NCBI GenBank assembly: GCA_000996355.1
Contig: LCAH01000001.1
Location: 18,482 to 82,481 of the forward strand
Reading direction: 5' to 3'
Source: Candidatus Uhrbacteria bacterium GW2011_GWC2_41_11
Lineage (GTDB): Bacteria > Patescibacteriota > Patescibacteriia > UBA9934 > GWF2-40-263
Length of the DNA stretch: 64,000 bases
In this document: piece after piece, positions 1 through 64,000 of the stretch
Layout: each line of letters begins with the position of its first letter
How positions within the stretch are numbered: the stretch's first letter is position 1
The notes under the pieces: model-generated
Databases searched by the model: none
Told to the model about the DNA's origin: nothing
The model's input: the letters and a program-made list of their open reading frames with translations, nothing else
Position numbers and translations under genes: made by a program

Positions 1-26
1 GTGATACACTTCTTGTCAGAAAATAC

Positions 27-686
27 TTGTCTTTATTGAATGATATGCAGATTGTTTGGCACGGACTTTCTTGTTTTGAAATTACGTTTAAGACTCTGGA
101 AGGGGAAGTGATCCTTGTTTCGGATCCGTACCGTTCAGAGACGGGATTGAAACTTCCACGTAACATGACCGCGGATATCATTATTTCAACACATAATGCG
201 GAAGATGCGAATGCGATTGATATAGTACAAGGAAATCCATTTATTATTGCTCTTCCGGGTGAATATGAGGTGCGCAACGTTTTTCTATTTGGTATTCAGG
301 CTCCATTGAAGAGTGGAGATCGATCGCATCGTTTGTTTGTGATGGAACAGGAGGGAATTCGGATAGCTCATCTCGGGGCACTGGATCGTTCTTTGACAGA
401 CAAAGAGTTGGAACAATTGAGTCATATCGATATTTTAATGATTCCTGTTGGAGGAGGGCGTGTTCTTTCTCCAGGAGATGCTTCAGAAGTGATTGGTCAA
501 ATTGAGCCGCGTGTGGTGATTCCGATGACGCATGCGGTTCATGGAATGAAGGAGACGGTTGGAACTGTTGATTCATTCTGTAAGGAATTAAGTATTTGTC
601 GTCGAGAAGAAGCGATAAAATATAAGGTGTCACGTCGAGATCTTCCAGAAGAAGACATGCTCATTATGAATCTTGAACGTGCGTAA
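27..686 (+). CDS. MBL-fold metal-dependent hydrolase (UPF0173-like); TTG start, alternative ATG at 45
   Basis: 219 aa ORF; beta-lactamase-fold hydrolase-like motifs (HxHxDH-like region 'ISTHNAEDA', C-terminal His). Confidence 0.55.
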   Translation: MSLLNDMQIVWHGLSCFEITFKTLEGEVILVSDPYRSETGLKLPRNMTADIIISTHNAEDANAIDIVQGNPFIIALPGEYEVRNVFLFGIQAPLKSGDRSHRLFVMEQEGIRIAHLGALDRSLTDKELEQLSHIDILMIPVGGGRVLSPGDASEVIGQIEPRVVIPMTHAVHGMKETVGTVDSFCKELSICRREEAIKYKVSRRDLPEEDMLIMNLERA

Positions 687-710
687 AAAATTGGTTTCAA
701 CAAAAGATGT

Positions 711-1106
711 ATGGAAAAAAGAAAACCGCGTGATGAGGTTATTCTTGTCTCACCATCATCGCGCCAGCGGGCTCAGTTTATTGTGGGGGTCAGTGTGGCT
801 GTGATTCTTGTTTTTGTCGGATGGATTTTTTCCTTGCGTGATTTTTTTACAGGAGTGAGGTGGTCCATACCCGGAACTGCTTCTTGGCATGAACTATCTC
901 AAGGAATGCGTGGAATTGTTGAAAATGTACAAAATCAAAGCGCTCCTTCTGTTTCTGGATTGCAACAAGCAGTAGCAACGGTAACTCTCCCTCTTGAAGA
1001 GACGGTCCAGAAGCGAGTCTCAGCCATGGAAGTTGTTGCATCTCTTATGAAACAAGAATTAGAACACCCTTCTTCAAATGTAAATTCTGTCCATTCATCC
1101 GATTGA
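711..1106 (+). CDS. hypothetical single-pass membrane protein
   Basis: 131 aa ORF with one hydrophobic helix (FIVGVSVAVILVFVGWIF); no recognisable domain. Confidence 0.4.
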   Translation: MEKRKPRDEVILVSPSSRQRAQFIVGVSVAVILVFVGWIFSLRDFFTGVRWSIPGTASWHELSQGMRGIVENVQNQSAPSVSGLQQAVATVTLPLEETVQKRVSAMEVVASLMKQELEHPSSNVNSVHSSD

Positions 1107-1116
1107 TTTCCTTTGA

Positions 1117-3627
1117 TTGACTGTTATGCCAAAAAATTATTCTTCAAAACAATCAGCCGCTCCAGCAGAACCATTAGAAAATAATGGAGCGGGAAAATTA
1201 GAGCTTCGGGATATTCGTGAAGAAATGTCAGATGCTTATCTTGATTATGCCATGTCTGTCATTGTGGCTCGTGCATTACCAGATGTTCGTGACGGACTGA
1301 AACCTGTTCATCGCCGTATTTTGTATTCGATGTGGCAAACAGGCTTGCGTTCTGGATCTCGTTTTAAAAAATGTGCAACGGTTGTTGGAGATGTTTTGGC
1401 AAAGTATCACCCACATGGAGATATTGCTGTCTATGACTCTCTTGCTCGTTTAGCCCAGGATTTTTCTCTTCGATATCCGTTAGTTCACGGACAAGGAAAC
1501 TTCGGTTCTCTTGATGGCGATCCGCCTGCCGCATATCGTTACACAGAATCAAAACTTCATGCGCTTGCCGAAGAGATGCTTACGGATATCGAACGTGATA
1601 CGGTCGATTTTCGTCCAAACTATGATGGAGCTCATGAGGAGCCAAAAGTTCTTCCAACCAAACTTCCGAATTTGATTGTAAACGGAACCCTTGGCATTGC
1701 CGTTGGAATGGCGACAAATATTCCTCCGCATAATTTGACGGAAGTCTGTGATGCATTGACGTTTTTGTTGGATCAACCAGAAGCGACCATTGATGATTTG
1801 ATGCAATTTGTACAAGGACCGGATTTTCCAACTGGAGGAATTATTTACAATATCAATGACATTCGACAGGTATATGCAACGGGAAGGGGAGGAATTTTAA
1901 CGCGTGCAAAAACCGAGATTGTCGAAGATGCAAAAGGAAACTTTCGTATTTTGGTTCACGAAATTCCCTACCAAGTGAACAAAGCAACTCTTTTGGAAAA
2001 AATTGCTCTATTGGTACGCGAAAAAAAGATTGAAGGTATCAAGGATTTGTGGGATGAATCAACAAGTGCTGGCGTGCGCATTGTGGTTGAATTAAAACGT
2101 GATGCTTTCCCGAAAAAAGTTTTGAATCGATTGTTTCAAGCTACACAACTTCAAGAAACATTTCACGTAAACATGCTGGCACTCATTGATGGAATTCAGC
2201 CCAGAATTTTGAACTTGAAAATGATTTTGGAAGAGTACTTGAAGCATCGAAAAGTGGTGGTTCGCCGTCGTACCCAATTTGATTTGAATCGCGCACGTGA
2301 ACGATCTCATATTTTGGAAGGATTGCGCATTGCGCTTCTTCACATCGATAAAATCATTGCCACGATTAAAAAATCCAAAGATCGTGACGAGGCTCGTACC
2401 GCTCTTATGAAAGGGTTCTCTCTTTCTGAACTTCAAGCGGTTGCCATTCTTGAAATACGCCTCCAACAGCTTGCGAATCTTGAACGGTTGAAGATTGAGC
2501 AGGAATATGAAGAAAAACAAGCTTTGATCAAAGAATTAGAATCTATTCTCAAATCTGAAACAAAGTTAAAAAGTCTTGTAAAGGATGAAATTCAGGATCT
2601 GAAGAAATCGTACGGAGATGAACGTCGGACAAAAGTTGTAAAACAGGGTGTCAAGGAATTTTCTATGGAAGATGTGATTCCAGATCTTCCAGCTATTGTA
2701 ATGATCACGCAGGGTGGATATATCAAACGTCTTTCACCAGACACATTTCGTCAGCAGGAACGTGGAGGAAAAGGAGTTCTTGGTCTTACCACAAAAGAAG
2801 AAGATGAAGTGGAACAACTTTTTTCAACCACAACACATCGTGATCTTTTGTTTTTTACTAGCCGCGGTCGTGTATTCCAGATGAAAGCATATGATATTCC
2901 GGAAACAAGCCGAACAGCAAAGGGAACAGCCCTGGTGAATTTTTTGAATTTGGCTCCGGGAGAATCTGTATCCGCAACCCTTTCTATGGCAGATGTCGAA
3001 GGATTCAAACATCTTCTTATGGTAACAAATAAAGGAACGATTAAGAAAACACCATTTACCGATTTTGAGAATATTCGTCAGAGTGGATTGATTGCGATCA
3101 AATTGAAAGAGGGAGATAATCTTGAATGGGTTCGTCCGACCACAGGAAATGATGATGTGATGTTGGTGACATCCGATGGTCAATCCATCCGTTTCCATGA
3201 AAAAGATGTTCGTCCGATGGGTCGGGTAGCATCAGGTGTGCGTGGAATCCGTTTAAAGGGAAATGATGCGGTTGTTGGTATGGATATTATTTCGCTGGAA
3301 ATGCAAAAGCGAAAAGACCCGCCACAACTCCTCGTTGTTACAGAACACGGATTTGGAAAACGCACCCCCGTTGATGAATACAAAGTTCAGGCTCGTGGAG
3401 GTTCTGGAATTAAAACCGCGAATACTCAAGGAAAAATTGGTAAAATTGTGGCTGGAAGAATGGTAAATGCAGATGACACACGTGATCTTATGGTTATTTC
3501 CATGGCCGGACAGGTTATTCGTACAGCATTATCATCCATTTCTGTTCTTGGACGTGCCACCCAAGGAGTTCGAATCATGCGATTCAAGGAATCAAACGAC
3601 AAAGTTACAAGTGTGGCGATTGTCTAG
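1117..3627 (+). CDS. gyrA: DNA gyrase subunit A
   Basis: 836 aa; canonical GyrA N-terminus '[26 protein letters not shown]' and a C-terminal beta-pinwheel repeat region. Confidence 0.95.
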
Positions 3628-3688
3628 ACAAATTTTTTCCTCTGTCCTAGGATGCCTCCGCTTCGTGGTGAATTTGGTTTTCATCGCG

Positions 3689-4162
3689 ATGTGGTTTCCA
3701 ACAAGGAGAGAAAAATTGAAGACAATCAGGATGTGGAGTTTTTTGATGATGGTTTTCTCCGGTCTGGTCATGGTGTTTACCATCGGATACGCCCAAGCAG
3801 GTTACTGGACTGGACATTCCGGAATCCGTACGGTGGTTCAGGATTCGGATGTTCTACCTGTCTTGCCCGATCCGGTTCAGGAAGCAGCCATCAATTGTGT
3901 CCAGAGATGGACCGAGAAAGTTGGCGATGAGAGTGATATCCTCAATGAATGGGTCTATCAAGATGAGACCTATAGGATCACCATTGAGGAGGTTGGTAAA
4001 AACGCTGCCTTCTGTTTTCTCGAAACCCTCGATGAGGGTGATGTGATTTTTCATGCCATGATTATCCTGAATCAGACAACAAACAAGGCCGGCTGTTATA
4101 CGGCCTACGGATGCGATCTCCAGACCCATTATTGTGGAATATTTATCATCTGTCATCCGTGA
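3689..4162 (+). CDS. hypothetical secreted/membrane-anchored Cys-rich protein (GC-rich insert; start uncertain, 3689 or 3731)
   Basis: Downstream part of ORF 3467..4162. N-terminal hydrophobic segment MWSFLMMVFSGLVMVFTIGYAQA followed by a soluble Cys-containing domain. Local GC is clearly above the flanks. Confidence 0.4.
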   Translation: MWFPTRREKLKTIRMWSFLMMVFSGLVMVFTIGYAQAGYWTGHSGIRTVVQDSDVLPVLPDPVQEAAINCVQRWTEKVGDESDILNEWVYQDETYRITIEEVGKNAAFCFLETLDEGDVIFHAMIILNQTTNKAGCYTAYGCDLQTHYCGIFIICHP

Positions 4163-4189
4163 CAAATTTTCCACATTCAAACGTTTAAA

Positions 4190-4226
4190 CCTGCCAAAAG
4201 GTACTTGCCTGGCAGGTTTTTGTTTT
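4190..4226 (+). terminator. rho-independent terminator (CCTGCCA..TGGCAGG stem plus T-run)
   Basis: Perfect 7 bp stem followed by TTTTTGTTTT directly after the 3689-4162 ORF. Confidence 0.6.
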
Positions 4227-4246
4227 GTACATGAAAAAACGAATAG

Positions 4247-4275
4247 TTGACGTTTTTGGGCTTTTTTGATATGAT
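4247..4275 (+). promoter_or_regulatory. sigma70-like promoter TTGACG-17-TATGAT upstream of rpmF
   Basis: -35 TTGACG at 4247-4252, 17 nt spacer, -10 TATGAT at 4270-4275, about 30 nt upstream of the rpmF start. Confidence 0.5.
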
Positions 4276-4307
4276 TTGTTTGTTGAATTTCGTATAGTTA
4301 TTTTTTT

Positions 4308-4613
4308 ATGGGTCTTCCTGGACATCGAAGAACAAGTTCTGATAAACGACGTCGTTCCGCACACTTTGCCTTGAAAAAGAGTTCGGTTACTTCTTGCCAA
4401 CAGTGCGGAGAACCCGTACTTGCTCATCGAGCATGTCGAAGTTGTGGTTTTTATAAGGGTAGAACAGTGCTAAAAATAGCATCAAAAACGACTCCTGTTT
4501 CCAAACCAGTGGTAAAAAAGGCGACAACAGTCAAAAAATCAGAAGCAAAGACAACTCCTGCAAAAAAAATTCAGAAACCAGAAAGTGCAGAATCTCCTTC
4601 CTCTGTTTCCTAA
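4308..4613 (+). CDS. rpmF: 50S ribosomal protein L32 with Lys-rich C-terminal extension
   Basis: N-terminus '[18 protein letters not shown]' and CxxC...CxxC zinc-ribbon typical of L32. Confidence 0.8.
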
Positions 4614-4644
4614 AATATATTCGATCTCATCCATTTTGTTCTTT

Positions 4645-5151
4645 ATGTCAAATCGGCACCTTGCCCGCACGATTGCTATGCAATCGCTTTATCAATGGGA
4701 TTTTAACGGTCAGACAGCTGGCGCGTTGAATTCGTATATTGAATTTAACCGTCGAGAATTCGCACCGAATTTTGATGATGGTGGGTATGTGAAAACAACA
4801 TTGGATGGAGTTTTTGCTCATTTTGATGAAATCAATGATTTGATTTGTCGTTTCGCTCCGAATTGGCCGCTCGAGAATATGATGGTCATTGATCGATCGA
4901 TTCTCCGTATTGGGGCGTATGAATTGAAATATGTTCCACTCATTCCTTCGAAAGTCGCTATTAACGAAGCGATTGAACTTGCTAAAAGTTTTGGTGGAGA
5001 AGCATCTGGTCGATTTGTGAATGGGGTACTTGGAGCTATTTATAAAGACATGCTTGTTCGTGAGGAAATTAAAGACATCGATAAGCTTCCTTTGAAGCAA
5101 AAAGAAAAAGAAGAAGATTCTTCAACTAAATCTGTGGAAACTCCTTCGTGA
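4645..5151 (+). CDS. nusB: transcription antitermination factor NusB
   Basis: '[14 protein letters not shown]', '[12 protein letters not shown]', '[23 protein letters not shown]' NusB signature. Start taken at the internal ATG at 4645 just after the rpmF stop. Confidence 0.85.
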
Positions 5152-5155
5152 ATTT

Positions 5156-5845
5156 ATGGCTGATTTACAACCGTTAGAACAGATTCTTGGCGTGACGTTT
5201 CAAAATACCGATACGCTACGCCAAGCACTTGTTCATCGATCCTATTTGAACGAACATCCTGATTTCATGCTCGGGCATAACGAACGCCTTGAATTTTTAG
5301 GTGATGCTGTCCTCGAACTTGTCGTGACCGAATATTTGTATCTCCACTATGAAAATCCGGAAGGTGAACTCACAAATTGGCGAGCGGCCCTTGTGAATGC
5401 GGACACTCTTGCAGATATTTGTGAAAGTCTTGGGGTTGAAGCCTATTTGTATCTTTCCAAAGGCGAGGCAAAAGATAAAAATTCTAAAGCACGTCATTAT
5501 ATTTTGGCAAATGCTTTTGAAGCGGTTATTGGAGCTATTTATCTTGATCAAGGTTGGGAATCTTCGAAAAAGTTTATTACAGACACTGTTTTAATTGAGC
5601 TTCCAAAAATTTTACAGCACCAGCTTTATCTTGATCCAAAAAGTCGTTTTCAGGAGTCTGCACAAGAAAAACATGGAGTCACTCCGATTTATAAAGTGCT
5701 CTCTGAAGAAGGACCTGACCATGCAAAGGTCTTTCAAGTTGGAGTATATTTAGGAAAGGATCTTGTGACCGTTGGTATAGGAACATCAAAACACGAAGCG
5801 CAGGTGGCTGCAGCAGCAACTGCAATCACCAAAATGGGATGGTAA
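5156..5845 (+). CDS. rnc: ribonuclease III
   Basis: 'ERLEFLGDAVLELVVTEYLY' RNase III catalytic signature plus a C-terminal dsRBD. Confidence 0.9.
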   Translation: MADLQPLEQILGVTFQNTDTLRQALVHRSYLNEHPDFMLGHNERLEFLGDAVLELVVTEYLYLHYENPEGELTNWRAALVNADTLADICESLGVEAYLYLSKGEAKDKNSKARHYILANAFEAVIGAIYLDQGWESSKKFITDTVLIELPKILQHQLYLDPKSRFQESAQEKHGVTPIYKVLSEEGPDHAKVFQVGVYLGKDLVTVGIGTSKHEAQVAAAATAITKMGW

Positions 5846-5846
5846 G

Positions 5847-5877
5847 AAAAAAACAGGCATATAATGCCTGTTTTTTT
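5847..5877. terminator. bidirectional hairpin terminator (CAGGCAT-ATA-ATGCCTG flanked by A/T runs)
   Basis: Perfect 7 bp stem with an A-run upstream and a T-run downstream. Serves rnc (+) and tRNA-Lys (-). Confidence 0.6.
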
Positions 5878-5951
5878 GGTGCGCGCAGAGGGATTTGAAC
5901 CCCCGACCAAGTGGTTAAGAGCCACCTGCTCTACCGCTGAGCTATGCGCGC
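5877..5951 (-). tRNA. tRNA-Lys (anticodon CTT)
   Basis: Reverse complement folds as a cloverleaf: acceptor GCGCGCA/TGCGCGC, D arm GCTCAGCGGTAGAGC, anticodon stem GGTGG/CCACT with loop CTCTTAA, T arm GGTTCAAATCC, CCA encoded. Confidence 0.85.
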
Positions 5952-6112
5952 AAGAACTTTCAGCTTTGGAGCATTTCGTTGTCGCAAGCTTTGGTTCTCG
6001 ACGACGTACTTATTCAGTATATCTTTCTGCGATCCTCGCTTGCTTCTAGAACTGCCCTCAAAGTCGAAAGTTCTCCCGTTTCAAGATAACACGAGTGAGT
6101 ATGCCAAACCGG

Positions 6113-6141
6113 TTGACGAACGTCAAGAATTTATGTAAATT
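6113..6141 (+). promoter_or_regulatory. candidate promoter TTGACG-17-TAAATT for tRNA-Arg, inside 14-bp palindrome TTGACGaaCGTCAA
   Basis: -35 at 6113-6118 and -10 at 6136-6141. tRNA starts about 14 nt downstream. Confidence 0.4.
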
Positions 6142-6154
6142 TACTGCATAAAAT

Positions 6155-6229
6155 GCGCCTGTAGCTCAACGGATAGAGTGCTGGTCTTCGGAACCAGTGA
6201 TGGGGGTTCGATTCCCTCCAGGCGCACCA
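6155..6229 (+). tRNA. tRNA-Arg (anticodon TCG)
   Basis: Acceptor GCGCCTG/CAGGCGC, D arm GCTCAACGGATAGAGT, anticodon stem CTGGT/ACCAG with loop CTTCGGA, T arm GGGGTTCGATTCCCTC, CCA encoded. Confidence 0.8.
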
Positions 6230-6242
6230 GTCAAAATACTAT

Positions 6243-7520
6243 ATGCGATATTCCTGTCTTTTTTCTCAAACAAATAAAACAGCACTTCATGACACAGAAT
6301 CCGTGAATGCCAGACTGCTCACGCAAGCTGGTTTTGTGGATCAGGAAATGGCAGGAGTGTATACATGGCTTCCACTCGGACTTTCCGTCATGAAAAATGT
6401 TGAACAGATTGTTCGTGAAGAGATGAATAAACTTGGAGCATCAGAAATTTTCATGCCCTCACTTCAACCAAAAGAATATTGGGACATCACAAACCGATGG
6501 AATAATGTAGACATTCTTTTTAAGATTCAATCGCAAACAGAAAAACAGTATGCACTCGGGGCAAGTCACGAAGAGGTGGTGACGCCGCTTGTGCAGAAAT
6601 TTGTGCATTCTTATCGCGATCTGCCAGCTGTCGTGTATCAAATCAATACAAAGTTTCGTGATGAACTACGAGCAAAATCTGGTGTGTTACGTGGAAGGGA
6701 GTTTCGCATGAAAGATATGTATAGTTTTCATGCAACCCAGGAGGATTTGACTGTTTTTTACGAGCGCGTCTTGCGTGCATATGTGGACGTTTTTTCTCGT
6801 TGCGGATTAAACGTCAAAGTCGTACAAGCAAGCGGGGGTATTTTCACACAAAATCCATCTCACGAATTTCAAGCGATTACGTCGGCAGGAGAAGATGTGA
6901 TCGTAGCCTGTGAGAAATGTGAATTCGGACAAAACAGTGAGGTGGCAACCGTGCAAGAAAACAATGCGTGTCCGATGTGTGGAGCGAAATTATTTAAAAC
7001 AAAAGGCGTTGAGGTTGGAAATATTTTTGATCTTGGAACGAAATATTCTGACGCGTTTGATTTAAATTTTTCTACAGAAGATGGTCAGCGCAAACGGGTG
7101 CTTATGGGGTGTTATGGGATTGGAACAACTCGTCTGATTGGTGCCATCGTTGAAGCTTCCCATGATGAAAAGGGAATAATTTGGCCTAAATCTGTCGCAC
7201 CTTATCCGATTCATTTGGTCTCATTGAATGCAAAGGATTCTGTTGTAACTGATCAGGTATATGCGACCGCATCTGCTTTGTATGATGAATGTACATCTGC
7301 AGGAATAGAGATTTTTTGGGATGATCGCGCAGATGTTTCTGCTGGGGAAAAATTTGCCGATGCAGATTTGATAGGGATTCCATTGCGCCTTGTCATTTCT
7401 GAACGAACCTTGAGAGAAAATGCTGTTGAATGGAAAGAACGATATCTCTCAGAATCAAAACAAGTTTCACTTGAAAATATTCGAGAGGAGGTTGAACTTT
7501 TTATCCATGAACCTTCTTGA
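6243..7520 (+). CDS. proS: proline--tRNA ligase (short form)
   Basis: N-terminus 'MRYSCLF..ESVNARLLTQAGF', class II aaRS motifs, 'YGIGTTRLIGAIVEASHDEKGIIWPKSVAPY' anticodon-binding region. Confidence 0.9.
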   Translation: MRYSCLFSQTNKTALHDTESVNARLLTQAGFVDQEMAGVYTWLPLGLSVMKNVEQIVREEMNKLGASEIFMPSLQPKEYWDITNRWNNVDILFKIQSQTEKQYALGASHEEVVTPLVQKFVHSYRDLPAVVYQINTKFRDELRAKSGVLRGREFRMKDMYSFHATQEDLTVFYERVLRAYVDVFSRCGLNVKVVQASGGIFTQNPSHEFQAITSAGEDVIVACEKCEFGQNSEVATVQENNACPMCGAKLFKTKGVEVGNIFDLGTKYSDAFDLNFSTEDGQRKRVLMGCYGIGTTRLIGAIVEASHDEKGIIWPKSVAPYPIHLVSLNAKDSVVTDQVYATASALYDECTSAGIEIFWDDRADVSAGEKFADADLIGIPLRLVISERTLRENAVEWKERYLSESKQVSLENIREEVELFIHEPS

Positions 7521-7524
7521 TTAT

Positions 7525-8058
7525 ATGAAGAGAACTATTCTTCTTGTTGTTTGTTTTGCCTTATTTGGATTCGGATGTATGCGGTCTTCTGTTCCACTGC
7601 AGCCAACATCTGTTCAGACAGGATGGAATACATATGTGAATGTGGATTATCGTTTTTCTTTTGATTATCCATCTGGCATGGAAATGCGTTCTCGTCCGTC
7701 CGAACAGCAGGCAACGGAATATATGGATCTCCCTGGAAAGTTTTTTGCGTCTTTGCGTGATGTAACTCGTGAGGATCAACCAGTGAGTATTGCTTATTTT
7801 TATGCCATGGACGGGAAAACAATTGATCAATTTTTGGAAGCACTCAAAGCATCCGATTCTCAGAATGTTTTAATAAAAGAGACTGTGGACATGGAGAAAG
7901 GAAAAATTCAGATGAAAAAAGTGGTGAGTACGACTGCTCTCGGAGTTGACAAGGTTCATTATTTGTTTGTCGACGGAACAACACTTGTCGTGATTTCTCA
8001 GTTCATGAATGAAAATGTGGCGTTTGAACCAATCATACAAACAGTCAGAGGACAGTAA
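7525..8058 (+). CDS. hypothetical lipoprotein
   Basis: Signal peptide plus lipobox 'MKRTILLVVCFALFGFGC'. Start taken at an internal ATG of ORF 7420..8058 because the upstream part overlaps proS. Confidence 0.5.
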   Translation: MKRTILLVVCFALFGFGCMRSSVPLQPTSVQTGWNTYVNVDYRFSFDYPSGMEMRSRPSEQQATEYMDLPGKFFASLRDVTREDQPVSIAYFYAMDGKTIDQFLEALKASDSQNVLIKETVDMEKGKIQMKKVVSTTALGVDKVHYLFVDGTTLVVISQFMNENVAFEPIIQTVRGQ

Positions 8059-8069
8059 AAATAATCAAC

Positions 8070-8100
8070 AAAAAAATGAGAAAATATTCTCATTTTTTTG
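8070..8100. terminator. bidirectional hairpin terminator (ATGAGAA-AATA-TTCTCAT flanked by A/T runs)
   Basis: Perfect 7 bp stem between the convergent lipoprotein gene (+) and hup (-). Confidence 0.55.
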
Positions 8101-8121
8101 TTGTCTTTTTTAAATTCTAAA

Positions 8122-8409
8122 TTAGGAGGCTTTTTTCTTGAGGGCATCCTTCAATGCTTTTCCTGCTTTGAATTTAGGAACAGTTACTGGAGGAATCTGC
8201 ATTTTTTGAGATGGATTTTGTGGATTAACACCCATACGGCCAGCTCGAACTTTTGCAGAGAAAGTTCCGAATCCGGCAATAGTAACTTCTCCTCTTTGGG
8301 TCAGAGTTAGTGTGACGACGTTTTCGAATTCCTCAATAAAATTTTCTGCAAGTTTTTTTGAAATATTGAGGCGTTCGGCAAGTTGGATAGCAAGGTCTGC
8401 TTTGTTCAT
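8122..8409 (-). CDS. hup: DNA-binding protein HU
   Basis: 'MNKADLAIQLAERL..KKLAENFIEEF...GEVTIAGFGTFSAKVRAGRMGVNPQ' HU/IHF fold signature. Confidence 0.85.
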   Translation of the reverse strand: MNKADLAIQLAERLNISKKLAENFIEEFENVVTLTLTQRGEVTIAGFGTFSAKVRAGRMGVNPQNPSQKMQIPPVTVPKFKAGKALKDALKKKAS

Positions 8410-8486
8410 AAAAAAGAATGAAAAGCATTATTCTTCTCCGAGTATAGCTAAATTTTTTAAGACTGTCGATAGAGGATTCAAAAAAT

Positions 8487-9275
8487 TTATTCTATCTCAA
8501 TCATACGACGAATGCGTTCAATGTGTGTTGATTGTCCATCTTCTGCATGAACGAGGATAGCATTAATTTCACACATTCCATGTTCAATCACTTCAAAAGA
8601 AACAGGACGTTGGTTGAGAAAAAGATCTCGAACAGCTTCATATTGGACACCAATGGAGCCGTTCATGCCTCCAGACATTCCGATGTCGGTTATATAGGCT
8701 GTTCCTTTGGGTAAAAGACGTTCATCTGCGGTTGGAACGTGTGTGTGGGTTCCCCAAACAACAGTCGCGCGTCCGTCAAGATAGAGTCCAAATGTACTTT
8801 TTTCTGAGGTAGCTTCCGCATGAAGATCAATAAGAACGAAATCAGCTGGGTGTTCGTCAATAAGTTGATTAGCTATTCGAAACGGATCATCAAAATGTTG
8901 ATTGAAAAAAACGCGTCCCATCAAATTTAAAATAAGGATTGTTTTTTCTTTGTTTTCCACAACTGTCCATCCTTGTCCCATGGTCTTTGGTGGATAATTT
9001 GCAGGACGCAAAACAACTTGGGAAAGAGAAGAATCTTCAAAAATATGAACAGCATCTTTGCGGTCAAAGATGTGATTGCCAGACGTAAAAATATTCACGC
9101 CAGCTGTGCGCATTTCTTCGATTGTTTTTATGGAAGCTCCGGTGCCATGTGCAAGATTTTCTGCATTCGCAATCACAAGATCAGGTTTAAATACGGAACG
9201 CAAATCGGGAAGCATGCGTTTTATAGCTTCCCGACCAATACGTCCTACGATATCTCCGAATATCAAGAAAACCAT
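8487..9275 (-). CDS. ymdB: YmdB-like metallophosphoesterase (2',3'-cyclic-nucleotide phosphodiesterase family)
   Basis: 'MVFLIFGDIVGRIGREA...LVIANAENLAHGTG' N-terminus and calcineurin-like metal-binding motifs. Sits directly downstream of rny, as in Firmicutes. Confidence 0.75.
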   Translation of the reverse strand: MVFLIFGDIVGRIGREAIKRMLPDLRSVFKPDLVIANAENLAHGTGASIKTIEEMRTAGVNIFTSGNHIFDRKDAVHIFEDSSLSQVVLRPANYPPKTMGQGWTVVENKEKTILILNLMGRVFFNQHFDDPFRIANQLIDEHPADFVLIDLHAEATSEKSTFGLYLDGRATVVWGTHTHVPTADERLLPKGTAYITDIGMSGGMNGSIGVQYEAVRDLFLNQRPVSFEVIEHGMCEINAILVHAEDGQSTHIERIRRMIEIE

Positions 9276-9283
9276 AGGAATTT

Positions 9284-10819
9284 TTATCGTGCGTATTCCA
9301 CCACACGTGTTTCACGAATAAGAGTGATCTTTACTTCGCCTGGATATTGAAGTTCTCCCTCGATTTTGAGGGCAATGTCTTTTGCGAGTTTGTACGCAGT
9401 TAAATCATCAATTTTTTCCGGTTGAACAAAGACACGAACCTCACGACCCGCTTGAATGGCGTAGGCTTTTTCAACACCTTCAAAACTTATAGCTGTTTGT
9501 TCGAGTTCCTTCATGCGTCCCACAAATTGTTCCAAAGATTGTTTGCGTGCTCCTGGTCGTGCTCCACTAATAGCATCCGCAGCCTTTACAAGTGCTCCTT
9601 CGATCGTACGTGGACGATCTTCGTGATGGGCAATGGATTGGTAACAAATTTCTTCCGGGAGTCCAAATTTTTTCAGGATATTGTATCCGATTTCCGGGTG
9701 TGCTCCTTGCATATCATGGTCTACGGCCTTGCCAATATCATGAAAGAGTCCGCCTTTTTTGCACACAAAAACGTCTGCACCCAATTCTTCGCCCATAATG
9801 GCGGAAAGTTGGGCAACTTCAATGGAGTGCTGGAGGACGTTTTGACCGTAGCTTGTGCGATATTTAAGACGACCGAGAATCGAAACAAGTTTTGGATCAA
9901 TGGAAGAAACGGGAATACCCAGTGTATAAAGTGCTTCTTCTCCGCTTTTTTTGATGTCTGTTGCGAGCATTTTTTTTGCGTCGCTGATGGATTCCTCGAT
10001 GCGGGCTGGATGAATGCGACCGTCTTTAATGAGCATTTCAAGGGCTAATTTTGCCACCTGACGACGAATCGGAGAAAATCCGCTGATGGTGATAATCTCT
10101 GGAGTGTCATCTACAATAATTTCTGTGCCAGTGAGAAGCTCGATGGCTTTGATATTGCGTCCCTCTTTTCCAATAATACGTCCTTTCATCTCATCAGATG
10201 GAAGAGTGACTGCTGTTGTGGTTGTTTCAATGGCTTGTGAAGATGCGTAACGCGTGACTGCCAAGGATAAAAGTTTACGTGCCTGACGTTCCAATTCTTC
10301 TTCAGTCATTTGTTCGAGTTTACGAATTCGATTCAGCATGGCTTCCTGATGTGTTTCCTCGACAAGTTTTAAGAGACGTTCTTCAGCTTGCGTCTTGGTA
10401 AGATTGGAAATTTCTTGCAATTTTTCCACGGCCTGTTCTCGCAATTCTAAAACTTTTTTCTTTCCTTCTTCAACATGTTTAACTTTTTCTTCGAGTTTAT
10501 TTTTTTTATCTTCAAGTTCCAGGAGTTTTTGATCAAATAAAACTTCCCGTTTTTCTAGACGTTTTTGAGATTCTTGGAGATCTCGTTGTCGATTTGTCTC
10601 TTCTCGTTTCGCTTCCTCAATAATATTGATGGCTTTTTCTTTTGCTTCAATGAGAAGTTCTTGTTGTTTCGTCTTTGATTCCGCAATGAGTTTTTCTGCT
10701 TTTGTTTCGGCATTTCGCATGGTCTTCTGGGCAAGATAACGGCGCATGATATAGCCAATGCAAGCACCAGCAATGAGTCCGCATCCCAGGATAAAAATGG
10801 TAAATGGAAGGGATAACAT
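9284..10819 (-). CDS. rny: ribonuclease Y
   Basis: N-terminal TM helix, long coiled coil, KH domain 'GRIIGKEGRNIKAIE', HD domain 'HSIEVAQLSAIMGEELGADV..LFHDIGK'. Confidence 0.9.
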   Translation of the reverse strand: MLSLPFTIFILGCGLIAGACIGYIMRRYLAQKTMRNAETKAEKLIAESKTKQQELLIEAKEKAINIIEEAKREETNRQRDLQESQKRLEKREVLFDQKLLELEDKKNKLEEKVKHVEEGKKKVLELREQAVEKLQEISNLTKTQAEERLLKLVEETHQEAMLNRIRKLEQMTEEELERQARKLLSLAVTRYASSQAIETTTTAVTLPSDEMKGRIIGKEGRNIKAIELLTGTEIIVDDTPEIITISGFSPIRRQVAKLALEMLIKDGRIHPARIEESISDAKKMLATDIKKSGEEALYTLGIPVSSIDPKLVSILGRLKYRTSYGQNVLQHSIEVAQLSAIMGEELGADVFVCKKGGLFHDIGKAVDHDMQGAHPEIGYNILKKFGLPEEICYQSIAHHEDRPRTIEGALVKAADAISGARPGARKQSLEQFVGRMKELEQTAISFEGVEKAYAIQAGREVRVFVQPEKIDDLTAYKLAKDIALKIEGELQYPGEVKITLIRETRVVEYAR

Positions 10820-11106
10820 AAAAAAATCGGTTATCCGAGAAATAGGGAAATGGTCTTTTATTGTCGAAACCGGAAAAAGAACGTCTGAACTCGAAAAAGA
10901 ACTGATTTACAGTTCATGTACGAAGGAAAATCTACCAGAGAATGGAAAAAACATACAAAAACATTGGAAGTAATCGAGATAATATCAGACGAACCGGGTC
11001 CACAAGAGAAAACTCATTCAGCCATTTCTTTTATTGGAAAACATGATCAAAAGTTACATCTTTAGTTTGCCAGAAAATATCTGTTTTCGCAAGCCATCCA
11101 TAGCAG

Positions 11107-11829
11107 TTAGAGATGGGAGACAGGAAGACGAGAAAGAATATTTTCTTCTGACAAAAGATGAGATTTCCATTCTGTTTGAAGGGATTCCAGAGAAATTGCT
11201 TCAGAAACACCAAATGGTCCAATAGAAATTCTTCGTAATTCTTCCACATATCCTCCACATTTCAGAATAGTTCCTATATCTCTAGCTAAGGCACGAATAT
11301 AGGTACCGGATGAACAGTGGATAGAACTTTCAAAGTGATGAACATTGAGGTTTGCATCTGATTCGCAAGAAAGAATATCCCACTCAAAAATGGAAACTTT
11401 ACGCGGTGCAGCTTGGATCGGATGACCGGCTCGTGCAGCGCGATACAATGTTTGACCCTGAACTTTGATTGCAGAATAAATGGGAGGAATTTGTTCAATG
11501 GTTCCTTTGAATGTATGAACAGTTTGAGCAATAGTTGCTTCATCTGGAAGTGGCTTCGATGTTTGGGTGATTGTTCCGGTCCGGTCATCTGTGTCACTTT
11601 GTGCACCGAATACGATAGTTGTTTCGTAGATTTTATCTAAACCAACCAACAAAGAAAGACGTTTTGTCGTTGTCCCAATTCCAAGAATAAGAAGACCGCT
11701 TGCAAATGGATCAAGGGTGCCTGCATGTCCAATGCGACGAATCCCAATAACACGACGCGCATGATCAACGATGTCATGAGAGGTGGGCCCTGGTGGTTTG
11801 TCAATGAGGAGAAATCCAGACGGGGACAT
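11107..11829 (-). CDS. truB: tRNA pseudouridine(55) synthase
   Basis: 'LLIDKPPGPTSHDIVDHARRVIGIRRIGHAGTLDPFASGLLILGIG' TruB catalytic motif. Confidence 0.9.
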   Translation of the reverse strand: MSPSGFLLIDKPPGPTSHDIVDHARRVIGIRRIGHAGTLDPFASGLLILGIGTTTKRLSLLVGLDKIYETTIVFGAQSDTDDRTGTITQTSKPLPDEATIAQTVHTFKGTIEQIPPIYSAIKVQGQTLYRAARAGHPIQAAPRKVSIFEWDILSCESDANLNVHHFESSIHCSSGTYIRALARDIGTILKCGGYVEELRRISIGPFGVSEAISLESLQTEWKSHLLSEENILSRLPVSHL

Positions 11830-11914
11830 AGAAAAGATGCGTTGTGAATTTATAGTTGTTTGATATAATTTAAAGAGATTTTTTCTTTCAGATTTGTCAT
11901 AAAAGGTTTTTTAC

Positions 11915-13606
11915 ATGGCTTTGCAAACAATACAATATCGAAGATTATTCGTCGATTCCGGATTTGTTTCTTCAGAAATATTCGATCGAATCATGAACGA
12001 GGCAATCAGAACAGTTCGACCTCCAGAAGCTGGTTTTGTTGAGGCTGGTATTTTTAAAGATGAAGAAATAGGTAAACTTATCGCAGATGCATATGGAATA
12101 AATTTTATTCATCTGAGTCAAACACCTATTGATCCGGAAGCAGTAAAAATGATTCCGGAAGCATTTGCCAGGAAAGAAAATGTTTTGGCTTACGGATGGA
12201 TCGATGGAATATGTCAGGTGGCAATGGTGGACCCGGAAAATAAAGAGGTACGAGATTTTTTAGAGAAAAAGCTTGGAGAGCCAATAATGGTCACTTATAC
12301 AACTCCAGGTTTTTTAGAAGAAGCATTTGCAGAATACAGTTCCCAAATATTTGATGAAATTTCTCAACTGATAGAGCAATATGGACGTTCATTTACTGAG
12401 CAAGGAGCACAAGCTCATATCGAACGTGAAAGTATTATTATCCCGCTTGTTGATCTGCTTTTGAGGTATGGGTGTGATAATCATGCCTCAGACATTCATA
12501 TTGAACCTCATGAGGCGTTTACACTTGTTTGTTATCGCGTGGATGGAATTTTATATGATCTTTTTCGGTTTCCGAAATCTCTTCATGAAGCTGTTGTTTC
12601 ACGTATAAAGATTTTGGCTGTCTTGCGCACAGATGAACACTTCACAGCTCAAGATGGCAAATTGTGCATTCGTTTACAAAATAAAAAAGATATAGATGTG
12701 CATGTTTCGATTGTTCCGATTCTTGAGGGAGAAAAGGTTGTTTTACGACTTTTTATGGAACGCGGGCGCGGACTTTATCTTGATATTTTGGGATTGGATC
12801 TGTCTGAAGTTGAAAAATTGAAAATAGCTGCGCAGCAACCATATGGAATGATCTTAACAACCGGTCCCACTGGTTCGGGAAAAACAACGATGATGTATGC
12901 TCTGCTTCAGATTTTAAACCAACGCGGTGTAAATATTGCGACCATTGAGGATCCTGTTGAATATGATGTAGAGGGAATCAGCCAGATTCAGGTCAATCCC
13001 AGAACCAAACTCACGTTTGCGACAGGTCTTCGGTCGATTGTTCGTCAAGATCCGGACATTATTTTTGTGGGGGAAGTCCGTGACGAAGAAACAGCAACCA
13101 TTGCGGTCAATGCTGCTATGACCGGTCATCTTGTTTTATCCACGCTTCATACCAATGATGCTGCGACCACATTGCCAAGACTTTTGGAAATGAAGGTGGA
13201 GCCATTTTTGATTGCCTCGACCATTAATGTCATTGTTGCCCAACGATTAGTGCGTCGTATTTGCAGACATTGTATTCACAGTGTGAATTCGGATTTGATA
13301 CGGTTACAAAGAATTGTTCAACCGACGTTGTTTCAAAAGTATTTTGGACAAAAAACGTATTTTCGTGTTTTTGCAGGCAAAGGATGTCGAGTTTGTCACA
13401 ATTCAGGATATATGGGTCGCATCGGAATCTTTGAAATACTTCAGATGACACCAAGAATTCGGGAATATATTATGCGTCGGGCAAATGCAGCGGAAATCCA
13501 ACAGGCTGCGGTTGAAGAAGGAATGACAACGATGATGGAAGATGGTATTCGTAAAATATTACAAGGGATCACAAGTGTGGAAGAAGTGTTGCGGGTTGTG
13601 TGTTAG
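11915..13606 (+). CDS. pilB: type IV pilus assembly / type II secretion ATPase (PilB/GspE family)
   Basis: N-terminal T2SSE_N-like domain, Walker A 'GPTGSGKTT', 'EDPVEY', Asp/His boxes, C-terminal tetra-Cys motif. Confidence 0.85.
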   Translation: MALQTIQYRRLFVDSGFVSSEIFDRIMNEAIRTVRPPEAGFVEAGIFKDEEIGKLIADAYGINFIHLSQTPIDPEAVKMIPEAFARKENVLAYGWIDGICQVAMVDPENKEVRDFLEKKLGEPIMVTYTTPGFLEEAFAEYSSQIFDEISQLIEQYGRSFTEQGAQAHIERESIIIPLVDLLLRYGCDNHASDIHIEPHEAFTLVCYRVDGILYDLFRFPKSLHEAVVSRIKILAVLRTDEHFTAQDGKLCIRLQNKKDIDVHVSIVPILEGEKVVLRLFMERGRGLYLDILGLDLSEVEKLKIAAQQPYGMILTTGPTGSGKTTMMYALLQILNQRGVNIATIEDPVEYDVEGISQIQVNPRTKLTFATGLRSIVRQDPDIIFVGEVRDEETATIAVNAAMTGHLVLSTLHTNDAATTLPRLLEMKVEPFLIASTINVIVAQRLVRRICRHCIHSVNSDLIRLQRIVQPTLFQKYFGQKTYFRVFAGKGCRVCHNSGYMGRIGIFEILQMTPRIREYIMRRANAAEIQQAAVEEGMTTMMEDGIRKILQGITSVEEVLRVVC

Positions 13607-13714
13607 AGTCAAGAAATATAAAGTTTCTTTTTTCTCCTGTTCAAAAAAATGGTCGGCGACAACGGAGAGTTATGGTTGTAAAAAGGAGGGGAAACCAGGT
13701 TTTATTATCTATCG

Positions 13715-13743
13715 TTGACGAGTGAGTGTAACCACGTTATGAT
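13715..13743 (+). promoter_or_regulatory. sigma70-like promoter TTGACG-17-TATGAT upstream of infB
   Basis: -35 at 13715-13720, 17 nt spacer, -10 at 13738-13743. Same hexamers as the rpmF promoter. Confidence 0.45.
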
Positions 13744-13765
13744 AGCCAACACTTAAGGTATTTTC

Positions 13766-15799
13766 ATGAATATTTCTGAACTTGCACGCCGTTTAAACGT
13801 TCTTCCAGAAGAGTTGCGGGAAAAAATTCCTTCGCTCGGTTTTAGTATTGGAAAACGTGCGATTAAAGTGGATGATCGTGTCGCTCATCAAATCATGGAA
13901 GCTTGGGCGGAAATGCGTCGTCGTCAGCGTTTGCAACAAAAAATGGATCAGCAAAAAAGTCAGACAGAGGCTCATGAACAACATCAGGTGCCTGTGGAAC
14001 GCAAGGAAGTTGCGATCCCCGCTGTTTTAACCGTACGTGAATTTGCAACGAAACTTCAGGTTCCTGTGGCACGTTTGATGCAGGAACTCATGAAAAATGG
14101 AATTTTTGCTTCATTGAATGAACGGATCGATTTTGAAACCGCGTCTATTGTTGCTGAGGATATTGGATTTCAAGCTGTTGCAGAAGATCAGAAACCTGTA
14201 GAAGAGGAGGATCAATCTGCACATCATTTGGCTGAAGTTTTACAAAAAGAAGACACGTCCGTTCTTGTACCGCGTCCGCCTGTCGTTGTCGTCATGGGAC
14301 ACGTTGACCATGGGAAAACGAAATTATTGGATGCAATTCGAACCACAAATGTGATTGATACAGAAGCAGGTGGCATTACTCAACACATGGGAGCTTATCA
14401 AGTAGAGCGAAAAGGAAGACTTCTTACTTTTATTGATACGCCAGGTCATGAGGCTTTTACGGTTATGCGTTCTCGTGGAGCAAAAGTCGCAGATCTCGCT
14501 ATTTTGGTTGTGGCAGCGGATGATGGTGTACAACCTCAAACAAAAGAATCAGTAAACATCATTCAATCAAGTCATCTCCCTTTTGTTGTTGCTTTGAACA
14601 AAATTGATCGACCAGAAGCAAATATTGATCGAGTAAAAGGTCAGTTATCTGAGGTAAATATTGTTCCGGAAGATTGGGGGGGAAAAACAGTGGTTGTTCC
14701 TATTTCTGCGAAAGTCGGAACAGGAATTGATGAATTATTGGATATGTTGTTGCTTGTGGCTGATATACATAAGGATGTTATTCGAAGTAATCCTCGCCGA
14801 CCTGCTATTGGTACGATTATTGAATCTCATGTTGATCCAGGTGAAGGACCGGTGGCAACAATGCTTGTACAAAGCGGGACATTGCGAATGGGAGATGTGT
14901 TGGGTGTGCGTGGTTCTTTATATGGTCGAGTGCGCGCCATGAGAGCATGGAATGGAGAAACAGTATTGGAAGCCGGACCTTCCATGCCAGTGAAAATTAT
15001 TGGATTGAAATATGCTCCAGCAGTTGGAGATGTTTTGGAAGTTCCAGAAGATGCAACAGAACTCAAAAAATTGAAAATGACAAAGCCGGTTCGTGCGGTT
15101 GAGGAAGTGGCATCTTTGAAACATATCGCACCTAAAGAGGGCGAAGAAGGAGAAAAGAAGAAATTTGTTCTTCCTCTCATTATTCGATCTGATGTTCTCG
15201 GGTCTCTGGAAGCAATTCTTGGAATGCTCGACACATTACAGCATGAAGAAGTTGGAGTGGAAGTCGTTGGAAAAGGTCTTGGAAATATTACAGATGCAGA
15301 TGTCATGAATGCAGAAACAGCCAAGGCATTTATTCTTGGGTTTAATGTTCGTCCAACAACGACAGCAGAAGAGCTTGCTCGGGAAAAAGATGTCTCTATT
15401 CGATCATATTCCATCATTTATAAACTTTTTGAGGATATTTTGGCTGAGTTGCAAAAGATGCTTCCATCGGAAACCTTTTTTACCGAACTTGGTCGCGTAG
15501 AAGTGCTTGCGAATTTCCGTAAAATGGAAGATGGATGGATTGTAGGAGTAAAGGTTCGAGATGGAAAAGTAAAACCAAAAACAAAATTGCGTATTTTGCG
15601 TGGAACGGAAATTATTGGAGAAGGAGAAATTTCTACGGTTCAGATTGGACGATCCGAAGCAAAAGACGCAAAAGCAGGACAAGAATGCGGTCTTCGATAC
15701 AAGAGTCGTACCAAAGCTGAACCGGGAGATATTTTTGAAGTATATATTGAAGAAACAAAAGGACGTCTTTTGGAAATTAAAGGTGTTCGAATGCGATAA
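13766..15799 (+). CDS. infB: translation initiation factor IF-2
   Basis: G domain 'VVVVMGHVDHGKTKLLDAIR', 'DTPGHEAF', 'NKID', and C-terminal beta-barrel domains. Confidence 0.95.
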   Translation: MNISELARRLNVLPEELREKIPSLGFSIGKRAIKVDDRVAHQIMEAWAEMRRRQRLQQKMDQQKSQTEAHEQHQVPVERKEVAIPAVLTVREFATKLQVPVARLMQELMKNGIFASLNERIDFETASIVAEDIGFQAVAEDQKPVEEEDQSAHHLAEVLQKEDTSVLVPRPPVVVVMGHVDHGKTKLLDAIRTTNVIDTEAGGITQHMGAYQVERKGRLLTFIDTPGHEAFTVMRSRGAKVADLAILVVAADDGVQPQTKESVNIIQSSHLPFVVALNKIDRPEANIDRVKGQLSEVNIVPEDWGGKTVVVPISAKVGTGIDELLDMLLLVADIHKDVIRSNPRRPAIGTIIESHVDPGEGPVATMLVQSGTLRMGDVLGVRGSLYGRVRAMRAWNGETVLEAGPSMPVKIIGLKYAPAVGDVLEVPEDATELKKLKMTKPVRAVEEVASLKHIAPKEGEEGEKKKFVLPLIIRSDVLGSLEAILGMLDTLQHEEVGVEVVGKGLGNITDADVMNAETAKAFILGFNVRPTTTAEELAREKDVSIRSYSIIYKLFEDILAELQKMLPSETFFTELGRVEVLANFRKMEDGWIVGVKVRDGKVKPKTKLRILRGTEIIGEGEISTVQIGRSEAKDAKAGQECGLRYKSRTKAEPGDIFEVYIEETKGRLLEIKGVRMR

Positions 15800-15833
15800 A
15801 AATGTTCTTTGTTTATTTTTTCTTTTTTGAGAT

Positions 15834-16154
15834 ATGTCAGAACTTACATTAACGACTGACAATTTTGATTTTCATGTGCTTCAAGCAGATCGACCAGTCC
15901 TTGTGGATTTTTGGGCTCCTTGGTGTGGGCCATGCAAGATGATGGGTCCGATTGTCGAAGCATTAGCTCATGAGATGGAAAATGTGGTGATCGGAAAAGT
16001 GAACGTGGATGATGCGCCCGAGATTGCTCAGCGTTACAATATTCTTTCCATTCCCACTTTCATTATTTTTAAAGGCGGTCAGGTGATCGACCAGTTTTCT
16101 GGTTCCATGACAAAAGAAACATTGCGTGTGCGTTTGGAACATCATGTAAAATAG
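15834..16154 (+). CDS. trxA: thioredoxin
   Basis: 'WAPWCGPCKM' active site; 106 aa. Confidence 0.9.
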   Translation: MSELTLTTDNFDFHVLQADRPVLVDFWAPWCGPCKMMGPIVEALAHEMENVVIGKVNVDDAPEIAQRYNILSIPTFIIFKGGQVIDQFSGSMTKETLRVRLEHHVK

Positions 16155-16161
16155 AATTTGT

Positions 16162-17085
16162 GTGGCAAAAGAAAAACTCATTATTATTGGTTCAGGACCG
16201 GCTGGACTGACGGCTGCATTGTATGCAGCACGGGCAGAATTGCAGCCAATATTATTTGAAGGACAGCAAGCCGGGGGGCAATTGACCATGACAACAGAGG
16301 TAGAAAATTTTCCCGGATTTCCTTCTGGAATTTTGGGGACAGATTTGATGAGTCTTTTTAAAAAACAAGCAGAACGATTTGGAACGCGAGTGATGAGTGA
16401 AACAGTTGTGGATGTTGATTTTTCTGTCCCCATCTTTTCGGTGAAAACAGATAAGGAAACGTATCAAGCAGAAACGGTTCTTATTGCAACTGGAGCATCT
16501 GCGATGTGGCTCGGAATTCCCGGAGAACAGGAATATCAAGGTCGTGGTGTTTCTGCTTGTGCAACGTGTGACGGATTCTTTTTTCGTGGAAAAGAAATTG
16601 TGGTGAGTGGCGGAGGAGACGCTGCTATGGAAGAAGCATTATTTCTCAGTCGATTTGTAGATAAAATTACCGTTGTTGTGCGTCGTGATGAACTGCGTGC
16701 TTCGAAGATCATGCAGGAGCGCGTGAAAAAAAATTCAAAAGTGTCTTTTTTGTGGAATACGGAAATTCGCGAAGTACTTGGGGATGGACAAAAACTTACA
16801 TCGCTCCGTCTTTGGAATAATAAAACAGAAGAAGAATCCATTTTTTTAACAAATGGTCTTTTTGTTGCTATTGGACATAAACCAAATACATCTCTTTTTG
16901 AAAAATGGATCGCACTGGATGAAAAAGGATATATTCGTTGTGAAGAAGGTTCGACTCGTACAAACATAGAAGGTATTTTTGCGGCTGGGGATGTTGCGGA
17001 TCACGTCTATCGTCAGGCAATTACCGCTGCAGGAACAGGATGTATGGCTGCGATTGACATAGAACGTTGGCTTGGATCTAGATAA
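16162..17085 (+). CDS. trxB: thioredoxin-disulfide reductase (GTG start)
   Basis: 'IIGSGPAGLTAALYAAR' FAD site, redox 'CATCDG', NADPH-binding 'VVSGGGDAAMEEA'. Confidence 0.9.
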   Translation: MAKEKLIIIGSGPAGLTAALYAARAELQPILFEGQQAGGQLTMTTEVENFPGFPSGILGTDLMSLFKKQAERFGTRVMSETVVDVDFSVPIFSVKTDKETYQAETVLIATGASAMWLGIPGEQEYQGRGVSACATCDGFFFRGKEIVVSGGGDAAMEEALFLSRFVDKITVVVRRDELRASKIMQERVKKNSKVSFLWNTEIREVLGDGQKLTSLRLWNNKTEEESIFLTNGLFVAIGHKPNTSLFEKWIALDEKGYIRCEEGSTRTNIEGIFAAGDVADHVYRQAITAAGTGCMAAIDIERWLGSR

Positions 17086-17238
17086 TTTGACAGAATGTCC
17101 GGAGCGTTTTATGGTTAAAGAAGAGAATAAATATGAATTCATCGAAATATTCCGCATCATTGAAACACTCCCATATGTGGACCACGGCAAGAAGCGGTGT
17201 ATTTTTTGATTGATGATTGAAAAGATATTCAAAAATAA

Positions 17239-17267
17239 ACCACCGCTTTCCTGCGGTGGTTTTTTGT
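17239..17267 (+). terminator. rho-independent terminator (ACCACCGC/GCGGTGGT plus T-run) after trxB
   Basis: Perfect 8 bp stem with a 6 nt loop and TTTTTTGTTTG. Confidence 0.6.
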
Positions 17268-17339
17268 TTGTATGCGGATGTGGTTGTTTGTCTTAATCAT
17301 GAGAGAAACAACCTTCCCGAATAGAAACGGAGGTATAAC

Positions 17340-18524
17340 ATGTCCTTTGAAATCGAAATTCAAGATACATTTTCTTTGAATGATGTTTTGCATCTTGTTC
17401 GTACGATGTCGCCGGACACTGTATGTAAGACACCTCATGTTGGAAATCATTATCTCAATAATTTAGCCATGGGATTTTTGGGGATTCCTATGCGGCTCGT
17501 GGATACGAATGTGGGAAAAAAGGATGTAAATTTTCATCCCCATTGTTTGATCGTAGATGGTCGGCGTGAAATTATGGGAGATCCGAATCTTCTTATGCCG
17601 CAGAATTGTGTATGCTGCAAACCGAATCAGTTTAGTGAACGTTTTCCTTTAGGAGGTTTGATTCAAGATGGGCACATCTCTTCTCTTCAGGAGGTGTTTC
17701 CAAAAACATCTATTCAAGGGAATCTTGCATTTCTTCGGAAACATGCAGAGGTTTCAGAAATGACCTGTCTTTTGTTTGCAGAGCTATTTCCATTTCTTTG
17801 GAAACGTTCTGTGAATGAGTTTGGTTCAACGTCCGTTGATCTTCCGTTTTTGGGAGCATCTTCTCTTAAACATCTGGGGATTATGGGACTGACGAACCTC
17901 AAAAAAGGATGGATTATCCCGAATCAAATTGGCATCTTTTTGGATGTATTGATTCCGGCATTAAAGGGTGATTTTGTCGTATATCAACTATCTGGTCCAG
18001 ATATGTATCGATATATCTCCGGATATCTTACCGTGTTTCAAGAGATGTATGAGGCTGTTCGAGTGTCTTTGTACTCACAACTTCCGGAAACGGTTCGATT
18101 TGTTTGTATACCTGTTGCGGATATGCGGTTCGTCGTGCAAAAGGAGCGAAGGATGTTTTTGGATGAATTGATCGAGGCAGTCTGTGCATACGAGTTTTTC
18201 GAACAAGAAAAATCTATGGTTTTTGTTCGAGGGTCGTCTGAAGATAAAGAAAAACAGATTGCAACATTTCGTGAAAGAGGTCGTGTACATACAGAACATC
18301 TTTATCGTGCGATAGGTGCATTGCCAGAGATTTTTTATGAGATCTCGGATGGAACCTACTTGTCTCAATACGATCTGCTTTTGAATAAGGAACAAGGAAC
18401 TCCAACAGATGAACTTCTTTATATTCATCCATGGGCATTGGAAACACCTCTTTGTGACGTTTCCCGTATTTACAAACGTCTTCTGAAATTGTATGAGCGG
18501 CAGAATCGTAAACAGCGATCGTAA
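17340..18524 (+). CDS. hypothetical protein (394 aa)
   Basis: Long ORF with an RBS (GGAGGT 8 nt upstream) and its own terminator at ~18533-18566. No recognisable motif. Confidence 0.5.
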   Translation: MSFEIEIQDTFSLNDVLHLVRTMSPDTVCKTPHVGNHYLNNLAMGFLGIPMRLVDTNVGKKDVNFHPHCLIVDGRREIMGDPNLLMPQNCVCCKPNQFSERFPLGGLIQDGHISSLQEVFPKTSIQGNLAFLRKHAEVSEMTCLLFAELFPFLWKRSVNEFGSTSVDLPFLGASSLKHLGIMGLTNLKKGWIIPNQIGIFLDVLIPALKGDFVVYQLSGPDMYRYISGYLTVFQEMYEAVRVSLYSQLPETVRFVCIPVADMRFVVQKERRMFLDELIEAVCAYEFFEQEKSMVFVRGSSEDKEKQIATFRERGRVHTEHLYRAIGALPEIFYEISDGTYLSQYDLLLNKEQGTPTDELLYIHPWALETPLCDVSRIYKRLLKLYERQNRKQRS

Positions 18525-18603
18525 ATCGTGTGGCATCCGATCACGACATTGGTCGGGTGCTTTTTTCTTTTTTCTATTCTTTAAAACCTAACATCTGACA
18601 TCT

Positions 18604-19563
18604 ATGTCTTCTTTTTCTCTGATTGATCTCCATCAAGATCTTCTTTTACACATCAAACATCGTGAATTTTATCCACAAGAACATTGGCAAACAAATTTTG
18701 AAAAATTGATTCGTGCGCACGTTCGACTTGTAACAGCAACTGCTTTTCCGGTTCCGCCAAAAGAAAATTATTTTGACTCTGTCACCAATGAATTGATTGA
18801 ATCAGATTTGAAAGAATACAACACATATTGTATTCAAGATCCGCGTTTTTTTATTGTGCGTGGGTGTGAAGATGTAACAAAAGCTGTTCAGAATGCTGAA
18901 TCAAAAGATGTGTGCGGTATTCTTTTGCATGTGGAGGGATTAAATGTATTTGAAAATAATGATTGGACACGATTAGAACATTGGTATGATATAGGTTGGC
19001 GATCTTTGGGGATTGTCTGGAATCTTACGAATGGATTAGGAGGAGGAACAAAAGATCCAATCCAAGGATTGACTCGTCTTGGAGCTGAGGTAATTGAGTG
19101 GTGTCAACATAAGCGAATGATCATTGATTTTGCACATATGAACGAGCGAACTTTTTTTGATGTGATGAAAATTGTTCAAGGACCTATAATTGTGAGTCAT
19201 GGAAATGCATATACTCTTTGTTCAAATCAACGAAATTATACGGATGAACAGCTTCGTTGTGTGGCAGAGCGTGATGGGGTGGTTGGAATTTTTTTTGCGA
19301 AAACATTTTTAACAGGTGAACAGATAGCGACAGTTACGGATGTTGCAAATCATATGGATCATTTTCGGAAAGTGATGGGGATTGATCACATAGCGATTGG
19401 TTCAGATTTTGGTGGAATTATTACGGGGATGGTGAAAGGATTGGATGCCATTGATCGGATGCCTCTACTTTGGCAAGAATTAGAACAAAGAGGATATTCG
19501 TTTGAAATGATAGAAAAAATCGCCTGGAAAAATGCAGCCAGGGTCTTGCATGACATTTTATGA
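18604..19563 (+). CDS. membrane dipeptidase (peptidase M19 family)
   Basis: M19 metal-binding pattern: 'DLHQDLL', 'GWRSLGIVWN', 'IIVSHGNAY', 'IAIGSDFGG', C-terminal 'NAARVL'. Confidence 0.7.
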   Translation: MSSFSLIDLHQDLLLHIKHREFYPQEHWQTNFEKLIRAHVRLVTATAFPVPPKENYFDSVTNELIESDLKEYNTYCIQDPRFFIVRGCEDVTKAVQNAESKDVCGILLHVEGLNVFENNDWTRLEHWYDIGWRSLGIVWNLTNGLGGGTKDPIQGLTRLGAEVIEWCQHKRMIIDFAHMNERTFFDVMKIVQGPIIVSHGNAYTLCSNQRNYTDEQLRCVAERDGVVGIFFAKTFLTGEQIATVTDVANHMDHFRKVMGIDHIAIGSDFGGIITGMVKGLDAIDRMPLLWQELEQRGYSFEMIEKIAWKNAARVLHDIL

Positions 19564-20324
19564 TTGGTATTTTTGATTCCGGAATTGGCGGACTTCCGAT
19601 TGCGCGAGCGATTCGTGATCTTGATTCGACGGTTGATCTTTTGTATTTCGGAGATGTGGCGCATGCTCCGTATGGAACGAAAGATCCGGAAGTAGTTCAA
19701 CAATTCGTGTTACGTGTGATGCGTCATTTGCGTTTAGAAGGAGCCACACTTCTTGTGAGTGCTTGCAACAGTGCATCTGTAACCGTGATTCGTCCGTTGA
19801 TGGATTTGTTTGGAATTTTAGAATCTGGAGTTGTGGAGATGGTTGGTCCAACGGTTCAAGCACTCAATCAAAAACAAAGTGGCCGAATCGTTGTTGTGGC
19901 AACTCCAACAACCGTTCGATCAGGAATGTATGAGCAGGGATTTGCTTCTGTTGGCTTAAAGGTATCTATGATTGCTTGTCCAGATTTAGCGCGCGCGATT
20001 GAGTTTGGAGATTCTAAGGCTGAGATTCAACGACAAGTTGAAAGAGCTGTCGAAGAAGTTTTGTTGCGTGGATGCGATACGCTTGTCCTTGGGTGTACGC
20101 ATTATCCATTTGCACGTTCATTTTTTGAGCAAGCATTCATCAAACACGAATGTCGGGTTGAAATTTTCGACCCAGCTCAAGCGGTTGCTTCGTATACGCT
20201 ATCTCGCTATAGCGAAAAAGGAGAAGGAAAAATACGCTTTCTTGTTTCAAAATATTCTCCTATTTTTGAACAACGTGTCACAGAATTATTTGGGTCACAT
20301 TCAGTGGAAGAAGTCATTTTATGA
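19560..20324 (+). CDS. murI: glutamate racemase
   Basis: 'IGIFDSGIGGL', 'VSACNSASV', 'LGCTHYP' catalytic Cys motifs. Confidence 0.9.
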   Translation: MIGIFDSGIGGLPIARAIRDLDSTVDLLYFGDVAHAPYGTKDPEVVQQFVLRVMRHLRLEGATLLVSACNSASVTVIRPLMDLFGILESGVVEMVGPTVQALNQKQSGRIVVVATPTTVRSGMYEQGFASVGLKVSMIACPDLARAIEFGDSKAEIQRQVERAVEEVLLRGCDTLVLGCTHYPFARSFFEQAFIKHECRVEIFDPAQAVASYTLSRYSEKGEGKIRFLVSKYSPIFEQRVTELFGSHSVEEVIL

Positions 20325-20905
20325 CAGATCATGCGTTACGTATCCTTTCTTTGGGAGGAGTCGTTGCTTTTCCAACAGAAACCGCCTATGCACTTGGAGC
20401 AGATGCGACGAATGATTCTGCTGTTGAACGTATTTTTTTGATAAAGGGAAGAGAAGAAGAAAAAACAGTTCCGCTTATTGCTTCAAGTTTGGAAATGGTT
20501 GAGAGATATGCCATTTTGTCTCAAACATTACAACAACTTGCAAATCAATATTGGCCAGGACCATTAACACTTATATTACCTGTACGAGACAATCATCATC
20601 TTGCTCCCCAGGTTGTTCGAATGAACGGAACCATAGCGATTCGAGTCTCTTCCCATCCTCTTGTACACGATTGGTCGCAAAAACTTGGGGTTCCTATTGT
20701 TTCCACATCAGCCAATCGATCAGGTGAACCAACATGTTATTCTATAAATGAAGTAAAACAATCTTTTTTGAACAAGGTTTATCAACCAGATTTTTTCTGG
20801 GATGGAGGAATTCTTCCTATTCGTAAACCGTCGACGATCATCATGGAAAAAGAAGGAAAAATTGTTGTCCTTCGTCAAGGGGAGATTTTTGTTTCTCTTT
20901 TTTAA
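20321..20905 (+). CDS. tsaC: L-threonylcarbamoyladenylate synthase (TsaC/YrdC)
   Basis: 'GGVVAFPTETAYALGADATN..VERIFLIKGR' YrdC signature. Confidence 0.8.
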   Translation: MTDHALRILSLGGVVAFPTETAYALGADATNDSAVERIFLIKGREEEKTVPLIASSLEMVERYAILSQTLQQLANQYWPGPLTLILPVRDNHHLAPQVVRMNGTIAIRVSSHPLVHDWSQKLGVPIVSTSANRSGEPTCYSINEVKQSFLNKVYQPDFFWDGGILPIRKPSTIIMEKEGKIVVLRQGEIFVSLF

Positions 20906-20965
20906 GAATAAAAAATGGGAGGGGGCTGACGAAATACATTTCTTTTGGTACGCTGTGGTCGGTTT

Positions 20966-21053
20966 GGTGGGGTGGCCGAGCGGTTTAAGGCACCGGTCTT
21001 GAAAACCGGCAGACTGAAAGGTCTCGCGAGTTCGAATCTCGCCCCCACCGCCA
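20966..21053 (+). tRNA. tRNA-Ser (anticodon TGA)
   Basis: Acceptor GGTGGGG/CCCCACC, D arm GCCGAGCGGTTTAAGGC, anticodon stem CCGGT/ACCGG with loop CTTGAAA, long variable arm, T arm GCGAGTTCGAATCTCGC, CCA encoded. Confidence 0.85.
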
Positions 21054-21107
21054 GATTGGCAACTTTGAACCCAAGCAAAATAAGGGTTCTGCTGCTAAAA
21101 TTACAAG

Positions 21108-22154
21108 ATGATTTACAAGAAACCGGCAAAATTAAAAAGTGGTGACAAAGTAGCGATTGTGTCGCCGTCTTGGGGTGGCCCAAGTGTTTTCCCGCACGTA
21201 TACGAAAACGGTATCAAGTTCTTGAAGGAATGGGGTCTTGAAATCGTTGAATATCCAACTGCTCGCATGGATGCGGGTTTCCTACGAGAAAATCCTCAAG
21301 TCAGAGCTAAAGACATAAACGACGCATTTACTAATCCTGAAATCAAAGCAATCTTTGCTTCAATAGGAGGAGATGATTCGGTTCGGATTCTTCCTTTTGT
21401 AGATAAGAAAATAATCGCTGAAAATCCTAAAGTCTTAATGGGCTATTCGGATACTTCAACTCTCCACGTATTCGCAAATCTCCAAGGTCTTGTAACTTTC
21501 TACGGCCCTTCAATTATGGCCGGCTTCTCACAAATGGAATCTTTGCCGGAAAGTTTCAAATCTCACGTGCGAGAGGTACTCTTTGATCCAAAAGATAGTT
21601 ACGAATACAAAGCATATGGAACGTATTGCGATGGCTACTTAGATTGGTCAAACAAAGAGAATTTAGGAAAAACGAACCTGATGAAATCGGATGACGGCTG
21701 GCATTGGCTCCAAGGAAATTCCGTCGTTCAAGGAGAACTATTTGGCGGATGTATTGAAGTCTTGGAAATGATGAAGGCGACTGACTTCTGGCCATTAAAA
21801 GAGTTTTGGAAAGACAAGATACTTTTCTTAGAAACTTCGGAAGAGAAACCCTCTATCCATTACGTCGATCATGTTCTACGAAATTATGGAATGCTCGGCG
21901 TGTTCAATCAAATAAGTGGCTTTATCTTCTCTCGTGCACGAGACTATTCTGACGAGGAGAAAAAGGAGTTGGAAGAAAAGATTGTTACTATCGTTTCGAA
22001 AGAATTTAATAGGCCAGATTTGCCAGTTATCACCAACTTCGATGTGGGACACACTGATCCTCAGTTGGTCTTACCACTGGGGGTTAAGGCAGAAATTGAT
22101 TGTCAGTCTAAGAAAATTAGATTAGTAGAACCCTGGTTATCTTTAGACCTGTGA
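21108..22154 (+). CDS. LD-carboxypeptidase (peptidase S66; LdcA/MccF-like)
   Basis: 'GDKVAIVSPSWGGP', 'LMGYSDTSTLH' (nucleophilic Ser) and C-terminal His/Glu region typical of S66. Confidence 0.75.
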   Translation: MIYKKPAKLKSGDKVAIVSPSWGGPSVFPHVYENGIKFLKEWGLEIVEYPTARMDAGFLRENPQVRAKDINDAFTNPEIKAIFASIGGDDSVRILPFVDKKIIAENPKVLMGYSDTSTLHVFANLQGLVTFYGPSIMAGFSQMESLPESFKSHVREVLFDPKDSYEYKAYGTYCDGYLDWSNKENLGKTNLMKSDDGWHWLQGNSVVQGELFGGCIEVLEMMKATDFWPLKEFWKDKILFLETSEEKPSIHYVDHVLRNYGMLGVFNQISGFIFSRARDYSDEEKKELEEKIVTIVSKEFNRPDLPVITNFDVGHTDPQLVLPLGVKAEIDCQSKKIRLVEPWLSLDL

Positions 22155-23110
22155 ATTCGATGACCTTACAATGTGATCGATGTGGAGAGAAACATTCTTA
22201 TAAAATTTCACAAAAAGATCTCGATTCTGGTTTAACTCTTAATTTCGCTTGTTTGAATATAAAAAGACTCCCAAGGGTTAGTAGTTTCCGCATTGATTTT
22301 ACAAAAAACGCGCCGTCCACGAAGAGGGAGGAGGAGGAAAGAGTCTCAACCCTTTATGGGCCGAATGATGTCGTGGCTAAAACTAACCGTAAAAACGAGA
22401 TCAATCAACCGAAGTTATGGTTGATTTACGATTTTGATCAGTATTTTGAAGAGATAATCAATTCATACATAATTGGCTCTTTTTATCCTGTTGCCACCTC
22501 CTGTACGGCTTTGGCAGAGAGATTGGTAAATCTTTTCATTATCAAAATGAGAGATTTACACACTCAGTCCCTTTTGGATGTTCAATTAAAAAAGTATGTT
22601 CACTCTCGTAATCAAAACTGGCAGTCGTTTGAGTTGAATATGAAAGTTCTACAAGTATGGAATTTACTCAATACTAATCAAAAAGGTTGGTTTAAGGACT
22701 TGCTTGATATTCGCAACAGGGCTGTCCACTTCCAATCAGCTTTTGATCCTCAGCCTGATTCATTGAAGGCAGTGCAAATCTTGCACAAGATTATCGATAG
22801 TTATTTCAGTCCATTTGAAAGAAAAGATGTCCTAAGGGTATTCGAGATACCAGGTGAAATATGGGTAAAAGAAGAAAAATTAAACGATCCTTTTGTTAAG
22901 GCCTTCATATTGCCCTGCTGCAGAGACTTTGCTTCTCAAGGAACGCTTAACAATAAAAATATTTACCACGAAAATGACGCTGTGATCGGACCATTTTCTG
23001 AAGCTGACTTCATTGAGCAGCGGAAAAATTACCAGGCCAATCTAACCTACGAACCTATATATCAGAAAGGAACTATCGAAGGTAAGGAGTTTACTTTTAG
23101 GATTATTTGA
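22151..23110 (+). CDS. Abi_2 (AbiD/AbiF)-like HEPN-motif protein, candidate abortive-infection protein
   Basis: 319 aa; 'WFKDLLDIRNRAVHFQ' matches the Rx4-6H HEPN motif in the context typical of the Abi_2 family (L..iRN..aHh). N-terminal CxxC pair. Family assignment is by motif only. Confidence 0.45.
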   Translation: MNSMTLQCDRCGEKHSYKISQKDLDSGLTLNFACLNIKRLPRVSSFRIDFTKNAPSTKREEEERVSTLYGPNDVVAKTNRKNEINQPKLWLIYDFDQYFEEIINSYIIGSFYPVATSCTALAERLVNLFIIKMRDLHTQSLLDVQLKKYVHSRNQNWQSFELNMKVLQVWNLLNTNQKGWFKDLLDIRNRAVHFQSAFDPQPDSLKAVQILHKIIDSYFSPFERKDVLRVFEIPGEIWVKEEKLNDPFVKAFILPCCRDFASQGTLNNKNIYHENDAVIGPFSEADFIEQRKNYQANLTYEPIYQKGTIEGKEFTFRII

Positions 23111-23290
23111 TTAGTAGATCTTTCGCGCAGACTTAGGTACCTCAAACCATTCGGGATGAACTTTGTAGATATCCCTTAGTTTCTGCATACTTTTATCAAG
23201 ATTTTCGAATTTGAGCCACGTTTTCCGTTCAAAGTTCCGGGCATCATCCCCGCCAATAGTTTTGAAAAGTGCGCCTAAAATATCCTTGTT
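23111..23290 (-). pseudogene. stop-to-stop ORF remnant without start codon (copy A of a paralogous pair)
   Basis: Minus-strand frame encodes ..ILGALFKTIGGDDARNFERKTWLKFENLDKSMQKLRDIYKVHPEWFEVPKSARKIY*. No ATG/GTG/TTG near the 5' end. Homologous to 23856-24020 with synonymous substitutions. Confidence 0.4.
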
Positions 23291-23355
23291 TTAAGCTATA
23301 GTCCAAAATGAAAAAGTTGTAAAATGTAAGAACCCTAAAGGGATTCGAATTTCAA

Positions 23356-23820
23356 ATGACCAAAGAATTTAAGTATAAATTTGATGCTGGTCCAGTTGCT
23401 TCACAGGAAGATCTCTTGAGCGAATGGGCGATAGGTAATTGCCGCAGAGCAGTGCAGCTCTATACTTTTAGAAAGAAAAACCTCTTTCTAAAACTAGAGC
23501 AAGTTTTGTGTCCCGCGGCATATAATGAAACAGGTGTTTTTGTTATCAATAAAGATCAAGAGTTTTCTTTTGACTCTCTTGTAGACGGCGATATTATTTA
23601 CGCAGAGAAGATCAGAAATAAAAACGGTAAAGAAGTCGACAAAAGCGAAAATACTTTCAATTCAGCGGATGAGTATATTATTTCACTTCACACCGCTTTA
23701 TATACGGGAGAGAAAGACCGCGAAATATGGCATGCAACCGCAGTAGAAGGATCGAGTTGTTTCTGGCCACTTGAGAAATTTCTTCATTTTTATAAACCGA
23801 TTGTGGCAAAACGAGTATAA
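23356..23820 (+). CDS. hypothetical protein, possible NlpC/P60-like Cys-His-His hydrolase
   Basis: 154 aa; order Cys (LCPAAY) .. 'GDIIY' .. 'SLHTALYTGE' .. 'IWHAT' resembles the NlpC/P60 catalytic layout. Weak. Confidence 0.3.
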   Translation: MTKEFKYKFDAGPVASQEDLLSEWAIGNCRRAVQLYTFRKKNLFLKLEQVLCPAAYNETGVFVINKDQEFSFDSLVDGDIIYAEKIRNKNGKEVDKSENTFNSADEYIISLHTALYTGEKDREIWHATAVEGSSCFWPLEKFLHFYKPIVAKRV

Positions 23821-23855
23821 GTTTTATAATACCTATATGGCAAAGTCTAAATCTA

Positions 23856-24020
23856 CTAGTAGACCTTCTGGGCGAAAGTAGGTACCTCGAATAACTCCGG
23901 CTTTTCTTGGTACATTTGCCTCAATTTTCGTATAATTCTATCAACATTGCTGTAACTAAGCCGTCCTATCGGTTCAAAATTGCGGACATCGACACCGCCA
24001 ATAGTTTTGAAAAATAGGTG
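23856..24020 (-). pseudogene. stop-to-stop ORF remnant without start codon (copy B of a paralogous pair)
   Basis: Minus-strand frame encodes HLFFKTIGGVDVRNFEPIGRLSYSNVDRIIRKLRQMYQEKPELFEVPTFAQKVY*. About 50% aa identity to copy A, ending in the same ..PE(W/L)FEVP......Y*. Confidence 0.4.
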
Positions 24021-24112
24021 TCAAAATTTCCTTATTTTGCGTTACATTTTAAAACCAAAAAGTTGTAAATTTGATACAAAGCAAAGAATTTTAAAAGTAC
24101 CTAACTGATTTT

Positions 24113-24745
24113 ATGGCGCTTCGATCCACGAGATTCGATGATTATTTTTTAAAAAATATAAATCCAGTTATTCGATTTTTGATTATTTCAGACACAGTTC
24201 TTCGAGGAGCCTCAGGATTACTTGGACCAATTTTTGCGTTTTTTATTCAGGGATTCGTAGAAGGAGGAGATGAAGCAGTTGCGGGCGTAGCGGCTGCTAT
24301 CTATCTTTTTACGAAAAGTATTTTTCAAATTCCTATCGCACATCTTATTGATCGAATCCGTGGAGAAAAAGACGATTTTTGGTTCATGTTTATCTTTACT
24401 CTTCTTATTGCGTTTATCCCATTATTTTATCTTGTTATCCATACACCTTTACAACTTTATGTGATTCAGTTTATTCTTGGAATTTTTACTGCGTTTACCT
24501 TTCCGACCTATATGGCAATTTTTACTCGCCACATAGATAAGACAAAAGAGGGGGTCGAATGGGGGATGTATTTTACTCTTACCGATTTGACAGGTGCCGC
24601 TTTTGCAGCCGTTGGAGGATATATTGCCATGAGTTCTGGTTTTCCAACCCTTATTATCGCCGTTGTTTTTCTTTCTGTCATCGGATCTCTTCTTCTTTTT
24701 CCCATTAAATCTTTTCTTCAGAAAAAGAATGATCTTCGTTTATAA
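24113..24745 (+). CDS. 6-TM membrane protein resembling one half of an MFS transporter (possible fragment)
   Basis: 210 aa with six predicted hydrophobic helices. Only half the length of a 12-TM MFS. Confidence 0.35.
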   Translation: MALRSTRFDDYFLKNINPVIRFLIISDTVLRGASGLLGPIFAFFIQGFVEGGDEAVAGVAAAIYLFTKSIFQIPIAHLIDRIRGEKDDFWFMFIFTLLIAFIPLFYLVIHTPLQLYVIQFILGIFTAFTFPTYMAIFTRHIDKTKEGVEWGMYFTLTDLTGAAFAAVGGYIAMSSGFPTLIIAVVFLSVIGSLLLFPIKSFLQKKNDLRL

Positions 24746-24775
24746 TTTAGCATGAGGTATTTATTCAGTTTTTTT

Positions 24776-24802
24776 ATCCGTCTTGATTGGCGGATTTTTT
24801 GT
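24776..24802 (+). terminator. hairpin terminator (ATCCG/CGGAT plus T-run)
   Basis: 5 bp stem, 10 nt loop and TTTTTTGTTT directly after the 24113-24745 ORF. Confidence 0.4.
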
Positions 24803-24811
24803 TTAAAAATA

Positions 24812-24969
24812 TTGACATTTTAAATTATTGTGTTAGTCTTTTTTGTTGCTCATTTACAATAATGGTTTGTCAACAGCAAATGGTCAGAAAACGAGTTTTT
24901 TGTCGATTTACTGTTGACAAACCTTGCAAAGAACAAGGTTCCTGAAAGTCTATCCTTTCCTGTCGACAG
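24812..24969 (+). promoter_or_regulatory. control region: TTGACA -35-like box, 13-bp perfect inverted repeat GGTTTGTCAACAG/CTGTTGACAAACC, and palindrome CTGTCGACAG
   Basis: TTGACA at 24812-24817; inverted-repeat arms at 24864-24876 and 24911-24923, each containing TTGACA on one strand; palindrome at 24960-24969, about 85 nt before the first ATG of the downstream operon. Confidence 0.45.
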
Positions 24970-25052
24970 TTGTGAAGAGAAAGGAAAAATCTCGAAAAGA
25001 ACGGGATTTCAGGCCGAAAAGGTGTGGTGTAAAGAACACTACACACAAACAA

Positions 25053-26297
25053 ATGGAGGAGAAGATGAAAAAAGGAAAAGAGAATATTGCGATCAGCCAA
25101 CGGTTTTGCCGCTGGGCGGTTCGCGAAGATGGTCTCAAATTTGCTGGGAGTATCATCGCTATACTCATCATTGCTGGGTTCATCCTTGGCATTGATGTCG
25201 TAATCGCGATGTTCATGACGGACAAAGATCTTGTCCGGTTGATCGCCTGGTTCGGGATAATAGTTTTCGGATTTTTTGTCTTCACGTTTAGTCTGAGAAA
25301 CAGGTTTCATGAGGATGAACATCTGTGGGGCAGGGCTCTACAGCATCTTGGCGAAAAATTAGCTTATCAATTTTTCGTCAGACCGCACGAAGTCAGATTC
25401 GTCCATTTGTTCGGACTCAAGGAAACCAGGCGCCAGGCCGTGGAGGAAATTCGGAAATCCGATTATGGTTATTTTCTGGATTGGACGCGCAAGCATCTTG
25501 TCGTTCGTTCAATCAATGAGTTCCTTCTTTACCACGCGTTCATCCAATCTTCTATTCAAGAAGAAGGAATACGTCCGTCACCAGAGTTGCTTCGACTCAA
25601 GCGGCGGTTCTGGGCTGCTTGGAATATGGCTTCGGCTATGGGTATTCCGCTTCTCAAGGTGAAGGATTATGTCTTTTGTCGGAAAGCGGTTGATGTTCTT
25701 CCAACCTTTCAACCGTTTGATCGGTCGGACGAGATGTTGCGTTATTTCGATCGATTCTGCATACACGCGAATTGGGCCGTGCGAGATGAGAACACGGAAG
25801 TTGCACGAGCATGTCGGGATTTCCTCGGAACAGCCGGAGCGGATCTGGTCGCATACGTGGCGGACTCAGGGATTGATCTTCGAAAAACGAAGGTCGGTCA
25901 GGATGAAAGATCTGTTCCTTTTATCGAACGGATCGAAGCCGCGTTCGCATGTCGAGAAGCGGGAATGGATGAGTTGCATAAAATGTGTACGACGGCTCAA
26001 TGGAAGGCTGTCCTTGCCATGGAGCCACATGTTTTTCTCCCGATTCGGGAACAAGTCCTGTTTCATTCTGAAAGGGAAAAAGAAGGATATTTTCGACGGA
26101 TGGTGGACATCATGCATCCGACAGTTTTCTTCGATGTTTCACAAGCCGAACAAGGTCAGACGCCATGGCGGTATTCGGCTGGTGGACCGTATTGGTCTGA
26201 GATCCATAACGGTCGATGGATTGATGGAAAAGTTCGTCAGTCAGTCCTGGACGATGTTTTCGGCATTGGGTGGAATAAGGTCGGGAGGGTGTCATGA
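25053..26297 (+). CDS. hypothetical 2-TM membrane protein with large cytoplasmic domain (GC-rich)
   Basis: ATG at 25053 preceded by GGAGGAG. The track's TTG start at 24924 lies inside the inverted repeat and is unlikely. TM hairpin (FAGSIIAILIIAGFILGIDVVIAMF / LIAWFGIIVFGFFVFTFSL) then ~330 aa with no recognisable motif. Confidence 0.55.
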   Translation: MEEKMKKGKENIAISQRFCRWAVREDGLKFAGSIIAILIIAGFILGIDVVIAMFMTDKDLVRLIAWFGIIVFGFFVFTFSLRNRFHEDEHLWGRALQHLGEKLAYQFFVRPHEVRFVHLFGLKETRRQAVEEIRKSDYGYFLDWTRKHLVVRSINEFLLYHAFIQSSIQEEGIRPSPELLRLKRRFWAAWNMASAMGIPLLKVKDYVFCRKAVDVLPTFQPFDRSDEMLRYFDRFCIHANWAVRDENTEVARACRDFLGTAGADLVAYVADSGIDLRKTKVGQDERSVPFIERIEAAFACREAGMDELHKMCTTAQWKAVLAMEPHVFLPIREQVLFHSEREKEGYFRRMVDIMHPTVFFDVSQAEQGQTPWRYSAGGPYWSEIHNGRWIDGKVRQSVLDDVFGIGWNKVGRVS

Positions 26298-27379
26298 AGA
26301 AATTAATTGATGTCGTTACTGTTTTTCTTTCTCTTGCATCAGCTATTACTACCTGGGAAGGTTTGCGATATGCAAACCGCCTTGCGGATACGGAACTTCA
26401 GCGGTTCTGGATTCCGACAGCAGTGGCAATCTGTTTCTTCCTTTGTGCCTCTGCTTTCTGGCTGTCTTTGTTTCAGTGGTATCCGAAGGCAGACAAGGAA
26501 AAAAAATCCAAACTCCAGCTTATTGTTGTTGGGGGATGTGCGGTTATCTTTTTCGGTTCGACTTTGTGGTCGGTCATTGGCATCGGAGGCATCTCGGCCA
26601 TGACCTATCATATGAGCGGCACGATCAACGACGCAGATGCTATTCAAGGTTCTTTGTCCAGGCGCGTTGAACGAGAATGGAGTGTGGCAACTTCTCTGCA
26701 ATATCTCGAGCAGCAATTTCAAACCTTGTCTAATCTCGAGGAAAAGCAAGGAGCTTTCAGTGGATATGCCAACACGGGAGACGTGACTATTCAGTTAGAA
26801 TCTCTCTCAAAGGCGCTTGGGAATCTTCGCACGGTTCTTCAGAAAAATGCGGAAGAAAGTCGGACGGATCTGTCCGAATCCAAGGATCGCGTTGAAAAAC
26901 TTCGGCAGATTGTTGACGAGCCGGAAACACCCATTTCCAAAAGGATGAGCGATTTCAGCAAGGCACTGACCTCGTTGAACGAAGTATTTCAGCGAGTTCA
27001 GAGTCGACAAATGGCCAGTTTTGTCCGTGAGATCTCCGGAGACCTCGATACATTTGCTGCGGTTCAGGCACCTACGCAAAAAAATGATGTCGGAGAGGCG
27101 CAGCGTGCGGCCTTGGATCGGCTCAAGGCAACTGTGGTCGCGGCAAAGCAAACATTAAAGAAAATCTCGGAAGGGGCTGAAAGCTCTGAAGAGATAAAAC
27201 TCAAGAACTTGACTACAATTTCGCCCGGCATGGCAGTCATCAAATATGCCGGGGCGATTGTGGGAGAGATCGCAGCAGCTATTGCGCTGGATTTTTTTCC
27301 GGTCATCTTCTTTATCATTCTTGCCCTGACAGCGGATATTCGCAAAAAGGAACAGGAAGAGGAAGAAGGACTCGAATAA
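26294..27379 (+). CDS. hypothetical membrane protein: 3 N-terminal TM, ~200 aa coiled coil, C-terminal TM (GC-rich)
   Basis: Start overlaps the upstream stop (ATGA), suggesting translational coupling. Coiled-coil-like heptad region in the middle. Ends with a hydrophobic helix and an acidic tail. Confidence 0.55.
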   Translation: MKKLIDVVTVFLSLASAITTWEGLRYANRLADTELQRFWIPTAVAICFFLCASAFWLSLFQWYPKADKEKKSKLQLIVVGGCAVIFFGSTLWSVIGIGGISAMTYHMSGTINDADAIQGSLSRRVEREWSVATSLQYLEQQFQTLSNLEEKQGAFSGYANTGDVTIQLESLSKALGNLRTVLQKNAEESRTDLSESKDRVEKLRQIVDEPETPISKRMSDFSKALTSLNEVFQRVQSRQMASFVREISGDLDTFAAVQAPTQKNDVGEAQRAALDRLKATVVAAKQTLKKISEGAESSEEIKLKNLTTISPGMAVIKYAGAIVGEIAAAIALDFFPVIFFIILALTADIRKKEQEEEEGLE

Positions 27380-27385
27380 ATACTT

Positions 27386-27412
27386 CCGTCGGTTTTCACC
27401 GGCGGTTTTTTG
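27386..27412 (+). terminator. rho-independent terminator after the two-gene operon
   Basis: CCGTCGG..CCGGCGG stem (one G-U pair) followed by TTTTTTGTTTG. Confidence 0.5.
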
Positions 27413-27455
27413 TTTGCGATAAACAAAAGAGACCAGTATACTAAAAGGAACGAAT

Positions 27456-27968
27456 ATGAAAGAATTATCTCAAACATCTTCGTCAGAAATCTTGCAGTAC
27501 GGACGGGCATTACTCACCTGGCAGGTTGATGAATATTTGAATCATGAACGTCCGCGGTCATGGTATGTGATTGGGGCAATTCTTTCTGTTGCCTTGATTA
27601 TCTATGCAATCGCAACGGCAAATTTTCTTTTTGCTGTTATTATTCTCATGGCAGGACTCATCACGCTTTTTTCAACCTTTCAATCCCCGGATCGCATTGA
27701 GGTCATTTTGACCACCACGGGAGTTGTTGTCGGTGATGCTTTTTACGAATTTAAATCAATGAAGAATTTTTCCATTATTTACGAACCCCCAGAAATAAAA
27801 GTTTTGTATTTGGATTTTTTGAAGCCGTGGATGCCTTTATTATCTGTTCCTTTGGAAGAAATGGATCCAAACCGCGTTCGTGAAATTCTCCTTTCTTTTT
27901 GTGAGGAAAACATCACTCGGCAAGAAGAATCCTTGACGGATCTTGTTCGAAGACTGTATAAATTGTAA
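27456..27968 (+). CDS. hypothetical 2-TM membrane protein
   Basis: 170 aa ORF with two hydrophobic helices. No motif. Confidence 0.45.
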   Translation: MKELSQTSSSEILQYGRALLTWQVDEYLNHERPRSWYVIGAILSVALIIYAIATANFLFAVIILMAGLITLFSTFQSPDRIEVILTTTGVVVGDAFYEFKSMKNFSIIYEPPEIKVLYLDFLKPWMPLLSVPLEEMDPNRVREILLSFCEENITRQEESLTDLVRRLYKL

Positions 27969-27975
27969 GCGTTTT

Positions 27976-28052
27976 GCGCCCGTAGCTCAGTTGGATAGAG
28001 CATCAGCTTGCGGAGCTGAGGGTCGCACGTTCAAGTCGTGCCGGGCGCACCA
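27976..28052 (+). tRNA. tRNA-Arg (anticodon GCG as read; unusual)
   Basis: Acceptor GCGCCCG/CGGGCGC, D arm GCTCAGTTGGATAGAGC, anticodon stem TCAGC/GCTGA with loop TTGCGGA, T arm GCACGTTCAAGTCGTGC, CCA encoded, followed by a terminator hairpin. Confidence 0.75.
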
Positions 28053-28134
28053 GAAAATCCGTCACTTTAGGTGGCGGTTTTTCTTTTGTGTTTTTTTGAG
28101 GTGCGTTACACTGCTTATATTAGTTATTGTATAT

Positions 28135-28995
28135 ATGGATACTCTTCATCACGAAACATTAGATACTCAAAAAGAACAGGACTGGTTTGACCAATCGCAT
28201 CAGATTCAGGAGATACGAAAAAAAGGGTTGGAAGCAGTTATGCGCGGAGCAACACAAGAGCAAATATTACATGCATTTGAAGGACGAGAAAAAAAGGTTT
28301 GTTGCATGGATGAAGGAATATCTGAAGGAGTCATTCGTACCGCTGGTTCAGGGATTCTTTTGGAAGGAACAGATCGTTTAGCTTTTATCGAGGCAATGAA
28401 AAAAAATAACATCCAAGGAATACAAAGTCATGAAGAATGTGGAGCAGCTGCCCTTTTTAAAAAACAAAAAGGAATCGAAGGGAAGACAACAGATGAGATT
28501 GCTATCGAACACGCAAAACAATTAGCTCATGAAATTGGTGTTCCATATCTTGGACATATTTCCGCATCTGAAATGAAACGTCCAAAAGAATATCATCATG
28601 CGCGTGTGCTTTATTATGATGGAACAGGTCGATTTCAACCACATGCTCTGAATGGGGTATGGCCAAATGGATTTGTAGTGAGTCGTCGTTTTTTAACAGA
28701 GGAAGCTTCTTTGCGGGAAGTTGCACTGGCTTTAGATATTGCATTTGGAGATCATGGATTTGGAAAAAAGTTTTCCACACGAGAGTCGTTTTTAATCATT
28801 GCGATTGGAGATACAAAGAAGGATGGTTTTTCCGCGACTCAAATGGAAGAGGAACTTATGAAATTACAACAGCAATTATTTCGTTCTCGTGATATCAGGT
28901 CTGGACGAATAGAGATTCGAGATTTTTCAGCTCCAGAAATGGAACAAGAAAAAAATATGGACGAATTAGGGCAAGTTGAGTCTGCTGTTTTTTAA
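28135..28995 (+). CDS. hypothetical protein (287 aa)
   Basis: Internal ATG of ORF 27943..28995. The upstream part of that ORF overlaps the tRNA and its terminator. No recognisable domain. Confidence 0.45.
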   Translation: MDTLHHETLDTQKEQDWFDQSHQIQEIRKKGLEAVMRGATQEQILHAFEGREKKVCCMDEGISEGVIRTAGSGILLEGTDRLAFIEAMKKNNIQGIQSHEECGAAALFKKQKGIEGKTTDEIAIEHAKQLAHEIGVPYLGHISASEMKRPKEYHHARVLYYDGTGRFQPHALNGVWPNGFVVSRRFLTEEASLREVALALDIAFGDHGFGKKFSTRESFLIIAIGDTKKDGFSATQMEEELMKLQQQLFRSRDIRSGRIEIRDFSAPEMEQEKNMDELGQVESAVF

Positions 28996-28997
28996 AT

Positions 28998-31052
28998 ATG
29001 TCTATCCATTTGGGTACGGATATTGGAGAACTTCGTGGTATGGGGGAAGCAGCGGTTCGAGATTGCCGACGTTTGGGAATTGTCTCTGTTTGTGACCTTC
29101 TTTGGCATGTTCCGTATCGGTATGAAGATTTTACGTTAACAAAACCGATTTCACGCCTTTCTCATGATGATCTTGTGACGTTGACCGGTCGGATTGTACA
29201 GATCTCAAGCCGTCCGAGCAAAAATCGACGAGTTCAGTTGACAGAGGCTTTATTTGAAAATGAAACAGGAGGACTCAAAGTGACCTGGTTTAATCAAACC
29301 TATTTGGAACGTCTCTTGCGTCCAGGAATGGAAGTGGCGCTTGCTGGGCGTATCGATCGTCGATTTGGTACAACAACTCTTTTGAATCCGGTTCATGAAC
29401 CACCTGGGGTGAATCTTCAGACAGGAAGAATCATTCCTGTTTACGCTTTATCCGGATCATTGACTCAACGTCGTTTACACACAGCGATTGAAGCATCAAA
29501 ACAGGCGTTTGAGGAACTGATCGATTGGTTACCTGAAAAAATAAAACAAGAAGAACTTTTTTTTGATCTTCCAATTGCACTCAAAACACTTCATTTTCCA
29601 GAATCACAGAATGAAATTTCTGCGGCACATGCACGTCTTGTTTTTGATGAACTTTTTTTACAGCAATTGCTTTTTGCAGAAGTACGCAAACAACGTGTGA
29701 CCTGTCAGGCTCAAATTATTTCTATAGACATTGAAGTATTAAAGACATTTGTTGCAGGACTTCCATTTCGTTTAACAAATGCTCAGCGCAAGGTATCTTG
29801 GAAAATAATGCAAGATCTTTCCAAAGAAGTTCCCATGAATCGTTTGCTTCAAGGAGATGTTGGATCTGGAAAAACTATTGTTGCCGCCTTGGCGGCGAAA
29901 GCTGTTTCTGTTGCCGGGTTTCAAACCGTGTATCTTGCACCAACTGAAATGCTTGCCATACAACAACATCGATCGTTTTGTCGATTTTTTCCGTCCGAAA
30001 AAATTGGGTTGTTGACGCGAACAAACTGTCTGATCGGAGAAAAAGAAGTTTCACATGAGGTTATGCTTAAAACACTTGCGTCCGGTCGCGTGCAAATGGT
30101 CATTGGAACACATGCGTTGCTGCAAAAAGATGTGCAATTTGCCAAGTTGTCTTTTGTAATTATTGATGAACAACATCGGTTTGGTGTGCGTCAACGTCAT
30201 GCCCTTTTTGAACGGGAAGGTGTTTCTGTTCCACATTTACTCTCCATGACAGCGACTCCCATTCCACGATCTTTGGCCTTAACGTTGTACGGAGATCTTG
30301 ATATTTCCGTTTTAGATGAATCTCCCGAAGGTCGTTTACCTATTACAACTCGTCTTATTGTTCCGGGAAAAGAAAAAGAAATGGAACGTGTTCTTGTTCA
30401 GGAATTAAATGCAGGATCCCAAGCCTATATTGTCTGTCCGTTCATTGATCCTTCAGACATAGAAGGAAGGGAATCTGTACAAGAGGTAGCTGAACGATTG
30501 AAAAAAGGATGTTTAAAAGATCATCGAATCGGTCTTTTGCACGGACGTCTTTCTTCTTCAGAACGAGATCAGGTTTTAGAAGCGTTTATCAAAGGCAGTC
30601 TTGACGTTGTGATTGCAACAACAGTTATAGAAGTTGGAATGGATGTTCCGAACGCAACAGTGATGGTCATTTTAGGAGCCGAATGTTTTGGTCTTGCGCA
30701 ATTGCATCAGCTGCGCGGACGTGTGGGACGTTCAGACAAATCATCGTATTGTTTTTTGTGTCCGAAGACGATTTCAGAAAAAATTCAGGAACGATTGCAA
30801 ACAGTTGTCTCCTGTCAAAACGGATTTGTTCTTGCTGAGCGTGATCTGGAGCTGCGTGGAAGTGGAAATTTTTTCGGGCAAGCACAATCTGGATTCCCGG
30901 ATTTTCGTTTTGCATCCATGTATGATGTTTTTGCAATGAAAAAAGCACGCGATTGGGTTCGAAAATTTCAGGAACAAGATCCTGAATATACACAATATCC
31001 ATCTGTACGCGAACGAATTTTAGAAGTATTTGAAGACGTTCATGGAGAGTGA
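28998..31052 (+). CDS. recG: ATP-dependent DNA helicase RecG
   Basis: Wedge/OB N-terminus, helicase motifs 'GDVGSGKT', 'DEQHRFGV', 'TATPIPR', 'QLHQLRGRVGR'. Confidence 0.9.
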   Translation: MSIHLGTDIGELRGMGEAAVRDCRRLGIVSVCDLLWHVPYRYEDFTLTKPISRLSHDDLVTLTGRIVQISSRPSKNRRVQLTEALFENETGGLKVTWFNQTYLERLLRPGMEVALAGRIDRRFGTTTLLNPVHEPPGVNLQTGRIIPVYALSGSLTQRRLHTAIEASKQAFEELIDWLPEKIKQEELFFDLPIALKTLHFPESQNEISAAHARLVFDELFLQQLLFAEVRKQRVTCQAQIISIDIEVLKTFVAGLPFRLTNAQRKVSWKIMQDLSKEVPMNRLLQGDVGSGKTIVAALAAKAVSVAGFQTVYLAPTEMLAIQQHRSFCRFFPSEKIGLLTRTNCLIGEKEVSHEVMLKTLASGRVQMVIGTHALLQKDVQFAKLSFVIIDEQHRFGVRQRHALFEREGVSVPHLLSMTATPIPRSLALTLYGDLDISVLDESPEGRLPITTRLIVPGKEKEMERVLVQELNAGSQAYIVCPFIDPSDIEGRESVQEVAERLKKGCLKDHRIGLLHGRLSSSERDQVLEAFIKGSLDVVIATTVIEVGMDVPNATVMVILGAECFGLAQLHQLRGRVGRSDKSSYCFLCPKTISEKIQERLQTVVSCQNGFVLAERDLELRGSGNFFGQAQSGFPDFRFASMYDVFAMKKARDWVRKFQEQDPEYTQYPSVRERILEVFEDVHGE

Positions 31053-31086
31053 CAAATAAGGAGATGAATGCTAAGATCCTGCCTGT

Positions 31087-32976
31087 ATGACACGGACAAA
31101 AAAAATATGGATAGGAGGTCTTATCGGGTTGGGTGTTGCCGGTCTTATTGGCTATGGTTTTTTTGCAGGAAATACAAAAAAACCAGAAATCGTTTCAACA
31201 CAAATACAACGAGAAACGTTGAAACGTACCGTGGAAGCAACAGGAGAATTGGAATCAATCGACAAAATTGATCTCTCTTTTGAAACAGTCGGAACGTTGG
31301 CTGATGTTTTTGTAAAAGTCGGAGATGAAGTCAAAATGGGTGATCTTTTAGCAGATCTTGAATCCAATGAACTTGGAGCTGGAGTGGAACAAGCACGTCA
31401 GGCTGTACAAGTGGCACGTGCAAATTTGCAACAAAAAGCTGCTGGAGCGACATTGGAAGCGGTGAGTGTTGCTGAATCAGCGGTTCGTGCTTCCGAAGCG
31501 TCTCTTCATGCTGCAGAGATTGATTTAGAAAATACACAGGAAGATCTAGTTCAAACACAAGATGTCACAGATGCTCAGATTAAAGAAGCAGAAGTTGCTC
31601 TTGCTTCTGCATCAACATCTTTGGAAAATATTTTGCTTAAAAATACCGAATTGTTATCCGAAGCATCAGAGGATTTGTATAGTGTACTTGTCTCAGGAGT
31701 GATCTCGGTTCGCAGTGCTCTTTCAGATGCAGATGAGGTTTTGGGAATCGACAATAGTCTTGCAAATGATGATTTTGAAGATGTCCTTAGTGTATTAGAT
31801 TCATCCGCTCTTATTCATGCAGATACCGCATACGAAGAAGCATCTCGCAGTATGGATACAGCCGAGACTTCTGTATATGGGCTTGAAGCAACATCTGATC
31901 CGAGTGCGATTGAAACATCAGCTGGTTTAGTTCAAACTGTTTTGGATGATGTGGCAGTGACGTTGCTTTATACGCGCGAAGCATTGGATGCAACTACATC
32001 TGACAGTGCAACATTTACCGCGGCTGAACTTTCTGCGTTGAAAGCAAAAATAGATACAGCTCGAGAAGATATTCAGAAACAAAACGACAAATTACTTACA
32101 CAGGAGCAAACAATTGCTTCATTAGAAATTAGTACGAATACAGATGAAGATACAGCAAAAAATAAAGTCACAGAATTAACCCAATCCGTTTCAAGCGTAA
32201 AAACAGAACAAGCAAGCAAGATGGCGAAAGCGGAAGCTGTTGTTTCTGCTGCAACCGCTGCAGTGGAAGTGGGGAAGGCGGATGTAGAACAAAAACAAAT
32301 GAAATTAGCTGAAGTTCAAGCATCTCCACGTTCAGTGGATTTAGCTGCACTTCAAGCTGCGGTGGAAGAATCCAGGTCCGCACTTGCGATTGCGGAAGCT
32401 CGAATGAGTAAAGCACGTCTTGTATCTCCGCTTACGGGAAAAGTGACAGATGTTGCTTTTGATGTGGGAGAACAGCCTGGAGTGAGACAAACAGTTGTCA
32501 CTATTCAAACAGCTCAGAATCAATTTAAATTAGTAGTTGACGTCCCTGAATCAGATATTACAAAAGTGTCTTTGAATGACAAAGTTGATCTTACATTTGA
32601 TGCATTTGGAGACGATGTACATGTCGCAGGAATAGTTGGTCTTATTGATCCTGCAGAAAAAACAGTTGAAGGAGTTGTTTATTATGAAGTCACTGTTTAT
32701 CTTGTTGATCCAAACACTTCGCTCAATTTGAAATCTGGTATGACTTTGGATGCGGCTATTGTGACTGCACAAGTTGATAATGTATTGACTATTCCACAAC
32801 GTGCTGTGCTTGAGCGTGTGGATGGAACAAAATATGTGCGTGTATTGACGGGTGAAACCACCTATGACGAGCGTACCGTAACACTTGGATTACATGGAGA
32901 CGAAGGAAAAGTTGAAGTCGTTTCCGGATTAAATGAAGGAGACAAGGCTATCTTGACCATTCGTCCAGCGAAATAA
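31087..32976 (+). CDS. efflux periplasmic adaptor (HlyD/MacA-like membrane fusion protein) with long coiled coil
   Basis: N-terminal TM, ~300 aa Ala/Glu-rich coiled coil, C-terminal beta-barrel/lipoyl-like region. Precedes ABC ATPase and permease genes. Confidence 0.7.
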   Translation: MTRTKKIWIGGLIGLGVAGLIGYGFFAGNTKKPEIVSTQIQRETLKRTVEATGELESIDKIDLSFETVGTLADVFVKVGDEVKMGDLLADLESNELGAGVEQARQAVQVARANLQQKAAGATLEAVSVAESAVRASEASLHAAEIDLENTQEDLVQTQDVTDAQIKEAEVALASASTSLENILLKNTELLSEASEDLYSVLVSGVISVRSALSDADEVLGIDNSLANDDFEDVLSVLDSSALIHADTAYEEASRSMDTAETSVYGLEATSDPSAIETSAGLVQTVLDDVAVTLLYTREALDATTSDSATFTAAELSALKAKIDTAREDIQKQNDKLLTQEQTIASLEISTNTDEDTAKNKVTELTQSVSSVKTEQASKMAKAEAVVSAATAAVEVGKADVEQKQMKLAEVQASPRSVDLAALQAAVEESRSALAIAEARMSKARLVSPLTGKVTDVAFDVGEQPGVRQTVVTIQTAQNQFKLVVDVPESDITKVSLNDKVDLTFDAFGDDVHVAGIVGLIDPAEKTVEGVVYYEVTVYLVDPNTSLNLKSGMTLDAAIVTAQVDNVLTIPQRAVLERVDGTKYVRVLTGETTYDERTVTLGLHGDEGKVEVVSGLNEGDKAILTIRPAK

Positions 32977-32977
32977 T

Positions 32978-33703
32978 ATGTCTTCTTCGATTCCGCTTAT
33001 TGATCTTCGTGATGTAAAAAAACAGTATATCAATGATGGAGTTGCAACTACTGTCCTTCATGGAGTTTCTTTTGCGATTCAGGAGGGGGAGTTTGTAGCT
33101 CTCATGGGACCTTCCGGTTCAGGAAAATCCACTCTCATGCATATTTTGGGTTTTTTGGATCGATTGACCGAAGGTGCCTATTTTTTTCGTGGACAAGATG
33201 TTTCTCGATTGGATGATAATGCGCTTACTGCTATGCGTCGCGATCAGGTTGGCTTTGTTTTTCAAGCATTTCATCTTCTTCCTAAATCAAGTGTTATTGA
33301 TAACATCATGCTTCCGATGATGTATGTAGGTGTTCCGCGTAGTGAACGTCGTAAAAAAGCAGAACAAGCGCTTGATTCTGTTGGACTCAGCCACCGCACG
33401 GATCATCTTTCAAACCAGCTTTCCGGTGGAGAAAGACAACGTGTCGCGATTGCGCGTGCACTTGTGAATAATCCATCATTATTGTTTGCAGATGAACCCA
33501 CGGGAAATTTGGACTCAAAATCCGGATCTGACGTGTTGCAATTGCTTCAAAATCTTCATACATCCGGTCACACTATTATTATGGTGACACATGAGTCTGA
33601 GGCAGCAGAACACGCAGAACGCATTATTCGTATTCGTGATGGACTCCTTGTTTCAGATGCACGAGATCATGCGCGCCGACAAGGAAGCATTTATAATAAA
33701 TAG
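32978..33703 (+). CDS. ABC transporter ATP-binding protein (MacB/LolD-like)
   Basis: Walker A 'GPSGSGKST', signature '[15 protein letters not shown]', Walker B '[12 protein letters not shown]'. Confidence 0.9.
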
Positions 33704-33716
33704 GGGGATATTTTTT

Positions 33717-34949
33717 GTGCAACTTCCAGATCTCTTCATGACTGCTTCTTCTTCACTCAGTCGCAATAAATCGCGATCAATTTTAACGATTCTTGGAATT
33801 GTGATTGGAATTGCGGCAGTTATTCTCATGCTTTCTATTGGTCAAAGTGCACAAGGGCTTATTTTGAATCAAGTTGCTGATTTAGGATCGGATTTGATTT
33901 TTATTGAACCTTCATCTGGAGGAGATTCTTCCGGGCCGCCAAGTGCGTTTGTGGAGCAGACATTAAAAATTGATGATGCAAAAGCCTTAGAACGTAGCGG
34001 ATTGTTTATGGATGTTTCTTCTATGATCGTGTCTAGCATGGCAGTCAGTCGTGGGGAAGAAAGTAAATTTTCCCAAGTGACAGGAGTGACAGAAGGATAC
34101 CTTTCGATTTTTCCAGCAGATGTTGCCGAGGGAAGGTTTATTGAACGTTCTGATGTAGATTCATACGCACGCGTTGCGGTGCTTGGAAAAGAAATTGCGC
34201 AAGATTTATTTGGAGACCAAGATCCGATTGGAAAAGAAATTAAAATTAAACAAACAACTGTTCGGGTGATTGGTGTTCTTGCAGAACAAGGATCAAGATT
34301 CTTTCAAAATTTGGATCAACGCATTGCGGTACCAGTGACAACTGCTCAACGCGACATTATTGGATTAGATACAGTGAATTTTATTGCGGCAAGGACGTCT
34401 CAAGATATTGAATCTGCCAAAGATGAAATACGTTGGATTCTTCGAGCTGAGCACGATATTGATAATCCGGAAAATGATGTGAAAAAAGACGATTTTATTG
34501 TTTCTTCTCAAAGTGATGCTGTTGAAATTATTGGAATTGTTGGTGGGGTACTCACGATCCTTCTTTCTTCGATTGCAGCTATTTCATTGGTTGTTGGTGG
34601 AATTGGAATCATGAACATTATGCTTGTCTCTGTGACAGAGCGCACGAAAGAAATTGGGTTACGAAAAGCCGTTGGGGCAACGTATAGTGAAATTCTTCAA
34701 CAATTTCTTTTGGAGGCTGTTCTTCTAACTATGTTGGGTGGAATTATTGGTGTTTTGATAGGAGTCATTACGTCTCGCTTAGCAGCGTCTATTCTCGCTT
34801 CGTATATAGAAGGATGGCAATCGATTGTTCCAATGGAGGCAGTGGTATCTGGAGTGGTTGTGGCAACGACAGTCGGAATTATTTTTGGTTTGTACCCTGC
34901 AAGACGAGCCGCACATCTTGATCCAATTGAAGCATTGCGATACGAATAA
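33717..34949 (+). CDS. ABC transporter permease (MacB/FtsX family); GTG start
   Basis: GTG at 33717 with GGGGGA 7 nt upstream. N-terminal TM, large periplasmic domain, C-terminal FtsX-like TM bundle. Confidence 0.8.
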   Translation: MQLPDLFMTASSSLSRNKSRSILTILGIVIGIAAVILMLSIGQSAQGLILNQVADLGSDLIFIEPSSGGDSSGPPSAFVEQTLKIDDAKALERSGLFMDVSSMIVSSMAVSRGEESKFSQVTGVTEGYLSIFPADVAEGRFIERSDVDSYARVAVLGKEIAQDLFGDQDPIGKEIKIKQTTVRVIGVLAEQGSRFFQNLDQRIAVPVTTAQRDIIGLDTVNFIAARTSQDIESAKDEIRWILRAEHDIDNPENDVKKDDFIVSSQSDAVEIIGIVGGVLTILLSSIAAISLVVGGIGIMNIMLVSVTERTKEIGLRKAVGATYSEILQQFLLEAVLLTMLGGIIGVLIGVITSRLAASILASYIEGWQSIVPMEAVVSGVVVATTVGIIFGLYPARRAAHLDPIEALRYE

Positions 34950-34964
34950 AAAGAGAAATAAAAA

Positions 34965-34998
34965 ACGAGGAATCCAGTTTGAATTCCTCGTCTTTGTT
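34965..34998. terminator. bidirectional hairpin terminator (ACGAGGAAT/ATTCCTCGT)
   Basis: Perfect 9 bp stem between convergent operons (ABC permease +, 35012 ORF -), with A/T runs on both sides. Confidence 0.55.
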
Positions 34999-35011
34999 AT
35001 ATGAGACGATT

Positions 35012-35227
35012 TTAGGAATCATCTTCATTTTTTTTGTTTTCATCTGGCAGACCAAGAATTGATCCGAGAGTGAACACTACAATGAAGATGAGGAAGAGAA
35101 TTCCAAGTGTAATTCCCAATCCTATTCCTACGCATCCGCATCCAGTCGATTCTTGATAATAATCTCCTCCTGCACGAGCTATTCCAGAAGAAAGAAAAAA
35201 TATCGCAGCAACCAAATTCTTCATCAT
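35012..35227 (-). CDS. small hypothetical membrane/secreted protein (71 aa)
   Basis: Signal-peptide-like N-terminus plus a TM helix. Immediately downstream of the CHAP gene in the same operon. Confidence 0.35.
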   Translation of the reverse strand: MMKNLVAAIFFLSSGIARAGGDYYQESTGCGCVGIGLGITLGILFLIFIVVFTLGSILGLPDENKKNEDDS

Positions 35228-35228
35228 T

Positions 35229-35843
35229 TTAATTTCCTTTTGCTAAGTGTTGCCGGCTCCAACCAGCAACAGGCCATGGATATGGCGAGTGGACATCCAC
35301 CCACCATTTCAAACCATCATGGCGAAGATGAAGGGAGTCTTGCCACAAGAACTTTTTGAACAAATGGTTTTTGTGATGAATCACAAAATTTTGCTGGACA
35401 AAGTGAATGATTCCTTCTTGTACATTCACTTCGGTTATGAGACCGACATGTCCAACTGATCCATCTTCTGGACCGTTATCAAAAACGAGAATGTCATCCA
35501 TTTGAGGTGGAATAGTTCCACCATTTTTGTTTGCCACCAGGTCTTTGTTAAATGGTTCCCAGAAATAGGAGTCTGCATGGCCCATTTTGGCCATATTCTT
35601 GTGTCCAAGTTTTTCAACGTAGGCTCGATTTACAAGCTCTACACATTCAAACTCAAGCCCATATTTTCCTCGATGGCTTGGACCATTTTTGGCGTAAACA
35701 GTCACATTATTCATGGTTCCAAGCACGGCTCCATCAGATGGGAGAAAGAGTCCCCATCCTTGGGAAAGATAACTCTGAACCCACATCCATCCTCCTGCGA
35801 TCAACATGAGTAGCAGGATGAGATTTATGATTCGATATTTCAT
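35229..35843 (-). CDS. CHAP-domain amidase/peptidase (NlpC/P60 superfamily), membrane-anchored
   Basis: N-terminal TM, catalytic Cys context 'GLEFECVELVNRAY' and His context 'GHVGLITEV'. Confidence 0.6.
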   Translation of the reverse strand: MKYRIINLILLLMLIAGGWMWVQSYLSQGWGLFLPSDGAVLGTMNNVTVYAKNGPSHRGKYGLEFECVELVNRAYVEKLGHKNMAKMGHADSYFWEPFNKDLVANKNGGTIPPQMDDILVFDNGPEDGSVGHVGLITEVNVQEGIIHFVQQNFVIHHKNHLFKKFLWQDSLHLRHDGLKWWVDVHSPYPWPVAGWSRQHLAKGN

Positions 35844-36844
35844 TGAGTCTCCTTGCGAACGATCTGTGGATACAGATCGTAATCGTTTCGGAAGTGAAAC
35901 AGTAAACTTTTTTCGAGGACCGCATCAATCGGTCTGTTTATAAAAAACGGAAGTCGCGATGCATGCCGAGGGAAAATCAAATATTTTTGCATCGTCTCCC
36001 ACGGCATGTTGTTCTGAACAAAAGAAATTGTTCTCTCTCTGACTTCAGGAAGGCGGAGTTTTTTTCCATTTTTGAAATGAACTTCCGCAATCCAGACAGG
36101 GAGTAATTTTCCATCTGCAAACAATGCCTCCAGTGTTTCCATGCGCAAAGGATTTTCATCTTTTTTGTGCATGAAGTGGATGGCTTTTCCTTTGGCAAAG
36201 AAAACAAGATGGGAATTGACATCCGGCCCTTCGGTTCGAATTTTCTCCCAGTACACTGTTTCTTCCCAAAGAAGACCAAATATATACACCTTTTGCGAAT
36301 CAAATGGAAAACGTGTGACCTCTTGGATCAGCTCCGTTTTCTTTTTTGGAGACAAATGTCCTTGAGAATCAAAATTTTCTGTGTGATCCCAAACTGTTGT
36401 GAGTTTTCGCATGTTTGAGATCGTTTTTGAATTGATTCTATGTGTCCGAATTTTCCAGGCAGGTGCATGGACAAATTTTACACCGGTGAACAAGTTTATA
36501 TATTTGATCACCGTTGCAGAACATAAATCCTCATCATACTCCCACCAAGGAAGAATGTTCGGTAGTTGTTGAGTTTCCATGACTTGATTCAGAAGCATGG
36601 AGCGCTCTTGTAACGTCATACGACTCACAATGCGCCAGAATATTTTTTCTTCCGTATGAGCCTCAGCCGCAATCGGAAGATAGAGACGCCACACAATCAC
36701 CAAGAAGGTAATAGTGATGCTTGTGAGAGCAATCGTGCGGGTACCAATCCGCACAAGTCGCTGACGATTCATGCGAATTTTCATCTGCTCCTCCTGTGTG
36801 GATTTGTATCCGTTTAAAAAGGGCTTTTTCGTCCATGTTTGCAA
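35840..36844 (-). CDS. hypothetical membrane-anchored protein (334 aa; start uncertain)
   Basis: TM helix near the N-terminus (TIALTSITITFLVIVW). 4-nt overlap with the downstream CHAP gene. Confidence 0.45.
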   Translation of the reverse strand: MQTWTKKPFLNGYKSTQEEQMKIRMNRQRLVRIGTRTIALTSITITFLVIVWRLYLPIAAEAHTEEKIFWRIVSRMTLQERSMLLNQVMETQQLPNILPWWEYDEDLCSATVIKYINLFTGVKFVHAPAWKIRTHRINSKTISNMRKLTTVWDHTENFDSQGHLSPKKKTELIQEVTRFPFDSQKVYIFGLLWEETVYWEKIRTEGPDVNSHLVFFAKGKAIHFMHKKDENPLRMETLEALFADGKLLPVWIAEVHFKNGKKLRLPEVRERTISFVQNNMPWETMQKYLIFPRHASRLPFFINRPIDAVLEKSLLFHFRNDYDLYPQIVRKETQ

Positions 36845-36948
36845 GACGAAACTAATGGTTGATTATCATGAATTTAAAATTTTGTCAAATATAATAGACA
36901 AATATAAAATAAAAAAGATCCAAGTGTTTTTAGGATCCTTTGTTCGAT

Positions 36949-37635
36949 TTAGATCATCCATTCGTACGGAACGCATCCATAACGATTATCTGGGATATCA
37001 ATTCCTGGGCCAGGACAAAAACAGAATCGTTCTTCGTCAAACTGGGTGATCCAGGAATATGTTTTTCCCATTGTATCAAACCAGAGATCGATTGGTTCTA
37101 TTTCTGGAGGACAGGATTCTTCTCTATAAGAATCTTTCGTCAGTACAGACGGATGACAATGAGTCAATTTTGAACTCTGATCTTGATGTGATCGAAGAAC
37201 AGGAGTTGCTGAAATATTAGTGTTCACGACCGTAATCGTAATCACGATAAAGACGGTAACAGCCATGGCTCCAAGCAATTTCAACATTTCGAAATAACTT
37301 TCTCGTCCTTTTCGAACAGGAAGTATTCTTTTTTTTCGAAGATTACTATCGTCCTGAACAGGTGGAGGAGTAAGCCTTGTTATAATTGTTTCTCCATTTT
37401 TGCCAGAAGAAATTTCAATAGGTGAAGAAGTTTCTGGTCCGTGATCAATAACATGATCATTTTCAAAATCATCTTCATCTTTATCGAGTATTTCGTTCTT
37501 AGGTTCGAAATCGTTATCTTCGTCACAGAATTGAAGAAGATCTGGATTCAGCTCTTCTCCACTCGGATCTAAAACCAGATTTTCATCAGCAGATGTCATC
37601 TGTCTATTCCTTTCTTTTTGGACAGTTTTAGTCAT
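36949..37635 (-). CDS. hypothetical protein: acidic N-terminus, TM, Cys-rich C-terminal ectodomain
   Basis: 228 aa ORF. Terminator hairpin at ~36912-36945 on the minus strand. Confidence 0.45.
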   Translation of the reverse strand: MTKTVQKERNRQMTSADENLVLDPSGEELNPDLLQFCDEDNDFEPKNEILDKDEDDFENDHVIDHGPETSSPIEISSGKNGETIITRLTPPPVQDDSNLRKKRILPVRKGRESYFEMLKLLGAMAVTVFIVITITVVNTNISATPVLRSHQDQSSKLTHCHPSVLTKDSYREESCPPEIEPIDLWFDTMGKTYSWITQFDEERFCFCPGPGIDIPDNRYGCVPYEWMI

Positions 37636-37725
37636 GAAAATCGAATCTGAGCGTAATTCTTTATTAGATTTTTGTCAATGGATCGCTTTTCTTTTTGTCC
37701 TTTTTTTGCTAGATTTTGTCGGTAT

Positions 37726-39108
37726 ATGTCACAGCCTTATTATCATCTTATTACGTTTGGGTGTCAGATGAATAAATCTGATTCAGAACGAATGGACACT
37801 CTGTTTTTACGTATGGGATTTCTTTCAACAGATGATCGAAATGAGGCTGACTTGATTTTGATCAATACATGTTCCGTACGCCAATCTGCCGAAGATCGTG
37901 TGTTTGGGCTTATGCGACAAGTTGCTCTTTTGAAAGAAAAGAACCCCAATCTTTTGATTGGAATTACCGGATGTATGCCAGGAAGAGATCGAACAGGTGT
38001 GCTTCGGAAAAAATTTCCTCATGTTGATTTCTTTTTTCCTATCTCTGATCTTCCTCAATTACCACGTTGGATCGGAGAGCTCCATCCTGAATGGGTGAAC
38101 TCTACAGATTTTTCTGATGATTATTTGAAAATTCATCCATTGCCTCAAGGGCGCAAACAAGCCTTTGTAACCATTCAAACCGGATGCAATAAATTTTGTA
38201 CGTATTGTGTTGTTCCATTCAGTCGAGGATTTGAAAAGAATCGACCGGTTCAGGATATCCTCCATGAAATTCATAGTCTTGCTGCAGATGGATGTGTAGA
38301 AGTGACCTTGCTTGGTCAAACCGTGAATAGTTATCGGGCGCCAGACCCAGAACATTTTTCTTCCACTAATCCTTATCAGGATCATTTTGCCGCACTTCTT
38401 TGGGAGATCAATCAAATTTCAGGAATTTTGCGATTACATTTTACAGCCCCACATCCGCTCCATATGTCAGATGAAACAGTGGATGCGATGACGTTACCAA
38501 CTCATGTCAATTTTTTGCATATTCCTGTGCAGTCTGGAGACAATGAAGTGCTCCGACGTATGAATCGACGATATACGCGTGAACAATTTATGGAAATCAT
38601 TGCTTACGTTCGTGCAAAAATTCCTACGATCGCGATTGGAACAGATATTATTGTCGGTTTTTGCGGAGAAACAGAAGAACAATTTGAACAGACGGTTGAT
38701 TTGTATCGTCATGTTCGATTTGATATTAGTTATACAGCGATATATTCGCCCAGAACCGGTACAGCCGCTTATCGGGCATTTAAAGATGATGTTTCAAGAG
38801 AAGAGAAACGTCGCCGTTGGAATGTTTTGCAAGAACTCATGGAGCAAATTGTTTTGGAAAATAATCAGGCGTATATTGGAAAAAAAGTGAGTGTCCTTGT
38901 TGAACGGCACGAACCGTCAAAAATAACAGATGAACTTTTAACCATGCCGGGAAATATTCGTGAAAAGCTTATGAGTCAGCCAGGTACGTGTATTGGAAAT
39001 TCTCGCGAAATGAAGATGGTTCAGTTTCCTGGAGGAAAAGAACTTGTAGGAAAAGTTGTAGATGTGTTGGTTGAGGAAGCGAAGGAGTGGGTATTGAGAG
39101 GTAGATAA
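37726..39108 (+). CDS. miaB: tRNA-2-methylthio-N6-dimethylallyladenosine synthase (radical SAM methylthiotransferase)
   Basis: 'YHLITFGCQMNKSDSE' MTTase N-terminus, radical SAM 'CNKFCTYCVVP', C-terminal TRAM-like domain. Internal ATG of ORF 37672. Confidence 0.8.
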   Translation: MSQPYYHLITFGCQMNKSDSERMDTLFLRMGFLSTDDRNEADLILINTCSVRQSAEDRVFGLMRQVALLKEKNPNLLIGITGCMPGRDRTGVLRKKFPHVDFFFPISDLPQLPRWIGELHPEWVNSTDFSDDYLKIHPLPQGRKQAFVTIQTGCNKFCTYCVVPFSRGFEKNRPVQDILHEIHSLAADGCVEVTLLGQTVNSYRAPDPEHFSSTNPYQDHFAALLWEINQISGILRLHFTAPHPLHMSDETVDAMTLPTHVNFLHIPVQSGDNEVLRRMNRRYTREQFMEIIAYVRAKIPTIAIGTDIIVGFCGETEEQFEQTVDLYRHVRFDISYTAIYSPRTGTAAYRAFKDDVSREEKRRRWNVLQELMEQIVLENNQAYIGKKVSVLVERHEPSKITDELLTMPGNIREKLMSQPGTCIGNSREMKMVQFPGGKELVGKVVDVLVEEAKEWVLRGR

Positions 39109-39124
39109 AAATAAGTTTCATATT

Positions 39125-39901
39125 ATGCCATTATCCCGAGAGTCGTTTGGATCTGCTAGAGAAGCTTTTCGACGTTTGAAAAAAGCTGTTCCGGAAGGTG
39201 TGTTTGTTGAACCGGAACGTTGGGGAATTTATTCGAGTACTGCCAAGGATTACAGCAAGGCTTTTTCTGGTTTTGTTCAGGATGGAAATTGGGATCGATT
39301 TTTTCAGGAACGAAAGTATGCAGGACGGTCCGCTGTTTGTTTGGATCTTGCTAGCGACGGCACAGCTTTGATTGATATGTCTATTGATGCCGGACTTGCA
39401 GTCGGATTATCGAATGTTTTTGGGCAAAAAAAGGATCTTTTGGAACAAGGAAAAGTCGAAACAATCGCCGGAAATATATTGGAGTCAAAGACGTGGAGAA
39501 TGATTGATGAATGGTTGAAAAAACAAGATACTACATCATTTGATACTGTTTTCTTTCGACCAAGAGGAGGAATAAAATATATAGGGACTCGGAAAGAAGG
39601 AAAGTATTCAACTCAAATTGACATGGAAATTTTTTCCGTACTTATTTCGAGAATATATGAACATCTTTCTCCGAATGGTGGTGAATTGTTTTGGGAAGTT
39701 GATTTAGAAAATAAATTTGAAGAAGGATCTTCAGGTGCTTTAGAAATGAATACATTTGTACAAGTCCTAAATTCATTTCCAGGAGTTTTTGCTGAAACAA
39801 AAAATAATCAAGATCATTTTTTCGTCTTTCATCTTCGTAAAGAATCCGGAGCGTTGCCAAAATTGATGTTCAAACCCTCAATGTCCCTTGAAAATAAATG
39901 A
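39125..39901 (+). CDS. hypothetical protein, possible class I SAM-dependent methyltransferase
   Basis: 258 aa; 'AVCLDLASDGTAL' weakly resembles MTase motif I. Located between miaB and miaA. Confidence 0.35.
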   Translation: MPLSRESFGSAREAFRRLKKAVPEGVFVEPERWGIYSSTAKDYSKAFSGFVQDGNWDRFFQERKYAGRSAVCLDLASDGTALIDMSIDAGLAVGLSNVFGQKKDLLEQGKVETIAGNILESKTWRMIDEWLKKQDTTSFDTVFFRPRGGIKYIGTRKEGKYSTQIDMEIFSVLISRIYEHLSPNGGELFWEVDLENKFEEGSSGALEMNTFVQVLNSFPGVFAETKNNQDHFFVFHLRKESGALPKLMFKPSMSLENK

Positions 39902-40877
39902 CATGGATATTTTGCATAAAATTATCGCCGTTGTTGGTCCGACCGCAAGTGGAAAAAGTTCGCTTGGAATCACTCTCGCTCAATTTTTTGGAGGAGAAAT
40001 TTTAGCTGTTGATTCTCGAACGGTTTATCGCGGCATGAATATCGGAACAGCAAAACCTGCGGGTGAATGGCAGACTCTAGAATCACCAAAAAAGAAATCT
40101 GGAGATATCCGTGCGTTGTTTGGTGGTTTGCATTGTCTTGTGGTCGAAGATGTTCCACATTGGGGATTTGATCTTGCAGATCCGGATGAGGATTATAACG
40201 TTTCTCTCTTTAAACAGGATGCAAAAAAAACCATTCAGGATATTTTACATCGCGGACATATCCCGATTCTTGTGGGAGGAACAGGACTTTGGTTTGATGC
40301 GCTTGTTCGTAATCTTGAAATTCCTGAAGTAAAACCAGATCTTCTTTTGCGACAGTCATTTGAAGAACGTCATGTGGATGATTTGTTTGCTGAATTTAAA
40401 CGTCTGGATCCAGATGGAGCCCTTGTGATTGATCGATATAACAAACGTCGCCTTGTGCGTGCTCTTGAGGTATGTCATGTAACTGGGAGCCCATTTTCCG
40501 AGCTTCGACAAGCCGGCAATCCTTTATACGATTGTCTTTGGATTGGTTTAGATATTCCGCGTGAGGAGTTATATCAGCGAATTGATACGCGGGTTGATGA
40601 GATGGTTGCTCATGAGTTTGTGACCGAAGTACGTCATTTGTACGAACAATATGGATGTGAGATTCCTTCGATGAGCGGTATTGGATATCAACAAATCTGT
40701 CGATTTTTTCAAGGAAAAGAAAGTTTGAAAGAAGCAATCGAAGATATCAAACAAGATACACGACATTATGCCAAACGTCAGCTTACCTGGTTTCGTCGAA
40801 ATTCTGATATTCATTGGGTAAAAGGAAGGGAAGAAGCAATGGATTTAACGAAGATCTTTTTTGTTAATAATACTTGA
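39888..40877 (+). CDS. miaA: tRNA dimethylallyltransferase
   Basis: P-loop 'IIAVVGPTASGKSSLGI' and 'LAVDSRTVYRGMNIGTAKP'. Confidence 0.9.
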   Translation: MKINDMDILHKIIAVVGPTASGKSSLGITLAQFFGGEILAVDSRTVYRGMNIGTAKPAGEWQTLESPKKKSGDIRALFGGLHCLVVEDVPHWGFDLADPDEDYNVSLFKQDAKKTIQDILHRGHIPILVGGTGLWFDALVRNLEIPEVKPDLLLRQSFEERHVDDLFAEFKRLDPDGALVIDRYNKRRLVRALEVCHVTGSPFSELRQAGNPLYDCLWIGLDIPREELYQRIDTRVDEMVAHEFVTEVRHLYEQYGCEIPSMSGIGYQQICRFFQGKESLKEAIEDIKQDTRHYAKRQLTWFRRNSDIHWVKGREEAMDLTKIFFVNNT

Positions 40878-40948
40878 CAAAATAGTATTTTTTTGATAAG
40901 GTTCCTTGTTCTGTTTTCAGTTGAAAAGTTCTTTTTAGAAAGGAAGAA

Positions 40949-41533
40949 ATGATGAAAAAATTGGAGACAGTGATTTTGGCTCAGGAGATGATGACCCACG
41001 TCGGAGAGTTGGGCGAGGGAATGAAAGACACGTTGTATGTCAACGTGAAGATTCCTCTTTCGGCCTACCACGAACCTCCGCCGCCATTTACGCCTCCTGG
41101 CCCTTTTCTCATCGATGAGTCTCAACCCACTTGGGATGGAACGAATCTTGAGGATTTGTCTGCAGAGGATCAGGCGGCCTGGGCCGCACGGCTTCGGTGG
41201 ATCAATCAGTATGTCCTAGGGTTCGTCCCGAATCCTCTGGATCCGGAGCAGCTTGAGGATGCCCCGATCGATTGCATCGGTGGGACATTCAATAGCGGAG
41301 ACATCGCCTCCTATCCGTTGTGTGCGGTGTTTTTCCGTGGAGAGGATGTTATTCTCCAGTTTTCCTCGTACGTCTCTGACGGAAGAGGATGGCGATTTGC
41401 CCTCTCTCTTGCCTCGCGGATTGTGAAAGCGAGGAGGACTGGAATTCAGGTCGGCGTCTGTTATTCGGACGAAGACTTTTATTCCGAGAACTGGAGGGGG
41501 CCTTTTTACACTCCTTCTTGGATGAAGGAGTGA
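40949..41533 (+). CDS. hypothetical protein (GC-rich insert)
   Basis: 194 aa with a Pro-rich stretch (EPPPPFTPPGP). Local GC is markedly higher than the genome background. Confidence 0.45.
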   Translation: MMKKLETVILAQEMMTHVGELGEGMKDTLYVNVKIPLSAYHEPPPPFTPPGPFLIDESQPTWDGTNLEDLSAEDQAAWAARLRWINQYVLGFVPNPLDPEQLEDAPIDCIGGTFNSGDIASYPLCAVFFRGEDVILQFSSYVSDGRGWRFALSLASRIVKARRTGIQVGVCYSDEDFYSENWRGPFYTPSWMKE

Positions 41534-41642
41534 TTTAAAATCCATTCCGGCGATGTGATTTCTGCATCGCCACTTTGATTCGGTTCTTAAGCAAATAATT
41601 GTTTTAGAACAGTGAGAAGTCACAAAAATTTGTGGAGGAGAC

Positions 41643-42206
41643 ATGAGAAGTTCGTCGTTTAAAGTTATTGGTGGTCAGAGTCTTGAAGATTATTTTTCAG
41701 CTTTGTATGATCGAAAGCAAAAAATAGATGTCTCGTTTGTTCTCGATTCAGGGATCAAACCTGTTATTCTTAAGGTTCCGGTGACCTATATGAAACAGGG
41801 TGAAGGAGATGTAGATTGGGTTATTGGAGGATATATCCCTTTTTTGGGATTCGATTATGAGGCTCGTGTTTATTTTTCTCCAGAGAGAAAACCGGTAGGA
41901 TATGTCCAGTTTTCTTCTCAGCCGGGCTTAGCCATGCGTTTTTCGCAATTGAAGAATATTTGGTGGGTTCTGTGTGGACGCAATATTATATTGCGTGAGA
42001 CGAGTGGACACTATCTTACGCCCCGATTGGAAGTGGCTGAGGCAATTTTAGATGCTGTTATCATCCACTACTTGCCTTTTGAAGATTGTTCAGTCAAATT
42101 TCATGGAGAGCTTCCGACTGGGAAACACCATCGGTGGGAGTTGAATTCAGGTTCTTGTGAAGTGTCAGATGCACTTTTGGCGAATTCAGCTCAGATTTTT
42201 GCCTGA
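41643..42206 (+). CDS. hypothetical protein (GC-rich insert)
   Basis: 187 aa ORF followed by a terminator at ~42233-42266 (ACGCACC/GGTGCGT plus T-run). Confidence 0.45.
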   Translation: MRSSSFKVIGGQSLEDYFSALYDRKQKIDVSFVLDSGIKPVILKVPVTYMKQGEGDVDWVIGGYIPFLGFDYEARVYFSPERKPVGYVQFSSQPGLAMRFSQLKNIWWVLCGRNIILRETSGHYLTPRLEVAEAILDAVIIHYLPFEDCSVKFHGELPTGKHHRWELNSGSCEVSDALLANSAQIFA

Positions 42207-42289
42207 GCTATATTACCGAATTCTAAACTAAAACGCACCAGTCTTTCGTCCGGTGCGTTTTTTTGTTTTCTCTGGTATTATGAAAAATT

Positions 42290-42619
42290 ATGAACCCTTT
42301 TTTTATTATTATTCTTCTCGGTACGATTGGAGTCCTTGGAGATTTCTTTATGAAACTTGCAGGGAGCGGAGAGAAATCCGTTGATGTAAAATGGTTTCTC
42401 ATTGCTTTTTTCCTGTATGCATCCACGTCGTTTGGCTGGTTGTATGTTATGAAACGCGTGGAGCTTTCGTCCATTGGCGCTATCTATTCACTCGTGACGA
42501 TTCTTCTTCTTGTTCTGATCGGTGTTTTTTATTTTCACGAGCGTGTGAATGGATACGAATTGGCAGGTATCATTATGGCTGTGAGTTCGCTTTTTCTTCT
42601 TACAAAATTCGCTTCCTGA
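42290..42619 (+). CDS. 4-TM small transporter-like protein (DMT/SMR-like)
   Basis: 109 aa with four hydrophobic helices and a conserved Glu in TM1-like position (GDFFMK). SMR/EamA-half-like. Confidence 0.45.
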   Translation: MNPFFIIILLGTIGVLGDFFMKLAGSGEKSVDVKWFLIAFFLYASTSFGWLYVMKRVELSSIGAIYSLVTILLLVLIGVFYFHERVNGYELAGIIMAVSSLFLLTKFAS

Positions 42620-42635
42620 AATATTTTTTTGTTTA

Positions 42636-43994
42636 TCAAAGCATCCCATCTTTTTTTGCTTGCTCGAAAAAATGAGTAAGAATTGGAAGAGGATTTGATG
42701 GAGAAAATGTGATGGTCATATTTGATCCAGATATTTTTTTTCCTTGTTTTTGTTGTCGTTCTTTTTCTGTTGCAATATCTTTTTCTGCAAGTTTTTCTAT
42801 TCCACGATATGTTTGGCATGTTTCTTTCCACACAGTTTCGGTTGCTCTTTTTAAGGCCAAAAATTTTTGGGTGCGTGCATCTCCCTTTGCAGATTTTAAT
42901 ACTTCCGGGTCAATAAGAAATTTTTTTTGTGCTGTATCTATTTTTTTGAGAAGTTCAAACAAATTTTCTTTCCAATCCTGTTGACGATTTATAGCCTGAA
43001 ATGTTTCTTCAAAGATTCCAAATGCTTTTGCGCGAACTCCATTTGATTTTTCAGAAATCCAAGCATCTTCTTTTTGGATGAGTTGTTCTATCCAGTATTT
43101 ATAGTCTTTTTCTCCATTTCTTCCTTCCAAAGTTGGCATAATTCTTTGGCGAGCTTGTTGGATTTCAGCTGTTTGAATCGTGTTTCCTATACGATTTATT
43201 TGATCTTGTTTTGCTGTATCAATCATGCGCAAAATACCATACAAAACCTCAGTCAGACGATCCATATCTCTATGTATAGCAACAGCATCTTTTGTTTCTA
43301 ATCGACCTAAACGTCGCTGTTCTTCTATAGTCCATCCAAGTTGACCAACACGTTGCCCATTCTCTCGAAAGATCTGTTCAAGAATATGGAGAAATTGATC
43401 CGGATTTTGATGTTGATTTTCAGCTATTTCCTCCGTTGTTTTTCCAAGAACATAACGGATACTGGCTGTTATGGATTCTTTAATAGCTATCCCAGATCCG
43501 GAAATAAGAAAATTTGGTTTTTCCAATGTGCGTAGCGTTTTATAGATGTGACCAGAAATGACCTGAGGAGATGGTTCTTCTACAGAGGGATAAAGTTTTT
43601 CACATCCAGCGCGAAAAATACGGTCTGCAGCAATAAAAGTCTGCTCTGCATGAACAGATGGATCCAGGACGGATAAATCTTCATGTCTCGGATCAAGGGA
43701 AATCATTGTATCGAGCGTATCTGCTAAGGTGTCTGCATATTGTCCTTCAGTCCAACTCGTCATGTCTTCGTCTAAGAGGCGTGTAGCATCATTGGAGAGC
43801 CGATTGTAATAGGTCCAATTTTGATCTCTTTCTCCGCCAGCCAACTCTTTTGCTGCACGTTTTTTATTGTCAAAATAATCCTTTGCGGTTTCTGTAACGG
43901 GAAGAATGGTATCTTTTCGATATCGTGATTTTTCTTTTCCTCGAAACAGATCATGGCTGTTTGTGGACGCGATTTGTTCAGACCTTGTGTTCAT
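42636..43994 (-). CDS. hypothetical protein (452 aa)
   Basis: Long ORF overlapping the gatB stop by 4 nt. No amidase (GatA) signature. Predicted mainly alpha-helical. Confidence 0.5.
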   Translation of the reverse strand: MNTRSEQIASTNSHDLFRGKEKSRYRKDTILPVTETAKDYFDNKKRAAKELAGGERDQNWTYYNRLSNDATRLLDEDMTSWTEGQYADTLADTLDTMISLDPRHEDLSVLDPSVHAEQTFIAADRIFRAGCEKLYPSVEEPSPQVISGHIYKTLRTLEKPNFLISGSGIAIKESITASIRYVLGKTTEEIAENQHQNPDQFLHILEQIFRENGQRVGQLGWTIEEQRRLGRLETKDAVAIHRDMDRLTEVLYGILRMIDTAKQDQINRIGNTIQTAEIQQARQRIMPTLEGRNGEKDYKYWIEQLIQKEDAWISEKSNGVRAKAFGIFEETFQAINRQQDWKENLFELLKKIDTAQKKFLIDPEVLKSAKGDARTQKFLALKRATETVWKETCQTYRGIEKLAEKDIATEKERQQKQGKKISGSNMTITFSPSNPLPILTHFFEQAKKDGML

Positions 43995-45538
43995 AGAAAA
44001 AATGAAGAAGACGTTTTTTCCAATTCAACTAAAAGCATATTTCGTGCCATTCCCGGATCTGCTTTGCCTCCTGTTTCTTTCATAATGAGACCAATGAAAA
44101 AAGCGAGTAATTGTTTTTCTCCATTTTTATAACGGGTTGCTTCTGTTTGGTGCTGTTCAACAACACGTGAAACAACTTCTGCAATAATACCTTCATCTGA
44201 AACAAGACCCAGATGTTTTTCTTCCATGATATGTGATGGATCTCTTCCTGTGCCAAACATTTCTGTGAGAATCGCAAGACCATTTTGTGTGGAGAGTTTT
44301 CCTGTGGCAAGAAGGGTAATGAATTCGGCAAAATTTTCCGGATCAATTTTTGCATCTCGAATACCAATTCCGCGTTCTTTGAGGATGCCGCCGAGTTTGG
44401 AAATAAGCCATCCGCTGACTAATTTTGCGACTTTTTTATGTTCTCGTTCCAAAACAGTTTCTTCGGCTCCGTCAAATTCAGGAAGACTTTGTATCCAGGC
44501 ATGAAGTTCAGAAAAAACATGTTCCGCATAATTCGCTAAGACAGGTTCTTCACAAAGGATACGCGCATCGCCGGCCGTGAGACCATATTCAGAAACAAGT
44601 CTCATGCGTTTGGCAGCAGGGAGTTCAGGAAGAGTTCCACGAATGGCATCTGCAAGTTCTGTAAGTTCCATGGGAGGAATATCCGGTTCTGGAAAATAGC
44701 GGTAATCCTCAGCCTGTTCTTTTGTCCGTTGCGGTTCTGTCGATTGGGTCACATCATTCCATCCACGCGTGGAAGAAAGAGAAGGAGGTGTTCCTTTTTC
44801 CCAAAGATCTGTCTGGCGGCGAATTTCGTGTTCAAGAGCTCGTTCTACGGCACGGAATGAGTTCATGTTTTTTACTTCTGTTTTTGGATTGAGAAATGCG
44901 CCAACAATGTTTCCTTCCTCATCAAATTGTCGAAGGGAAATATTAGCGTCGCAGCGAAGCTGGCCTTTTTCCATGTCTGCATCTGAGATTCCAAGCGTGC
45001 GAGCCATGAGACGGAGTTCTTGGAGAAAAATCTTGGCTTCATGAGGTGTACGAAAATCCGGTTCTGTCACAATTTCAAGCAAAGGTGTCCCCGCACGATT
45101 AAAATCCACATAACTTTTTCCTGAAGCATCATGAAAAGACTTTGCTGCATCTTCTTCTAGGTGGGCACGTGTAATGTCAATTTTTAAATGAGGACGCGGT
45201 CCTTCTGGAACATCAATTTCCATAGATCCTTCTGCAGCAATAGGCATGTCGTATTGGGAAATTTGGTATCCTTTTGGAAGATCTGGGTAGAAATAATGTT
45301 TTCGATCAAATTTGGAATAGGAGGCAATGCGACATCCAAGTGCCATTCCCATAAGAATTCCCCATCGAATAGCTTGTTCATTTGGAACAGGAAGTGTTCC
45401 CGGATGACCAAGACAAATAGGGCATACATTTGAATTGGGAAGAATAGCATTACCTTGAACAGGGCAAGAACAAAACATTTTTGACTGAGTCTTGAGTTGA
45501 ATATGAATTTCCAGGCCGATAATAGGTTCAAAATGCAT
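43991..45538 (-). CDS. gatB: aspartyl/glutamyl-tRNA amidotransferase subunit B
   Basis: 'MHFEPIIGLEIHIQL', 'CSCPV...CPICLGHPGTLP', C-terminal GatB/YqeY domain. Confidence 0.9.
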   Translation of the reverse strand: MHFEPIIGLEIHIQLKTQSKMFCSCPVQGNAILPNSNVCPICLGHPGTLPVPNEQAIRWGILMGMALGCRIASYSKFDRKHYFYPDLPKGYQISQYDMPIAAEGSMEIDVPEGPRPHLKIDITRAHLEEDAAKSFHDASGKSYVDFNRAGTPLLEIVTEPDFRTPHEAKIFLQELRLMARTLGISDADMEKGQLRCDANISLRQFDEEGNIVGAFLNPKTEVKNMNSFRAVERALEHEIRRQTDLWEKGTPPSLSSTRGWNDVTQSTEPQRTKEQAEDYRYFPEPDIPPMELTELADAIRGTLPELPAAKRMRLVSEYGLTAGDARILCEEPVLANYAEHVFSELHAWIQSLPEFDGAEETVLEREHKKVAKLVSGWLISKLGGILKERGIGIRDAKIDPENFAEFITLLATGKLSTQNGLAILTEMFGTGRDPSHIMEEKHLGLVSDEGIIAEVVSRVVEQHQTEATRYKNGEKQLLAFFIGLIMKETGGKADPGMARNMLLVELEKTSSSFFL

Positions 45539-45609
45539 AAAAAAAGGATAGATTTCAAACCTATCCTAACATGGAATATAAACATGAGAAAGGAGAGATT
45601 TGGGAAGGT

Positions 45610-46353
45610 TTATTTATTTTTATCATCAGACAAAACCGTTTTTTCCCCCTTGAGAGCAAGATATAAATAGGTTGTATAGATCATGAAGATTGGAAAGAGA
45701 AAAATTTCTGTAACCGAGGCGATGACATCCATCCAGATCGGAGGAGTATCAATCCATGTTTCAATTGGAGTGTGTGTTATTCCAGCTACAAGAGCAATAA
45801 GAAGATTTATGACACACGCATACGCGAAAAGGATAGCAGCTGGACCAAGAAAAATTCTCCACGCGACAGACCAAAAATGACCTCGAACACATTCTCGACT
45901 AAAAGAGAGTGCACGGATTCCTTTTTGATTGTCTAAAAGAACAGCCATTTGAGTAAAGCTGAACCAGATGGAAAAAATGAATGCAGGAATGATAAAGAGA
46001 ATGATTCCACCAAAAATGACCGTTGTTTGCAATATACTGACAAAGAGAACAGATGGAAAATATTTCCATGCTGTTTCTTGGATGGAAAGAAGAGAGATTT
46101 GTTTATTTTCAATAAGGAGTTCCTTTGTAAGAAGAATAACAATGACTGCAACCCACGAAGCGAGAAAAAATTGAAGGAGTTCAAAAAATGTTGTTGTTAT
46201 TTGAATCCAGATATTTTCTGGTTGTCCGCTAAGATTTACCAGAATAATGCCTGCATACGGCAAAAGAAGCCAAGCAGCATAGCCGGCAAACAGAATAAAA
46301 TGAGTACGGTAAAAAAGAAAACTTTTTCGCAGAAGATCGATGACGGATGGCAT
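45610..46353 (-). CDS. polytopic membrane protein (paralog 1)
   Basis: 247 aa, 6 or more TM. N-terminal 'LLRKSFLFYRTHF' and C-terminal 'SRECVRGHFW' are shared with the upstream paralog. Confidence 0.5.
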   Translation of the reverse strand: MPSVIDLLRKSFLFYRTHFILFAGYAAWLLLPYAGIILVNLSGQPENIWIQITTTFFELLQFFLASWVAVIVILLTKELLIENKQISLLSIQETAWKYFPSVLFVSILQTTVIFGGIILFIIPAFIFSIWFSFTQMAVLLDNQKGIRALSFSRECVRGHFWSVAWRIFLGPAAILFAYACVINLLIALVAGITHTPIETWIDTPPIWMDVIASVTEIFLFPIFMIYTTYLYLALKGEKTVLSDDKNK

Positions 46354-46362
46354 AGAAAGTTG

Positions 46363-47253
46363 TTATTCCTCTGCTGATTTTTTTTGTCGATTTTCCTTGA
46401 GACTCTGGTAGAGTAATCCGTCCGTAGTGAGCATGAGTGGATTGGCAAAAATGGCGCCGGTCGATACGATGATCGTTGCAAGGATTCCTGTTAATCGAAC
46501 CGCAAGATCTTGATTTAAACCAACGGCATTTGAGACAAGAAATTCTGCCGCATAGCTTAAAACACCTTCTGCCGCGACGACAATGAGGAGGAAAATAATT
46601 TTAGGAACAGCCATTCGGATAAGAATTCCCCAAAACCGTCCGTCGATGAGTTCCCGACTACGGCGGAGAGCTTTTCGACCGTGATGATCTTCAAATAATA
46701 AAGCAAATGGTGCGTACGTATAATAAATCAACCAACGAACAGTAAGAATACAAGCAACAACCACCCCGATAGTAAGCAAGACATTTCCAAGAGTAATAAG
46801 GGCATCATTTGTTACTGTTGTACCAAGAATTCCTAAACCAAATCCTGGAAGGGTAAGAATCCATGGAACAATAAGGACACATCCCAAAAGAAGATTGATG
46901 AAGACAAGAGACCAGAAAAATTTTTTCGAGATGTGAAATAATTCATTCAAGCTTATTTTCGTTTTTTCAAACTGGCTTCGTATGAGACGAACAAGACCAA
47001 TAAAAACGAAAATACCAACAATGGGAGTAATAAGACCTGTATTGATAAGCCAAAGAGCAACAGCAAACGTTTCACTTTGAGTAAGAGCACGTTCTGAAAG
47101 AAGAGTTGAGGCATTTGGATAAATAGCAAGGGAAATAATTCCAAAAATAGTTGGAATAAATAACAAACAGGAAATACTCATGACTTCCACAAAATGTTTT
47201 CGAAAGTGTTCCCAGGAATGGTCGATGAGTTGGCCAACGGAAATGAGGGGCAT
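46363..47253 (-). CDS. polytopic membrane protein (paralog 2)
   Basis: 296 aa. 'SWEHFRKHF' and 'SRELIDGRFWG' are parallel to paralog 1. Confidence 0.5.
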   Translation of the reverse strand: MPLISVGQLIDHSWEHFRKHFVEVMSISCLLFIPTIFGIISLAIYPNASTLLSERALTQSETFAVALWLINTGLITPIVGIFVFIGLVRLIRSQFEKTKISLNELFHISKKFFWSLVFINLLLGCVLIVPWILTLPGFGLGILGTTVTNDALITLGNVLLTIGVVVACILTVRWLIYYTYAPFALLFEDHHGRKALRRSRELIDGRFWGILIRMAVPKIIFLLIVVAAEGVLSYAAEFLVSNAVGLNQDLAVRLTGILATIIVSTGAIFANPLMLTTDGLLYQSLKENRQKKSAEE

Positions 47254-47311
47254 AGGGAATGGTTAGGAGATAGGAGTAGATGTGAGGGATTAGGAGTTGG
47301 GCAAGAGACGT

Positions 47312-48001
47312 TTATTTAAAAAATGGTGAAACAAGGTTCCAAATTTGTTCATGGATTTCATCTCGAGAAAGCATCGCACCACTTTTTACACATTCCATGA
47401 GAGGATATTGAGGAAATCGTGAAGCTAAATGGAGATAGGCTTGTTCTGCTTGCTCAAGATGTTTTTGATTTTCTTCATGAATATCTCGCGTCATGCCATT
47501 TTTTATTCCTTCTTGTTCCGTACGTGTTCGAATGAGATCAATTGCAAAGGACGTTGGAACATGGAGGATAATATTGAGATCAGGGCGGGGAATATGAAAG
47601 AGATTAAATTCGAGATCATCAACCCAGGAAAAAAATGTTTCACGCTCATTGGTATCCGTAATTTTTCCTCCCTGATGTCCCATATTTGAACCAACATAGC
47701 GATCCGCAAGAACATGAATGCCATTTTCTAACCATGTACGTATTTGGTGGGATGCGTCATAACGATCAACAGCATAAAAAATAGATGACACATATGGTCC
47801 AACTTCGTGAGCTGTTCCATATTTGCCGGATAAATATTCTTCTGTTGGTCCTGCATTTTTTTTTCCATATTGAGGGAAAGAAATCGTTTCAAATGGAATT
47901 TTTTGCAACGCCAATCGTTTTTTCAAAAGATCAAATTGTGTTTTTTTTCCTGACCCATCTGTTCCGTCAATGACAATGAGAGAACCTTTATTTACAGACA
48001 T
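47312..48001 (-). CDS. tmk: thymidylate kinase
   Basis: 'LIVIDGTDGSGKKTQ' P-loop. Start taken at the internal ATG (48001); ORF extends to 48100. Confidence 0.75.
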   Translation of the reverse strand: MSVNKGSLIVIDGTDGSGKKTQFDLLKKRLALQKIPFETISFPQYGKKNAGPTEEYLSGKYGTAHEVGPYVSSIFYAVDRYDASHQIRTWLENGIHVLADRYVGSNMGHQGGKITDTNERETFFSWVDDLEFNLFHIPRPDLNIILHVPTSFAIDLIRTRTEQEGIKNGMTRDIHEENQKHLEQAEQAYLHLASRFPQYPLMECVKSGAMLSRDEIHEQIWNLVSPFFK

Positions 48002-48026
48002 ACTCCCTATTATTATAGCAATTTTT

Positions 48027-48464
48027 TTAAATGAAACCAGTGGAACCAAATCCTCCACGGTTTGGTTGTGCGAGTATTTGTCCTTCTTCAAATTGGGCAT
48101 GAGCGACAGGGACGAGAAATCCTTGAGCTAAACGTTCTCCTTTTTCAATATGATAGGTTTGTGTACCGAAATTATGCAATGCAAGACGCAATTCATCTTC
48201 AGGTCCGCAATAATCCTGATCAACGACCCCAATACCATTGCCAAGACGAATGCCTTTTTTGGCGTTTGAAGATCGTGGGGCGAGAATAATGGCATATCCT
48301 TCTGGAACACAGATAACAAGACCTGTTCGAAGCATTTTTGTTTCTCCTGGAGTAAGATCAGTTTCTTCAAAAACAGCAAGATCAAATGCAACCGCTCCGG
48401 GTGTTTTATACACAGGGAAAGGAACCTCCGGATCAAGTCGACGGATAATACATGGAATGTTCAT
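48027..48464 (-). CDS. dut: dUTP diphosphatase
   Basis: 'GAVAFDLA', 'RSSNAKKGIRLGNGIGVVDQDY' dUTPase motifs. Confidence 0.85.
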   Translation of the reverse strand: MNIPCIIRRLDPEVPFPVYKTPGAVAFDLAVFEETDLTPGETKMLRTGLVICVPEGYAIILAPRSSNAKKGIRLGNGIGVVDQDYCGPEDELRLALHNFGTQTYHIEKGERLAQGFLVPVAHAQFEEGQILAQPNRGGFGSTGFI

Positions 48465-48572
48465 AGATTCTCATTTTGCCTCATTTTTAGAGGTTTTATT
48501 TATCTTTATTCTAACGGAAAAAGATGTCTCTGGAAACCAATGCCTATTCTCTGATAAGGTGAAGAGGATTCT

Positions 48573-49412
48573 ATGACACCATTTGACCTCCAATATAAAC
48601 AAGCCATTCGAGATATTATGGATCATGGGTATGATGTTCCCAATCCGTGGTCTGGTCGAACACCCCGTATGTTACCAGGAGTGACATTGCGTGTTGATTT
48701 GAATGAGGGTTTTCCTTTGCTTACATTACGTAAAATTCCTTTGAAACTGTTTGTAGCCGAGCAAATTTGGTTTTTAATGGGAGAGAATAATCCAAAATGG
48801 CTTCAGTCGTTTACCAAGATTTGGGATGATTTTTTGGAAGAAGACGGGACGATTCAGGCTGCATACGGATATCGATGGCGACATCATTTTGGGCGGGATC
48901 AAATGGATGCATTGATTACGCATTTAACGGAAAACCCTCATTCTCGTCATGCAGTCATTGTGACATGGGATCCGTCTTCCGACGGGCTTGGAGTTGATTC
49001 GAAAAAGAATCTTCCGTGTCCATACACATTTACGGTAAACATCGCAGGAGGTCAGCTCCATCTTCATAACATCATTCGCAGCAATGATATGATGCTTGGT
49101 TGTCCGCACGATGTGGCTGGGTTTGCTCTTCTTCAATGTATTTTAGCTGAACGTCTCGGAGTGTGTCCTGGTATTTATACGCATTCTATTAGTAATGCGC
49201 ATATTTATGATAATCATTTTGCCGCCGCTCGCGAACTATTGGAACGAGAGAATGACCATCCGCCTGTCTCCTGTGTTGTTCCGATTGGAGCGTATGATCG
49301 TGCTAAACAAGGGGATGAAACACTTGTGAATGAATTATATCGACAATTGCAGACTCAGTATGTTCCAATGCTGCCTATTCCAGGAATGGAAATTACTGTG
49401 AATGTCTATTAG
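48573..49412 (+). CDS. thyA: thymidylate synthase (ThyA type)
   Basis: 'GFPLLTLRKIPLKLFVAEQIWFLMGENN', catalytic 'LPCPYTF', 'RSNDMMLGCPHDVAGFALL'. Confidence 0.9.
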   Translation: MTPFDLQYKQAIRDIMDHGYDVPNPWSGRTPRMLPGVTLRVDLNEGFPLLTLRKIPLKLFVAEQIWFLMGENNPKWLQSFTKIWDDFLEEDGTIQAAYGYRWRHHFGRDQMDALITHLTENPHSRHAVIVTWDPSSDGLGVDSKKNLPCPYTFTVNIAGGQLHLHNIIRSNDMMLGCPHDVAGFALLQCILAERLGVCPGIYTHSISNAHIYDNHFAAARELLERENDHPPVSCVVPIGAYDRAKQGDETLVNELYRQLQTQYVPMLPIPGMEITVNVY

Positions 49413-49431
49413 GTATACGTGAGAATTTTTT

Positions 49432-49938
49432 ATGCGTATCGTACTTATTGCTGCGATTTCTGTTGATGGAAAAATAGCAGAAAAAAAAGAACAGTCCTCG
49501 TTAGACTGGACTTCCAGGGAAGATGTTCAGTTTTTTATTCGTAAAACAAAGGAATTAGGGACTGTTGTCATGGGTCGTAAGACATTTGAAACCATCGGTC
49601 ATGCCTTGCGTGATCGTCGAACGATTGTGATGACGCACCATATTCCTGAACAAACAGTTCCTGGTGTGGAATGGACAAATGAATCTCTATCTACGCTTGT
49701 TCATCGTTTGGAAAAAGAAGGAGTAGCGTCATTGGCAGTGATTGGTGGTTCAACGGTTTATTCAGAGTTTTTGAATGCTGGACTTATTCAAGAACTGTAT
49801 CTTACAGTCGAACCTATTTTGTTTGGATCTGGGGTTCCACTCGCTTCTGAAACTGGACGCATACATTTAGAACTTCTTGAAACAGAATTACTTGGTTCTG
49901 GTTCTGTATTGTTTCATTATCAAACTTTGTCTTCTTAG
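49432..49938 (+). CDS. folA: dihydrofolate reductase
   Basis: 'MRIVLIAAISVDGKI', 'VVMGRKTFETIG', 'VIGGSTVY' DHFR motifs. Confidence 0.85.
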   Translation: MRIVLIAAISVDGKIAEKKEQSSLDWTSREDVQFFIRKTKELGTVVMGRKTFETIGHALRDRRTIVMTHHIPEQTVPGVEWTNESLSTLVHRLEKEGVASLAVIGGSTVYSEFLNAGLIQELYLTVEPILFGSGVPLASETGRIHLELLETELLGSGSVLFHYQTLSS

Positions 49939-49952
49939 AAGATTATTTTTTT

Positions 49953-50867
49953 ATGAATGATATTGCATATCCATACCTTCCTCCTGATCGAGGTTTTTCT
50001 TATATCTCTGAGGAAAATCCATTTATGCAAGAAGCAAAGCACGCGCGTCAAACGCTTGCAGGAGACTCAATTTTTCCGGTTGGAACAGTTTTAGTTCGTG
50101 ATGGAGAAATTTTAGCCAGAGCAGGGAATGGATATAATCGTGGATCAATTGTTCGTCATATTTGTCCAAGAGTGGTTTTCGAATGCCCAAGTGGACAAGG
50201 ATATGATTTGTGTCATTTTCATGATCCAGACGGACATGCAGAACAAATGGTTATCAAAAAAGCCCGAGAATCTGGGATTGATCCGATTGATGCAGATATT
50301 TATACGTACGGCCATTGGTGGGCGTGTGAATCCTGTTGGAATGTGATGATGGAGGCAGGAATAAAAAATGTCTATGTTTTGGAAGATGCTCATGAACGTT
50401 TTACTCGTGAAAAAGTGTATGCAGAAGTTATAAAATCAACTGTTCGTCATGCCTATATTTCTGGAGCTCTTTCAGGACTTCCAGATGAAATGAAATCGAC
50501 TCAAAAACGTTTGTACGAATTATTAGCTGATGTTTGTACAGAGGTCGGATGTGAGGCGTATGTTCCACACTTGCATACAGATCCAGAAGAACATCCGGAC
50601 GCTTCAGCTTCAGAAGTGTATGCAATTGATATGGACAAAGTCGCAACACGTGATGTCGTTATTGCCGAGGTATCCTATCCTTCATTTGGTGTCGGAGGAG
50701 AATTAGTACAAGCGTTTGTGAACGAAAAGAAAATTGTGCTTCTTTCGAAAAAAGGAATGCGTATTTCTCGATTTGTATTAGGAAATCCGGCTGTGGTGTA
50801 TCACATCGAATATGAAGATGAGACACAAGCGTGTCGGATGTTGAAAAATGTATTGAAACAAATTTAA
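49953..50867 (+). CDS. dCMP/cytidine deaminase domain fused to a nucleoside 2-deoxyribosyltransferase/DNPH1-like domain
   Basis: N-terminal half carries the zinc-binding motifs 'HAEQ' and 'CESC'. C-terminal half carries 'YISGAL..D..VIAEVSYPSFGVGGEL' resembling the N-deoxyribosyltransferase fold. Domain assignment by motif only. Confidence 0.55.
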   Translation: MNDIAYPYLPPDRGFSYISEENPFMQEAKHARQTLAGDSIFPVGTVLVRDGEILARAGNGYNRGSIVRHICPRVVFECPSGQGYDLCHFHDPDGHAEQMVIKKARESGIDPIDADIYTYGHWWACESCWNVMMEAGIKNVYVLEDAHERFTREKVYAEVIKSTVRHAYISGALSGLPDEMKSTQKRLYELLADVCTEVGCEAYVPHLHTDPEEHPDASASEVYAIDMDKVATRDVVIAEVSYPSFGVGGELVQAFVNEKKIVLLSKKGMRISRFVLGNPAVVYHIEYEDETQACRMLKNVLKQI

Positions 50868-51526
50868 TTTGAAAGACCAAACTGTTTTTTCAGTTCATCC
50901 ATACGACCTTGAATGAGTAACCGGCGTTCTTCTTCTTTATCAAGTTGAAATGTCGGTGATGATATTCCGCTATATTTGGCTTTGCTTAATCCATGTAGAC
51001 AAGCTTCTTCTTCTGTGATTGGGGAAGAGAGCTCCTGAAAAAGAATCTGACAAATACGTTCTCCAGGATACACACGCAGGACTTGGTTTCCTGCTTCATT
51101 TTTCATGGGGAAAATAAGATGGCCTTTATATCCCGCATCAATAATGCCTGAAAGGGAAAGATCAATACCGCGTCGGTTGGTAGAGGTACGAGGAAAAAGA
51201 ACAGCCATGAGATTTGGTGCGCGCATTTCGATGTGTTCCAAAGAAGTTGCGATAACAAATTCATTGGGGAGGATTTCAAAAAATTGTCCGGGTTTGAGAC
51301 AGACTTCATCAAATTGTTCCTGTGCACTAATCGTTTCATCAATAGAAACCGTAATGGCTCGTCTTCCTGTTTTATCAAGTGCCCAATTTCGGGGAATAAA
51401 AAAATGAAACCCAAGGCGAAGATCCACAGCATGCGGTTGCAATTGGAATTGATCAACCATGGGATCAAAATCAATCAATCCGTGTTGCATTGCTTGAAGA
51501 ATTTCTGGGCGAGTGAGAACAGCCAT
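50864..51526 (-). CDS. dcd: dCTP deaminase-like (dUTPase superfamily)
   Basis: 'PRTSTNRRGIDLSLSGIIDAGYKGHLIFPMKN' resembles the dCTP deaminase core. Confidence 0.55.
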   Translation of the reverse strand: MAVLTRPEILQAMQHGLIDFDPMVDQFQLQPHAVDLRLGFHFFIPRNWALDKTGRRAITVSIDETISAQEQFDEVCLKPGQFFEILPNEFVIATSLEHIEMRAPNLMAVLFPRTSTNRRGIDLSLSGIIDAGYKGHLIFPMKNEAGNQVLRVYPGERICQILFQELSSPITEEEACLHGLSKAKYSGISSPTFQLDKEEERRLLIQGRMDELKKQFGLSN

Positions 51527-51593
51527 AATACGTTTAGATTACCTTACTATTTTAGAAAAAGAAAAGCCGTCCAAAGACGGGTGCTTTGAACGG

Positions 51594-52028
51594 CTATGAT
51601 AAGAGACGTTTTCCAAGGGCAAGCTGTATTAACCAGTGAAGATCTTGAAGATCATTATCTTGGGCTGTCTGAGCAAACACAAGGGCAAGATGTTTCGCTT
51701 CCTTCACGTCTCCATGGTGAAGAAAAGTCAAAATGCGTAGTTTCAGAAGAGATGGGTGGCATACTCTTGGATGTATATAAGCCAGACGTTCTGCACGCAT
51801 CTTGGCTTTTTCTTGTTCTCCAATCGTGAGATATGCCCAGATTGCATTTGTGTCGCGATCCATGCCGTGACGTCCAAGGAAGATGGGAGCATCTTCCAAA
51901 ATACGTTTAGCAAGACCTTTACCATCACTATCTGAATTTGCATCATCTGCCATAGCGATATTTTCTGTGAGAGTTTCCGCAATCCAGCGTATCGGGGGCG
52001 TTGGCAGATGTTCCATTTTCACCTCCAA
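51594..52028 (-). CDS. hypothetical protein (144 aa)
   Basis: ORF with no motif, upstream of dcd on the same strand. Confidence 0.4.
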   Translation of the reverse strand: MEVKMEHLPTPPIRWIAETLTENIAMADDANSDSDGKGLAKRILEDAPIFLGRHGMDRDTNAIWAYLTIGEQEKAKMRAERLAYIHPRVCHPSLLKLRILTFLHHGDVKEAKHLALVFAQTAQDNDLQDLHWLIQLALGKRLLS

Positions 52029-52107
52029 ATATGAGACATGTCAGAAATTTTTTAAAAGAACAACGACATAGATGCTAGGACGAATCTGTTTGTCTGTCAA
52101 TACAAAA

Positions 52108-52135
52108 ACTGCCAGACGTATGTAGGCAGTTTTTG
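52108..52135. terminator. hairpin terminator (ACTGCC/GGCAGT) downstream of rplA
   Basis: 6 bp stem with an 11 nt loop, T-run on the plus side and a shorter one on the minus side. Confidence 0.4.
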
Positions 52136-52154
52136 TGTGGTCTAAAAAATTTTT

Positions 52155-52838
52155 TTAGATTGGAATTTCGATATGAATTCCAGGACCCATAGTTGAACAG
52201 ATGACGGCATTGCGAATATAAATTCCTTTCGAAGCAGCTGGTTTATTTTTTCGAACTATTTCAACAAGAGCAAGAAGATTTTCTTTTAATTTGGGGATTT
52301 CGAATGACACACGACCAAATGTTTGGTGCACATTGCCTGTATCATCGTTCTTGAAGCTAATTTTTCCCGCTTTTTGTTCTTGAATCATTTTTGTCACGTT
52401 TGCGCCAATGGTATCTGTTTTTGGATTTGGCATCAGACCGCGCGGACCGAGGATTTTTGCCAGTTTCGCAAGTTTTGACATCATACCGGGAGTCGCGACT
52501 GCCACATCAAATTCAATGTGTTCCGTTTTCACCAATTGACCAATCAATTCTTCGCCACCGACGACATCTGCACCTGCCGCTTTTGCATCCGCTTCTTTTT
52601 CCGCTTCCACAAATGCCGCAACACGTTTTGTTCGACCTGTTCCATGTGGAAGACTCACTGTTCCGCGAACTTGTTGGTCGCCTTTGGTTGGATCAATACC
52701 GAGGTGAAGATGAAGTTCAACAGATGCATCAAACTTTTGAACAGAGCTCTGTTTGAGAAGAGTTAATGCTTCTTCAATCGGATAAACGCGTTTTGTATCA
52801 ATGAGTTTTTTTGCCTCCTGGTAACGTTTGCTTGGCAT
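52155..52838 (-). CDS. rplA: 50S ribosomal protein L1
   Basis: '[29 protein letters not shown]' L1 N-terminus. Start taken at the ATG at 52838; the track's GTG at 52880 is an alternative. Confidence 0.85.
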
Positions 52839-52892
52839 AGAAATAACGTGGTTATAACGCTCTTTTTTGTGAGCTCCCACCTAGATAAAAAA

Positions 52893-53243
52893 TTAGGCAT
52901 TTTTTTCCTCTTGTTCTTCGGTCCAGTCGCGATAGACTACGCGCCAATGAAGCCAGAACAAGGGAGCAGCAACAAGAATCATCGCAATGTCACGCACAGC
53001 AGATTGTTGCTTGCGAACATGTGCACTTTTGATTTCATCTGTTTTCTGAATGTCACATGCTTCTTTGGTCTGTATCGTATTGTCGCAATAGGATGGATAT
53101 TCAGGCGCATCTGCTGCGGAAAAAACAAAGGTACGCAACGTAATATTTAAGAGATCAGAAACAGAGAAAATAAGCATCATGAGTGTCACGAACGTCACAA
53201 GGACGAAATAGATACGCAAGATGACAGATCCACCTTTTGTCAT
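52893..53243 (-). CDS. hypothetical 2-TM membrane protein inserted between rplK and rplA
   Basis: 116 aa ORF filling the whole ~350 nt rplK-rplA gap. Two hydrophobic helices. No RBS seen. Confidence 0.35.
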   Translation of the reverse strand: MTKGGSVILRIYFVLVTFVTLMMLIFSVSDLLNITLRTFVFSAADAPEYPSYCDNTIQTKEACDIQKTDEIKSAHVRKQQSAVRDIAMILVAAPLFWLHWRVVYRDWTEEQEEKNA

Positions 53244-53251
53244 AGGAAAAT

Positions 53252-53674
53252 TTATTTAATTTCAACTCCCATTTGACGAGCGGTTCCAGCAATAATTTTC
53301 ATAGCCTGTTCCACATCTGTGGTATTCAAATCCGGAAGTTTCTTTTCCGCAATTTCTCGTAATTGAGCCTGTGTGAGGTTTCCTTTTTTTTCCTGAAGAG
53401 GTTTTGCCGAACCTTTGTCTAAACCAGCTGCTTTTTTAATCAATTCTGAAGCAGGAGCGATTTTCGTGATAAAATCGAAGGTTCGATCTTCGTATACATT
53501 AATGATCACTGGAACAACTTCTCCAAGACGGCTCTGAGTGGCTGCATTGAATTTTGTAACGAAATCCTGAATGTTCAAACCATGTTGACCAAGGGCAGGA
53601 CCGACTGGTGGAGCGGGAGTTGCTTTTCCTCCGGAAATTTGGAGTTTTATTTGGGTGGTTAATTTTTTGGCCAT
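53252..53674 (-). CDS. rplK: 50S ribosomal protein L11
   Basis: '[35 protein letters not shown]' L11 signature. Confidence 0.9.
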
Positions 53675-53739
53675 AGCGTTTTGTTTAATGGATTCTTTCG
53701 TCCATAGGCGAAAGTAACCATGCTATGAATTAAAAGTGG

Positions 53740-54285
53740 CTAGATTTTTTTTACCTGTAAGAAATCCAATTCCACAGGTGTTTCTCGACCAAACATATTG
53801 ACCAATACTTTTACCTTTCCGCGTGCGTGGTCAATTTCAGAAACTTTTCCTTCGAAATTTTTGAATGGTCCATCGGTAATCTGAACAGGGGATCCGGGTT
53901 CGACATCCAATTTGTATTCTGGTTCTGACAATCCCATGCGTTTTTGAAGTGCTGTGATTTCTTCTTCGGAAACAGGTGTTGGTGTTGTTCCAGTTCCAAT
54001 AAAACCTGTGACATTTGGCGTGTTACGAACAACATACCAAGAGTCATCTGTGACAATCATTTCAATGAGAACATATCCAGGAAAAACTTTTTCTTCTGTG
54101 ACACGCCGCTTTCCATTTTTAATTTTGATTTTTTTCTCTTTTGGAACTAGAACATTGAATATTTTATCTTCCATGTCCATCGTATCAATACGTTGGTGGA
54201 GGTTTTCCGCAACGTTTTCTTCGTAACCGGAATACGTATGAATGGCATACCACCGGCGACCATGTTTGGCTATTTGTTTTGGCAT
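53740..54285 (-). CDS. nusG: transcription termination/antitermination factor NusG
   Basis: 'WYAIHTYSGYEENV' NGN domain and KOW motif 'GSPVQITDGPFKNFEGKV'. Confidence 0.9.
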   Translation of the reverse strand: MPKQIAKHGRRWYAIHTYSGYEENVAENLHQRIDTMDMEDKIFNVLVPKEKKIKIKNGKRRVTEEKVFPGYVLIEMIVTDDSWYVVRNTPNVTGFIGTGTTPTPVSEEEITALQKRMGLSEPEYKLDVEPGSPVQITDGPFKNFEGKVSEIDHARGKVKVLVNMFGRETPVELDFLQVKKI

Positions 54286-54298
54286 AGCTTGCCTATTT

Positions 54299-54514
54299 TT
54301 AAGAAGCGAGGTCGATGAGTTTATTTAATCCCAAGGTAAATGTCCAATCAAGAAAGGCAATGAATGCGGCAAGAATCGTACACCCTATGATAATGAGAAG
54401 AGAGTAACGAAATGTTTCCTTGCGTGAAGGCCAGGTGACTTTACTGAATTCTTCTTTAGATTCCCGGAGATAGGTGAGAAGATTGAACCGTTTTTGAGTG
54501 GTTTCTTGTGTCAT
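54299..54514 (-). CDS. secE: preprotein translocase subunit SecE
   Basis: 71 aa; 'ESKEEFSKVTWPSRKET' followed by a single TM. Conserved position before nusG. Confidence 0.8.
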   Translation of the reverse strand: MTQETTQKRFNLLTYLRESKEEFSKVTWPSRKETFRYSLLIIIGCTILAAFIAFLDWTFTLGLNKLIDLAS

Positions 54515-54609
54515 ATGTGTTCAATAACCGGTTTTTAACAGAAAAGTCTTTCTTTAGTTTAGAACAAATTTTTCTATTTTAAAACCCCCGTCGGGGGTTC
54601 AATAGCTCT

Positions 54610-54638
54610 ATTAAATCATATATGTGGCTGATTGGCAA
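54610..54638 (-). promoter_or_regulatory. candidate promoter TTGCCA-17-TTTAAT for secE-nusG-rplK operon
   Basis: On the minus strand: -35 TTGCCA (54633-54638) and -10 TTTAAT (54610-54615), followed by a GC hairpin (54586-54600). Confidence 0.3.
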
Positions 54639-54649
54639 GAGAAAAATGA

Positions 54650-54689
54650 CAAAAAAAGAAAAAACGGGTTAAAAACCCGTTTTTTCTTT
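54650..54689. terminator. bidirectional hairpin terminator (AACGGGTT/AACCCGTT) after gyrB
   Basis: Perfect 8 bp stem with A/T runs on both sides, immediately after the gyrB stop (minus strand). Confidence 0.55.
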
Positions 54690-56732
<2,043 letters not shown>

Positions 56733-56770
56733 TCACGGTACAAGAATACCATATCGTTTCTGTTCTATCC

Positions 56771-57712
56771 ATGTATTCCATGGATCCGTGTCCTTCGAAT
56801 CGTTATCTGGGTTTGGTATACTGGTGCGGTATGGCAAATGGGTTGTTGCGTGAAGAAGAAAAGGAATTTAAGACGTTTTATAAACGTGCCCTCTGGTGGG
56901 TGGAACATCGGGAAATATTGAAACAGATCGGACTGATTTTTTGGATGATCTGTGATGCTATTTTGATTATCTACGCGTCCTGGGGATTGATAGACGGATT
57001 TGTTTTGAATAGTGATTCTGAAAATCGATATGTTGCAACAGCCGCTATTGTTGGACAAACAGATTTGCATGCCTTTACAAGAGCGCATGCTGCCAAACCA
57101 ATTGGAGTGGGAGAAACATCTGTTTTTCCTCTGAGTGATCGTCGATATGATTTTTATACGTCCATCTCTAATCCAAATACGAGTTGGTATGCAGATTTTG
57201 AATATACGTTTTCTTTCAAAGACGGGGAGACAACAACACAAAACGGATTTCTCCTTCCTGGGGAAGAGAAGCCGCTTGTTTTTCTTGCTCATACAGCACC
57301 AACTCGTCCAATGTCGGCAGGTGTGCGTCTTTCAAATGTTCATTGGCATCGAATCGACCGTCATGTGATTCCAGATTATGAACAATGGTATGCAGATCGA
57401 ATGAATTTTTCTTTTCAAAATATTTTATTTACCAAAGATTTGCAGGTGGATAGTCAGACCATTGGTCAGGCAAGTTTTGAGGTAAAAAATCGTTCGGCTT
57501 TCAGTTTTTGGGAACCGAATTTTTTTATTCTTCTTTTACGCGGTAATAGCGTTGTCGGAGTCACTCGAACCACCCTGGAACAATTCAAGACCGGAGAGAT
57601 GCGAGAGGTAAAAGTGAATTGGTTTGGTCCTTTGCCTGCGGTCTCTAAAGTGGAAGTGATTGCGGAAATGAATCCGTTTGATAAAGATGTGTTCATGTCA
57701 CTCGGAAAATAA
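56771..57712 (+). CDS. hypothetical membrane-anchored protein (313 aa; start uncertain)
   Basis: One TM (IGLIFWMICDAILIIYASW) followed by a soluble domain. No motif. Confidence 0.45.
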   Translation: MYSMDPCPSNRYLGLVYWCGMANGLLREEEKEFKTFYKRALWWVEHREILKQIGLIFWMICDAILIIYASWGLIDGFVLNSDSENRYVATAAIVGQTDLHAFTRAHAAKPIGVGETSVFPLSDRRYDFYTSISNPNTSWYADFEYTFSFKDGETTTQNGFLLPGEEKPLVFLAHTAPTRPMSAGVRLSNVHWHRIDRHVIPDYEQWYADRMNFSFQNILFTKDLQVDSQTIGQASFEVKNRSAFSFWEPNFFILLLRGNSVVGVTRTTLEQFKTGEMREVKVNWFGPLPAVSKVEVIAEMNPFDKDVFMSLGK

Positions 57713-57714
57713 AC

Positions 57715-58866
57715 ATGCTAAGAGAGTGCGTTTTTATGTCGCGTTTTTTTGCGTTTTGTCGGCGAGCTGATTGGTTACTCCTCTTGGCTACGGTTGCACT
57801 CGTAAGTTTTGGTTTTTCTGCCATGTATTCGATCACCCTTTCCCAATCCGGAACCGGGGGAGGCTTTCTTCAAAAACAATTGATCGCGTTTGGAATTGGC
57901 ATTATTTTTTTTCTTTTCATGGCTCGTGCCAATTATCGACTTTTGCGCAGTTATAGCATTCTCTTTTATATCGGAGCGTTGCTTAGCCTAATCGGAGTTC
58001 TTTTTTTGGGGATAACGAATCGCGGAACAACCGGCTGGTTTGTAATTGGAAGTTTCCATTTTCAACCAGTGGAATTTGCGAAACTCGCACTCGTCATTTT
58101 ACTCGCGCGTTATTTTAGTGAGCAAACACGAAGACCACTTGGATTGCGAGCGTGTTTGGAAAGTGGTTTTCTTACCTCACTTCTCGTTGGATTCACTCTT
58201 CTTCAACCAGATCTTGGTTCTGCATTATTACTTGTGGGAACCTGGTTTCTTTTGTTGATATTTGTTGGGATAAAAAAACGTTATCTTTTTGGTTTTATAG
58301 GAATTGGAGTGATTATCTGTGCTTTTTCATGGCAATTTCTTCTTGCAGATTTTCAGCGTGCGCGTTTGCGTACCTTTCTAGATCCAGCCGCTGATCCGAG
58401 CGGACAAGGATATAATGTTCGCCAGGCCGTCATTGCGGTGGGAAGCGGACAGTGGTTTGGTCGCGGTCTCGGGTTTGGTTCACAAAGTCAATTGAAATTC
58501 ATTCCTGAAAGTCAGACAGATTTTATTTTTGCTGTCATTGCGGAAGAATTTGGGTTTGTGGGAGTTCTGGTTCTTCTCAGTGCATTTTTTTTGTTATTTC
58601 AACGTCTTTTACATTATGCATCGCTCACATCTGATGATTTTACAAGTGCGCTTTTAATCGGAATTGGTTCTCTGCTTTTTTTGCAATTTCTTGTCAACGT
58701 CGGGATGAATATAGGTCTTTTGCCTGTGACAGGTATTGCATTGCCCTTGGTGAGTTATGGAGGAAGTTCACTTCTGATGACTCTTGCCATGCTGGGAATT
58801 GCCGAAAGTGTTGCGATTCGAATGGCTGGATCGCGTCCACTTTCTTCTTTAGATAAAACATGGTAG
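57715..58866 (+). CDS. SEDS-family peptidoglycan glycosyltransferase (FtsW/RodA)
   Basis: Ten hydrophobic segments, 'QPVEFAKLALVILLAR', 'DPSGQGYNVRQAVIAVGSGQWFGRGLGFGSQ' SEDS signature. Confidence 0.8.
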   Translation: MLRECVFMSRFFAFCRRADWLLLLATVALVSFGFSAMYSITLSQSGTGGGFLQKQLIAFGIGIIFFLFMARANYRLLRSYSILFYIGALLSLIGVLFLGITNRGTTGWFVIGSFHFQPVEFAKLALVILLARYFSEQTRRPLGLRACLESGFLTSLLVGFTLLQPDLGSALLLVGTWFLLLIFVGIKKRYLFGFIGIGVIICAFSWQFLLADFQRARLRTFLDPAADPSGQGYNVRQAVIAVGSGQWFGRGLGFGSQSQLKFIPESQTDFIFAVIAEEFGFVGVLVLLSAFFLLFQRLLHYASLTSDDFTSALLIGIGSLLFLQFLVNVGMNIGLLPVTGIALPLVSYGGSSLLMTLAMLGIAESVAIRMAGSRPLSSLDKTW

Positions 58867-59246
58867 AGTCCAAAGGATTTTTTTGTTTTCGTATGTCTCG
58901 TACATCAAAGGATTCTTCAACGAATTTTTGGCGCGATGGTTTGAAAATCGCGTCTTATTGTCCGTTATGTGAATCTCATTCAAATCCCATGGATACCCGT
59001 GTCATTGGAGAAGATGAAGAAAGCCGTTTATTGTTTATTCGTTGTCATAAGTGTGCAAATTCCATTTTGACCATTGTCCTTATTCATAAGGGGGGAATGA
59101 GTTCTGTAGGACTTGTGACTGATTTAACCTTTGAAGATGTTCTCCGATTTCGTAAAGGACGACGAATATCAACAAATGATGTTTTGGCTATGCATGAATG
59201 GCTTACAAGTAGTCGATTTTCTACGTGGTTGTCATCTCAATCATGA
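58860..59246 (+). CDS. hypothetical zinc-ribbon protein
   Basis: 128 aa with CPLCE...CHKC pair. Overlaps the SEDS gene stop. Confidence 0.4.
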   Translation: MVESKGFFCFRMSRTSKDSSTNFWRDGLKIASYCPLCESHSNPMDTRVIGEDEESRLLFIRCHKCANSILTIVLIHKGGMSSVGLVTDLTFEDVLRFRKGRRISTNDVLAMHEWLTSSRFSTWLSSQS

Positions 59247-59326
59247 TTTTTTGCTTATCTTGACAATTTTGATTCTGTTCGGCACAATGGCGCCACTTAT
59301 TGATAGGTTTTTCCTCTTTTTGATTT

Positions 59327-59992
59327 ATGCAGACAATTACTCTTCAAGCCGTGAAACGAACGCTTTCCGGTCGCAAAACATTTAAACTTCGCAGCCAGGG
59401 ACAAGTTCCAGCTATTTTGTATGGAGTTGGAACAGAACCTGTTTCCATTTCTCTTGATCGTAAAGCGCTCATCAGTGCTTTTCGTGAATCTGGGGAAAGT
59501 ACACTTGTTGATCTTTCGATTGAAAATACATCTCCAATAAAAGTTTTGATTCAGGATTTGCAATACGATCCGCTTCGTCATGAATTGATTCATGCAGATT
59601 TTCGAAGTGTTGATTTGTCAAAAACCGTTCGAGCAGAGATCAAACTCCATTTTGTGGGAGAAGCGCCGGCTGTAAAAGCTCTTGCTGGTATTTTGGTTCA
59701 TGCTGCTGATTCAATTGAGGTTGAGGCCTTTCCACAGGCACTTGTATCATCCATTGATGTTGATATTTCTGTTCTTCAAACATTTGATGATGTGATTCAT
59801 TTGTCTGATATCAAATTTCCAGAAGGAATCAAGCCTGTTGATGAGTTGGAAACAACGATCGCTGTGGTTACTCCACCACGTTCAGAAGCTGAATTGGCTG
59901 ACTTGAATAAGACGGTGGATGTTGATGTAACGGCAGTCGAAGTTGCGAAACGTGAGAAGAAAGAAGAAGAACCGGCAGAAGAAAAGAAATAG
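59327..59992 (+). CDS. rplY: 50S ribosomal protein L25/general stress protein Ctc
   Basis: 'RSQGQVPAILYG' and a two-domain L25/Ctc layout with acidic Lys/Glu tail. Confidence 0.8.
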   Translation: MQTITLQAVKRTLSGRKTFKLRSQGQVPAILYGVGTEPVSISLDRKALISAFRESGESTLVDLSIENTSPIKVLIQDLQYDPLRHELIHADFRSVDLSKTVRAEIKLHFVGEAPAVKALAGILVHAADSIEVEAFPQALVSSIDVDISVLQTFDDVIHLSDIKFPEGIKPVDELETTIAVVTPPRSEAELADLNKTVDVDVTAVEVAKREKKEEEPAEEKK

Positions 59993-60005
59993 ACAAGAAA
60001 TAAAA

Positions 60006-60033
60006 ACGAGGCATATGATATGCCTCGTTTTTT
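60006..60033 (+). terminator. rho-independent terminator (ACGAGGCAT/ATGCCTCGT plus T-run)
   Basis: Perfect 9 bp stem directly after the rplY stop. Confidence 0.65.
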
Positions 60034-60067
60034 GTATTCAGAAACAGATGTTACAATACTCCTACTT

Positions 60068-61186
60068 ATGTCAAACATATTAACGAACCATTCATTTTTT
60101 TCTCGAATTCGTGAGTGGTTTTTTTCTTTTTCAAAACAGACGAAATATTCGATCGCAGCCATTGCCGGCATTGGAATTGTCCTTTGTGGTGTTGCTTTTT
60201 TCTTCATGCAAAAGAATCGTCCTTTGCCGTCTACAAAACAGGAATTTGGTTCTGTTATTTCTCCCCAAACAATGTCTCCTCCTTTGTATCATCATCCGCT
60301 TACAGGTGAAATTTTTGAACAAGAAGTATCTGCACCAGTGGTTTTTGGTGTGATGGTGGAAAATTCAGCAGATTCATGGCCGCAGTCCGGACTGGATGGA
60401 GCATTTCTTGTGATCGAAGCACCTGTGGAGGCTGGTATTCCTCGTTTTTTGGCTTTTTATGATGGTGCAAATGTTTCGGTTAAAAAAATAGGACCTGTTC
60501 GTTCTGCTCGTCCATATTATGTTGATTGGGTTCAGGAATTTGAGGCACTGTATGCACATGTGGGAGGATCAGATGCTGCACTTAATTTGATTTCTTCGAA
60601 TGGAACGCATGATTTAAATGAATTTTGGAATGGACAATTTTTTTGGCGTTCCAGCGATCGAAAGGCTCCACACAATACCTATACCTCTACAGAGCGTCTG
60701 CAACAGGCATTAGAACAAAAAAAACAGACATTCAAAACAGAATATTCTTTCTGGAACTTTAAAGATGATGCTCCAAATCCAACAGAGAAAGGGAAGTCTA
60801 TCATTGTTGATTTTTCCTCTCCTTTATATCGTGTTGTCTGGAATTATGATGAAGAAAAAAATATGTACGCTCGTTTACAAGCAGGGCATATTCATTCGAT
60901 GCAAGATGGAAAGGTGATTGAAGCAAACAATGTTGTCATCGTTGTCACTTCCGTTGAGATTATTGATGCGGTTGGTCGTCGAAAAATTCAAACAATTGGA
61001 GAAGGAGATGCATTTATTTTTCAAGATGGTCGTGAAATAAAAGGAACATGGCGAAAATCTTCTGCGAAAGATCGTCTTCGTTTTTATGATGAAAGCGAAA
61101 CAGAAATTCAATGGAATGCAGGCAAGACTTGGATTGAAGTTGTTCCTTCTTTGGATTCGATTATTTTTGAGAATACATCGTCTTAA
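60068..61186 (+). CDS. DUF3048-like secreted/membrane-anchored protein (YerB-like)
   Basis: N-terminal TM, then 'VFGVMVENSADSWPQSGLDGAFLVIEAPVEAGIPRFLAFY' characteristic of the DUF3048 family. Internal ATG at 60068 avoids overlapping the terminator. Confidence 0.55.
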   Translation: MSNILTNHSFFSRIREWFFSFSKQTKYSIAAIAGIGIVLCGVAFFFMQKNRPLPSTKQEFGSVISPQTMSPPLYHHPLTGEIFEQEVSAPVVFGVMVENSADSWPQSGLDGAFLVIEAPVEAGIPRFLAFYDGANVSVKKIGPVRSARPYYVDWVQEFEALYAHVGGSDAALNLISSNGTHDLNEFWNGQFFWRSSDRKAPHNTYTSTERLQQALEQKKQTFKTEYSFWNFKDDAPNPTEKGKSIIVDFSSPLYRVVWNYDEEKNMYARLQAGHIHSMQDGKVIEANNVVIVVTSVEIIDAVGRRKIQTIGEGDAFIFQDGREIKGTWRKSSAKDRLRFYDESETEIQWNAGKTWIEVVPSLDSIIFENTSS

Positions 61187-62103
61187 AGTTCTGTAACAAC
61201 TACACGATCAAATCCATCCAAATCTTTCAAAATACGCGGTGATGCATTTGGAAAATCATGTTGAATAAGAGGAATAATTCGTCCAATTTGTCCAGGGTCG
61301 ATTTCAATGAGAGTTGTGAGAGAAAGGGGAAGTTCTAAACGAGCACGAAAAATTTGGCGAAAAAATTTCCAATATGCATCGAGTCCATCCATACCTGCTT
61401 CTAATGCTTCGCAAGGTTCGTAATCTCGCATCTCTGATTGAGCTGTCTGCCATTGAAAGGTAGTGAGGTATGGGAGATTTGCACAAAGAATAATATGTTG
61501 TGGAACAGGTTTGTTTGTTTGTGAAATACATTTAAGTACCTCAAGAATAGGTTGTAAAAGATCTCCTTGTTGAAAAACGATATGTGATTCCATCGAGTGT
61601 TGAATCGCGTTTTGAGATGCAAGAGCAAGAGTATTGTTGTTGATATCTGTTGCGATAACAGGGAGTCCACTTTCTGCTGCTAAGGTGACCGCAATAGCTC
61701 CACTGCCTGTTCCAATATCCGCAAACCAAGTTGTGGAAGAGTTTGGTATTTTTGCAATTCGTAATGCTTCTTCTACAAGAGTTTCTGTAGCAGAACGGGG
61801 AATCAGAGTAAAACGATTGACCTGAAACATTCGTTTGTAAAATTCTTTTTCGCCAACAATGTAGGCAACGGGTTCGTGAAGAATGCGTCGTTCGATCATA
61901 CGTTCGAAACGCTCTTGTTCATGCGGTCGCAATTCATGGTCAAAATGTGTAAAAAGCCAAGATTTTGAAACACCTAAGGCAGATGCAAGGAGAACTTCCA
62001 CATCAAGCATAGGAGAATCTAATTGGTGTCCTGTTTCTTCATCTGTATCTCGATGTTCTTTCAGTTTGTGGTTTGCCCATTGAAGCGCTTCCATGACAAT
62101 CAT
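61183..62103 (-). CDS. prmC: release factor glutamine N5-methyltransferase (PrmC/HemK)
   Basis: 'DIGTGSGAIAV' SAM motif and 'NLPY' (NPPY-type) catalytic motif. Confidence 0.8.
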   Translation of the reverse strand: MIVMEALQWANHKLKEHRDTDEETGHQLDSPMLDVEVLLASALGVSKSWLFTHFDHELRPHEQERFERMIERRILHEPVAYIVGEKEFYKRMFQVNRFTLIPRSATETLVEEALRIAKIPNSSTTWFADIGTGSGAIAVTLAAESGLPVIATDINNNTLALASQNAIQHSMESHIVFQQGDLLQPILEVLKCISQTNKPVPQHIILCANLPYLTTFQWQTAQSEMRDYEPCEALEAGMDGLDAYWKFFRQIFRARLELPLSLTTLIEIDPGQIGRIIPLIQHDFPNASPRILKDLDGFDRVVVTEL

Positions 62104-62129
62104 ACGAGATTAGTGTAGCATTTTTTTGT

Positions 62130-62162
62130 GTAAAAAAAGAAAAACCGCAGTGTGAACTGCGG
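62130..62162 (-). terminator. hairpin terminator (CCGCAGT/ACTGCGG) after the metalloprotease gene
   Basis: 7 bp stem. T-run on the minus strand at 62132-62144. Confidence 0.55.
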
Positions 62163-62177
62163 ACTATTTTGTTTTTC

Positions 62178-63407
62178 CTACTGGTGGAAGTAGGGTGACT
62201 GTCTGAGAGCAGCCACTTCTTCCTGAAGGAGAATGGCTTGAGAGACAAACTGAGGACCCCCATTTTCGCACATTAAAGTGGGACGTCCATCATCGGGAAC
62301 ATGCGGAAGACTGAACGCATGCCCCATTTCATGTATAAGTGTACTCAGCCCATACTCATCCTTGAGGATGTTAATGGGAATCATGGCGTGACCACTGAAT
62401 CCGGCTGAGTAATCAACTCCACAGTGTCTTCCAAGTCCGATTGCGTCGGAAAATTTGAAGGATGATGGAACAATGATAATGGACACACCTTGTGCCTCAT
62501 TGTCACAGGTAAGACCAAGCTCTCCTGTGACTCGCCCCCAGACATCCTCCTGGTAATAGGAGGCATTTTTTGTCCCAGTTTTTGTCGAAACTGAGAAATC
62601 AAATGTCCCAATCCCTTTTGATCGGAACCAGTCACGAGCCTGTTCCATTCTTCTTCGTAAAAGATTCAGATCAGGTTGAACGCCACCTTTTGGAATAAAA
62701 TAGACAGTCCGGATGGTTGGAACTATTTTTCCAACTTTTGAGGTTCCTTCATTTACAGGTGGCTCCTTTACGGACTCATCCGGAAAACAGACCGAGAACT
62801 CCCAAGGCAGTGGTGGTGGAGGTTGATAGGAACCAGACAAATCACCCCATCCGCCTCTCCTTATTGATGTTCTTGAAGACTCCTCTCTTTCTCCAGGATA
62901 GTAAGGAGCTCTCATATAAGCGGACTGCTCTGGTGGTCGATCTTCTCGAACCCACTTCGCTTCAAGAGCAGCACGCTCTTTTTTGATTGCTGCAAGTTGG
63001 ATTACGAGTTCTCGGCGTTGCTGGATTTGAGTTCCTGTTCCTGACGCCTTGATTTTGCTTGTAGCGATTAGGGTTTCCTGTTTAGCCCTCAATTGTTTCA
63101 AATCGTGCTGATAAGCTTTGTCGCCTTCGTTGGTAGTGATGATCGTATCGATCGCGGAAAGCTCTTTTTCAGCCGCGCGATATGTATTTTTTGCATTTTT
63201 GCAGGAAATTATCAGTTCATCTGTGGTCGGAAGCGCGGTCAGCGAGGCATTTGCAGTTTGCTCACGTGTTTCGAACACGGCTCGTTGTCGGGCTCGATAC
63301 GCATTTTTTGCCTCCTCTAAAGAGGAAGATTCTTGAGCAGATGTAGTCGTTGCCATCCCAATCATCATTCCTACGAGAAGAATGAGGAAAATTTCCCATT
63401 TTTTCAT
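62178..63407 (-). CDS. secreted zinc metalloprotease (HExxH..H, metzincin-like) with N-terminal coiled coil
   Basis: Signal peptide 'MKKWEIFLILLVGMMIGMATTTSA', coiled-coil region, 'LIHEMGHAFSLPH' zinc-binding motif. Confidence 0.65.
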   Translation of the reverse strand: MKKWEIFLILLVGMMIGMATTTSAQESSSLEEAKNAYRARQRAVFETREQTANASLTALPTTDELIISCKNAKNTYRAAEKELSAIDTIITTNEGDKAYQHDLKQLRAKQETLIATSKIKASGTGTQIQQRRELVIQLAAIKKERAALEAKWVREDRPPEQSAYMRAPYYPGEREESSRTSIRRGGWGDLSGSYQPPPPLPWEFSVCFPDESVKEPPVNEGTSKVGKIVPTIRTVYFIPKGGVQPDLNLLRRRMEQARDWFRSKGIGTFDFSVSTKTGTKNASYYQEDVWGRVTGELGLTCDNEAQGVSIIIVPSSFKFSDAIGLGRHCGVDYSAGFSGHAMIPINILKDEYGLSTLIHEMGHAFSLPHVPDDGRPTLMCENGGPQFVSQAILLQEEVAALRQSPYFHQ

Positions 63408-63517
63408 TTTTTTCTCCTATCTCGAGAATTTCGTGTTTTTCCGCAGATAACCATTTTCTTTGGATTTTCACGAAAAAAAGTAAAAAGAACTCTGTGTGAC
63501 CGAAATTTATCGTATTT

Positions 63518-64000
63518 TTATGTTTTTGTCAAGTATTTATGACAATTATTTTTTGCTAATTCGTATTCCTCTAATGTTCCAACTGGTTGCCAAAACGAAG
63601 CTGTTTCCAGTTTTATGGGACAATCACGACTCATGGCAACAAGTGTATGGGGCAAGCTGTATTCTTTTTGATTATGAACTGTGATTTCCGCTAATGGATA
63701 GCGAAAGAAACGTTCGTCAAGAATATAGGCGCCGCAGACACGTTGTTTGATTTCGTGTGATGGGGCATTGGATTCAAACCCAGCAAACAAACCTGTTTCA
63801 TCTGCAAGCGCGGAAAAGGTAATAGAGTCCTTTGTCGGAGAGACAAGAATAGCAAGAGGATGGGCGATCAATCGTTCAAGATCTTTTTTTGTATAAAGAT
63901 CATCTCCATTGAGAATGAAAAAACGTTCATGCAAATATTGTTTGAGAAGATGAATTGCACTTCCTGTTCCGTCTAATGGATTTTGAACAACATAATGGAT
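63518..64000 (-). CDS. sugar-phosphate nucleotidyltransferase-like protein, 5' end beyond window
   Basis: Frame stays open to the window edge. '..NPLDGTGSAIHLL..FFILNGDDLY' resembles NTP-transferase motifs. Confidence 0.5.
   Translation of the reverse strand: MHYVVQNPLDGTGSAIHLLKQYLHERFFILNGDDLYTKKDLERLIAHPLAILVSPTKDSITFSALADETGLFAGFESNAPSHEIKQRVCGAYILDERFFRYPLAEITVHNQKEYSLPHTLVAMSRDCPIKLETASFWQPVGTLEEYELAKNNCHKYLTKT

Follow-up and report, generated by a model that had tools for sequence, protein, structure and literature searches.

What is the stretch of DNA that lies between the genes for tRNA-Ser(tga) and tRNA-Arg(gcg) in a groundwater Uhrbacteria (CPR) genome, and how was it assembled? 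An earlier note on this DNA described an accessory, compositionally mosaic interval with defence-like content, built up by repeated acquisition next to a tRNA gene. Here we analyse the interval within a window of 64,000 nucleotides, the whole stretch of contig studied. We conclude that the accessory stretch is probably a part of the Candidatus Uhrbacteria (Patescibacteria) chromosome that was patched together from separately acquired genes, and we regard this as the best explanation of the whole.

Extent of the accessory region

The left anchor is tRNA-Ser(tga) (20966..21053, plus strand; ARAGORN, Rfam tRNA model 60.9 bits) and the right flank carries tRNA-Arg(gcg) (27976..28052, plus strand; ARAGORN, Rfam 68.1 bits). 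The earlier note placed the right boundary at the second tRNA and saw no housekeeping genes in the interval. Both points need correction, as the 170-aa membrane protein gene at 27456..27968 (plus strand), here called p170, is a conserved core gene and marks the actual boundary. With tblastn we found p170 homologues of 63% identity in the locus L023 and 55% in L024, in both cases directly 5' of tRNA-Arg(gcg) and RecG. The conserved right flank consists of p170, tRNA-Arg, p286 and RecG. Because relatives keep p170 together with tRNA-Arg and RecG, the accessory part ends at about 27415 and p170 lies outside it. The accessory part spans about 21054-27415 (6.4 kb), 3' of tRNA-Ser(tga).

One relative, L024, keeps both tRNAs. 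It has tRNA-Ser(tga), the p170 homologue, tRNA-Arg(gcg) and RecG in the same order, with tRNA-Ser(tga) 1.9 kb 5' of the p170 homologue and three unrelated small genes filling the gap, i.e. different genes from those found here. This is a distant relative, with a RecG that is 56% identical. In the RecG loci that we retrieved from relatives, none of the six accessory genes is present. The collections hold no close relatives: the nearest RecG is 59% identical, and synteny with the nearest relatives (RecG at most 59%) is broken on both sides. Since these relatives are so distant and synteny is lost on either side, the evidence for variability between relatives comes mainly from L024. Within the population there is no presence/absence polymorphism, with every assembly that carries the region being at least 99.8% identical and having the same content.

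The composition of the interval is uneven, as had been proposed. The GC content in a 2-kb profile peaks at 0.477 at the GC-rich two-gene cassette and is 0.36-0.43 elsewhere in the window (window means: GC 0.41; GC3 0.32, sd 0.07). The GC3 deviation is clear for this cassette only (z = +2.3) and mild for the other genes, ranging from +0.1 to +1.1 for the S66, HEPN319 and p154 genes, and -0.8 for the MFS gene.

A peptidase and a HEPN protein

The first gene (21108..22154, plus strand) encodes a 348-aa serine peptidase of family S66, on the MccF-like branch. It matches both domains of the family (Pfam Peptidase_S66, 4.8e-32; Peptidase_S66C, 1.2e-29) and among solved structures it is closest to B. 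anthracis BA3275 (1e-81) and E. coli MccF (3e-39), with far weaker matches to LdcA (1e-17 to 1e-5). The motifs GYSD, ETSEE and GHTDP, which carry the catalytic Ser, Glu and His, fall in a full-length alignment to BA3275 and MccF. These results bear out the annotation as an MccF-like S66 peptidase. Its expected reaction is the hydrolysis of LD-peptide bonds or of antibiotics of the peptidyl- or aminoacyl-nucleotide type. The gene is absent near RecG in the relatives examined, and it may be an ordinary gene of the lineage.

The next gene, HEPN319 (319 aa; 22151..23110, plus strand, with an alternative ATG start at 22160), overlaps or abuts the S66 stop codon, and encodes a predicted zinc ribbon, a HEPN domain and a conserved C-terminal domain. 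The protein is alpha-helical, with the four-helix HEPN core fold and the HEPN motif R188-N-R-A-V-H193, in line with the R-x4-6-H pattern of the superfamily, in which N, D or H often follows the R. R188 and H193 do not vary among 23 sequences that reach down to 35% identity. In the N-terminus of the family C34 is invariant and C8, C11 and H15 nearly so, on a predicted beta ribbon. The C-terminal alpha/beta domain of about 95 aa (228-318) is very conserved. DUF4145 is matched by 11 of the 23 family members, always below threshold (best E 0.0017). The gene had been called Abi_2-like; the HEPN part of this description stands and the Abi_2 part does not, as Abi_2 (AbiD/AbiF, PF07751) gave no match to HEPN319 at E<=0.1 and none to the 23 members at E<=1. 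Likewise, the PD-T7-4 profile of PADLOC-DB is matched neither by HEPN319 nor, at E<=1, by any of the 23 members.

The HEPN319 family was found in Patescibacteria metagenomes only. We found the gene in six further genomic contexts, of which three to four include a nearby site-specific recombinase. In L018 the homologue neighbours a large serine recombinase and tRNA-Ser(gct), and in L029 its neighbours are a serine recombinase and an Old nuclease (PADLOC 1e-237). In L027 a tyrosine integrase and a SoFic-like gene are close by, and in L030 it lies directly 3' of a type III restriction-modification system (6e-170 and 1e-233). No partner gene is conserved across these contexts. The GC content of the homologues is 30-37% and that of the hosts 31-46%, each homologue being richer in AT than its host.

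HEPN319 would be a metal-independent RNase, with an active site formed by R188 and H193 across a dimer. It would remain inactive until a trigger arrives, when it would cleave RNA as an immune protein of the abortive-infection type. The peptidase and this tightly following, stand-alone HEPN protein may be viewed as a first module (21108-23110).

A repeat pair, the p154 gene and half a transporter

Downstream of HEPN319 lies a diverged direct repeat, the pair reported previously, with copies at 23112..23323 and 23857..24069 that are 69.5% identical over 213 nt (blastn). On the minus strand both copies translate into the same start-less C-terminal ORF remnant of about 52 codons, the first reading FKTIGGDDARNFE...PEWFEVPKSARKIY and the second FKTIGGVDVRNFE...PELFEVPTFAQKVY, each closed by a stop. 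The mismatches are distributed 9/16/24 over the three codon positions. The copies have no consensus RNA structure, and no homologues of them were found elsewhere.

The two copies bracket an ORF for a 154-aa protein, p154 (23356..23820, plus strand). It had been singled out as a small Cys-His-His protein, a label that led to no family: there is no match in Pfam, PADLOC, PHROGs, NCBIfam or the PDB, and a single-sequence AF2 model has a pLDDT of 32, which makes it unusable. By eye only, the spacing C29...GD77...H112...H126 is NlpC/P60-like. The second copy is followed by a gene for a half-size MFS protein (210 aa; 24113..24745, plus strand; Pfam MFS_1, 3.6e-17). In agreement with its description as a fragment, it covers only positions 12-180 of the 347 in the profile, i.e. 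one six-helix half and not the two halves (12 transmembrane helices) of an MFS transporter. The ORF ends in a stop codon followed by a terminator-like site (24776-24795), and no second half was found downstream.

These genes can be read in another way, as part of a cluster for the salvage of peptidoglycan peptides that spans the tRNA. The region would then be partly ordinary metabolism, not accessory or defensive. An M19 dipeptidase and a glutamate racemase upstream would act with the S66 enzyme, p154 as a gamma-D-Glu endopeptidase of the NlpC/P60 type and the MFS protein as an importer, together scavenging muropeptides; such a cluster would presumably resemble ykfABCD of B. subtilis. The M19 (4e-78), MurI and S66 genes are indeed adjacent around the tRNA, S66 is a family of LD-carboxypeptidases, the Cys...GD...H...H spacing of p154 recalls NlpC/P60, and the MFS gene follows that of p154. 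However, the S66 protein is much nearer to the MccF-type enzymes than to LdcA, p154 does not match NlpC/P60 in Pfam even at E 0.1, and the transporter is only a half. The set is also interrupted by the HEPN gene and two ORF remnants, and in relatives the conserved block of p170, tRNA-Arg and RecG comes without any of these genes. We consider the salvage cluster rather unlikely. On the preferred reading as a patchwork, the stretch 23112-24745 would be a second module, in which the p154 gene and the half MFS gene are each preceded by a copy of a fragment of about 213 nt, which reads as the end of a former minus-strand gene that has lost its start. The arrangement resembles what a segmental duplication or rearrangement would leave behind.

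A mobile GC-rich membrane cassette

The third part is the two-gene membrane operon that was thought to be compositionally foreign. At its 5' edge a repeat search found a hairpin of 60 nt (24864..24923; 29-nt arms, 2-nt loop) that is unique within the window. It is followed by a leader (24924..25064, plus strand) with three AAGAAC boxes, at 24929, 24997 and 25032. The first gene, p410 (25065..26297, plus strand), is predicted to encode two N-terminal transmembrane helices and a soluble domain of about 330 aa. It is a near-orphan, with one other cluster among 5.8 billion (P0027, 43%) and a copy in the locus L026, and matches no family in Pfam, PADLOC or other profile searches. The second, p361 (26294..27379, plus strand), overlaps p410 by 4 nt and encodes three transmembrane helices, a long coiled coil and one or two further transmembrane helices. 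It has 257 representative full-length homologues at E<=1e-3, none with a Pfam family for the corresponding region, and its PDB matches are limited to the coiled coil. A stem-loop and T run at 27386..27415 (plus strand) form an intrinsic terminator that closes the cassette.

The cassette recurs at different sites in two other genomes, beside pyrH and xseB in L022 and beside a putative Clp-type ATPase gene in L026, with p361 homologues of 48-49% identity. An equivalent hairpin is found in L022 (897-954) 5' of the cassette homologue, with 28-nt arms and the same TCAACAG/CTGTTGA core. The leader aligns with L022 962-1101, has the AAGAAC boxes at matched positions, and is 57.7% identical vs 50.3% (sd 2.4 points) for shuffled sequences. 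The fold z-score of 24746-25070 is -4.5. The terminator occurs at the same place in all three copies, and wherever sequence is available the hairpin and leader are retained too.

The composition is foreign as the earlier note held. The operon (25065-27379) has a GC content of 0.48 and a GC3 of 0.49 (p410 0.487, p361 0.486), well above the window mean, while GC1 and GC2 are ordinary. In L022 and L026 the cassettes have a GC3 of 0.57-0.63 vs 0.19-0.40 for their flanks. We propose that 24864-27415 is a third module, a self-contained transcription unit of 2.55 kb made up of hairpin, leader, p410, p361 and terminator, that is foreign in its composition at synonymous sites and moves between CPR genomes as a unit.

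These data bear on another possible history, in which the genes are specific to the lineage and vertically inherited, their composition follows from expression level or from constraints on the individual genes, and the tRNAs just happen to be neighbours. In its favour, all sampled strains have an identical region, which carries no mobility genes or att sites and in which the GC3 deviation of most genes is mild. Yet the GC excess of the cassette sits at third codon positions, and the cassette is found at unrelated sites in two other genomes with its hairpin and leader conserved in one and its terminator in all copies. HEPN319 homologues, AT-rich against each host, occur in six contexts, several inside recombinase-bearing defence islands. 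Purely vertical descent is unlikely in light of this. The patchwork reading is in keeping with the HEPN gene and the cassette, both mobile elsewhere, and in this part the earlier proposal of repeated acquisition holds; for tRNA-targeted integration, which it also suggested, neither an integrase nor an att site was found.

Mobility and defence

No ORF of the interval has an integrase, transposase or recombinase domain. The earlier note suggested looking for att-like repeats of the tRNA 3' ends. A repeat search of 20800-28300 found none for either tRNA end, and the only tRNA-related pair there involves a 19-nt stretch within the S66 gene that matches at 79%. As integrase and att site are lacking, we infer only that tRNA-targeted integration may have caused insertions to accumulate here.

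Is the region instead an integrative element that is intact or was active until recently, or an artefact of assembly at the tRNA genes that affects its contiguity or variability? One contig, L005, has another sequence on its left side, beginning precisely at the 5' end of tRNA-Ser, and several short contigs start and stop inside the two tRNAs. However, the L005 flank has a GC content of 53-59% vs 41% for the genome, and its tRNA has an A for T at position 3 that breaks the acceptor stem; we therefore take this contig to be a cross-organism assembly chimera. The arrangement of the window is reproduced in at least five other assemblies. Together with the missing integrase and att site, this makes an active element or an artefact very improbable.

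A defence predictor was also suggested, and we searched the component HMM profiles of PADLOC-DB 2.0. No interval protein matches a model; the sole entry at E<=0.1, PycTM at 0.023, was treated as noise. The idea of defence-like content survives for HEPN319, through its fold, motif and homologue neighbourhoods, and loosely for the MccF-like peptidase, but not as membership of a known defence family.

The two tRNAs, the MccF-like S66 peptidase, the direct repeat, the half-size MFS protein and the GC-rich operon lie at the positions given in the earlier note. We suggest that the stretch that begins just past tRNA-Ser(tga) and runs to the terminator at 27415 represents a decayed variable region, assembled through at least three separate acquisitions and now fixed, whose own mobility genes were lost or never present.

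Implications

The genomes of CPR bacteria, or Patescibacteria, are tiny and are believed to encode few defence systems. We raise the tentative possibility that HEPN319 is the founding member of a family of RAZR-like, single-protein immune RNases specific to Patescibacteria and that, separately, the hairpin, leader, p410 and p361 form a new mobile membrane system. In the first, a zinc ribbon sensor and a HEPN nuclease would be joined by a conserved C-terminal domain of a new kind, perhaps RNA-binding. The second could be a self-contained two-gene CPR membrane system that serves in defence or exclusion and has a conserved cis-regulatory leader of its own.

If true, a zinc-ribbon-HEPN family that is specific to this lineage, stands alone and sits in recombinase-bearing defence islands would enlarge the known CPR immune repertoire, and carry the RAZR-type design into another phylum, in a new architecture. 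With the GC-rich cassette we have a clear example of a small unit, complete from promoter to terminator, that moves among CPR genomes without a recognisable recombinase. It offers a handle on gene exchange by these episymbiont bacteria.

Comparison with known systems

The closest working analogy for HEPN319 is RAZR/PD-T7-4, the ring-activated zinc-finger RNase, a single-gene abortive-infection RNase with a zinc finger and a DUF4145-HEPN domain (PMC13017515). The zinc site of HEPN319 is C-x2-C-x3-H...C where that of RAZR is Cys4, its HEPN motif is R-x4-H where RAZR has the spacing R146...H154, and it has the extra C-terminal alpha/beta domain. Unlike RAZR/PD-T7-4, the family is restricted to Patescibacteria metagenomes. 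In RAZR/PD-T7-4, ring-forming phage proteins set off abortive infection by way of higher-order oligomers. Within the HEPN superfamily, which includes DUF4145-like and Abi2/Swt1 branches (PMC3710099), HEPN319 shares the four-helix core and the R-[N]-x3-H motif, but scores below every curated Pfam threshold. DUF4145 HEPNs are known as zinc-ribbon fusions and embedded in restriction-modification loci (PMC3710099), and HEPN319 is likewise associated with restriction-modification and other conflict genes.

The S66 protein shares both domains, the Ser-Glu-His motif set and a full-length alignment with MccF, the microcin C immunity peptidase, and its stand-alone homologues (PMC8323819). Unlike in the setting of microcin C immunity, no mcc-like biosynthetic genes are nearby, and the best match, BA3275, is itself uncharacterised.

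Compared with tRNA-adjacent islands and defence-island hotspots, the region is small, is fixed in the population, and is without an integrase, flanking att repeats or a known defence system. It shares with them the tRNA neighbour, mosaic composition, accessory content and conflict-type genes and, like tRNA-adjacent islands, it differs from its only syntenic relative. Taken as a genomic island, it is of an ordinary kind, tRNA-adjacent and decayed, and two of its components are moderately novel.

Composition and boundaries of the interval

The DNA between tRNA-Ser(tga) (20966-21053) and tRNA-Arg(gcg) (27976-28052) probably belongs to an ordinary class, that of decayed variable regions beside a tRNA gene. 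Up to the core gene p170 it is an accessory mosaic, of which the HEPN gene and a GC-rich cassette, at the least, came by horizontal transfer. These two parts, the first a member of a family combining a zinc ribbon, a HEPN domain and a C-terminal domain, are the ones worth attention.

ARAGORN and Rfam confirmed both tRNAs, at the places that an earlier note had assigned to them. Between them lie seven ORFs, all on the plus strand: an S66 peptidase (21108-22154, 348 aa), HEPN319 (22151-23110, 319 aa), p154 (23356-23820, 154 aa), the MFS fragment MFS210 (24113-24745, 210 aa), p410 (25065-26297, 410 aa), p361 (26294-27379, 361 aa) and p170 (27456-27968, 170 aa). The two tRNAs are the only Rfam matches in the interval, and neither the direct repeats nor the cassette leader corresponds to a known riboswitch or RNA family. 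There is no integrase or transposase gene in the interval. The earlier note had looked to att-like repeats of the tRNA ends and to defence-system predictors; a repeat search around the interval found no such copy of either tRNA end, and no interval protein matches a component among the PADLOC profiles.

Measured in 2-kb windows, GC over the 64 kb is highest at 25-27 kb (0.477) and lowest at 23-25 kb (0.362), the remainder lying at 0.38-0.43. The GC-rich segment described in the earlier note is real. Its excess lies in the GC3 of p410 (0.487) and p361 (0.486), compared with a mean of 0.32 (sd 0.07) over 59 ORFs. GC1 and GC2 of both genes are ordinary, therefore the excess is at synonymous sites. 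The remaining interval genes deviate mildly, with low GC1 and, except in the MFS gene, average to slightly raised GC3.

Two ORFs elsewhere in the window are also atypical. A 194-aa ORF at 40949-41533 has the most deviant composition of all (GC 0.525, GC3 0.59, z = +3.8) and no Pfam match; perhaps it is another insert of foreign origin. The ORF at 3467-4162 (GC3 0.53, z = +2.9) overlaps the 3' end of an 836-aa ORF (1117-3627) by 160 nt, and could represent a wrongly called frame or a further atypical gene.

Collections hold no close relative of this genome. A RecG search of genome contigs returned only other phyla, at no more than 38-45% identity, and the nearest RecG outside the population is only 59% identical. 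We compared the RecG locus with three relatives, L023, L024 and L025 (RecG identity 55-59%). In L023 (63% identity) and L024 (55%), a p170 homologue immediately precedes tRNA-Arg(gcg) and RecG, and L023 also carries a homologue of p286, the gene between tRNA-Arg and RecG. As p170 is kept together with this tRNA and RecG, it is a core gene, and the terminator at 27386-27415 marks the right-hand end of the accessory part. This corrects the earlier view that the interval is free of housekeeping genes and extends to tRNA-Arg.

None of the other six interval genes was found in the fetched RecG loci. In L024, tRNA-Ser(tga) lies 1.9 kb upstream of the p170 homologue, and the gap holds three small, unrelated genes on the minus strand, including one that is MazG-like. 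This distant relative is the only direct indication that the gap after tRNA-Ser(tga) may vary. The same contig carries a 219-aa fusion of a GIY-YIG nuclease and a NUDIX hydrolase between tRNA-Arg(gcg) and RecG (L024:7608-8267), which suggests that the gap after tRNA-Arg is also variable. In L023, which has the nearest RecG (59%), just upstream of the p170 homologue, a cyclodipeptide synthase domain (CDPS) is fused to a periplasmic solute-binding domain (SBP_bac_3; L023:6382-7812), an unusual architecture.

Strain-level contigs and assembly artefacts

All strain-level assemblies are at least 99.8% identical and have the same content. RecG (window 28998-31052) is divided into two gene calls of 427 and 268 aa in GCA_003523645.1 (DOFP01000025.1; L001/L004). 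The window and the other assemblies have it whole (684 aa), and the alignment of GCA_003523645.1 to the window has two gaps; the split is probably an assembly frameshift.

One 124-kb contig, L005 (ena:ERZ27254744:k141_1354563), matches the window from exactly the first base of tRNA-Ser, as a strain-level rearrangement at this tRNA would. We reject this explanation. The 4.7-kb left flank (L005:1-4760), encoding GatA, GatC, RNase HII and SerRS, has 53-59% GC compared with 41% for the Uhrbacteria DNA. Furthermore, the tRNA begins with GGAGGGG in place of GGTGGGG while the 3' strand CCCCACC is kept, which breaks one acceptor-stem pair (position 3). L005 is a cross-organism chimera fused at the conserved tRNA-Ser(tga). 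Three Logan contigs (L002, L003 and L009) break inside tRNA-Ser, tRNA-Arg and the second repeat copy (~23918-23947), relative to window 21025-28004. Their coincidence with the interval is a short-read assembly effect and not evidence of excision; those that start and stop inside the tRNAs do so from the same cause as the chimera, a conserved tRNA.

The peptidase and the middle of the interval

The S66 peptidase matches both Pfam S66 domains. Its closest solved structure is B. anthracis BA3275 (1e-81), followed by the MccF proteins of E. coli and B. anthracis (about 1e-38 to 1e-39), whereas murein carboxypeptidases of the LdcA type reach only 1e-17 to 1e-5. The label 'MccF-like' in the earlier note is therefore correct. 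The MccF enzyme acts on microcin C by cutting its aminoacyl-nucleotide bond, and homologues that occur alone give resistance (PMC8323819).

Two direct repeats, 69.5% identical over 213 nt, precede p154 (copy 1, 23112-23323) and MFS210 (copy 2, 23857-24069). Read on the minus strand, both give the C-terminal ~52 codons and the stop of an ORF (FKTIGG..RNFE...KLR..Y..PE.FEVP..A.K.Y*), with no start codon and with stops just upstream. Mismatches at codon positions 1, 2 and 3 number 9, 16 and 24, a weak sign of a coding history. We also considered a structured 5' UTR, but no consensus RNA structure was found, the consensus fold being weak (-13 kcal/mol over 273 columns), and we prefer ORF remnants. 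The repeats are best read as scars, left by the duplication of an already truncated gene tail. Neither the remnants nor p154 have a match in PHROGs, NCBIfam, IMG/VR, the PDB or any fetched locus. By eye only, p154 has a Cys...GD...H...H spacing like that of NlpC/P60. MFS210 is one six-helix half of a transporter, followed by a terminator-like site.

The GC-rich cassette

The protein p410 is predicted to have two N-terminal transmembrane helices and a soluble domain of ~330 aa; its only other cluster in a 5.8-billion-cluster database is 43% identical. For p361 the prediction is three transmembrane helices, a coiled coil and one or two further transmembrane helices. Of its 257 representative homologues, not one carries a Pfam family over the p361 region. 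The pair recurs at 41-49% protein identity in two further loci. In L022 it is flanked by small ORFs on one side and pyrH/xseB on the other, and in L026 its neighbour is a putative Clp-type ATPase gene. All three copies are GC-rich relative to their hosts, with GC3 of 0.49 in the window (mean 0.32), 0.57-0.63 in L022 (flanking genes 0.35-0.40) and 0.62 in L026 (adjacent genes 0.19-0.24).

The homology reaches into non-coding DNA (window 24864-25064 and L022:897-1101), in copies whose proteins share no more than 43-49% identity. Both leaders have a ~60-nt hairpin with arms of 28-29 nt, in which the TCAACAG/CTGTTGA core is the same and the outer arms differ, yet are still complementary. Three AAGAAC boxes follow matched positions and spacing, and leader identity is 57.7%, compared with 50.3% (sd 2.4 points) for shuffles. 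The leader may act as an operator array, or as a structured 5' UTR absent from Rfam. A terminator ends all three copies. Given the shared hairpin, leader and terminator, the mobile unit spans ~24864-27415 and forms a full transcription unit that has no recombinase. A phage or plasmid origin of p361 was discarded, as tblastn against 50,697 phage records and 72,556 plasmid records found no match.

A new family of HEPN proteins

HEPN319 matches no family in Pfam, PADLOC, PHROG or NCBIfam. Its homologues form 25 clusters among 5.8 billion proteins, all from metagenomes or MAGs, and all but one of the taxon-named clusters are Patescibacteria. In their alignment C8, C11 and H15 are nearly invariant, and C34, E123, R124, N127, R188 and H193 are invariant; the last two lie in R-N-R-A-V-H, which is the canonical HEPN motif R-[N]-x3-H. 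In the AF2 model (pLDDT 87, pTM 0.80) residues 1-49 form a beta ribbon, 58-219 are helical and 228-318 make up an alpha/beta C-terminal domain; a Foldseek search of the PDB returned nothing significant. Scanned member by member, DUF4145 matches weakly in 11/23 (best E 0.0017) and HEPN_Swt1 in 8/23 (best E 0.01). Not one of the 23 matches Abi_2, the likeness first proposed. We conclude that HEPN319 represents a new family of HEPN proteins and is not an Abi_2 protein.

A C-terminal block (224-291) is also very conserved, above all residues 224-250 (window 22820-22900), VFEIPGEIWVKE. In a profile search of the PDB this stretch resembles VFGMNGRIWVK of the exosome Rrp40 KH domain, not significantly (E ~1); the KH-like motif (VFEIPGEIWVK) was set aside as a lead only.

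The homologues occur in varied settings. One (L018, 80% identity) lies 127 nt past tRNA-Ser(gct) and 0.75 kb upstream of a large serine recombinase, with no att-like repeats around it; a truncated copy (L019, 85%) lies past guaA, 1.6 kb from tRNA-Ser(gga); and another (L021, 65%) lies amid small unannotated ORFs. In L027 (58%) the gene is directly past a full-length MFS gene, with a SoFic-like gene upstream and a tyrosine integrase 2.8 kb downstream. In L029 (61%) it is directly past a serine recombinase and adjoins an Old nuclease (PADLOC 1e-237), and in L030 (61%) it directly follows a type III restriction-modification pair (6e-170, 1e-233) and lies upstream of an AAA_15/21 ATPase. The six loci share no conserved neighbour, therefore the gene is a module that stands alone. 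GC of the gene is 30-37%, compared with 31-46% in its hosts. HEPN319 has no match in IMG/VR and no structural relative among viral proteins. Guilt by association with these neighbourhoods suggests a possible role in conflict or defence.

The observation in the earlier note stands once the right boundary, the Abi_2 label and the claimed lack of housekeeping genes are corrected; its interpretation was half right. An accessory, mosaic region with a horizontally acquired HEPN gene and cassette stands; 'defence-like content' holds for HEPN319, by fold, motif and homologue neighbourhoods, and loosely for the MccF-like peptidase, but not for the other genes.

The closest characterised design is that of RAZR/PD-T7-4, a single-gene abortive-infection RNase that joins a zinc-finger domain to a DUF4145 HEPN domain and is activated by assembly on phage ring proteins (PMC13017515). 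No member of the HEPN319 family matches the PADLOC PD-T7-4 profile. HEPN319 differs in its zinc ligands and in its extra C-terminal domain. By analogy, HEPN319 probably works like RAZR, without being classed as a member of that system.

Follow-up and report, generated by a model that had tools for sequence, protein, structure and literature searches.

A predicted HEPN-superfamily ribonuclease with a putative zinc-binding module, encoded by a stand-alone gene in Candidatus Uhrbacteria

The region analysed, hereafter called the window, is a stretch of 64,000 nucleotides of contig LCAH01000001.1 from Candidatus Uhrbacteria bacterium GW2011_GWC2_41_11 (GenBank assembly GCA_000996355.1). It contains a complete open reading frame (ORF) that encodes a protein of 319 amino acids followed by a stop codon, and the encoded protein is 100% identical to UU48_C0001G0054, a hypothetical protein from Candidatus Uhrbacteria GW2011_GWF2_41_16. 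The positions of this gene, of the parts of its product, and of the neighbouring features are listed in Table 1. The original prediction had named an MccF-like peptidase as the adjoining gene, and this is correct: the gene upstream encodes a member of the S66 LD-carboxypeptidase family, which includes MccF, and its product matched the Pfam models Peptidase_S66 (4.8e-32) and S66C (1.2e-29).

Table 1. Features of the locus, numbered from the first nucleotide of the window.
Feature	Position	Strand	Basis
tRNA-Ser(TGA), context only	20966-21053	+	tRNA call, Rfam
S66 LD-carboxypeptidase (MccF-type family), context, not partner	21108-22154	+	Pfam
ORF of the HEPN protein with putative zinc module	22151..23110	+	ORF call, record identity, dN/dS
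Putative N-terminal CCHC metal-binding beta module (aa 1-36)	22151..22258	+	Conserved signature, model strands
Candidate metal ligands C8, C11, H15, C34	22172-22174, 22181-22183, 22193-22195, 22250-22252	+	Signature
Conserved strand and linker helices (aa 40-92), between zinc module and HEPN core	22268..22426	+	Model, alignments
Predicted HEPN four-helix core (aa 96-219)	22436..22807	+	AF2 model
E123-R124-L-V-N127 in helix-2, conserved acidic residue complementing the HEPN active site	22517..22531	+	108-sequence alignment
Catalytic-type Rx4H motif R188-N189-R190-A191-V192-H193	22712..22729	+	Alignment, hhalign register
C-terminal alpha/beta extension (aa 221-297)	22811..23041	+	Alignment coverage, model
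Terminal beta-hairpin (aa 300-319)	23048..23107	+	Alignment coverage, model
Downstream 154-aa ORF	23356..23820	+	No match in Pfam, PADLOC, NCBIfam or PHROGs

The GTG start codon of the gene overlaps the stop codon of the S66 gene (GTGA). In the NCBI record the start is placed at an ATG three codons downstream, giving a product of 316 amino acids, while the GTG is the position at which the N-termini of the homologs align. The gene appears to be translationally coupled to the upstream cell-wall peptidase gene. Comparison with its 80%-identical relative gave a dN of 0.12 versus a dS of about 2 (dN/dS about 0.06), and a profile search recovered 328 cluster representatives at E <= 1e-3; therefore, the gene is real and under strong purifying selection.

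The gene had also been predicted to lie in a tRNA-adjacent accessory region, which holds in part. A tRNA-Ser(TGA) gene is indeed located nearby, and the GC content falls to 34–39% over 22.1–24.8 kb versus about 41% in the flanks, with a patch of 47–50% following, but neither a recombinase gene nor a tRNA-Ser-derived repeat of 14 nt or more elsewhere was found in the window. The genes surrounding the HEPN gene are of the housekeeping type (MurI, Sua5/YrdC, and the M19 and S66 peptidases), and no recognised defence gene was found near it in the window.

A full-length AF2 model of the 319-aa protein was obtained with a pLDDT of 87.3 and a pTM of 0.80. The N-terminal module is modelled with strands at residues 2–7, 14–19, and 30–32, and contains the signature C-x2-C-x3-H-x17-24-C, which each of the 23 long-form relatives examined has retained. 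The N-terminal CxxC noted originally is therefore present once (C8-x2-C11), not twice, as a part of this CCHC signature together with H15 and C34. About 85% of the extended family in the alignment lack the module; the short-form members begin at the linker region, in which D49, G70, and K77 are near-invariant. The predicted core consists of helix-1 (96–108), helix-2 (111–133), a helical insert (144–169), helix-3 (175–191), and helix-4 (200–219). The following extension is common to the whole extended family (coverage of 0.8–0.97 in the broad alignment, A2), with G235, P247, P255, and F287 among its conserved residues. Since this region is modelled with good confidence within the full-length protein and only with a pLDDT of 64 when taken alone, it probably packs on the HEPN core rather than forming an autonomous domain. 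The terminal hairpin (AF2 strands 305–309 and 312–318; coverage of 0.12–0.21 in A2) is mostly limited to the long, zinc-module form. Foldseek searches with the model against PDB and the viral BFVD database returned no significant matches, and sequence searches of PDB, whether with the protein alone or with either profile, were without meaningful result; the sole match, at E of about 1, was to a KH-like stretch of Rrp40 and was taken as chance.

The predicted Rx4-6H motif lies in the segment LLDIRNRAVHFQ (residues 184–195, nucleotides 22700–22735), with R188 encoded at 22712–22714 and H193 at 22727–22729. Taken on its own, the bare Rx4-6H pattern is no better than chance, being present in 62% of shuffles of the HEPN protein and in 30 of 48 long ORFs in the window; 5% of the shuffles had the stricter form R[NDH]x3H. 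What makes the motif meaningful is the invariance of R188 and H193 among the homologs and their place in the predicted fold. Together with E123, they are the only invariant residues in an alignment of 108 homologs with 16–62% identity, and the spacer between R and H is exactly four residues long in 104 of these sequences. The position directly after R, occupied by N189 in our protein, has N in 54 homologs and H in 30 (one or the other in 84 of 108), and in helix-2 the residues R124 and N127 are 94% and 99% conserved, respectively.

According to the published definition, HEPN domains form a four-helix up-down bundle built from two alpha-hairpins, carry a polar residue (N, D, or H) directly after the conserved R along with a further conserved acidic residue in helix-2, usually as part of Ex3[KR], and act as metal-independent RNases by means of a composite active site formed in the dimer (Anantharaman et al. 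2013, PMC3710099). The predicted fold of the 319-aa protein contains such a four-helix bundle, in which R188 and N189 occupy the last turn of helix-3, H193 lies in the following loop, and N189 is the polar residue. The acidic residue in helix-2 is E123, but it stands in a local E-R-x-x-N motif instead of Ex3[KR]. The insert between helices 2 and 3 in the model also agrees with the definition. The sub-threshold matches of family members were to HEPN-clan models only and covered residues of about 146–216, while the 319-aa protein itself matched neither DUF4145 nor Swt1-like HEPN at E <= 1. The modelled fold, the placement of the motif within it, the invariance of E, R, and H, and the sub-threshold HEPN-clan matches support the assignment of the protein to the HEPN superfamily as a predicted RNase, and in this respect the original prediction holds.

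Judged by sequence similarity and clustered at 50% identity, the family comprises at least 328 clusters, mostly of metagenomic origin and unannotated, and it falls outside Pfam, NCBIfam, PADLOC, and PHROGs. The long form with the N-terminal CCHC module is mainly associated with Patescibacteria; the short-form relatives include proteins from Bradyrhizobium and Bacillus. A search of 185,579 species genomes with the profile of the close alignment yielded only three loci; only two weak matches to the family were detected on plasmids, and no family member was found in phage genomes. Truncated copies exist. No paper describing this family was found in the literature on HEPN defence proteins in CPR.

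The neighbourhoods of the homologs make an abortive-infection or defence role plausible, the evidence being about 11 loci counted by hand and not a statistical enrichment. One locus contained a serine recombinase and an OLD-like AAA/TOPRIM gene, another an integrase, ART-PolyVal, and Fic, and a third a Type III restriction–modification (R-M) system with an AAA_15/21 ATPase; a reverse transcriptase, a second serine recombinase, Shedu SduA_C, another AAA_15/21 gene, and an NgoFVII R-M system were present at further loci, and homologs on plasmids had IS66 and a recombinase nearby. Considering these data together, we propose that the gene encodes a stand-alone HEPN-superfamily endoribonuclease acting as a latent effector of defence or conflict and belonging to a family outside the four databases named above, a reading to which we assign a probability of roughly 0.55. 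The patchy distribution, the truncated copies, the GC content below that of the flanks, and the precedent of the phage-defence RNase RAZR were counted in favour of a defence effector, while the lack of any recognised defence gene, recombinase, or att-like repeat in the surroundings of the gene in the window, its apparent coupling to a cell-wall peptidase gene, and the near-absence from plasmids and absence from phage genomes were counted against it.

Alternatively, the protein could have no role in defence and simply reside in variable regions, as an RNA-processing enzyme of housekeeping or regulatory function or as a HEPN protein that binds a ligand or RNA without catalysis. Other HEPN domains do act in rRNA and mRNA processing or serve as non-catalytic modules, as in MtlR and the substrate-binding domains of nucleotidyltransferases (PMC3710099), and the housekeeping surroundings of the gene, with no recognised defence gene nearby, would fit this view. 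However, non-catalytic HEPN families typically lose the catalytic residues (PMC3710099), which are strictly invariant here; the distribution is extremely patchy, with three of 185,579 species genomes; truncated copies are present in the family; and the context differs in every genome, with R-M, Shedu, OLD, and recombinase genes found repeatedly. We therefore regard a non-defence function as unlikely.

The comparison of homolog loci also bears on whether the gene acts alone. In two all-against-all comparisons of about 12 loci, no two independent loci had a neighbour in common at E <= 1e-3, and by this measure the HEPN gene is a stand-alone gene with no conserved partner. Many HEPN toxins are paired, HepT-MNT among others, and the protein could instead be the toxin or a subunit of a multi-gene system in which the partner is the 154-aa ORF, the S66 peptidase, or a small unannotated antitoxin. 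The overlap of its start with the S66 stop codon, suggestive of co-transcription, the location of the 154-aa ORF downstream on the same strand, and a same-strand ORF without assigned function that abuts the gene at two homolog loci (L011 and L021) are in line with such an arrangement. Against it, besides the lack of a common neighbour, the S66 peptidase gene adjoins no homolog, the 154-aa ORF has no family match, and none of 13 other loci has a neighbour similar to it at E <= 1e-3; as no homolog is accompanied by a conserved copy, a role of this ORF as cognate partner or antitoxin is unlikely. The HepT/HEPN-MNT toxins themselves (e.g., 5yep and 7ae2) are domains of about 130 amino acids always paired with an MNT antitoxin gene, whereas our protein has three extra modules, and neither the window nor any of 10 homolog loci has an adjacent nucleotidyltransferase (MNT) gene. 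Altogether, a partner-dependent system appears improbable.

The closest architectural analogue is RAZR (PD-T7-4), the ring-activated zinc-finger RNase, a single-gene abortive-infection RNase consisting of a Cys4 zinc ribbon and a DUF4145 HEPN domain (PMC13017515), but the 319-aa protein is not a member of that family. The likeness is one of analogy only: an N-terminal putative zinc module, a linker, and a HEPN domain, with no conserved partner gene. If the protein were a distant RAZR homolog, it would be expected to become active when it oligomerises around a ring-shaped phage protein, for example a portal, and hhalign does place its Rx4H motif in register with N150 and H154 of RAZR. The tests of membership by PADLOC, Pfam, BLASTP, and hhalign, run with positive controls, were negative. 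The PADLOC PD-T7-4 model matched none of the 109 proteins scanned (the protein and 108 family members), versus 1.7e-99 for a RAZR homolog used as a control (L014:3346-4002(-)); hhalign probabilities against the RAZR alignment (A4) were 1.2% for A2 and 3.2% for A1; BLASTP gave an E value of 1.1; and a profile search of PDB sequences returned no matches. The two also differ in the metal ligands (Cys4 in RAZR, CCHC here), in the motif (R146-x7-H154 versus R-x4-H), and in an extra C-terminal extension of about 100 amino acids in our protein. Moreover, most members of its family have no zinc module at all, and therefore the module was a later addition to this family. A distant homology to RAZR is very improbable.

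The most frequent weak matches of the family were to DUF4145 (PF13643) and Swt1-like HEPN (PF18731), over helix-3, the Rx4H motif, and helix-4, and zinc-ribbon fusions are listed for both groups in the HEPN survey (PMC3710099). Nevertheless, every score was below the gathering threshold: the best member reached 17.4 bits for DUF4145, with a cut-off of 23.1, and 14.3 bits for Swt1-like HEPN, with a threshold of 27.5, while all RAZR relatives carry PF13643.

The original prediction had assigned the protein to the Abi_2 family (AbiD, AbiD1, and AbiF; PF07751), which would make it a divergent AbiF-like HEPN RNase toxin checked by a cis-encoded ncRNA; this is the least tenable of the explanations considered, and we reject it, since PF07751 matched none of 131 family members (23 close and 108 distant) nor the protein itself at E <= 0.1–1, and the alignment A2 gave a probability of only 2.0% (E of 0.024) in hhalign against a genuine AbiF alignment (A5). 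As the positive control, PF07751 is present in AbiF of phage phiC2 and in each of the 120 relatives listed for it. The resemblance lies in membership of the HEPN superfamily, in the form of a single gene for about 300 amino acids (about 290–320), often in mobile or defence settings, in weak matches of 8 of the 23 close members to Swt1-like HEPN, which is grouped with Abi2 in the HEPN classification, and in the R-N-x3-H motif (RNRAVH here versus RNQCAH in AbiF). The register in hhalign was convincing only at this motif, with R188 and H193 falling on R202 and H207, the catalytic residues of AbiF (PMC12373285); R-N-x3-H is common to many HEPN families and is not diagnostic of Abi_2. On the other hand, Abi_2 proteins have neither the CCHC module nor the C-terminal extension, and there is no upstream intergenic space for an ncRNA, since in the window and at homolog loci L003 and L005 the upstream ORF reaches up to or into the start of the gene. 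Rfam at E <= 0.1 detected two tRNAs and two far-below-threshold matches over the same tRNA loci, and nothing else, although a new kind of ncRNA at another place is conceivable. The cloning primers of the Abi_2-type PD-T4-5 locus gave no match or chance matches only. The original prediction had named as its refutation the joint absence of a significant family profile match and of a HEPN four-helix core; the PF07751 match is missing, but the core is present in the model.

Returning to the stand-alone endoribonuclease, its mode of action can be envisaged from established HEPN enzymes. Two HEPN cores would dimerise, so that R188, N189, and H193, aided by E123, form a composite metal-independent site, which would cut single-stranded RNA and leave 2',3'-cyclic phosphate ends. 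The genomic context suggests that the protein may be held as a latent toxin or defence effector in variable, mobilome-linked islands and that, once switched on, for example by infection, it would degrade cellular or invader RNA and stop growth in the manner of abortive infection. By analogy with RAZR, one might speculate that trigger recognition and the ensuing relief of autoinhibition are the task of the variable zinc module or of the C-terminal extension. A still more far-reaching scenario is that within an undescribed family of stand-alone HEPN RNases a mainly patescibacterial branch independently gained a CCHC module at the position of the Cys4 module of RAZR, resulting in a convergent immune protein with a zinc-finger sensor and a HEPN effector, where the module would set trigger specificity and the C-terminal extension would be autoinhibitory or oligomerising; we consider this possible but doubtful.

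If the proposed function holds, the family would be a new one among the HEPN RNase effectors of prokaryotic immunity and, being invisible to Pfam, NCBIfam, PADLOC, and PHROGs, one missed by current defence-system censuses. It would also provide a second, independent single-protein design of zinc module and HEPN domain besides RAZR, in which this design has been shown to work, and could help to test whether the combination serves as a general means of phage-protein sensing. For the annotation, the label 'HEPN-superfamily protein, predicted RNase' can replace 'hypothetical protein', while an Abi_2 label is unsuitable. For the CPR/Patescibacteria, with their tiny genomes and poorly charted defence repertoire, these genes would be candidates for a role in innate immunity.

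The ORF at 22151-23110 of the plus strand encodes a 319-aa protein, in which the R188/H193 pair of an Rx4H motif lies within LLDIRNRAVHFQ (residues 184-195) and a C8-x2-C11 pair is found at the N-terminus. In these respects, as well as in the proximity of tRNA-Ser and S66 peptidase genes (MccF belongs to the S66 family), the original prediction was confirmed. The GTG start codon shares bases with the TGA stop of the S66 gene (GTGA, window 22151-22154), implying translational coupling. The public annotation begins at an ATG at 22160, three codons after this GTG; the N-termini of homologs match the GTG start rather than the annotated one. Over 316 aa the protein shows 100% identity to UU48_C0001G0054, a hypothetical protein of Candidatus Uhrbacteria GW2011_GWF2_41_16, which places the window in a Patescibacteria (CPR) genome. 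Purifying selection on the gene is strong (dN 0.12, dS ~2 against an 80%-identical relative).

A bare Rx4-6H motif alone has little meaning; it is present in 62% of shuffles of the protein, in 30 of the 48 long ORFs of the window, and a second time in the protein itself, as RCGEKH (residues 10-15) inside the cysteine module. The motif at R188/H193 carries weight because of its conservation and structural position. A word-indexed search revealed 25 relatives, none annotated, and an exhaustive profile search extended the family to 328 cluster representatives at E <= 1e-3 (202 of these at <= 1e-10), the usual relative being 260-300 aa long and spanning only profile positions ~42-300; the only name given to relatives in the sources, where any, is 'hypothetical protein'. 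Across an alignment of 108 members, whose identity to the window protein is 16-62%, E123, R188 and H193 are the only invariant residues, and R124, N127, G70, K77, W170 and P247 are nearly so. Exactly four residues separate R from H in 104 of these sequences, and N or H follows the R in 84. Decayed copies also occur: one in Sungiibacteriota (L009 5983-6744, 85% identical) ends after 'GEIWVKEEKL' and continues as unrelated sequence, and one in an Acidobacteriota MAG (L010 5980-6615) is a C-terminal fragment only, 73% identical to the P0024 subtype.

Structure prediction by AF2 from the family alignment gave a confident model (pLDDT 87.3, pTM 0.80). [quoted passage not shown] A Foldseek search with this model yielded nothing significant (best E 2.5), but the top marginal matches, MtlR, a HEPN toxin and Csm6', were again of HEPN type, which points to a divergent HEPN domain. 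The C-terminal region modelled in isolation was poor (pLDDT 64); rather than forming an autonomous domain, it probably packs on the HEPN core. Fold, motif placement and the three invariant residues bear out the original assignment to HEPN, and we consider it highly probable that the protein has a HEPN fold and an intact active site of RNase type.

Features of the 319-aa protein, its gene and the loci of its homologs (L numbers)
Feature	Position	Strand	Basis or context
Beta module	residues 2-49		AF2 model
Linker helices	residues 58-84		AF2 model
Helix-1	residues 96-108		AF2 model
Helix-2, bearing E123	residues 111-133		AF2 model
Helical insert	residues 144-169		AF2 model
Helix-3, R188-N189 in last turn	residues 175-191		AF2 model
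H193, in loop	residue 193		AF2 model
Helix-4	residues 200-219		AF2 model
Alpha/beta extension	residues 228-318		AF2 model
R188	nt 22712-22714	+	Rx4H motif
H193	nt 22727-22729	+	Rx4H motif
tRNA-Ser(TGA)	20966-21053		upstream of HEPN gene
S66 LD-carboxypeptidase	21108-22154		upstream of HEPN gene; Pfam 4.8e-32 and 1.2e-29
Serine recombinase, large	L001 4032-5741
Serine recombinase, large	L021 7702-9039
Serine recombinase	L024 5565-6464
Serine recombinase, 197 aa	L012 474-1067
Tyrosine integrases	L003, L011
IS66	L011
OLD-like AAA/TOPRIM nuclease	L001
Type III R-M, AAA_15/21	L005
Reverse transcriptase	L007
Shedu SduA_C, then EMARD_N-domain protein	L022 180-5864
AAA_15/21 ATPase	L023
NgoFVII-type R-M	L024
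23S_rRNA_IVP/bAvd-like four-helix protein and LDcluster4 protein	L021 2584-3631

The protein had no significant match in Pfam, NCBIfam, PADLOC or PHROGs. Individual scans of 23 close and 108 distant members gave sub-threshold matches only, consistently on HEPN-clan models (DUF4145, HEPN_Swt1, HepT-like, Cthe_2314 and Apea; RTasHEPN, CARF_HEPN and Csx1/Csm6 in PADLOC), which map to residues ~146-216 and are all under the curated cut-offs.

The N-terminal 39 residues are found in only ~15% of members. The signature C-x2-C-x3-H-x17-24-C was strict in all 23 sequences examined of this long form, very divergent ones included, which makes the module a genuine candidate for a CCHC zinc site. In its architecture the protein parallels RAZR/PD-T7-4, but no family-level homology to it is detectable; RAZR is a 'Zn finger-HEPN' single-gene abortive-infection RNase, activated when it assembles around rings of phage portal or Gp77 (PMC13017515). 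A RAZR homolog from a prophage-like contig, located by the published cloning primer, matched the PADLOC PD-T7-4 model at 1.7e-99, and PF13643 is present in all its relatives; compared with the studied family, it gave 1.2-3.2% in hhalign and a BLASTP E of 1.1, and membership was rejected. The original placement in Abi_2 proved wrong: PF07751 was absent from the scans of the 23 close and 108 distant members, while it is carried by all 120 listed relatives of the reference, AbiF of C. difficile phage phiC2 (sharing 99.9% identity with AbiF(Cd), which has been studied by experiment; PMC12373285), and hhalign between the two alignments gave a probability of 2.0%, with only the RNxxxH motif in register (R188/H193 on R202/H207). 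With RAZR against AbiF calibrating at 0.2%, sequence comparison indicates three separate HEPN families, the studied one belonging to neither named family.

RAZR/PD-T7-4 itself lies at 3343-4002 (-) of an enterobacterial prophage-like contig (L014), downstream of an integrase. The same slot of another such contig (L013), downstream of a near-identical integrase, holds an unrelated 202-aa protein (9622-10230, -) that has an Rx4H motif of its own, 'RDAIAH', but lacks a PADLOC match; the slot may be a defence hotspot and this protein an uncharacterised HEPN-like cargo.

No gene was common to the neighbourhoods of ~12 independent loci, even at E <= 1e-3, and thus no partner, antitoxin or MNT is conserved. 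Neither the S66 peptidase nor the downstream 154-aa ORF of the window lies beside any homolog. The recurring content is mobilome and defence genes. The four serine recombinases, with pairwise similarities of 25-33%, are located within a few kb of the HEPN gene on otherwise unrelated contigs, which suggests carriage on small serine-recombinase-mobilised elements. The bAvd-like/LDcluster4 and Shedu/EMARD_N genes have the look of additional defence-island genes on CPR-type contigs. Family members are very patchily distributed: among 185,579 species genomes, a search with the long-form alignment retrieved only three loci, and Patescibacteria-type MAGs account for two. Plasmids gave two weak matches to the family, and phage genomes none.

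Near the HEPN gene in the window there is no recombinase, att-like repeat or recognised defence gene. The GC content of the gene and its downstream neighbours is 34-39% versus ~41% in the flanks. After this low-GC stretch comes a patch of 47-50% GC (25100-27200; ~41% for the genome), extending towards the next tRNA and stopping just short of this tRNA-Arg (27976-28052); it looks like separately acquired DNA. Its two long ORFs, 24924-26297 (457 aa) and 26294-27379 (361 aa), have no match in Pfam or PADLOC, and neither has a 394-aa ORF at 17340-18524, flanked by thioredoxin-reductase-like and M19 dipeptidase genes. The MFS transporter ORF at 24113-24745 is only 210 aa long, matches the 347-position MFS_1 profile at positions 12-180 alone, and is probably a truncated or split gene; a full-length, unrelated MFS gene adjoins the homolog at L003.

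The best-supported reading is a stand-alone HEPN protein with predicted RNase activity. By established HEPN enzymology (PMC3710099; HepT, Csm6 and RAZR structures), a dimer would unite R188, N189 and H193, with E123, in a composite metal-independent active site, which would cut ssRNA and leave 2',3'-cyclic phosphate ends. Judging by its patchy occurrence, the missing partner and the defence and mobilome genes nearby, in a small hand-curated sample of loci, the protein most likely serves as the latent toxin in a defence or conflict system of a single gene, and the homolog context renders the originally proposed abortive-infection role plausible. We put the probability of the full statement, a HEPN RNase-type protein with a defence or toxin role, at roughly 0.55. 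In RAZR, binding of the phage trigger and specificity both reside in the zinc-finger domain; by analogy, one could speculate that the CCHC module or the C-terminal extension acts as a sensing or autoinhibitory element.

The protein is an unclassified family-level variant among the well-known HEPN RNase effectors. As defence islands are already familiar as a source of new HEPN families, the finding is useful rather than startling; it would gain significance if the zinc module were a convergent trigger sensor in CPR bacteria.

What the first reader, a model, noticed from the sequence alone, without database searches (positions are those of the whole stretch)
25053..27379. Compositionally foreign two-gene membrane operon of unknown function (candidate novel system)
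Two translationally coupled genes (ATGA overlap) have clearly higher GC (~50%) than the flanking genome (~38-40%), which points to horizontal acquisition. The first gene product is a 2-TM hairpin plus a ~330-aa cytoplasmic domain with no recognisable motif. The second product has 3 N-terminal TMs, a ~200-aa coiled coil and a C-terminal TM with an acidic tail. This architecture recurs in phage-defence/abortive-infection membrane effectors and in stress-sensing membrane complexes. The operon sits in the tRNA-flanked accessory region, behind a palindromic operator and a terminator on each side. No homology to named families could be assigned by eye.
Basis: partly seen in the sequence, partly recalled or inferred. 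Interest (0 to 1): 0.7.

Follow-up and report, generated by a model that had tools for sequence, protein, structure and literature searches.

The report
Rare two-gene membrane module, function unknown
Two overlapping genes in a groundwater ultra-small (CPR, Uhrbacteria) bacterium encode a pair of membrane proteins that travel together in only four known lineages; one belongs to an unstudied protein family also found in alphaproteobacteria, the other has almost no relatives, and nothing points to phage defence.

Summary
Two translationally coupled ORFs, P1 (25053/25065-26297) and P2 (26294-27379), have GC 0.48 and GC3 0.49, against window-gene means of 0.41 and 0.32. They lie between two terminator-like hairpins and behind a unique 60-bp palindrome. 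No Pfam, NCBIfam, PADLOC, PHROGs or PDB match is significant.

The pair is real and conserved as a unit. An exhaustive HMMER search of 1.84 billion proteins found only three true P1 relatives. Each has a P2 homologue directly downstream, and the neighbours are housekeeping genes that differ in every lineage. In one other lineage the pair is again much more GC-rich than its flank, which supports lateral transfer.

P2 is not an orphan. It is a full-length remote homologue (hhalign 99.5%, E 3e-22) of a hypothetical-protein family on alphaproteobacterial chromids. UniRef labels some of these proteins DUF4407, but the Pfam models did not reproduce that label here. In alphaproteobacteria the partner gene is a downstream membrane-anchored ClpP-like protein (COG3904), not P1.

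The defence reading has no support. My best guess is a heteromeric envelope-sensing or scaffolding membrane complex with a swapped partner. The function remains unknown.

The parts
24776..24795 (+). Terminator-like hairpin plus T-run that ends the upstream half-size MFS gene. It marks the left boundary of the transcription unit.
   Evidence: 7-bp stem, 4 GC pairs, TTTTTGTTTA tail.
24864..24923 (.). 60-bp near-perfect palindrome in the 5' leader/promoter region. The arms contain TGTCAACAG / CTGTTGACA, so a TTGACA faces each way. Its role is unknown: possibly an operator, an RNA hairpin, or a relic of insertion.
   Evidence: unique in the window; 0 matches in 100 shuffles. (the leader 24796-25070 folds at -75 kcal/mol, z = -3.9). 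No equivalent upstream of the homologous pairs.
25053..26297 (+). P1. Basic N-terminal stretch, a TM hairpin (about aa 30-55 and 62-82), then an all-alpha domain of about 330 aa predicted to be cytoplasmic. The likely true start is ATG 25065, behind GGAGG at 25055-25059. It belongs to an orphan family.
26284..26290 (+). Shine-Dalgarno-like GGGAGGG for P2, inside the 3' end of P1. Together with the ATGA stop/start overlap at 26294-26297 it indicates translational coupling.
26294..27379 (+). P2. TM1-TM3 (about aa 4-22, 37-63, 73-103), a helical bundle of about 210 aa predicted to be extracytoplasmic (aa about 104-316) with a conserved Gly-rich tip loop (E149...G153...G162-x-V164), TM4 (about 319-345, containing LDFFP), and an acidic cytoplasmic tail. 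It is a remote member of the alphaproteobacterial family that UniRef names DUF4407.
27386..27405 (+). Intrinsic-terminator-like hairpin (8-bp stem, 6 GC pairs, TTTTTTGTTT tail) 7 nt after the P2 stop codon. It marks the right boundary of the unit.

Best explanation
The locus is a laterally acquired, self-contained two-gene operon encoding two membrane proteins that most likely assemble into one inner-membrane complex.

Shown:
- The genes are translationally coupled.
- The pair is kept together and in the same order in all four lineages that have either gene.
- P2 is a full-length remote homologue of a family of alphaproteobacterial 4-TM/helical-bundle proteins. That family is always paired with a different partner, a membrane-anchored ClpP-fold (COG3904) protein encoded downstream.
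- P1 is unrelated to that partner.

Inferred:
- P2 has an N-in topology. TM1-TM3 are followed by an up-down helical bundle projecting out of the cytoplasmic membrane, with a conserved glycine-rich loop at its distal tip, then TM4 and an acidic cytoplasmic tail.
- P1 has both ends in the cytoplasm.
- P1 and P2 meet through their TM helices and P2's short cytoplasmic segments.

Proposed mechanism (speculative): P2 is the conserved core, a membrane scaffold or sensor that reads or contacts something in the cell envelope through its ectodomain. Its TM region carries invariant polar residues (Ser16, Thr20, Ser89, His106 at the interface, Asp333-x-x-Pro in TM4). The partner is the exchangeable output module: an extracytoplasmic peptidase in alphaproteobacteria and the novel cytoplasmic P1 domain in CPR bacteria.

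The most likely role is envelope or membrane homeostasis or stress handling, not phage defence.
For: Coupling: ATGA overlap plus an SD-like sequence. The junctions in the other lineages are TGATG, a 1-nt gap and a 15-nt gap.

The pair is conserved:
- Exhaustive HMMER search of 1.84e9 representative proteins gives only P0003, P0006 and P0007 as true P1 relatives.
- Each has a P2 homologue immediately downstream: L006 183..1181 + 1197..2282; L004 3253..4395 + 4395..; L007 143..1243 + 1245..2348.
- P2 identities are 38-48%.
- Neighbours differ in every lineage and are housekeeping genes: ClpB, ValS, PfkB/FBA, MFS/RecG. The two genes therefore form the whole unit.

Lateral origin:
- GC3 is 0.49 against 0.32 in the window.
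- In L006, the pair has GC3 0.62 and the adjacent ClpB 0.19.
- There is no anomaly in L004 or L007.

P2 family:
- tblastn to Paracoccus albus p1, 25% identity over 94% of the query; pairwise E 3e-14.
- P0009 hits 127 alphaproteobacterial records at full length, best E 4e-18.
- hhalign of A3 against A6: 99.5%, E 3e-22, 342 columns.

Partner swap: a COG3904/ClpP-like gene lies downstream in Paracoccus, Phaeobacter, Sinorhizobium and Ensifer. P1 is unrelated to it.

Topology: loop 2 has 5-6 K/R in 13 residues in all CPR members, and the P1 N-terminus has 8 K/R.

Invariant residues across both clades.

Weak contextual hints of stress handling: ClpB next to the L006 pair; STAS-domain and 'ATP-binding protein' genes, which resemble a partner-switching cluster, next to the Phaeobacter copy; genes annotated as nutrient deprivation-induced, ferritin-like and BrkB near the Ensifer copy.
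Against: - No experiment and no characterised homologue exists. The function is inferred from architecture only.
- The P1 model is poor (pLDDT 50) and matches nothing, so the 'output module' role is conjecture.
- The physical P1-P2 interaction was not modelled; no multimer tool was available.
- Topology rests on hydropathy and the positive-inside rule. TM1 is only moderately hydrophobic.
- In the L006 lineage the P1 homologue lacks the TM hairpin: there is an in-frame stop upstream, and all four assemblies break there. Membrane anchoring of P1 may therefore be dispensable, or that copy may be decaying.
- With four lineages, no covariation or selection test is possible. All copies of the window's population are nearly identical.
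- The stress-related neighbours are circumstantial and not conserved.
Confidence: 0.4

Rival explanations
1. Anti-phage abortive-infection module. P2 or P1 would be a membrane-disrupting effector triggered by infection, acquired horizontally like other defence genes.
For: - Foreign composition in two lineages and a patchy, rare distribution.
- A two-gene membrane architecture with no housekeeping assignment.
- A very weak PADLOC PycTM hit over TM helices only (E 0.023).
- A weak MLKL_N hit in 2 of 4 members (best E 0.021).
Against: - No significant PADLOC match for any of the seven family members tested.
- Neighbours are housekeeping genes, not defence genes, in all four CPR lineages.
- No sensor or enzymatic domain typical of defence systems (nuclease, TIR, SIR2, ATPase) is present.
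- The P2 family was found in 139 alphaproteobacterial plasmid/chromid records, including 69 Sinorhizobium and 58 Phaeobacter, with a similar record position in many Phaeobacter records. That is unlike a variable defence island.
- No integrase or mobile-element gene is adjacent.
Confidence: 0.12
2. Cell-surface or host-interaction factor of an episymbiotic CPR bacterium. The P2 ectodomain would contact a host cell or extracellular matrix, and P1 would anchor or regulate it from inside.
For: - P2 carries a predicted outward-facing 210-aa helical bundle with a conserved distal loop.
- CPR bacteria are thought to live attached to hosts (established knowledge).
- The distribution within CPR is rare and lineage-specific.
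Against: - The same P2 family occurs in free-living or plant-associated alphaproteobacteria behind an outer membrane. There the ectodomain would be periplasmic and could not touch another cell.
- No adhesin-type repeats are present.
- No link to pilus or secretion genes is seen in any neighbourhood.
Confidence: 0.1
3. Ion-conducting or transport complex. The 4-TM bundle of P2 would form a channel or proton path through its conserved intramembrane Asp (TM4), Ser/Thr (TM1, TM3) and interface His, gated by the ectodomain and by P1.
For: - The TM segments are the best-conserved parts of P2 across CPR and alphaproteobacteria. Invariant polar residues are S16, T20, S89 and H106, and (L/I)D(F/L)xP is present in TM4 of all seven complete sequences.
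- Weak CorA, LMBR1 and TauE-type hits occur in individual members.
Against: - All those hits are far below threshold and inconsistent between members.
- Four TMs per subunit would need oligomerisation, which was not tested.
Confidence: 0.12
4. Non-functional passenger DNA. The pair would be a decaying remnant of an integrated element, with no current role.
For: - Foreign GC.
- A half-size MFS gene lies immediately upstream.
- The P1 homologue in L006 has lost its TM hairpin.
Against: - Both ORFs are intact.
- The pair has SD-like sequences, an overlap junction and a terminator.
- The gene order, the full length of P2 (361, 361 and 367 aa in the three complete copies) and the motifs persist at 38-48% identity in four lineages. 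That is not expected without purifying selection.
Confidence: 0.04

Closest known systems
Alphaproteobacterial hypothetical 4-TM/helical-bundle proteins that UniRef names 'DUF4407 domain-containing' (e.g. S. meliloti pSymB Q92WJ4; Phaeobacter inhibens WP_014889262; Paracoccus albus WP_271073541), together with their COG3904 partner
   Same: - Full-length homology to P2: hhalign 99.5%, E 3e-22, 342 columns; tblastn E down to 4e-18.
- The same order of TM1-3, helical domain and TM4.
- Shared motifs: S..xT..G in TM1, G..A...H..T after TM3, F..L...E...G........G.V at the tip, and (L/I)D(F/L)xP in TM4.
- They also sit in a tight two-gene unit.
   Different: - Only 21-25% identity.
- The alphaproteobacterial proteins are 70-90 aa longer, with an N-terminal extension and a Pro/Ala-rich C-tail in place of the acidic tail.
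- Their partner is downstream and is a TM-anchored ClpP-fold protein with conserved Ser and His. It is unrelated to P1. P1 is upstream and all-alpha.
- The family itself is uncharacterised; the literature holds only table mentions.
Pfam DUF4407 (PF14362) proper
   Same: From memory, this is a bacterial membrane protein family with N-terminal TMs and a long helical region. UniRef attaches the name to P2's alphaproteobacterial relatives.
   Different: The Pfam-A copy used here returns no DUF4407 hit, even at E <= 1-10, for P2, its three CPR homologues or four alphaproteobacterial relatives. Membership is therefore not demonstrated.
Stomatin/flotillin (SPFH) - NfeD operons
   Same: This is an analogy only. 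A two-gene operon pairs an oligomeric membrane scaffold rich in coiled-coil helix with a membrane-bound ClpP-class peptidase. That pairing resembles the alphaproteobacterial P2-like/COG3904 pair, which also gives a weak NfeD1b_N hit.
   Different: P2 has no SPFH/Band_7 domain. P2 is polytopic with its helical domain between TM3 and TM4. The CPR pair has no peptidase at all.
Four-helix-bundle sensor domains of chemoreceptors and sensor kinases
Tetraspanin / MS4A (CD20) type 4-TM proteins
   Different: These are eukaryotic proteins with unrelated sequences (2-9% identity in these matches). P2 has no Cys-rich EC2 domain. The resemblance is topological only.

Membership tests
Pfam DUF4407 (PF14362) | Match to the family HMM at or above the gathering score | tested here: not met
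   No DUF4407 line at E <= 1 or E <= 10 for P2 and its three CPR homologues. None either for the alphaproteobacterial relatives P0030, P0046, P0079 and P0076.
Pfam DUF4407 (PF14362) | Homology to proteins that a public source names DUF4407 | tested here: met
   UniRef names Q92WJ4 (P0030) and the Phaeobacter members (P0046, P0047, P0050) DUF4407. P2 family against that family: hhalign 99.5%, E 3e-22; tblastn E 4e-18.
Alphaproteobacterial P2-like + COG3904 operon | P2-like 4-TM/helical-bundle protein homologous over its full length | tested here: met
Alphaproteobacterial P2-like + COG3904 operon | A TM-anchored ClpP-fold (COG3904) partner encoded immediately downstream | tested here: not met
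   The gene downstream in the window (27456-27968) is a 2-TM protein that UniRef names DUF5673, with no Clp hit. L006, L007 and L004 likewise lack such a partner. P1 is unrelated to COG3904.
Known anti-phage defence systems (PADLOC-DB v2) | Significant match of at least one component to a defence-system HMM | tested here: not met
   Only PycTM at E 0.023 over TM helices of P2. Nothing for P1, for the three other P1-family proteins and two other P2-family proteins tested, or for the Paracoccus P2-like protein and its partner.
Known anti-phage defence systems (PADLOC-DB v2) | Location among other defence or mobile-element genes | tested here: not met
   Neighbours are LD-carboxypeptidase, MFS, RecG, ClpB, ValS and PfkB/FBA. 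No integrase was seen.
SPFH (stomatin/flotillin) - NfeD | Band_7/SPFH domain in the scaffold protein | tested here: not met
   No Band_7 hit in any member.
PspA/IM30 | PspA_IM30 HMM match above threshold; a soluble or peripheral coiled-coil protein | tested here: not met
   One of four members gives E 0.0089, and the others give nothing. P2 is polytopic.
Chemoreceptor-type four-helix-bundle sensors | 4HB sensor domain plus a cytoplasmic signalling domain (HAMP/MCPsignal/HisKA) | tested here: not met
Phage or viral proteins (PHROGs, INPHARED, IMG/VR, BFVD) | A sequence or structural relative in viral collections | tested here: not met
   Only the alphaproteobacterial type appears, on two IMG/VR contigs; this was not followed up.

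The most novel reading that the evidence does not exclude
P2-type proteins would be the conserved core of a previously unrecognised, modular class of bacterial transmembrane devices. An outward-facing helical sensor sits on a 4-TM bundle with an intramembrane Asp/His/Ser network, and couples to interchangeable partners. In CPR bacteria the partner is P1, a novel cytoplasmic domain with no detectable relatives. In alphaproteobacteria it is an extracytoplasmic ClpP-fold peptidase. The CPR version would then be a new signalling or effector system that moved horizontally among ultra-small groundwater bacteria.
Probability: 0.15. Interest if true: 0.6.

Novelty: new variant of a known kind. Interest (0 to 1): 0.4.

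Why it matters
If real, the module gives an entry point to two unstudied protein families.

P2 links an orphan CPR gene to genes present in cultivable, genetically tractable bacteria (Sinorhizobium meliloti, Phaeobacter inhibens), where function can be tested directly.

The partner swap (P1 versus a ClpP-like peptidase) suggests a modular membrane device whose logic could be worked out by comparison.

The locus is also a clean example of lateral gene flow into reduced CPR genomes. In two lineages the same two-gene unit has GC3 0.17-0.43 above its host genes.

On present evidence, though, it is one of many uncharacterised membrane operons, and there is no sign of a defence role.

Tried and rejected
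- Curated libraries. Pfam, NCBIfam, PADLOC and PHROGs scans of both proteins and of all family members gave only sub-threshold, inconsistent hits such as CrgA, CorA, PycTM, MLKL_N, PspA and GspM. I rejected these as noise from TM and coiled-coil composition.
- PDB sequence and profile searches found nothing.
- Word-indexed homologue searches returned only self-hits. The profile version recovered only P0007.
- Three hits from the exhaustive search were rejected as short-motif or repeat artefacts. P0004 (2830 aa), P0005 (5692 aa) and P0008 (612 aa) have best stretches within query residues 161-236, repeated 4-22 times. In the one sequence inspected (P0008) the repeat is an 'EFxAAWN'-type motif.
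- GTDB species representatives hold no relative of P1 or P2. Viral contigs hold none for the CPR types. Phage genomes hold none. The plasmid collection holds none for P1.
- I looked for an empty site or population variants of the locus. All contigs are 99.7-100% identical and all carry the pair.
- I looked for att-like direct repeats or mobile-element genes between the tRNAs and found none convincing.
- I looked for a conserved upstream palindrome in the homologous loci and found none.
- P1 against the alphaproteobacterial COG3904 partner: unrelated.
- Pseudomonas plasmid hits to P2 were spurious (lysozyme, E about 2).
- Literature on DUF4407, COG3904 and the Phaeobacter and S. meliloti locus tags yielded only table mentions or nothing.
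Full report
**1. The observation**

The window has mean GC of about 0.41, with most of its long ORFs on the + strand. Sources name the matching proteins 'Candidatus Uhrbacteria bacterium', a CPR/Patescibacteria lineage.

At the stated coordinates there are two long + strand ORFs.
- P1 runs 24924..26297. Its first ATG is at 25053, giving 414 aa. An SD-like GGAGG at 25055-25059 sits 5 nt before the ATG at 25065, and most gene callers chose that 410-aa start.
- P2 runs 26294..27379 (361 aa). It begins within an ATGA overlap and 4 nt after GGGAGGG.

The composition is anomalous.
- The pair has GC 0.48 and GC3 0.49.
- The 61 window ORFs average GC 0.413 (sd 0.028) and GC3 0.324 (sd 0.071), so the pair lies at z about 2.3-2.5.
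- A 200-nt profile shows that the GC-rich block coincides with the two coding sequences.

The flanking features are also present.
- Terminator-like hairpins flank the unit at 24776-24795 and 27386-27405.
- A 60-bp palindrome lies upstream at 24864-24923. It is unique in the window and absent from shuffles.
- tRNA-Ser (20966-21053) and tRNA-Arg (27976-28052) bracket the wider region.

**2. Are these real genes, and is the pair a unit?**

No curated library gives a significant hit to either protein. This covers Pfam, NCBIfam, PADLOC and PHROGs and the PDB sequences. The word-indexed search of 5.8 billion proteins returned only the proteins themselves.

The exhaustive HMMER search of 1.84 billion cluster representatives with P1 found seven hits. 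Four are real:
- P0001, which is P1 itself.
- P0003 (44% identity, E 6.5e-75).
- P0006 (28% identity, E 3e-7). It shares the N-terminal 'C-x-W-A-V-x-E-x-G-L' motif and the TM hairpin.
- P0007 (31% identity, E 2e-6).

The other three hits are 612-5692 aa long, with 4-22 matched stretches each and best stretches within query residues 161-236. I regard them as artefacts.

I fetched the contigs that encode the three true relatives. Each has a clear P2 homologue immediately downstream on the same strand.
- L006: 183..1181, then 1197..2282 (361 aa).
- L004/L005: 3253..4395, then 4395.. (TGATG overlap).
- L007: 143..1243, then 1245..2348 (367 aa).
P2 identities to the window protein are 48%, 42% and 38%.

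Nothing else is shared between the four neighbourhoods.
- L006 continues with ClpB.
- L007 continues with ValS.
- L004 is preceded by PfkB and a class II aldolase.
- The window pair lies between a half-size MFS gene and a small 2-TM protein, followed by tRNA-Arg and RecG.

The two genes are therefore the whole conserved unit.

**3. Lateral origin**

The anomaly recurs in L006. There the pair has GC 0.52-0.53 and GC3 0.62, next to a ClpB gene with GC 0.37 and GC3 0.19. In L004 and L007 the pair matches its flanks.

Flanking genes of L006 are named Uhrbacteria in one MAG, and the same DNA is named 'Bdellovibrio sp.' in another. The latter is probably a binning error.

The pair is absent from one genome for each of 185,579 GTDB species. 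It is also absent from viral contigs and phage genomes.

A rare, patchy, compositionally foreign two-gene unit in different genomic positions is best explained by horizontal transfer. No integrase, att-like repeat or empty site could be found.

**4. P2 is not an orphan**

A tblastn search of P2 against the plasmid collection gave one weak but full-length hit, to a 450-aa hypothetical protein on Paracoccus albus plasmid p1 (24.8% identity over 94% of the query). The pairwise BLASTP E-value is 3e-14, with matching motifs in TM1, after TM3, at the centre of the helical domain and in TM4.

That protein has 139 relatives on alphaproteobacterial plasmids and chromids: 69 Sinorhizobium, 58 Phaeobacter, plus Ensifer, Rhodovulum, Rhizobium and Shinella.

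The homology is solid.
- The L006 P2 homologue hits these relatives directly and at full length, with E down to 4e-18.
- A profile-profile comparison of the CPR and alphaproteobacterial alignments gives 99.5% probability, E 3e-22, over 342 columns.

I could not reproduce that assignment. The Pfam-A copy here gives no DUF4407 hit for P2, its CPR homologues or four alphaproteobacterial members. RefSeq annotates them simply as hypothetical proteins. In the literature DUF4407 appears only in gene tables.

**5. The partner is swapped**

In Paracoccus, Phaeobacter, Sinorhizobium and Ensifer the P2-like gene is followed by a 243-273-aa protein, adjacent or overlapping. That protein has an N-terminal TM and a ClpP-fold domain.
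- CLP_protease scores E 2e-5 in Phaeobacter.
- It is named COG3904 or 'Clp protease' by sources.
- Ser and His are invariant, in a C-x-S-A-C motif and a G-V-H-Q motif.

No P1-like gene is present there. P1 is unrelated to COG3904 (hhalign probability 0.1%). Conversely, the CPR loci have no ClpP-like gene. P2 is thus a conserved core with lineage-specific partners.

**6. Anatomy and likely mechanism**

P2. The AF2 model (3-sequence alignment) has mean pLDDT 69, and about 80-90 over residues 100-295. Its helices are 2-30, 34-61, 68-152, 164-207, 214-236/241-255, 265-295 and 319-360. TM3 therefore continues as a long helix that leaves the membrane. Three further helical segments run back, out and back again to TM4, forming an up-down bundle.

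The TM2-TM3 loop carries 5-6 Lys/Arg in 13 residues in every CPR member. By the positive-inside rule the loop is cytoplasmic, which places the bundle outside and the acidic tail inside (inference).

Residues invariant across CPR and alphaproteobacterial sequences cluster in three places:
- The membrane region: S16, T20 and G23 in TM1; I85 and S89 in TM3; G99, A102, H106 and T110 at the outer interface; (L/I)D(F/L)xP in TM4.
- The distal tip of the bundle: F142, L145, E149, G153, G162, V164, L168.
- Other positions: L30 (TM1-TM2 loop), W56 (TM2), and R204, F221 and L251 in the helical bundle.

P1. It has a basic N-terminus, a TM hairpin and an all-alpha domain. That domain's conserved core is roughly residues 90-215, and no obvious catalytic residue set is conserved. 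Its model is unreliable (pLDDT 50) and matches nothing.

My working model is a heteromeric inner-membrane complex. P2 senses or scaffolds at the envelope side, and its partner provides the output. The role would be in envelope or membrane homeostasis.
- Shown: the coupling, the co-conservation, the homology and the partner swap.
- Inferred: the topology, the physical interaction and the functional role.

**7. Rivals**

The defence / abortive-infection reading is not supported.
- There is no PADLOC hit for any member.
- There are no defence or mobile neighbours.
- There are no phage relatives.
- In alphaproteobacteria the family was found in 139 chromid/plasmid records, with a similar record position in many Phaeobacter records.

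It cannot be excluded, because the proteins are membrane-embedded, rare and laterally acquired.

A host-contact role, an ion-conducting role and a decaying-passenger role are each possible but less supported (see the rival explanations).

**8. Novelty and verdict**

P1 defines a tiny orphan family: four lineages among 1.84 billion representatives. P2 is a divergent CPR branch of an uncharacterised family.

The P1-P2 unit has not been described in the literature searched or the libraries scanned here. It is best filed as a new variant (new partner, new phylum) of an already catalogued but unstudied kind of membrane-protein operon.

Interest is moderate. The most useful outcome is the bridge to S. 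meliloti and Phaeobacter, where the family can be studied experimentally.

Noticed in passing
window 23277-23323 and 24023-24069: A 47-nt direct repeat (77% identical, ending AAAAAGTTGTAAA) lies about 30-45 nt upstream of two neighbouring genes: the ORFan 23356..23820 and the half-size MFS 24113..24745. It may be a shared promoter or regulatory element.
   Followed up: no
window 40949-41533 (+): This is the strongest compositional outlier gene of the window (GC 0.525, GC3 0.59; z about 4). It encodes a 194-aa ORFan with no Pfam hit, just after the miaA-like IPP transferase gene. It looks like another laterally acquired gene.
   Followed up: partly
window 24113-24745 (+): The gene directly upstream of the pair encodes only the N-terminal half of an MFS transporter (210 aa; MFS_1 profile positions 12-180 of 347). 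No C-terminal half was found downstream of the pair. It may be a truncation at the insertion boundary or a genuine half-size transporter.
   Followed up: no
L006/L008-L011, first ~200 nt: Four independent assemblies of the Crystal Geyser population all end within about 50 nt of each other, 150-200 nt upstream of the P1 homologue. That homologue lacks the TM hairpin and is preceded by an in-frame stop. This suggests a repeat, a strain-variable junction or an insertion at this point.
   Followed up: partly
L006 / L010 versus cluster names: The same contiguous DNA (the pair plus ClpB plus two hypothetical genes) is deposited partly in a 'Bdellovibrio sp. CG_4_9_14_3_um_filter_39_7' MAG and partly in a 'Candidatus Uhrbacteria' MAG. 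This is a probable binning error on short contigs.
   Followed up: no
L021 9246-9977; L022 6565-7098; L023 5238-6023; L024 5250-6029: Alphaproteobacterial P2-like genes are consistently followed by a TM-anchored ClpP-fold (COG3904) gene with invariant Ser and His. This is an uncharacterised scaffold-plus-peptidase operon reminiscent of stomatin/NfeD. In Phaeobacter it sits next to STAS-domain and 'ATP-binding protein' genes that resemble a partner-switching cluster, and next to a lytic transglycosylase.
   Followed up: partly
L001 13946-16032 versus window 28998-31052: RecG is one 684-aa ORF in the window and in most assemblies, but is called as two genes (427 + 268 aa) in GCA_003523645.1. This is probably a frameshift or assembly error in that record.
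   Followed up: no
P1 residues 161-236 (window about 25533-25760): Three repeat proteins, two of them giants (P0004 2830 aa, P0005 5692 aa, P0008 612 aa), have best stretches within this region, with 4-22 matched stretches each. In the one sequence inspected (P0008) the repeat is an 'EFxAAWN'-type motif. I judged this a motif coincidence, but it was not examined further.
   Followed up: partly
L026 5001-6308 and L027 5001-5336 (IMG/VR contigs): Two contigs in the viral collection encode alphaproteobacterial-type P2 relatives (61-68% identity to the Paracoccus protein), both at contig ends. They may be host flank of predicted proviruses.
   Followed up: no
window 24796-25070: The 275-nt leader between the upstream terminator and the P1 start folds much more stably than shuffled controls (-75 kcal/mol, z = -3.9). 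The 60-nt palindrome hairpin dominates the fold, and no Rfam family matches.
   Followed up: partly
window 27456-27968 (+): The small 2-TM protein just downstream of the pair is named 'DUF5673 domain-containing' by UniRef. It got no Pfam hit at E <= 0.01 here, which is the same discrepancy between a source's name and the local Pfam scan as seen for DUF4407.
   Followed up: no

Follow-up and report, generated by a model that had tools for sequence, protein, structure and literature searches.

The enzymes closest to the locus described here come from five systems. In human cells, the dCMP deaminase DCTD and the 5-hydroxymethyl-dUMP N-hydrolase DNPH1 are two separate enzymes that act in series: a dCMP-family deaminase produces a deaminated 5-substituted dUMP, which is then hydrolysed by a DNPH1-fold enzyme with a Tyr/Asp/Glu triad, two phosphate-binding serines, and a base-contacting His. 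The link between DCTD and DNPH1, reportedly made by Fugger et al. 2021, was worked out only recently, and DNPH1 is a drug target. In nucleoside-antibiotic pathways, the MilA/MilB and BcmA/BcmB pairs combine a CMP hydroxymethylase, an Asp-type homologue of thymidylate synthase (TS), with an hmCMP N-glycosidase of the nucleoside 2-deoxyribosyltransferase (NDT) fold. The Xp12/PaMx74-type phages carry a module of pyrophosphohydrolase, Asp177 TS (dCMP methylase), dCMP-deaminase-family enzyme (mSCD type), and DHFR, which yields dT nucleotides from 5-methyl-dC nucleotides. The remaining two are the classical dCMP deaminases, such as the S. mutans ComEB-like enzymes and T4 Cd, and the Lactobacillus-type NDTs (PF05014).

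We analyzed a 64-kb stretch of DNA (the window; 64,000 nucleotides) from Candidatus Uhrbacteria bacterium GW2011_GWC2_41_11, in which a first-pass annotation had proposed a dCMP-deaminase domain fused to an NDT/DNPH1-like domain within a pyrimidine-dNTP gene cluster. It had considered the cluster to gather most steps of dTTP synthesis and suggested that the fusion could couple deamination to base exchange or salvage, or to the hydrolysis of noncanonical dNMPs. Our analysis confirms that the fusion exists as observed. The interpretation is only partly supported: the two domains, the DNPH1-like assignment with a nucleophilic Glu, and the location among pyrimidine-dNTP genes are correct, and of the functions offered, hydrolysis of noncanonical dNMPs fits best. 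However, the neighboring genes annotated as thyA and dcd do not carry the sequence signatures of the ordinary dTTP pathway, so that the deaminase is inferred to act after methylation rather than before it.

Table 1 Features of the deaminase-glycosidase locus in the 64-kb window, with functions predicted from sequence
Position	Strand	Feature	Basis
49953..50867	+	Fusion gene, 304 aa: zinc deaminase domain plus DNPH1/MilB-like dNMP N-glycosidase domain	ORF; Pfam; family alignment; AF2 model
49953..50432	+	N-terminal CDA-fold deaminase domain (aa 1-160); catalytic H95/E97/C125/C128; second H69/C71/C87/H90 cluster; family signature GHWWxCxxCW	
50433..50864	+	C-terminal DNPH1/MilB-like domain (aa 161-304); Y168, H206, D226, S244, E250 and S272 correspond to DNPH1 Y24, H56, D80, S98, E104 and S128'	
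48573..49412	+	TS-family gene with Asp at E. coli N177 and Pro at H147: predicted dCMP methyltransferase (5-methyl-dCMP synthase)	PF00303; alignments to solved TS, E. coli ThyA and phage homologues; related loci; PMC8670742 and 10.1101/2024.12.05.627091
49432..49938	+	DHFR-like gene (DHFR_1/RibD_C), co-oriented between the TS and the fusion; fused to the deaminase fusion in some relatives	Pfam; overlapping stop and start codons in loci L001-L004 of relatives; triple fusions (protein clusters P0054 and P0089)
50864..51526	-	DCD/dUTPase-fold gene with Pro in place of the deaminase catalytic Glu (E. coli E138): predicted non-deaminating dCTP/dUTP pyrophosphatase	Pfam and NCBIfam; alignments to solved Dcd structures; related loci
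48027..48464	-	dUTPase (dut), divergently oriented to the TS operon	NF001862 at 106.7 bits, above its cut-off of 103
47312..48001	-	Thymidylate-kinase-family gene (called start gives 229 aa)	PF02223; below the NCBIfam equivalog cut-offs; gene call

The fusion is a single ORF that carries the HAEQ and CESC motifs of a zinc deaminase and the downstream YISGAL motif. Pfam places a CDA-type zinc deaminase at aa 21-143 (PF00383, 47.1 bits against a cut-off of 25) and a Nuc_deoxyrib_tr match at aa 182-268 (PF05014) that, at 27.2 bits, lies just under the gathering threshold of 28.8, although some homologues pass it. The C-terminal half also hits human and rat DNPH1 by sequence (E about 6e-4; 'VVAEVTQPSLGVGYELG' against 'VIAEVSYPSFGVGGELV'). 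A protein identical to the fusion is recorded for Candidatus Uhrbacteria bacterium GW2011_GWF2_41_16, and at least 100 clusters of about 300 aa share the architecture at 40-60% identity. An AlphaFold model built on 38 homologues is confident (pLDDT 93.1, pTM 0.86). The possibility that the ORF is two adjacent genes or has a wrong start, which had been named beforehand as a refuting outcome, is rejected by the single ORF, the conserved full-length family, and the confident two-domain model.

To evaluate the C-terminal domain, we used the residue roles defined for DNPH1 in PMC10603095. The fusion has all six equivalent residues, and by Foldseek its predicted flavodoxin-like NDT fold superposes better on the nucleotide N-glycosidases DNPH1, MilB, and BcmB (TM about 0.75-0.8) than on true NDTs (about 0.58). 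Among 100 full-length homologues, the nucleophile E250 is conserved in 99%, S244 in 97%, S272 in 89% as Ser or Thr (82% Ser plus 7% Thr), Y168 in 92%, and H206 in 84%. In contrast, the general-acid Asp (D226) is kept in only 30%, with Trp-Ala/Ser/Thr in about 45%. In the metazoan LTEHV motif, His56 contacts the base and Glu55 activates water; whereas H206 matches the former, the equivalent of Glu55 is Pro in 96%, implying that the second catalytic step, if it occurs, must differ from that of human DNPH1. The equivalent of R30 is Ser or Thr. The phosphate pocket formed by Ser98 and Ser128' is thus represented in the fusion. Moreover, Tyr rather than Phe indicates deoxyribose, and His rather than the Glu of MilB indicates a uracil-type base, which together point by inference to a deaminated deoxynucleotide.

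The same module belongs to a large prokaryotic family of mostly stand-alone proteins of about 150 aa, with 319 representative clusters at E<=1e-10 and 35-52% identity. This family keeps the whole apparatus, with Tyr at 87%, Asp at 87%, Glu at 99% (82/83 relatives), His at 98%, and the serines at 93-94%.

In the N-terminal domain, the H-x-E and C-x-x-C residues H95, E97, C125, and C128 are invariant in the 100 homologues. The best structural match of this domain is a bona fide dCMP deaminase. However, its sequence is very divergent from characterized dCMP deaminases (E 0.003-0.02). Compared with the classical dCMP deaminase/ComEB clade (criteria in PMC3239186), it has neither the HAExNA nor the T..PCxxC motif, and NCBIfam ComEB scores 21 bits against a cut-off of 219. 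The substrate, including whether it is a monophosphate or a triphosphate (mSCD-B5 needs triphosphates), cannot be read from the sequence.

The order tmk-dut (minus), TS-DHFR-fusion (plus), and DCD-like (minus) lies between gatB and rplA-rplK-nusG-secE-gyrB. It is conserved in distant relatives, usually with overlapping stop and start codons between TS, DHFR, and the fusion, and in two clusters DHFR is fused in as well to form DHFR-deaminase-DNPH1 triple fusions. The gene annotated as thyA aligns with solved TS structures, but it reads PHDVAGF where they read PFNIASY and PCP where they read PCH, corresponding to Asp at E. coli Asn177 and Pro at His147. The E. coli ThyA and Dcd sequences used for numbering were entered by hand, and the key columns were cross-checked against the alignments to solved structures. 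While C146, E58, Y94, R166, S167, D169, H207, and Y209 are retained, Asp177 is present in all 120 closest homologues, which span Uhr-, Kerfeld-, and Kuenenbacteria among others, and also in a second, only 31%-identical TS subtype that has Tyr147 (locus L002). The signature of a dUMP-specific ThyA, Asn177 with His147, is therefore absent. PMC8670742 states that position 177 dictates dUMP or dCMP specificity, that N177D converts TS to a dCMP methylase, and that positions 177 and 147 are the two top discriminators of TS homologues on cytosine-modified contigs. Likewise, the preprint 10.1101/2024.12.05.627091 shows that Asp177 homologues lying next to dCMP-deaminase-family genes in phages make 5mdCMP (5 of 7 tested) and that the in-cis deaminases convert 5-methyl-dC nucleotides into dT nucleotides, as in phage Xp12. 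The closest phage relatives of the window TS, Pseudomonas ZQG1, Xanthomonas Mallos, and Achromobacter 83-24, share Asp177, Pro147, and a 'DGLG..KNVPCP' insertion and lie in a module of pyrophosphohydrolase, TS, dCMP deaminase, and DHFR. No sequence rules that separate a methylase from a hydroxymethylase TS, or 5mC-selective from ordinary deaminases, were found in the NEB preprint. The methylase assignment therefore rests on the phage relatives and on the DHFR linkage, which by established TS chemistry implies a methylase that releases DHF rather than a hydroxymethylase; the product itself is predicted.

The gene annotated as dcd passes the TIGR02274 cut-off narrowly (95.6 against 92.8). However, it has Pro where every solved dCTP deaminase has the catalytic Glu ('LIFPMKN' against 'VLEFYN' and 'TLELSN'). 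No second TS, ThyX, or RNR was found within the 64-kb window, a search that does not exclude a canonical ThyA or ThyX elsewhere in the genome.

To test these signatures systematically, we scanned one genome per GTDB species and found 161 loci encoding the deaminase family, of which 80 were kept; these are mostly Uhrbacteria and other Patescibacteria, plus Moraniibacteriota and Adlerbacteria. Scoring all ORFs in these loci revealed a TS homologue in 67, and all 67 have Asp177 (position 147: Pro in 61, Tyr in 5). A DCD-like gene is visible in 63 loci, with Pro at the Glu column in 61, Ser in 1, and Glu in 1, and DHFR is almost always present. The DNPH1-like domain is detectable in 40 of the 80 deaminases, whereas the other 40 are shorter (about 160-275 aa, with tails of about 50 or 80 aa) and sit in the same context. 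On a crude NJ tree of the deaminase domain, the two states are interleaved, with at least 17 changes by parsimony and the fusion inferred at the root. As the tree is weak, we take this only as an indication of repeated loss. The core unit is therefore TS(D177)-DHFR-GHWW deaminase-DCD(P138), and the glycosidase domain is an accessory.

The association of the module with deaminases is not accidental. In Kerfeldbacteria, the slot after folA holds a 581-aa protein whose N-terminal part is an amidohydrolase-superfamily deaminase domain of the COG0402 group, with best NCBIfam hits to 5'-deoxyadenosine, 8-oxoguanine, and guanine deaminases and a PDB match at E 3e-51. Its C-terminal part is the same DNPH1-like module with Y, D, S, E, and S intact. 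Six clusters share this architecture, all with the nucleophilic Glu (6/6), and two of them appear, on indirect matching, to lie on contigs that also carry Asp-type TS genes. Two unrelated deaminase folds have thus been joined to this module in the same operon position. The module also occurs fused to Glu-less DCD-fold domains (clusters P0401 and P0505) and as a stand-alone gene between rplA and gatB in another lineage. A reading in which the DCD fusions represent a third deaminase fold was rejected, because their DCD parts lack the catalytic Glu.

What the sequences establish is the joining of a zinc deaminase with an intact catalytic site to a DNPH1/MilB-like domain with all six DNPH1-equivalent residues, encoded directly after an Asp177/Pro147 TS homologue and a DHFR and next to a Glu-less DCD-fold protein, Dut, and Tmk; the pathway, the substrates, and the catalytic activities are inferred, with no biochemical evidence for any protein of this operon. 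The most economical reading is a bifunctional enzyme of an order-swapped thymidylate route so far described only in phages. In this view, dCTP would be hydrolysed to dCMP, plausibly by the Glu-less DCD-like protein as an analogue of the phage pyrophosphohydrolase. The Asp177 TS homologue would methylate dCMP to 5-methyl-dCMP with release of DHF, which FolA would recycle, explaining the tight TS-DHFR linkage. The N-terminal domain would deaminate 5-methyl-dCMP to dTMP, and Tmk would take it on. In such a pathway, dUMP would have no consumer. It could arise from stray dCMP deamination or from Dut, and any 5hm-dUMP could arise from a hydrated methylene intermediate of the TS or from salvaged DNA; both would be dead-end, mutagenic precursors. 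The C-terminal domain would use Glu250 as nucleophile, through a covalent deoxyribose-5-phosphate intermediate as in DNPH1, to cleave these off-pathway deaminated dNMPs to free base plus deoxyribose 5-phosphate, so that they could not be rephosphorylated and incorporated. This preferred function, accessory rather than a core step, is supported by the fold, the active-site conservation, the Tyr and His markers, the family trend (DNPH1, MilB, and BcmB all prefer 5-hydroxymethyl pyrimidine nucleotides), and the independent fusions. However, the relaxed Asp and the repeated absence of the domain leave it possible that it is losing function, or is structural, in many lineages, and Dut plus a DCD-fold gene would also fit an ordinary dUMP route if Asp177 enzymes retain dUMP activity. 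We consider the statement as a whole tentative, at slightly less than even. That the deaminase acts on 5-methyl-dC nucleotides and that the C-terminal domain is an active dNMP glycosidase are each somewhat more likely than not, whereas dUMP or hmdUMP as the glycosidase substrate is a guess from pathway logic and family trend and remains doubtful.

Of the alternatives, the one that survives best, although unlikely, is an ordinary pathway with an add-on, which is essentially the view of the first-pass annotation. Here, the N-terminal domain would be a plain dCMP deaminase making dUMP for a TS that still uses dUMP despite Asp177, and the C-terminal domain would be a house-cleaning hydrolase for modified dNMPs from scavenged DNA. 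The gene order TS-DHFR-dCMP deaminase plus Dut, a DCD-fold gene, and Tmk is what a classical dTTP cluster looks like, and the structural match of the N-terminal domain agrees with this; moreover, NCBIfam TIGR03284 scores the TS above its cut-off, and databases name it thymidylate synthase. However, Asp177 is invariant in the 187 sequences examined and always comes with a non-His residue at 147, a pair that mutagenesis and phage data link to dCMP specificity. In addition, the DCD-like protein lacks the Glu needed to make dUTP, and a dUMP-hydrolysing or similar glycosidase fused to the dUMP producer would be counterproductive.

Somewhat less likely is a noncatalytic C-terminal domain, serving as a nucleotide-binding regulatory or oligomerization module that tunes or assembles the deaminase, as DNPH1, MilB, and NDTs are dimers or hexamers. 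The loss or truncation of the domain in half of the species with no change of context, and the general-acid Asp kept in far fewer fusions than stand-alone relatives, favor this reading. However, where the domain is present, the nucleophile, both phosphate serines, and the Tyr are under strong conservation, whereas regulatory relics usually lose these, and the window protein keeps the full triad.

A further possibility, which we regard as improbable, is that the operon is a cellular counterpart of the Xp12-type phage module. 5-Methyl-dC nucleotides would be made for incorporation into DNA, the deaminase, perhaps at the triphosphate level, would divert part of them to dT nucleotides, and the C-terminal domain and the Glu-less DCD-like protein would deplete unmodified dC/dU nucleotides. 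The gene set matches that of phages that replace C by 5mC, namely, Asp177 TS, dCMP-deaminase-family enzyme, DHFR, and a dNTP pyrophosphatase. Extra NMP-kinase-like genes lie in the cluster in some genomes, and the Tmk is atypical. However, no cellular organism is known to replace a base, the operon is chromosomal, housekeeping, and syntenic between gatB and rplA, and a canonical Tmk-family gene next to it suggests that dTMP is the product. In its most far-reaching form, which we consider very unlikely but which is not ruled out, Uhrbacteria and related Patescibacteria would have no dUMP-dependent thymidylate synthesis at all and would derive all dTMP from 5-methyl-dCMP, using the gene set of Xp12-like phages. 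Free 5-methyl-dC nucleotides would then exist in these cells, and their chromosomal DNA may carry 5-methylcytosine in place of a large part, or all, of cytosine, which would make them the first cellular organisms with a replaced base. Finally, a transferase that exchanges bases on deoxyribose or deoxyribose 5-phosphate, coupling deamination to salvage, is the least likely, as both phosphate-binding serines of DNPH1 are conserved whereas NDTs lack this pocket (PMC10603095), Foldseek ranks DNPH1, MilB, and BcmB above NDTs, and no dNMP-level transferase is known.

If the inference holds, a major bacterial radiation makes thymidylate by methylating dCMP first and deaminating afterward, which inverts the textbook order and avoids dUMP as an intermediate. 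This would change the annotation of CPR nucleotide metabolism, in which hundreds of 'thymidylate synthase', 'dCTP deaminase', and 'deaminase' entries would be misnamed. It would also give a cellular origin or reservoir for the phage 5mC-DNA module and supply new 5-methylcytosine-directed deaminases of interest for methylome sequencing. The fusion would be a natural 'Rosetta stone' linking dCMP-family deaminases to DNPH1-type sanitizers, and the repeated fusion of one glycosidase module to two unrelated deaminase folds is a clean case for studying how proofreading steps are bolted onto metabolic enzymes. The domains themselves are of known kinds. In contrast, literature searches on CPR/Patescibacteria thymidylate metabolism, dCMP methylases, and DNPH1 fusions found no description of this fusion, of its second, nonhomologous version, of Asp177 TS in CPR, or of a phage-like 5mdCMP route in the core genome of a cellular lineage, although absence from the literature searched is not proof of novelty; CPR papers treat these thyA genes as ordinary.

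Comparing the locus with the described systems, the fusion would place the two activities of DCTD and DNPH1 in one bacterial polypeptide, with about 24% identity to DNPH1, Pro in place of E55, and Ser or Thr in place of R30, and its context is dTMP synthesis rather than epigenetic-nucleotide salvage. The MilA/MilB and BcmA/BcmB enzymes act on ribonucleotides, with Phe instead of Tyr in the glycosidase and Lys/Ala in the TS where the window TS has Ser167. They hydroxymethylate, need no DHFR, have no deaminase, and make a free base for secondary metabolism. The Xp12/PaMx74-type module shares the Asp177/Pro147 TS with its insertion and the adjacent deaminase and DHFR. However, the phage deaminases are single-domain proteins of about 150 aa that are only 19-26% identical and lack the second zinc insert, no DNPH1-like domain is present, the pyrophosphatase is MazG-like rather than DCD-fold, and the purpose is 5mC DNA. 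The classical dCMP deaminases, which are the best structural matches of the N-terminal domain, share the CDA fold, the HxE and CxxC zinc site, and an insert before HxE carrying a second metal cluster, whereas the GHWWxCxxCW signature is unique to the family described here. Likewise, the Lactobacillus-type NDTs share the flavodoxin-like fold and the nucleophilic Glu after a glycine-rich turn, but the phosphate-binding serines of the fusion suggest a domain directed to nucleotides rather than nucleosides.

In the window, the gene annotated as thymidylate synthase carries Asp at the position of Escherichia coli Asn177 and Pro at that of His147, which is the signature of dCMP-methylating homologues, and the same holds in every related Patescibacteria sequence examined (120/120 and 67/67). 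Likewise, the dCTP-deaminase-family gene has Pro at the position of the catalytic Glu (E. coli E138), a change conserved in 61/63 related loci. Although this protein passes the NCBIfam dCTP_deam cut-off, it is probably a non-deaminating dCTP/dUTP pyrophosphatase.

Coordinates of the features in the window and in related loci (L numbers)
Sequence	Coordinates	Strand	Feature
Window	45610-46353 and 46363-47253	-	Two membrane proteins
Window	47312-48001	-	Tmk-family gene
Window	48573-49412	+	Gene annotated as thymidylate synthase
Window	50864-51526	-	dCTP-deaminase-family gene
L002	6379-7974		Cytidylate_kin2 protein, 531 aa
L008	9865-10416		AAA_18 kinase, 183 aa
L009 (Candidatus Kerfeldbacteria, JACPGL010000008.1)	1-1983		gyrB
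L009	7569-9314		Deaminase domain joined to DNPH1-like module, 581 aa
L014	1-1119		Protein with a Thymidylat_synt hit

The DNPH1-like module was also observed in other protein architectures. In the Kerfeldbacteria locus, it is joined to a COG0402 amidohydrolase-type deaminase domain in the operon slot after folA, and six clusters share this architecture. In two proteins from the representative library, P0401 (401 aa) and P0505 (420 aa), the module is fused N-terminally to a divergent DCD/dUTPase-fold domain that also lacks the deaminase Glu, whereas a third protein, P0472, joins the module to an HTH domain. In locus L014, a stand-alone DNPH1-like gene sits between rplA and gatB, and upstream of it lies a protein with Pfam hits to MtrA, Thymidylat_synt, and a pterin-binding DUF4346 domain, which is an unusual TS architecture.

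In related genomes, the two membrane proteins (UPF0259/DUF7847-like) are always found between gatB and the tmk/TS cluster, and the gyrB of the Kerfeldbacteria locus carries an intein (PF14890). Many TPA MAG records that carry this typical Patescibacteria operon, including loci L016 and L019-L021 and many others from the scan of one genome per GTDB species, are titled "uncultured Gammaproteobacteria bacterium," which looks like a taxonomic mislabel in the records.

The Tmk-family gene of the window scores well below the NCBIfam dTMP-kinase equivalog cut-offs (119.6 against 193 and 56.8 against 83), and its nucleotide specificity may be atypical. In addition, extra NMP-kinase-like genes lie inside the cluster in some genomes, and either of the two found in L002 and L008 could phosphorylate dCMP or 5-methyl-dCMP. 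Of these, the AAA_18 kinase is weakly similar to the N-domain of "anti-phage dCTP deaminase."
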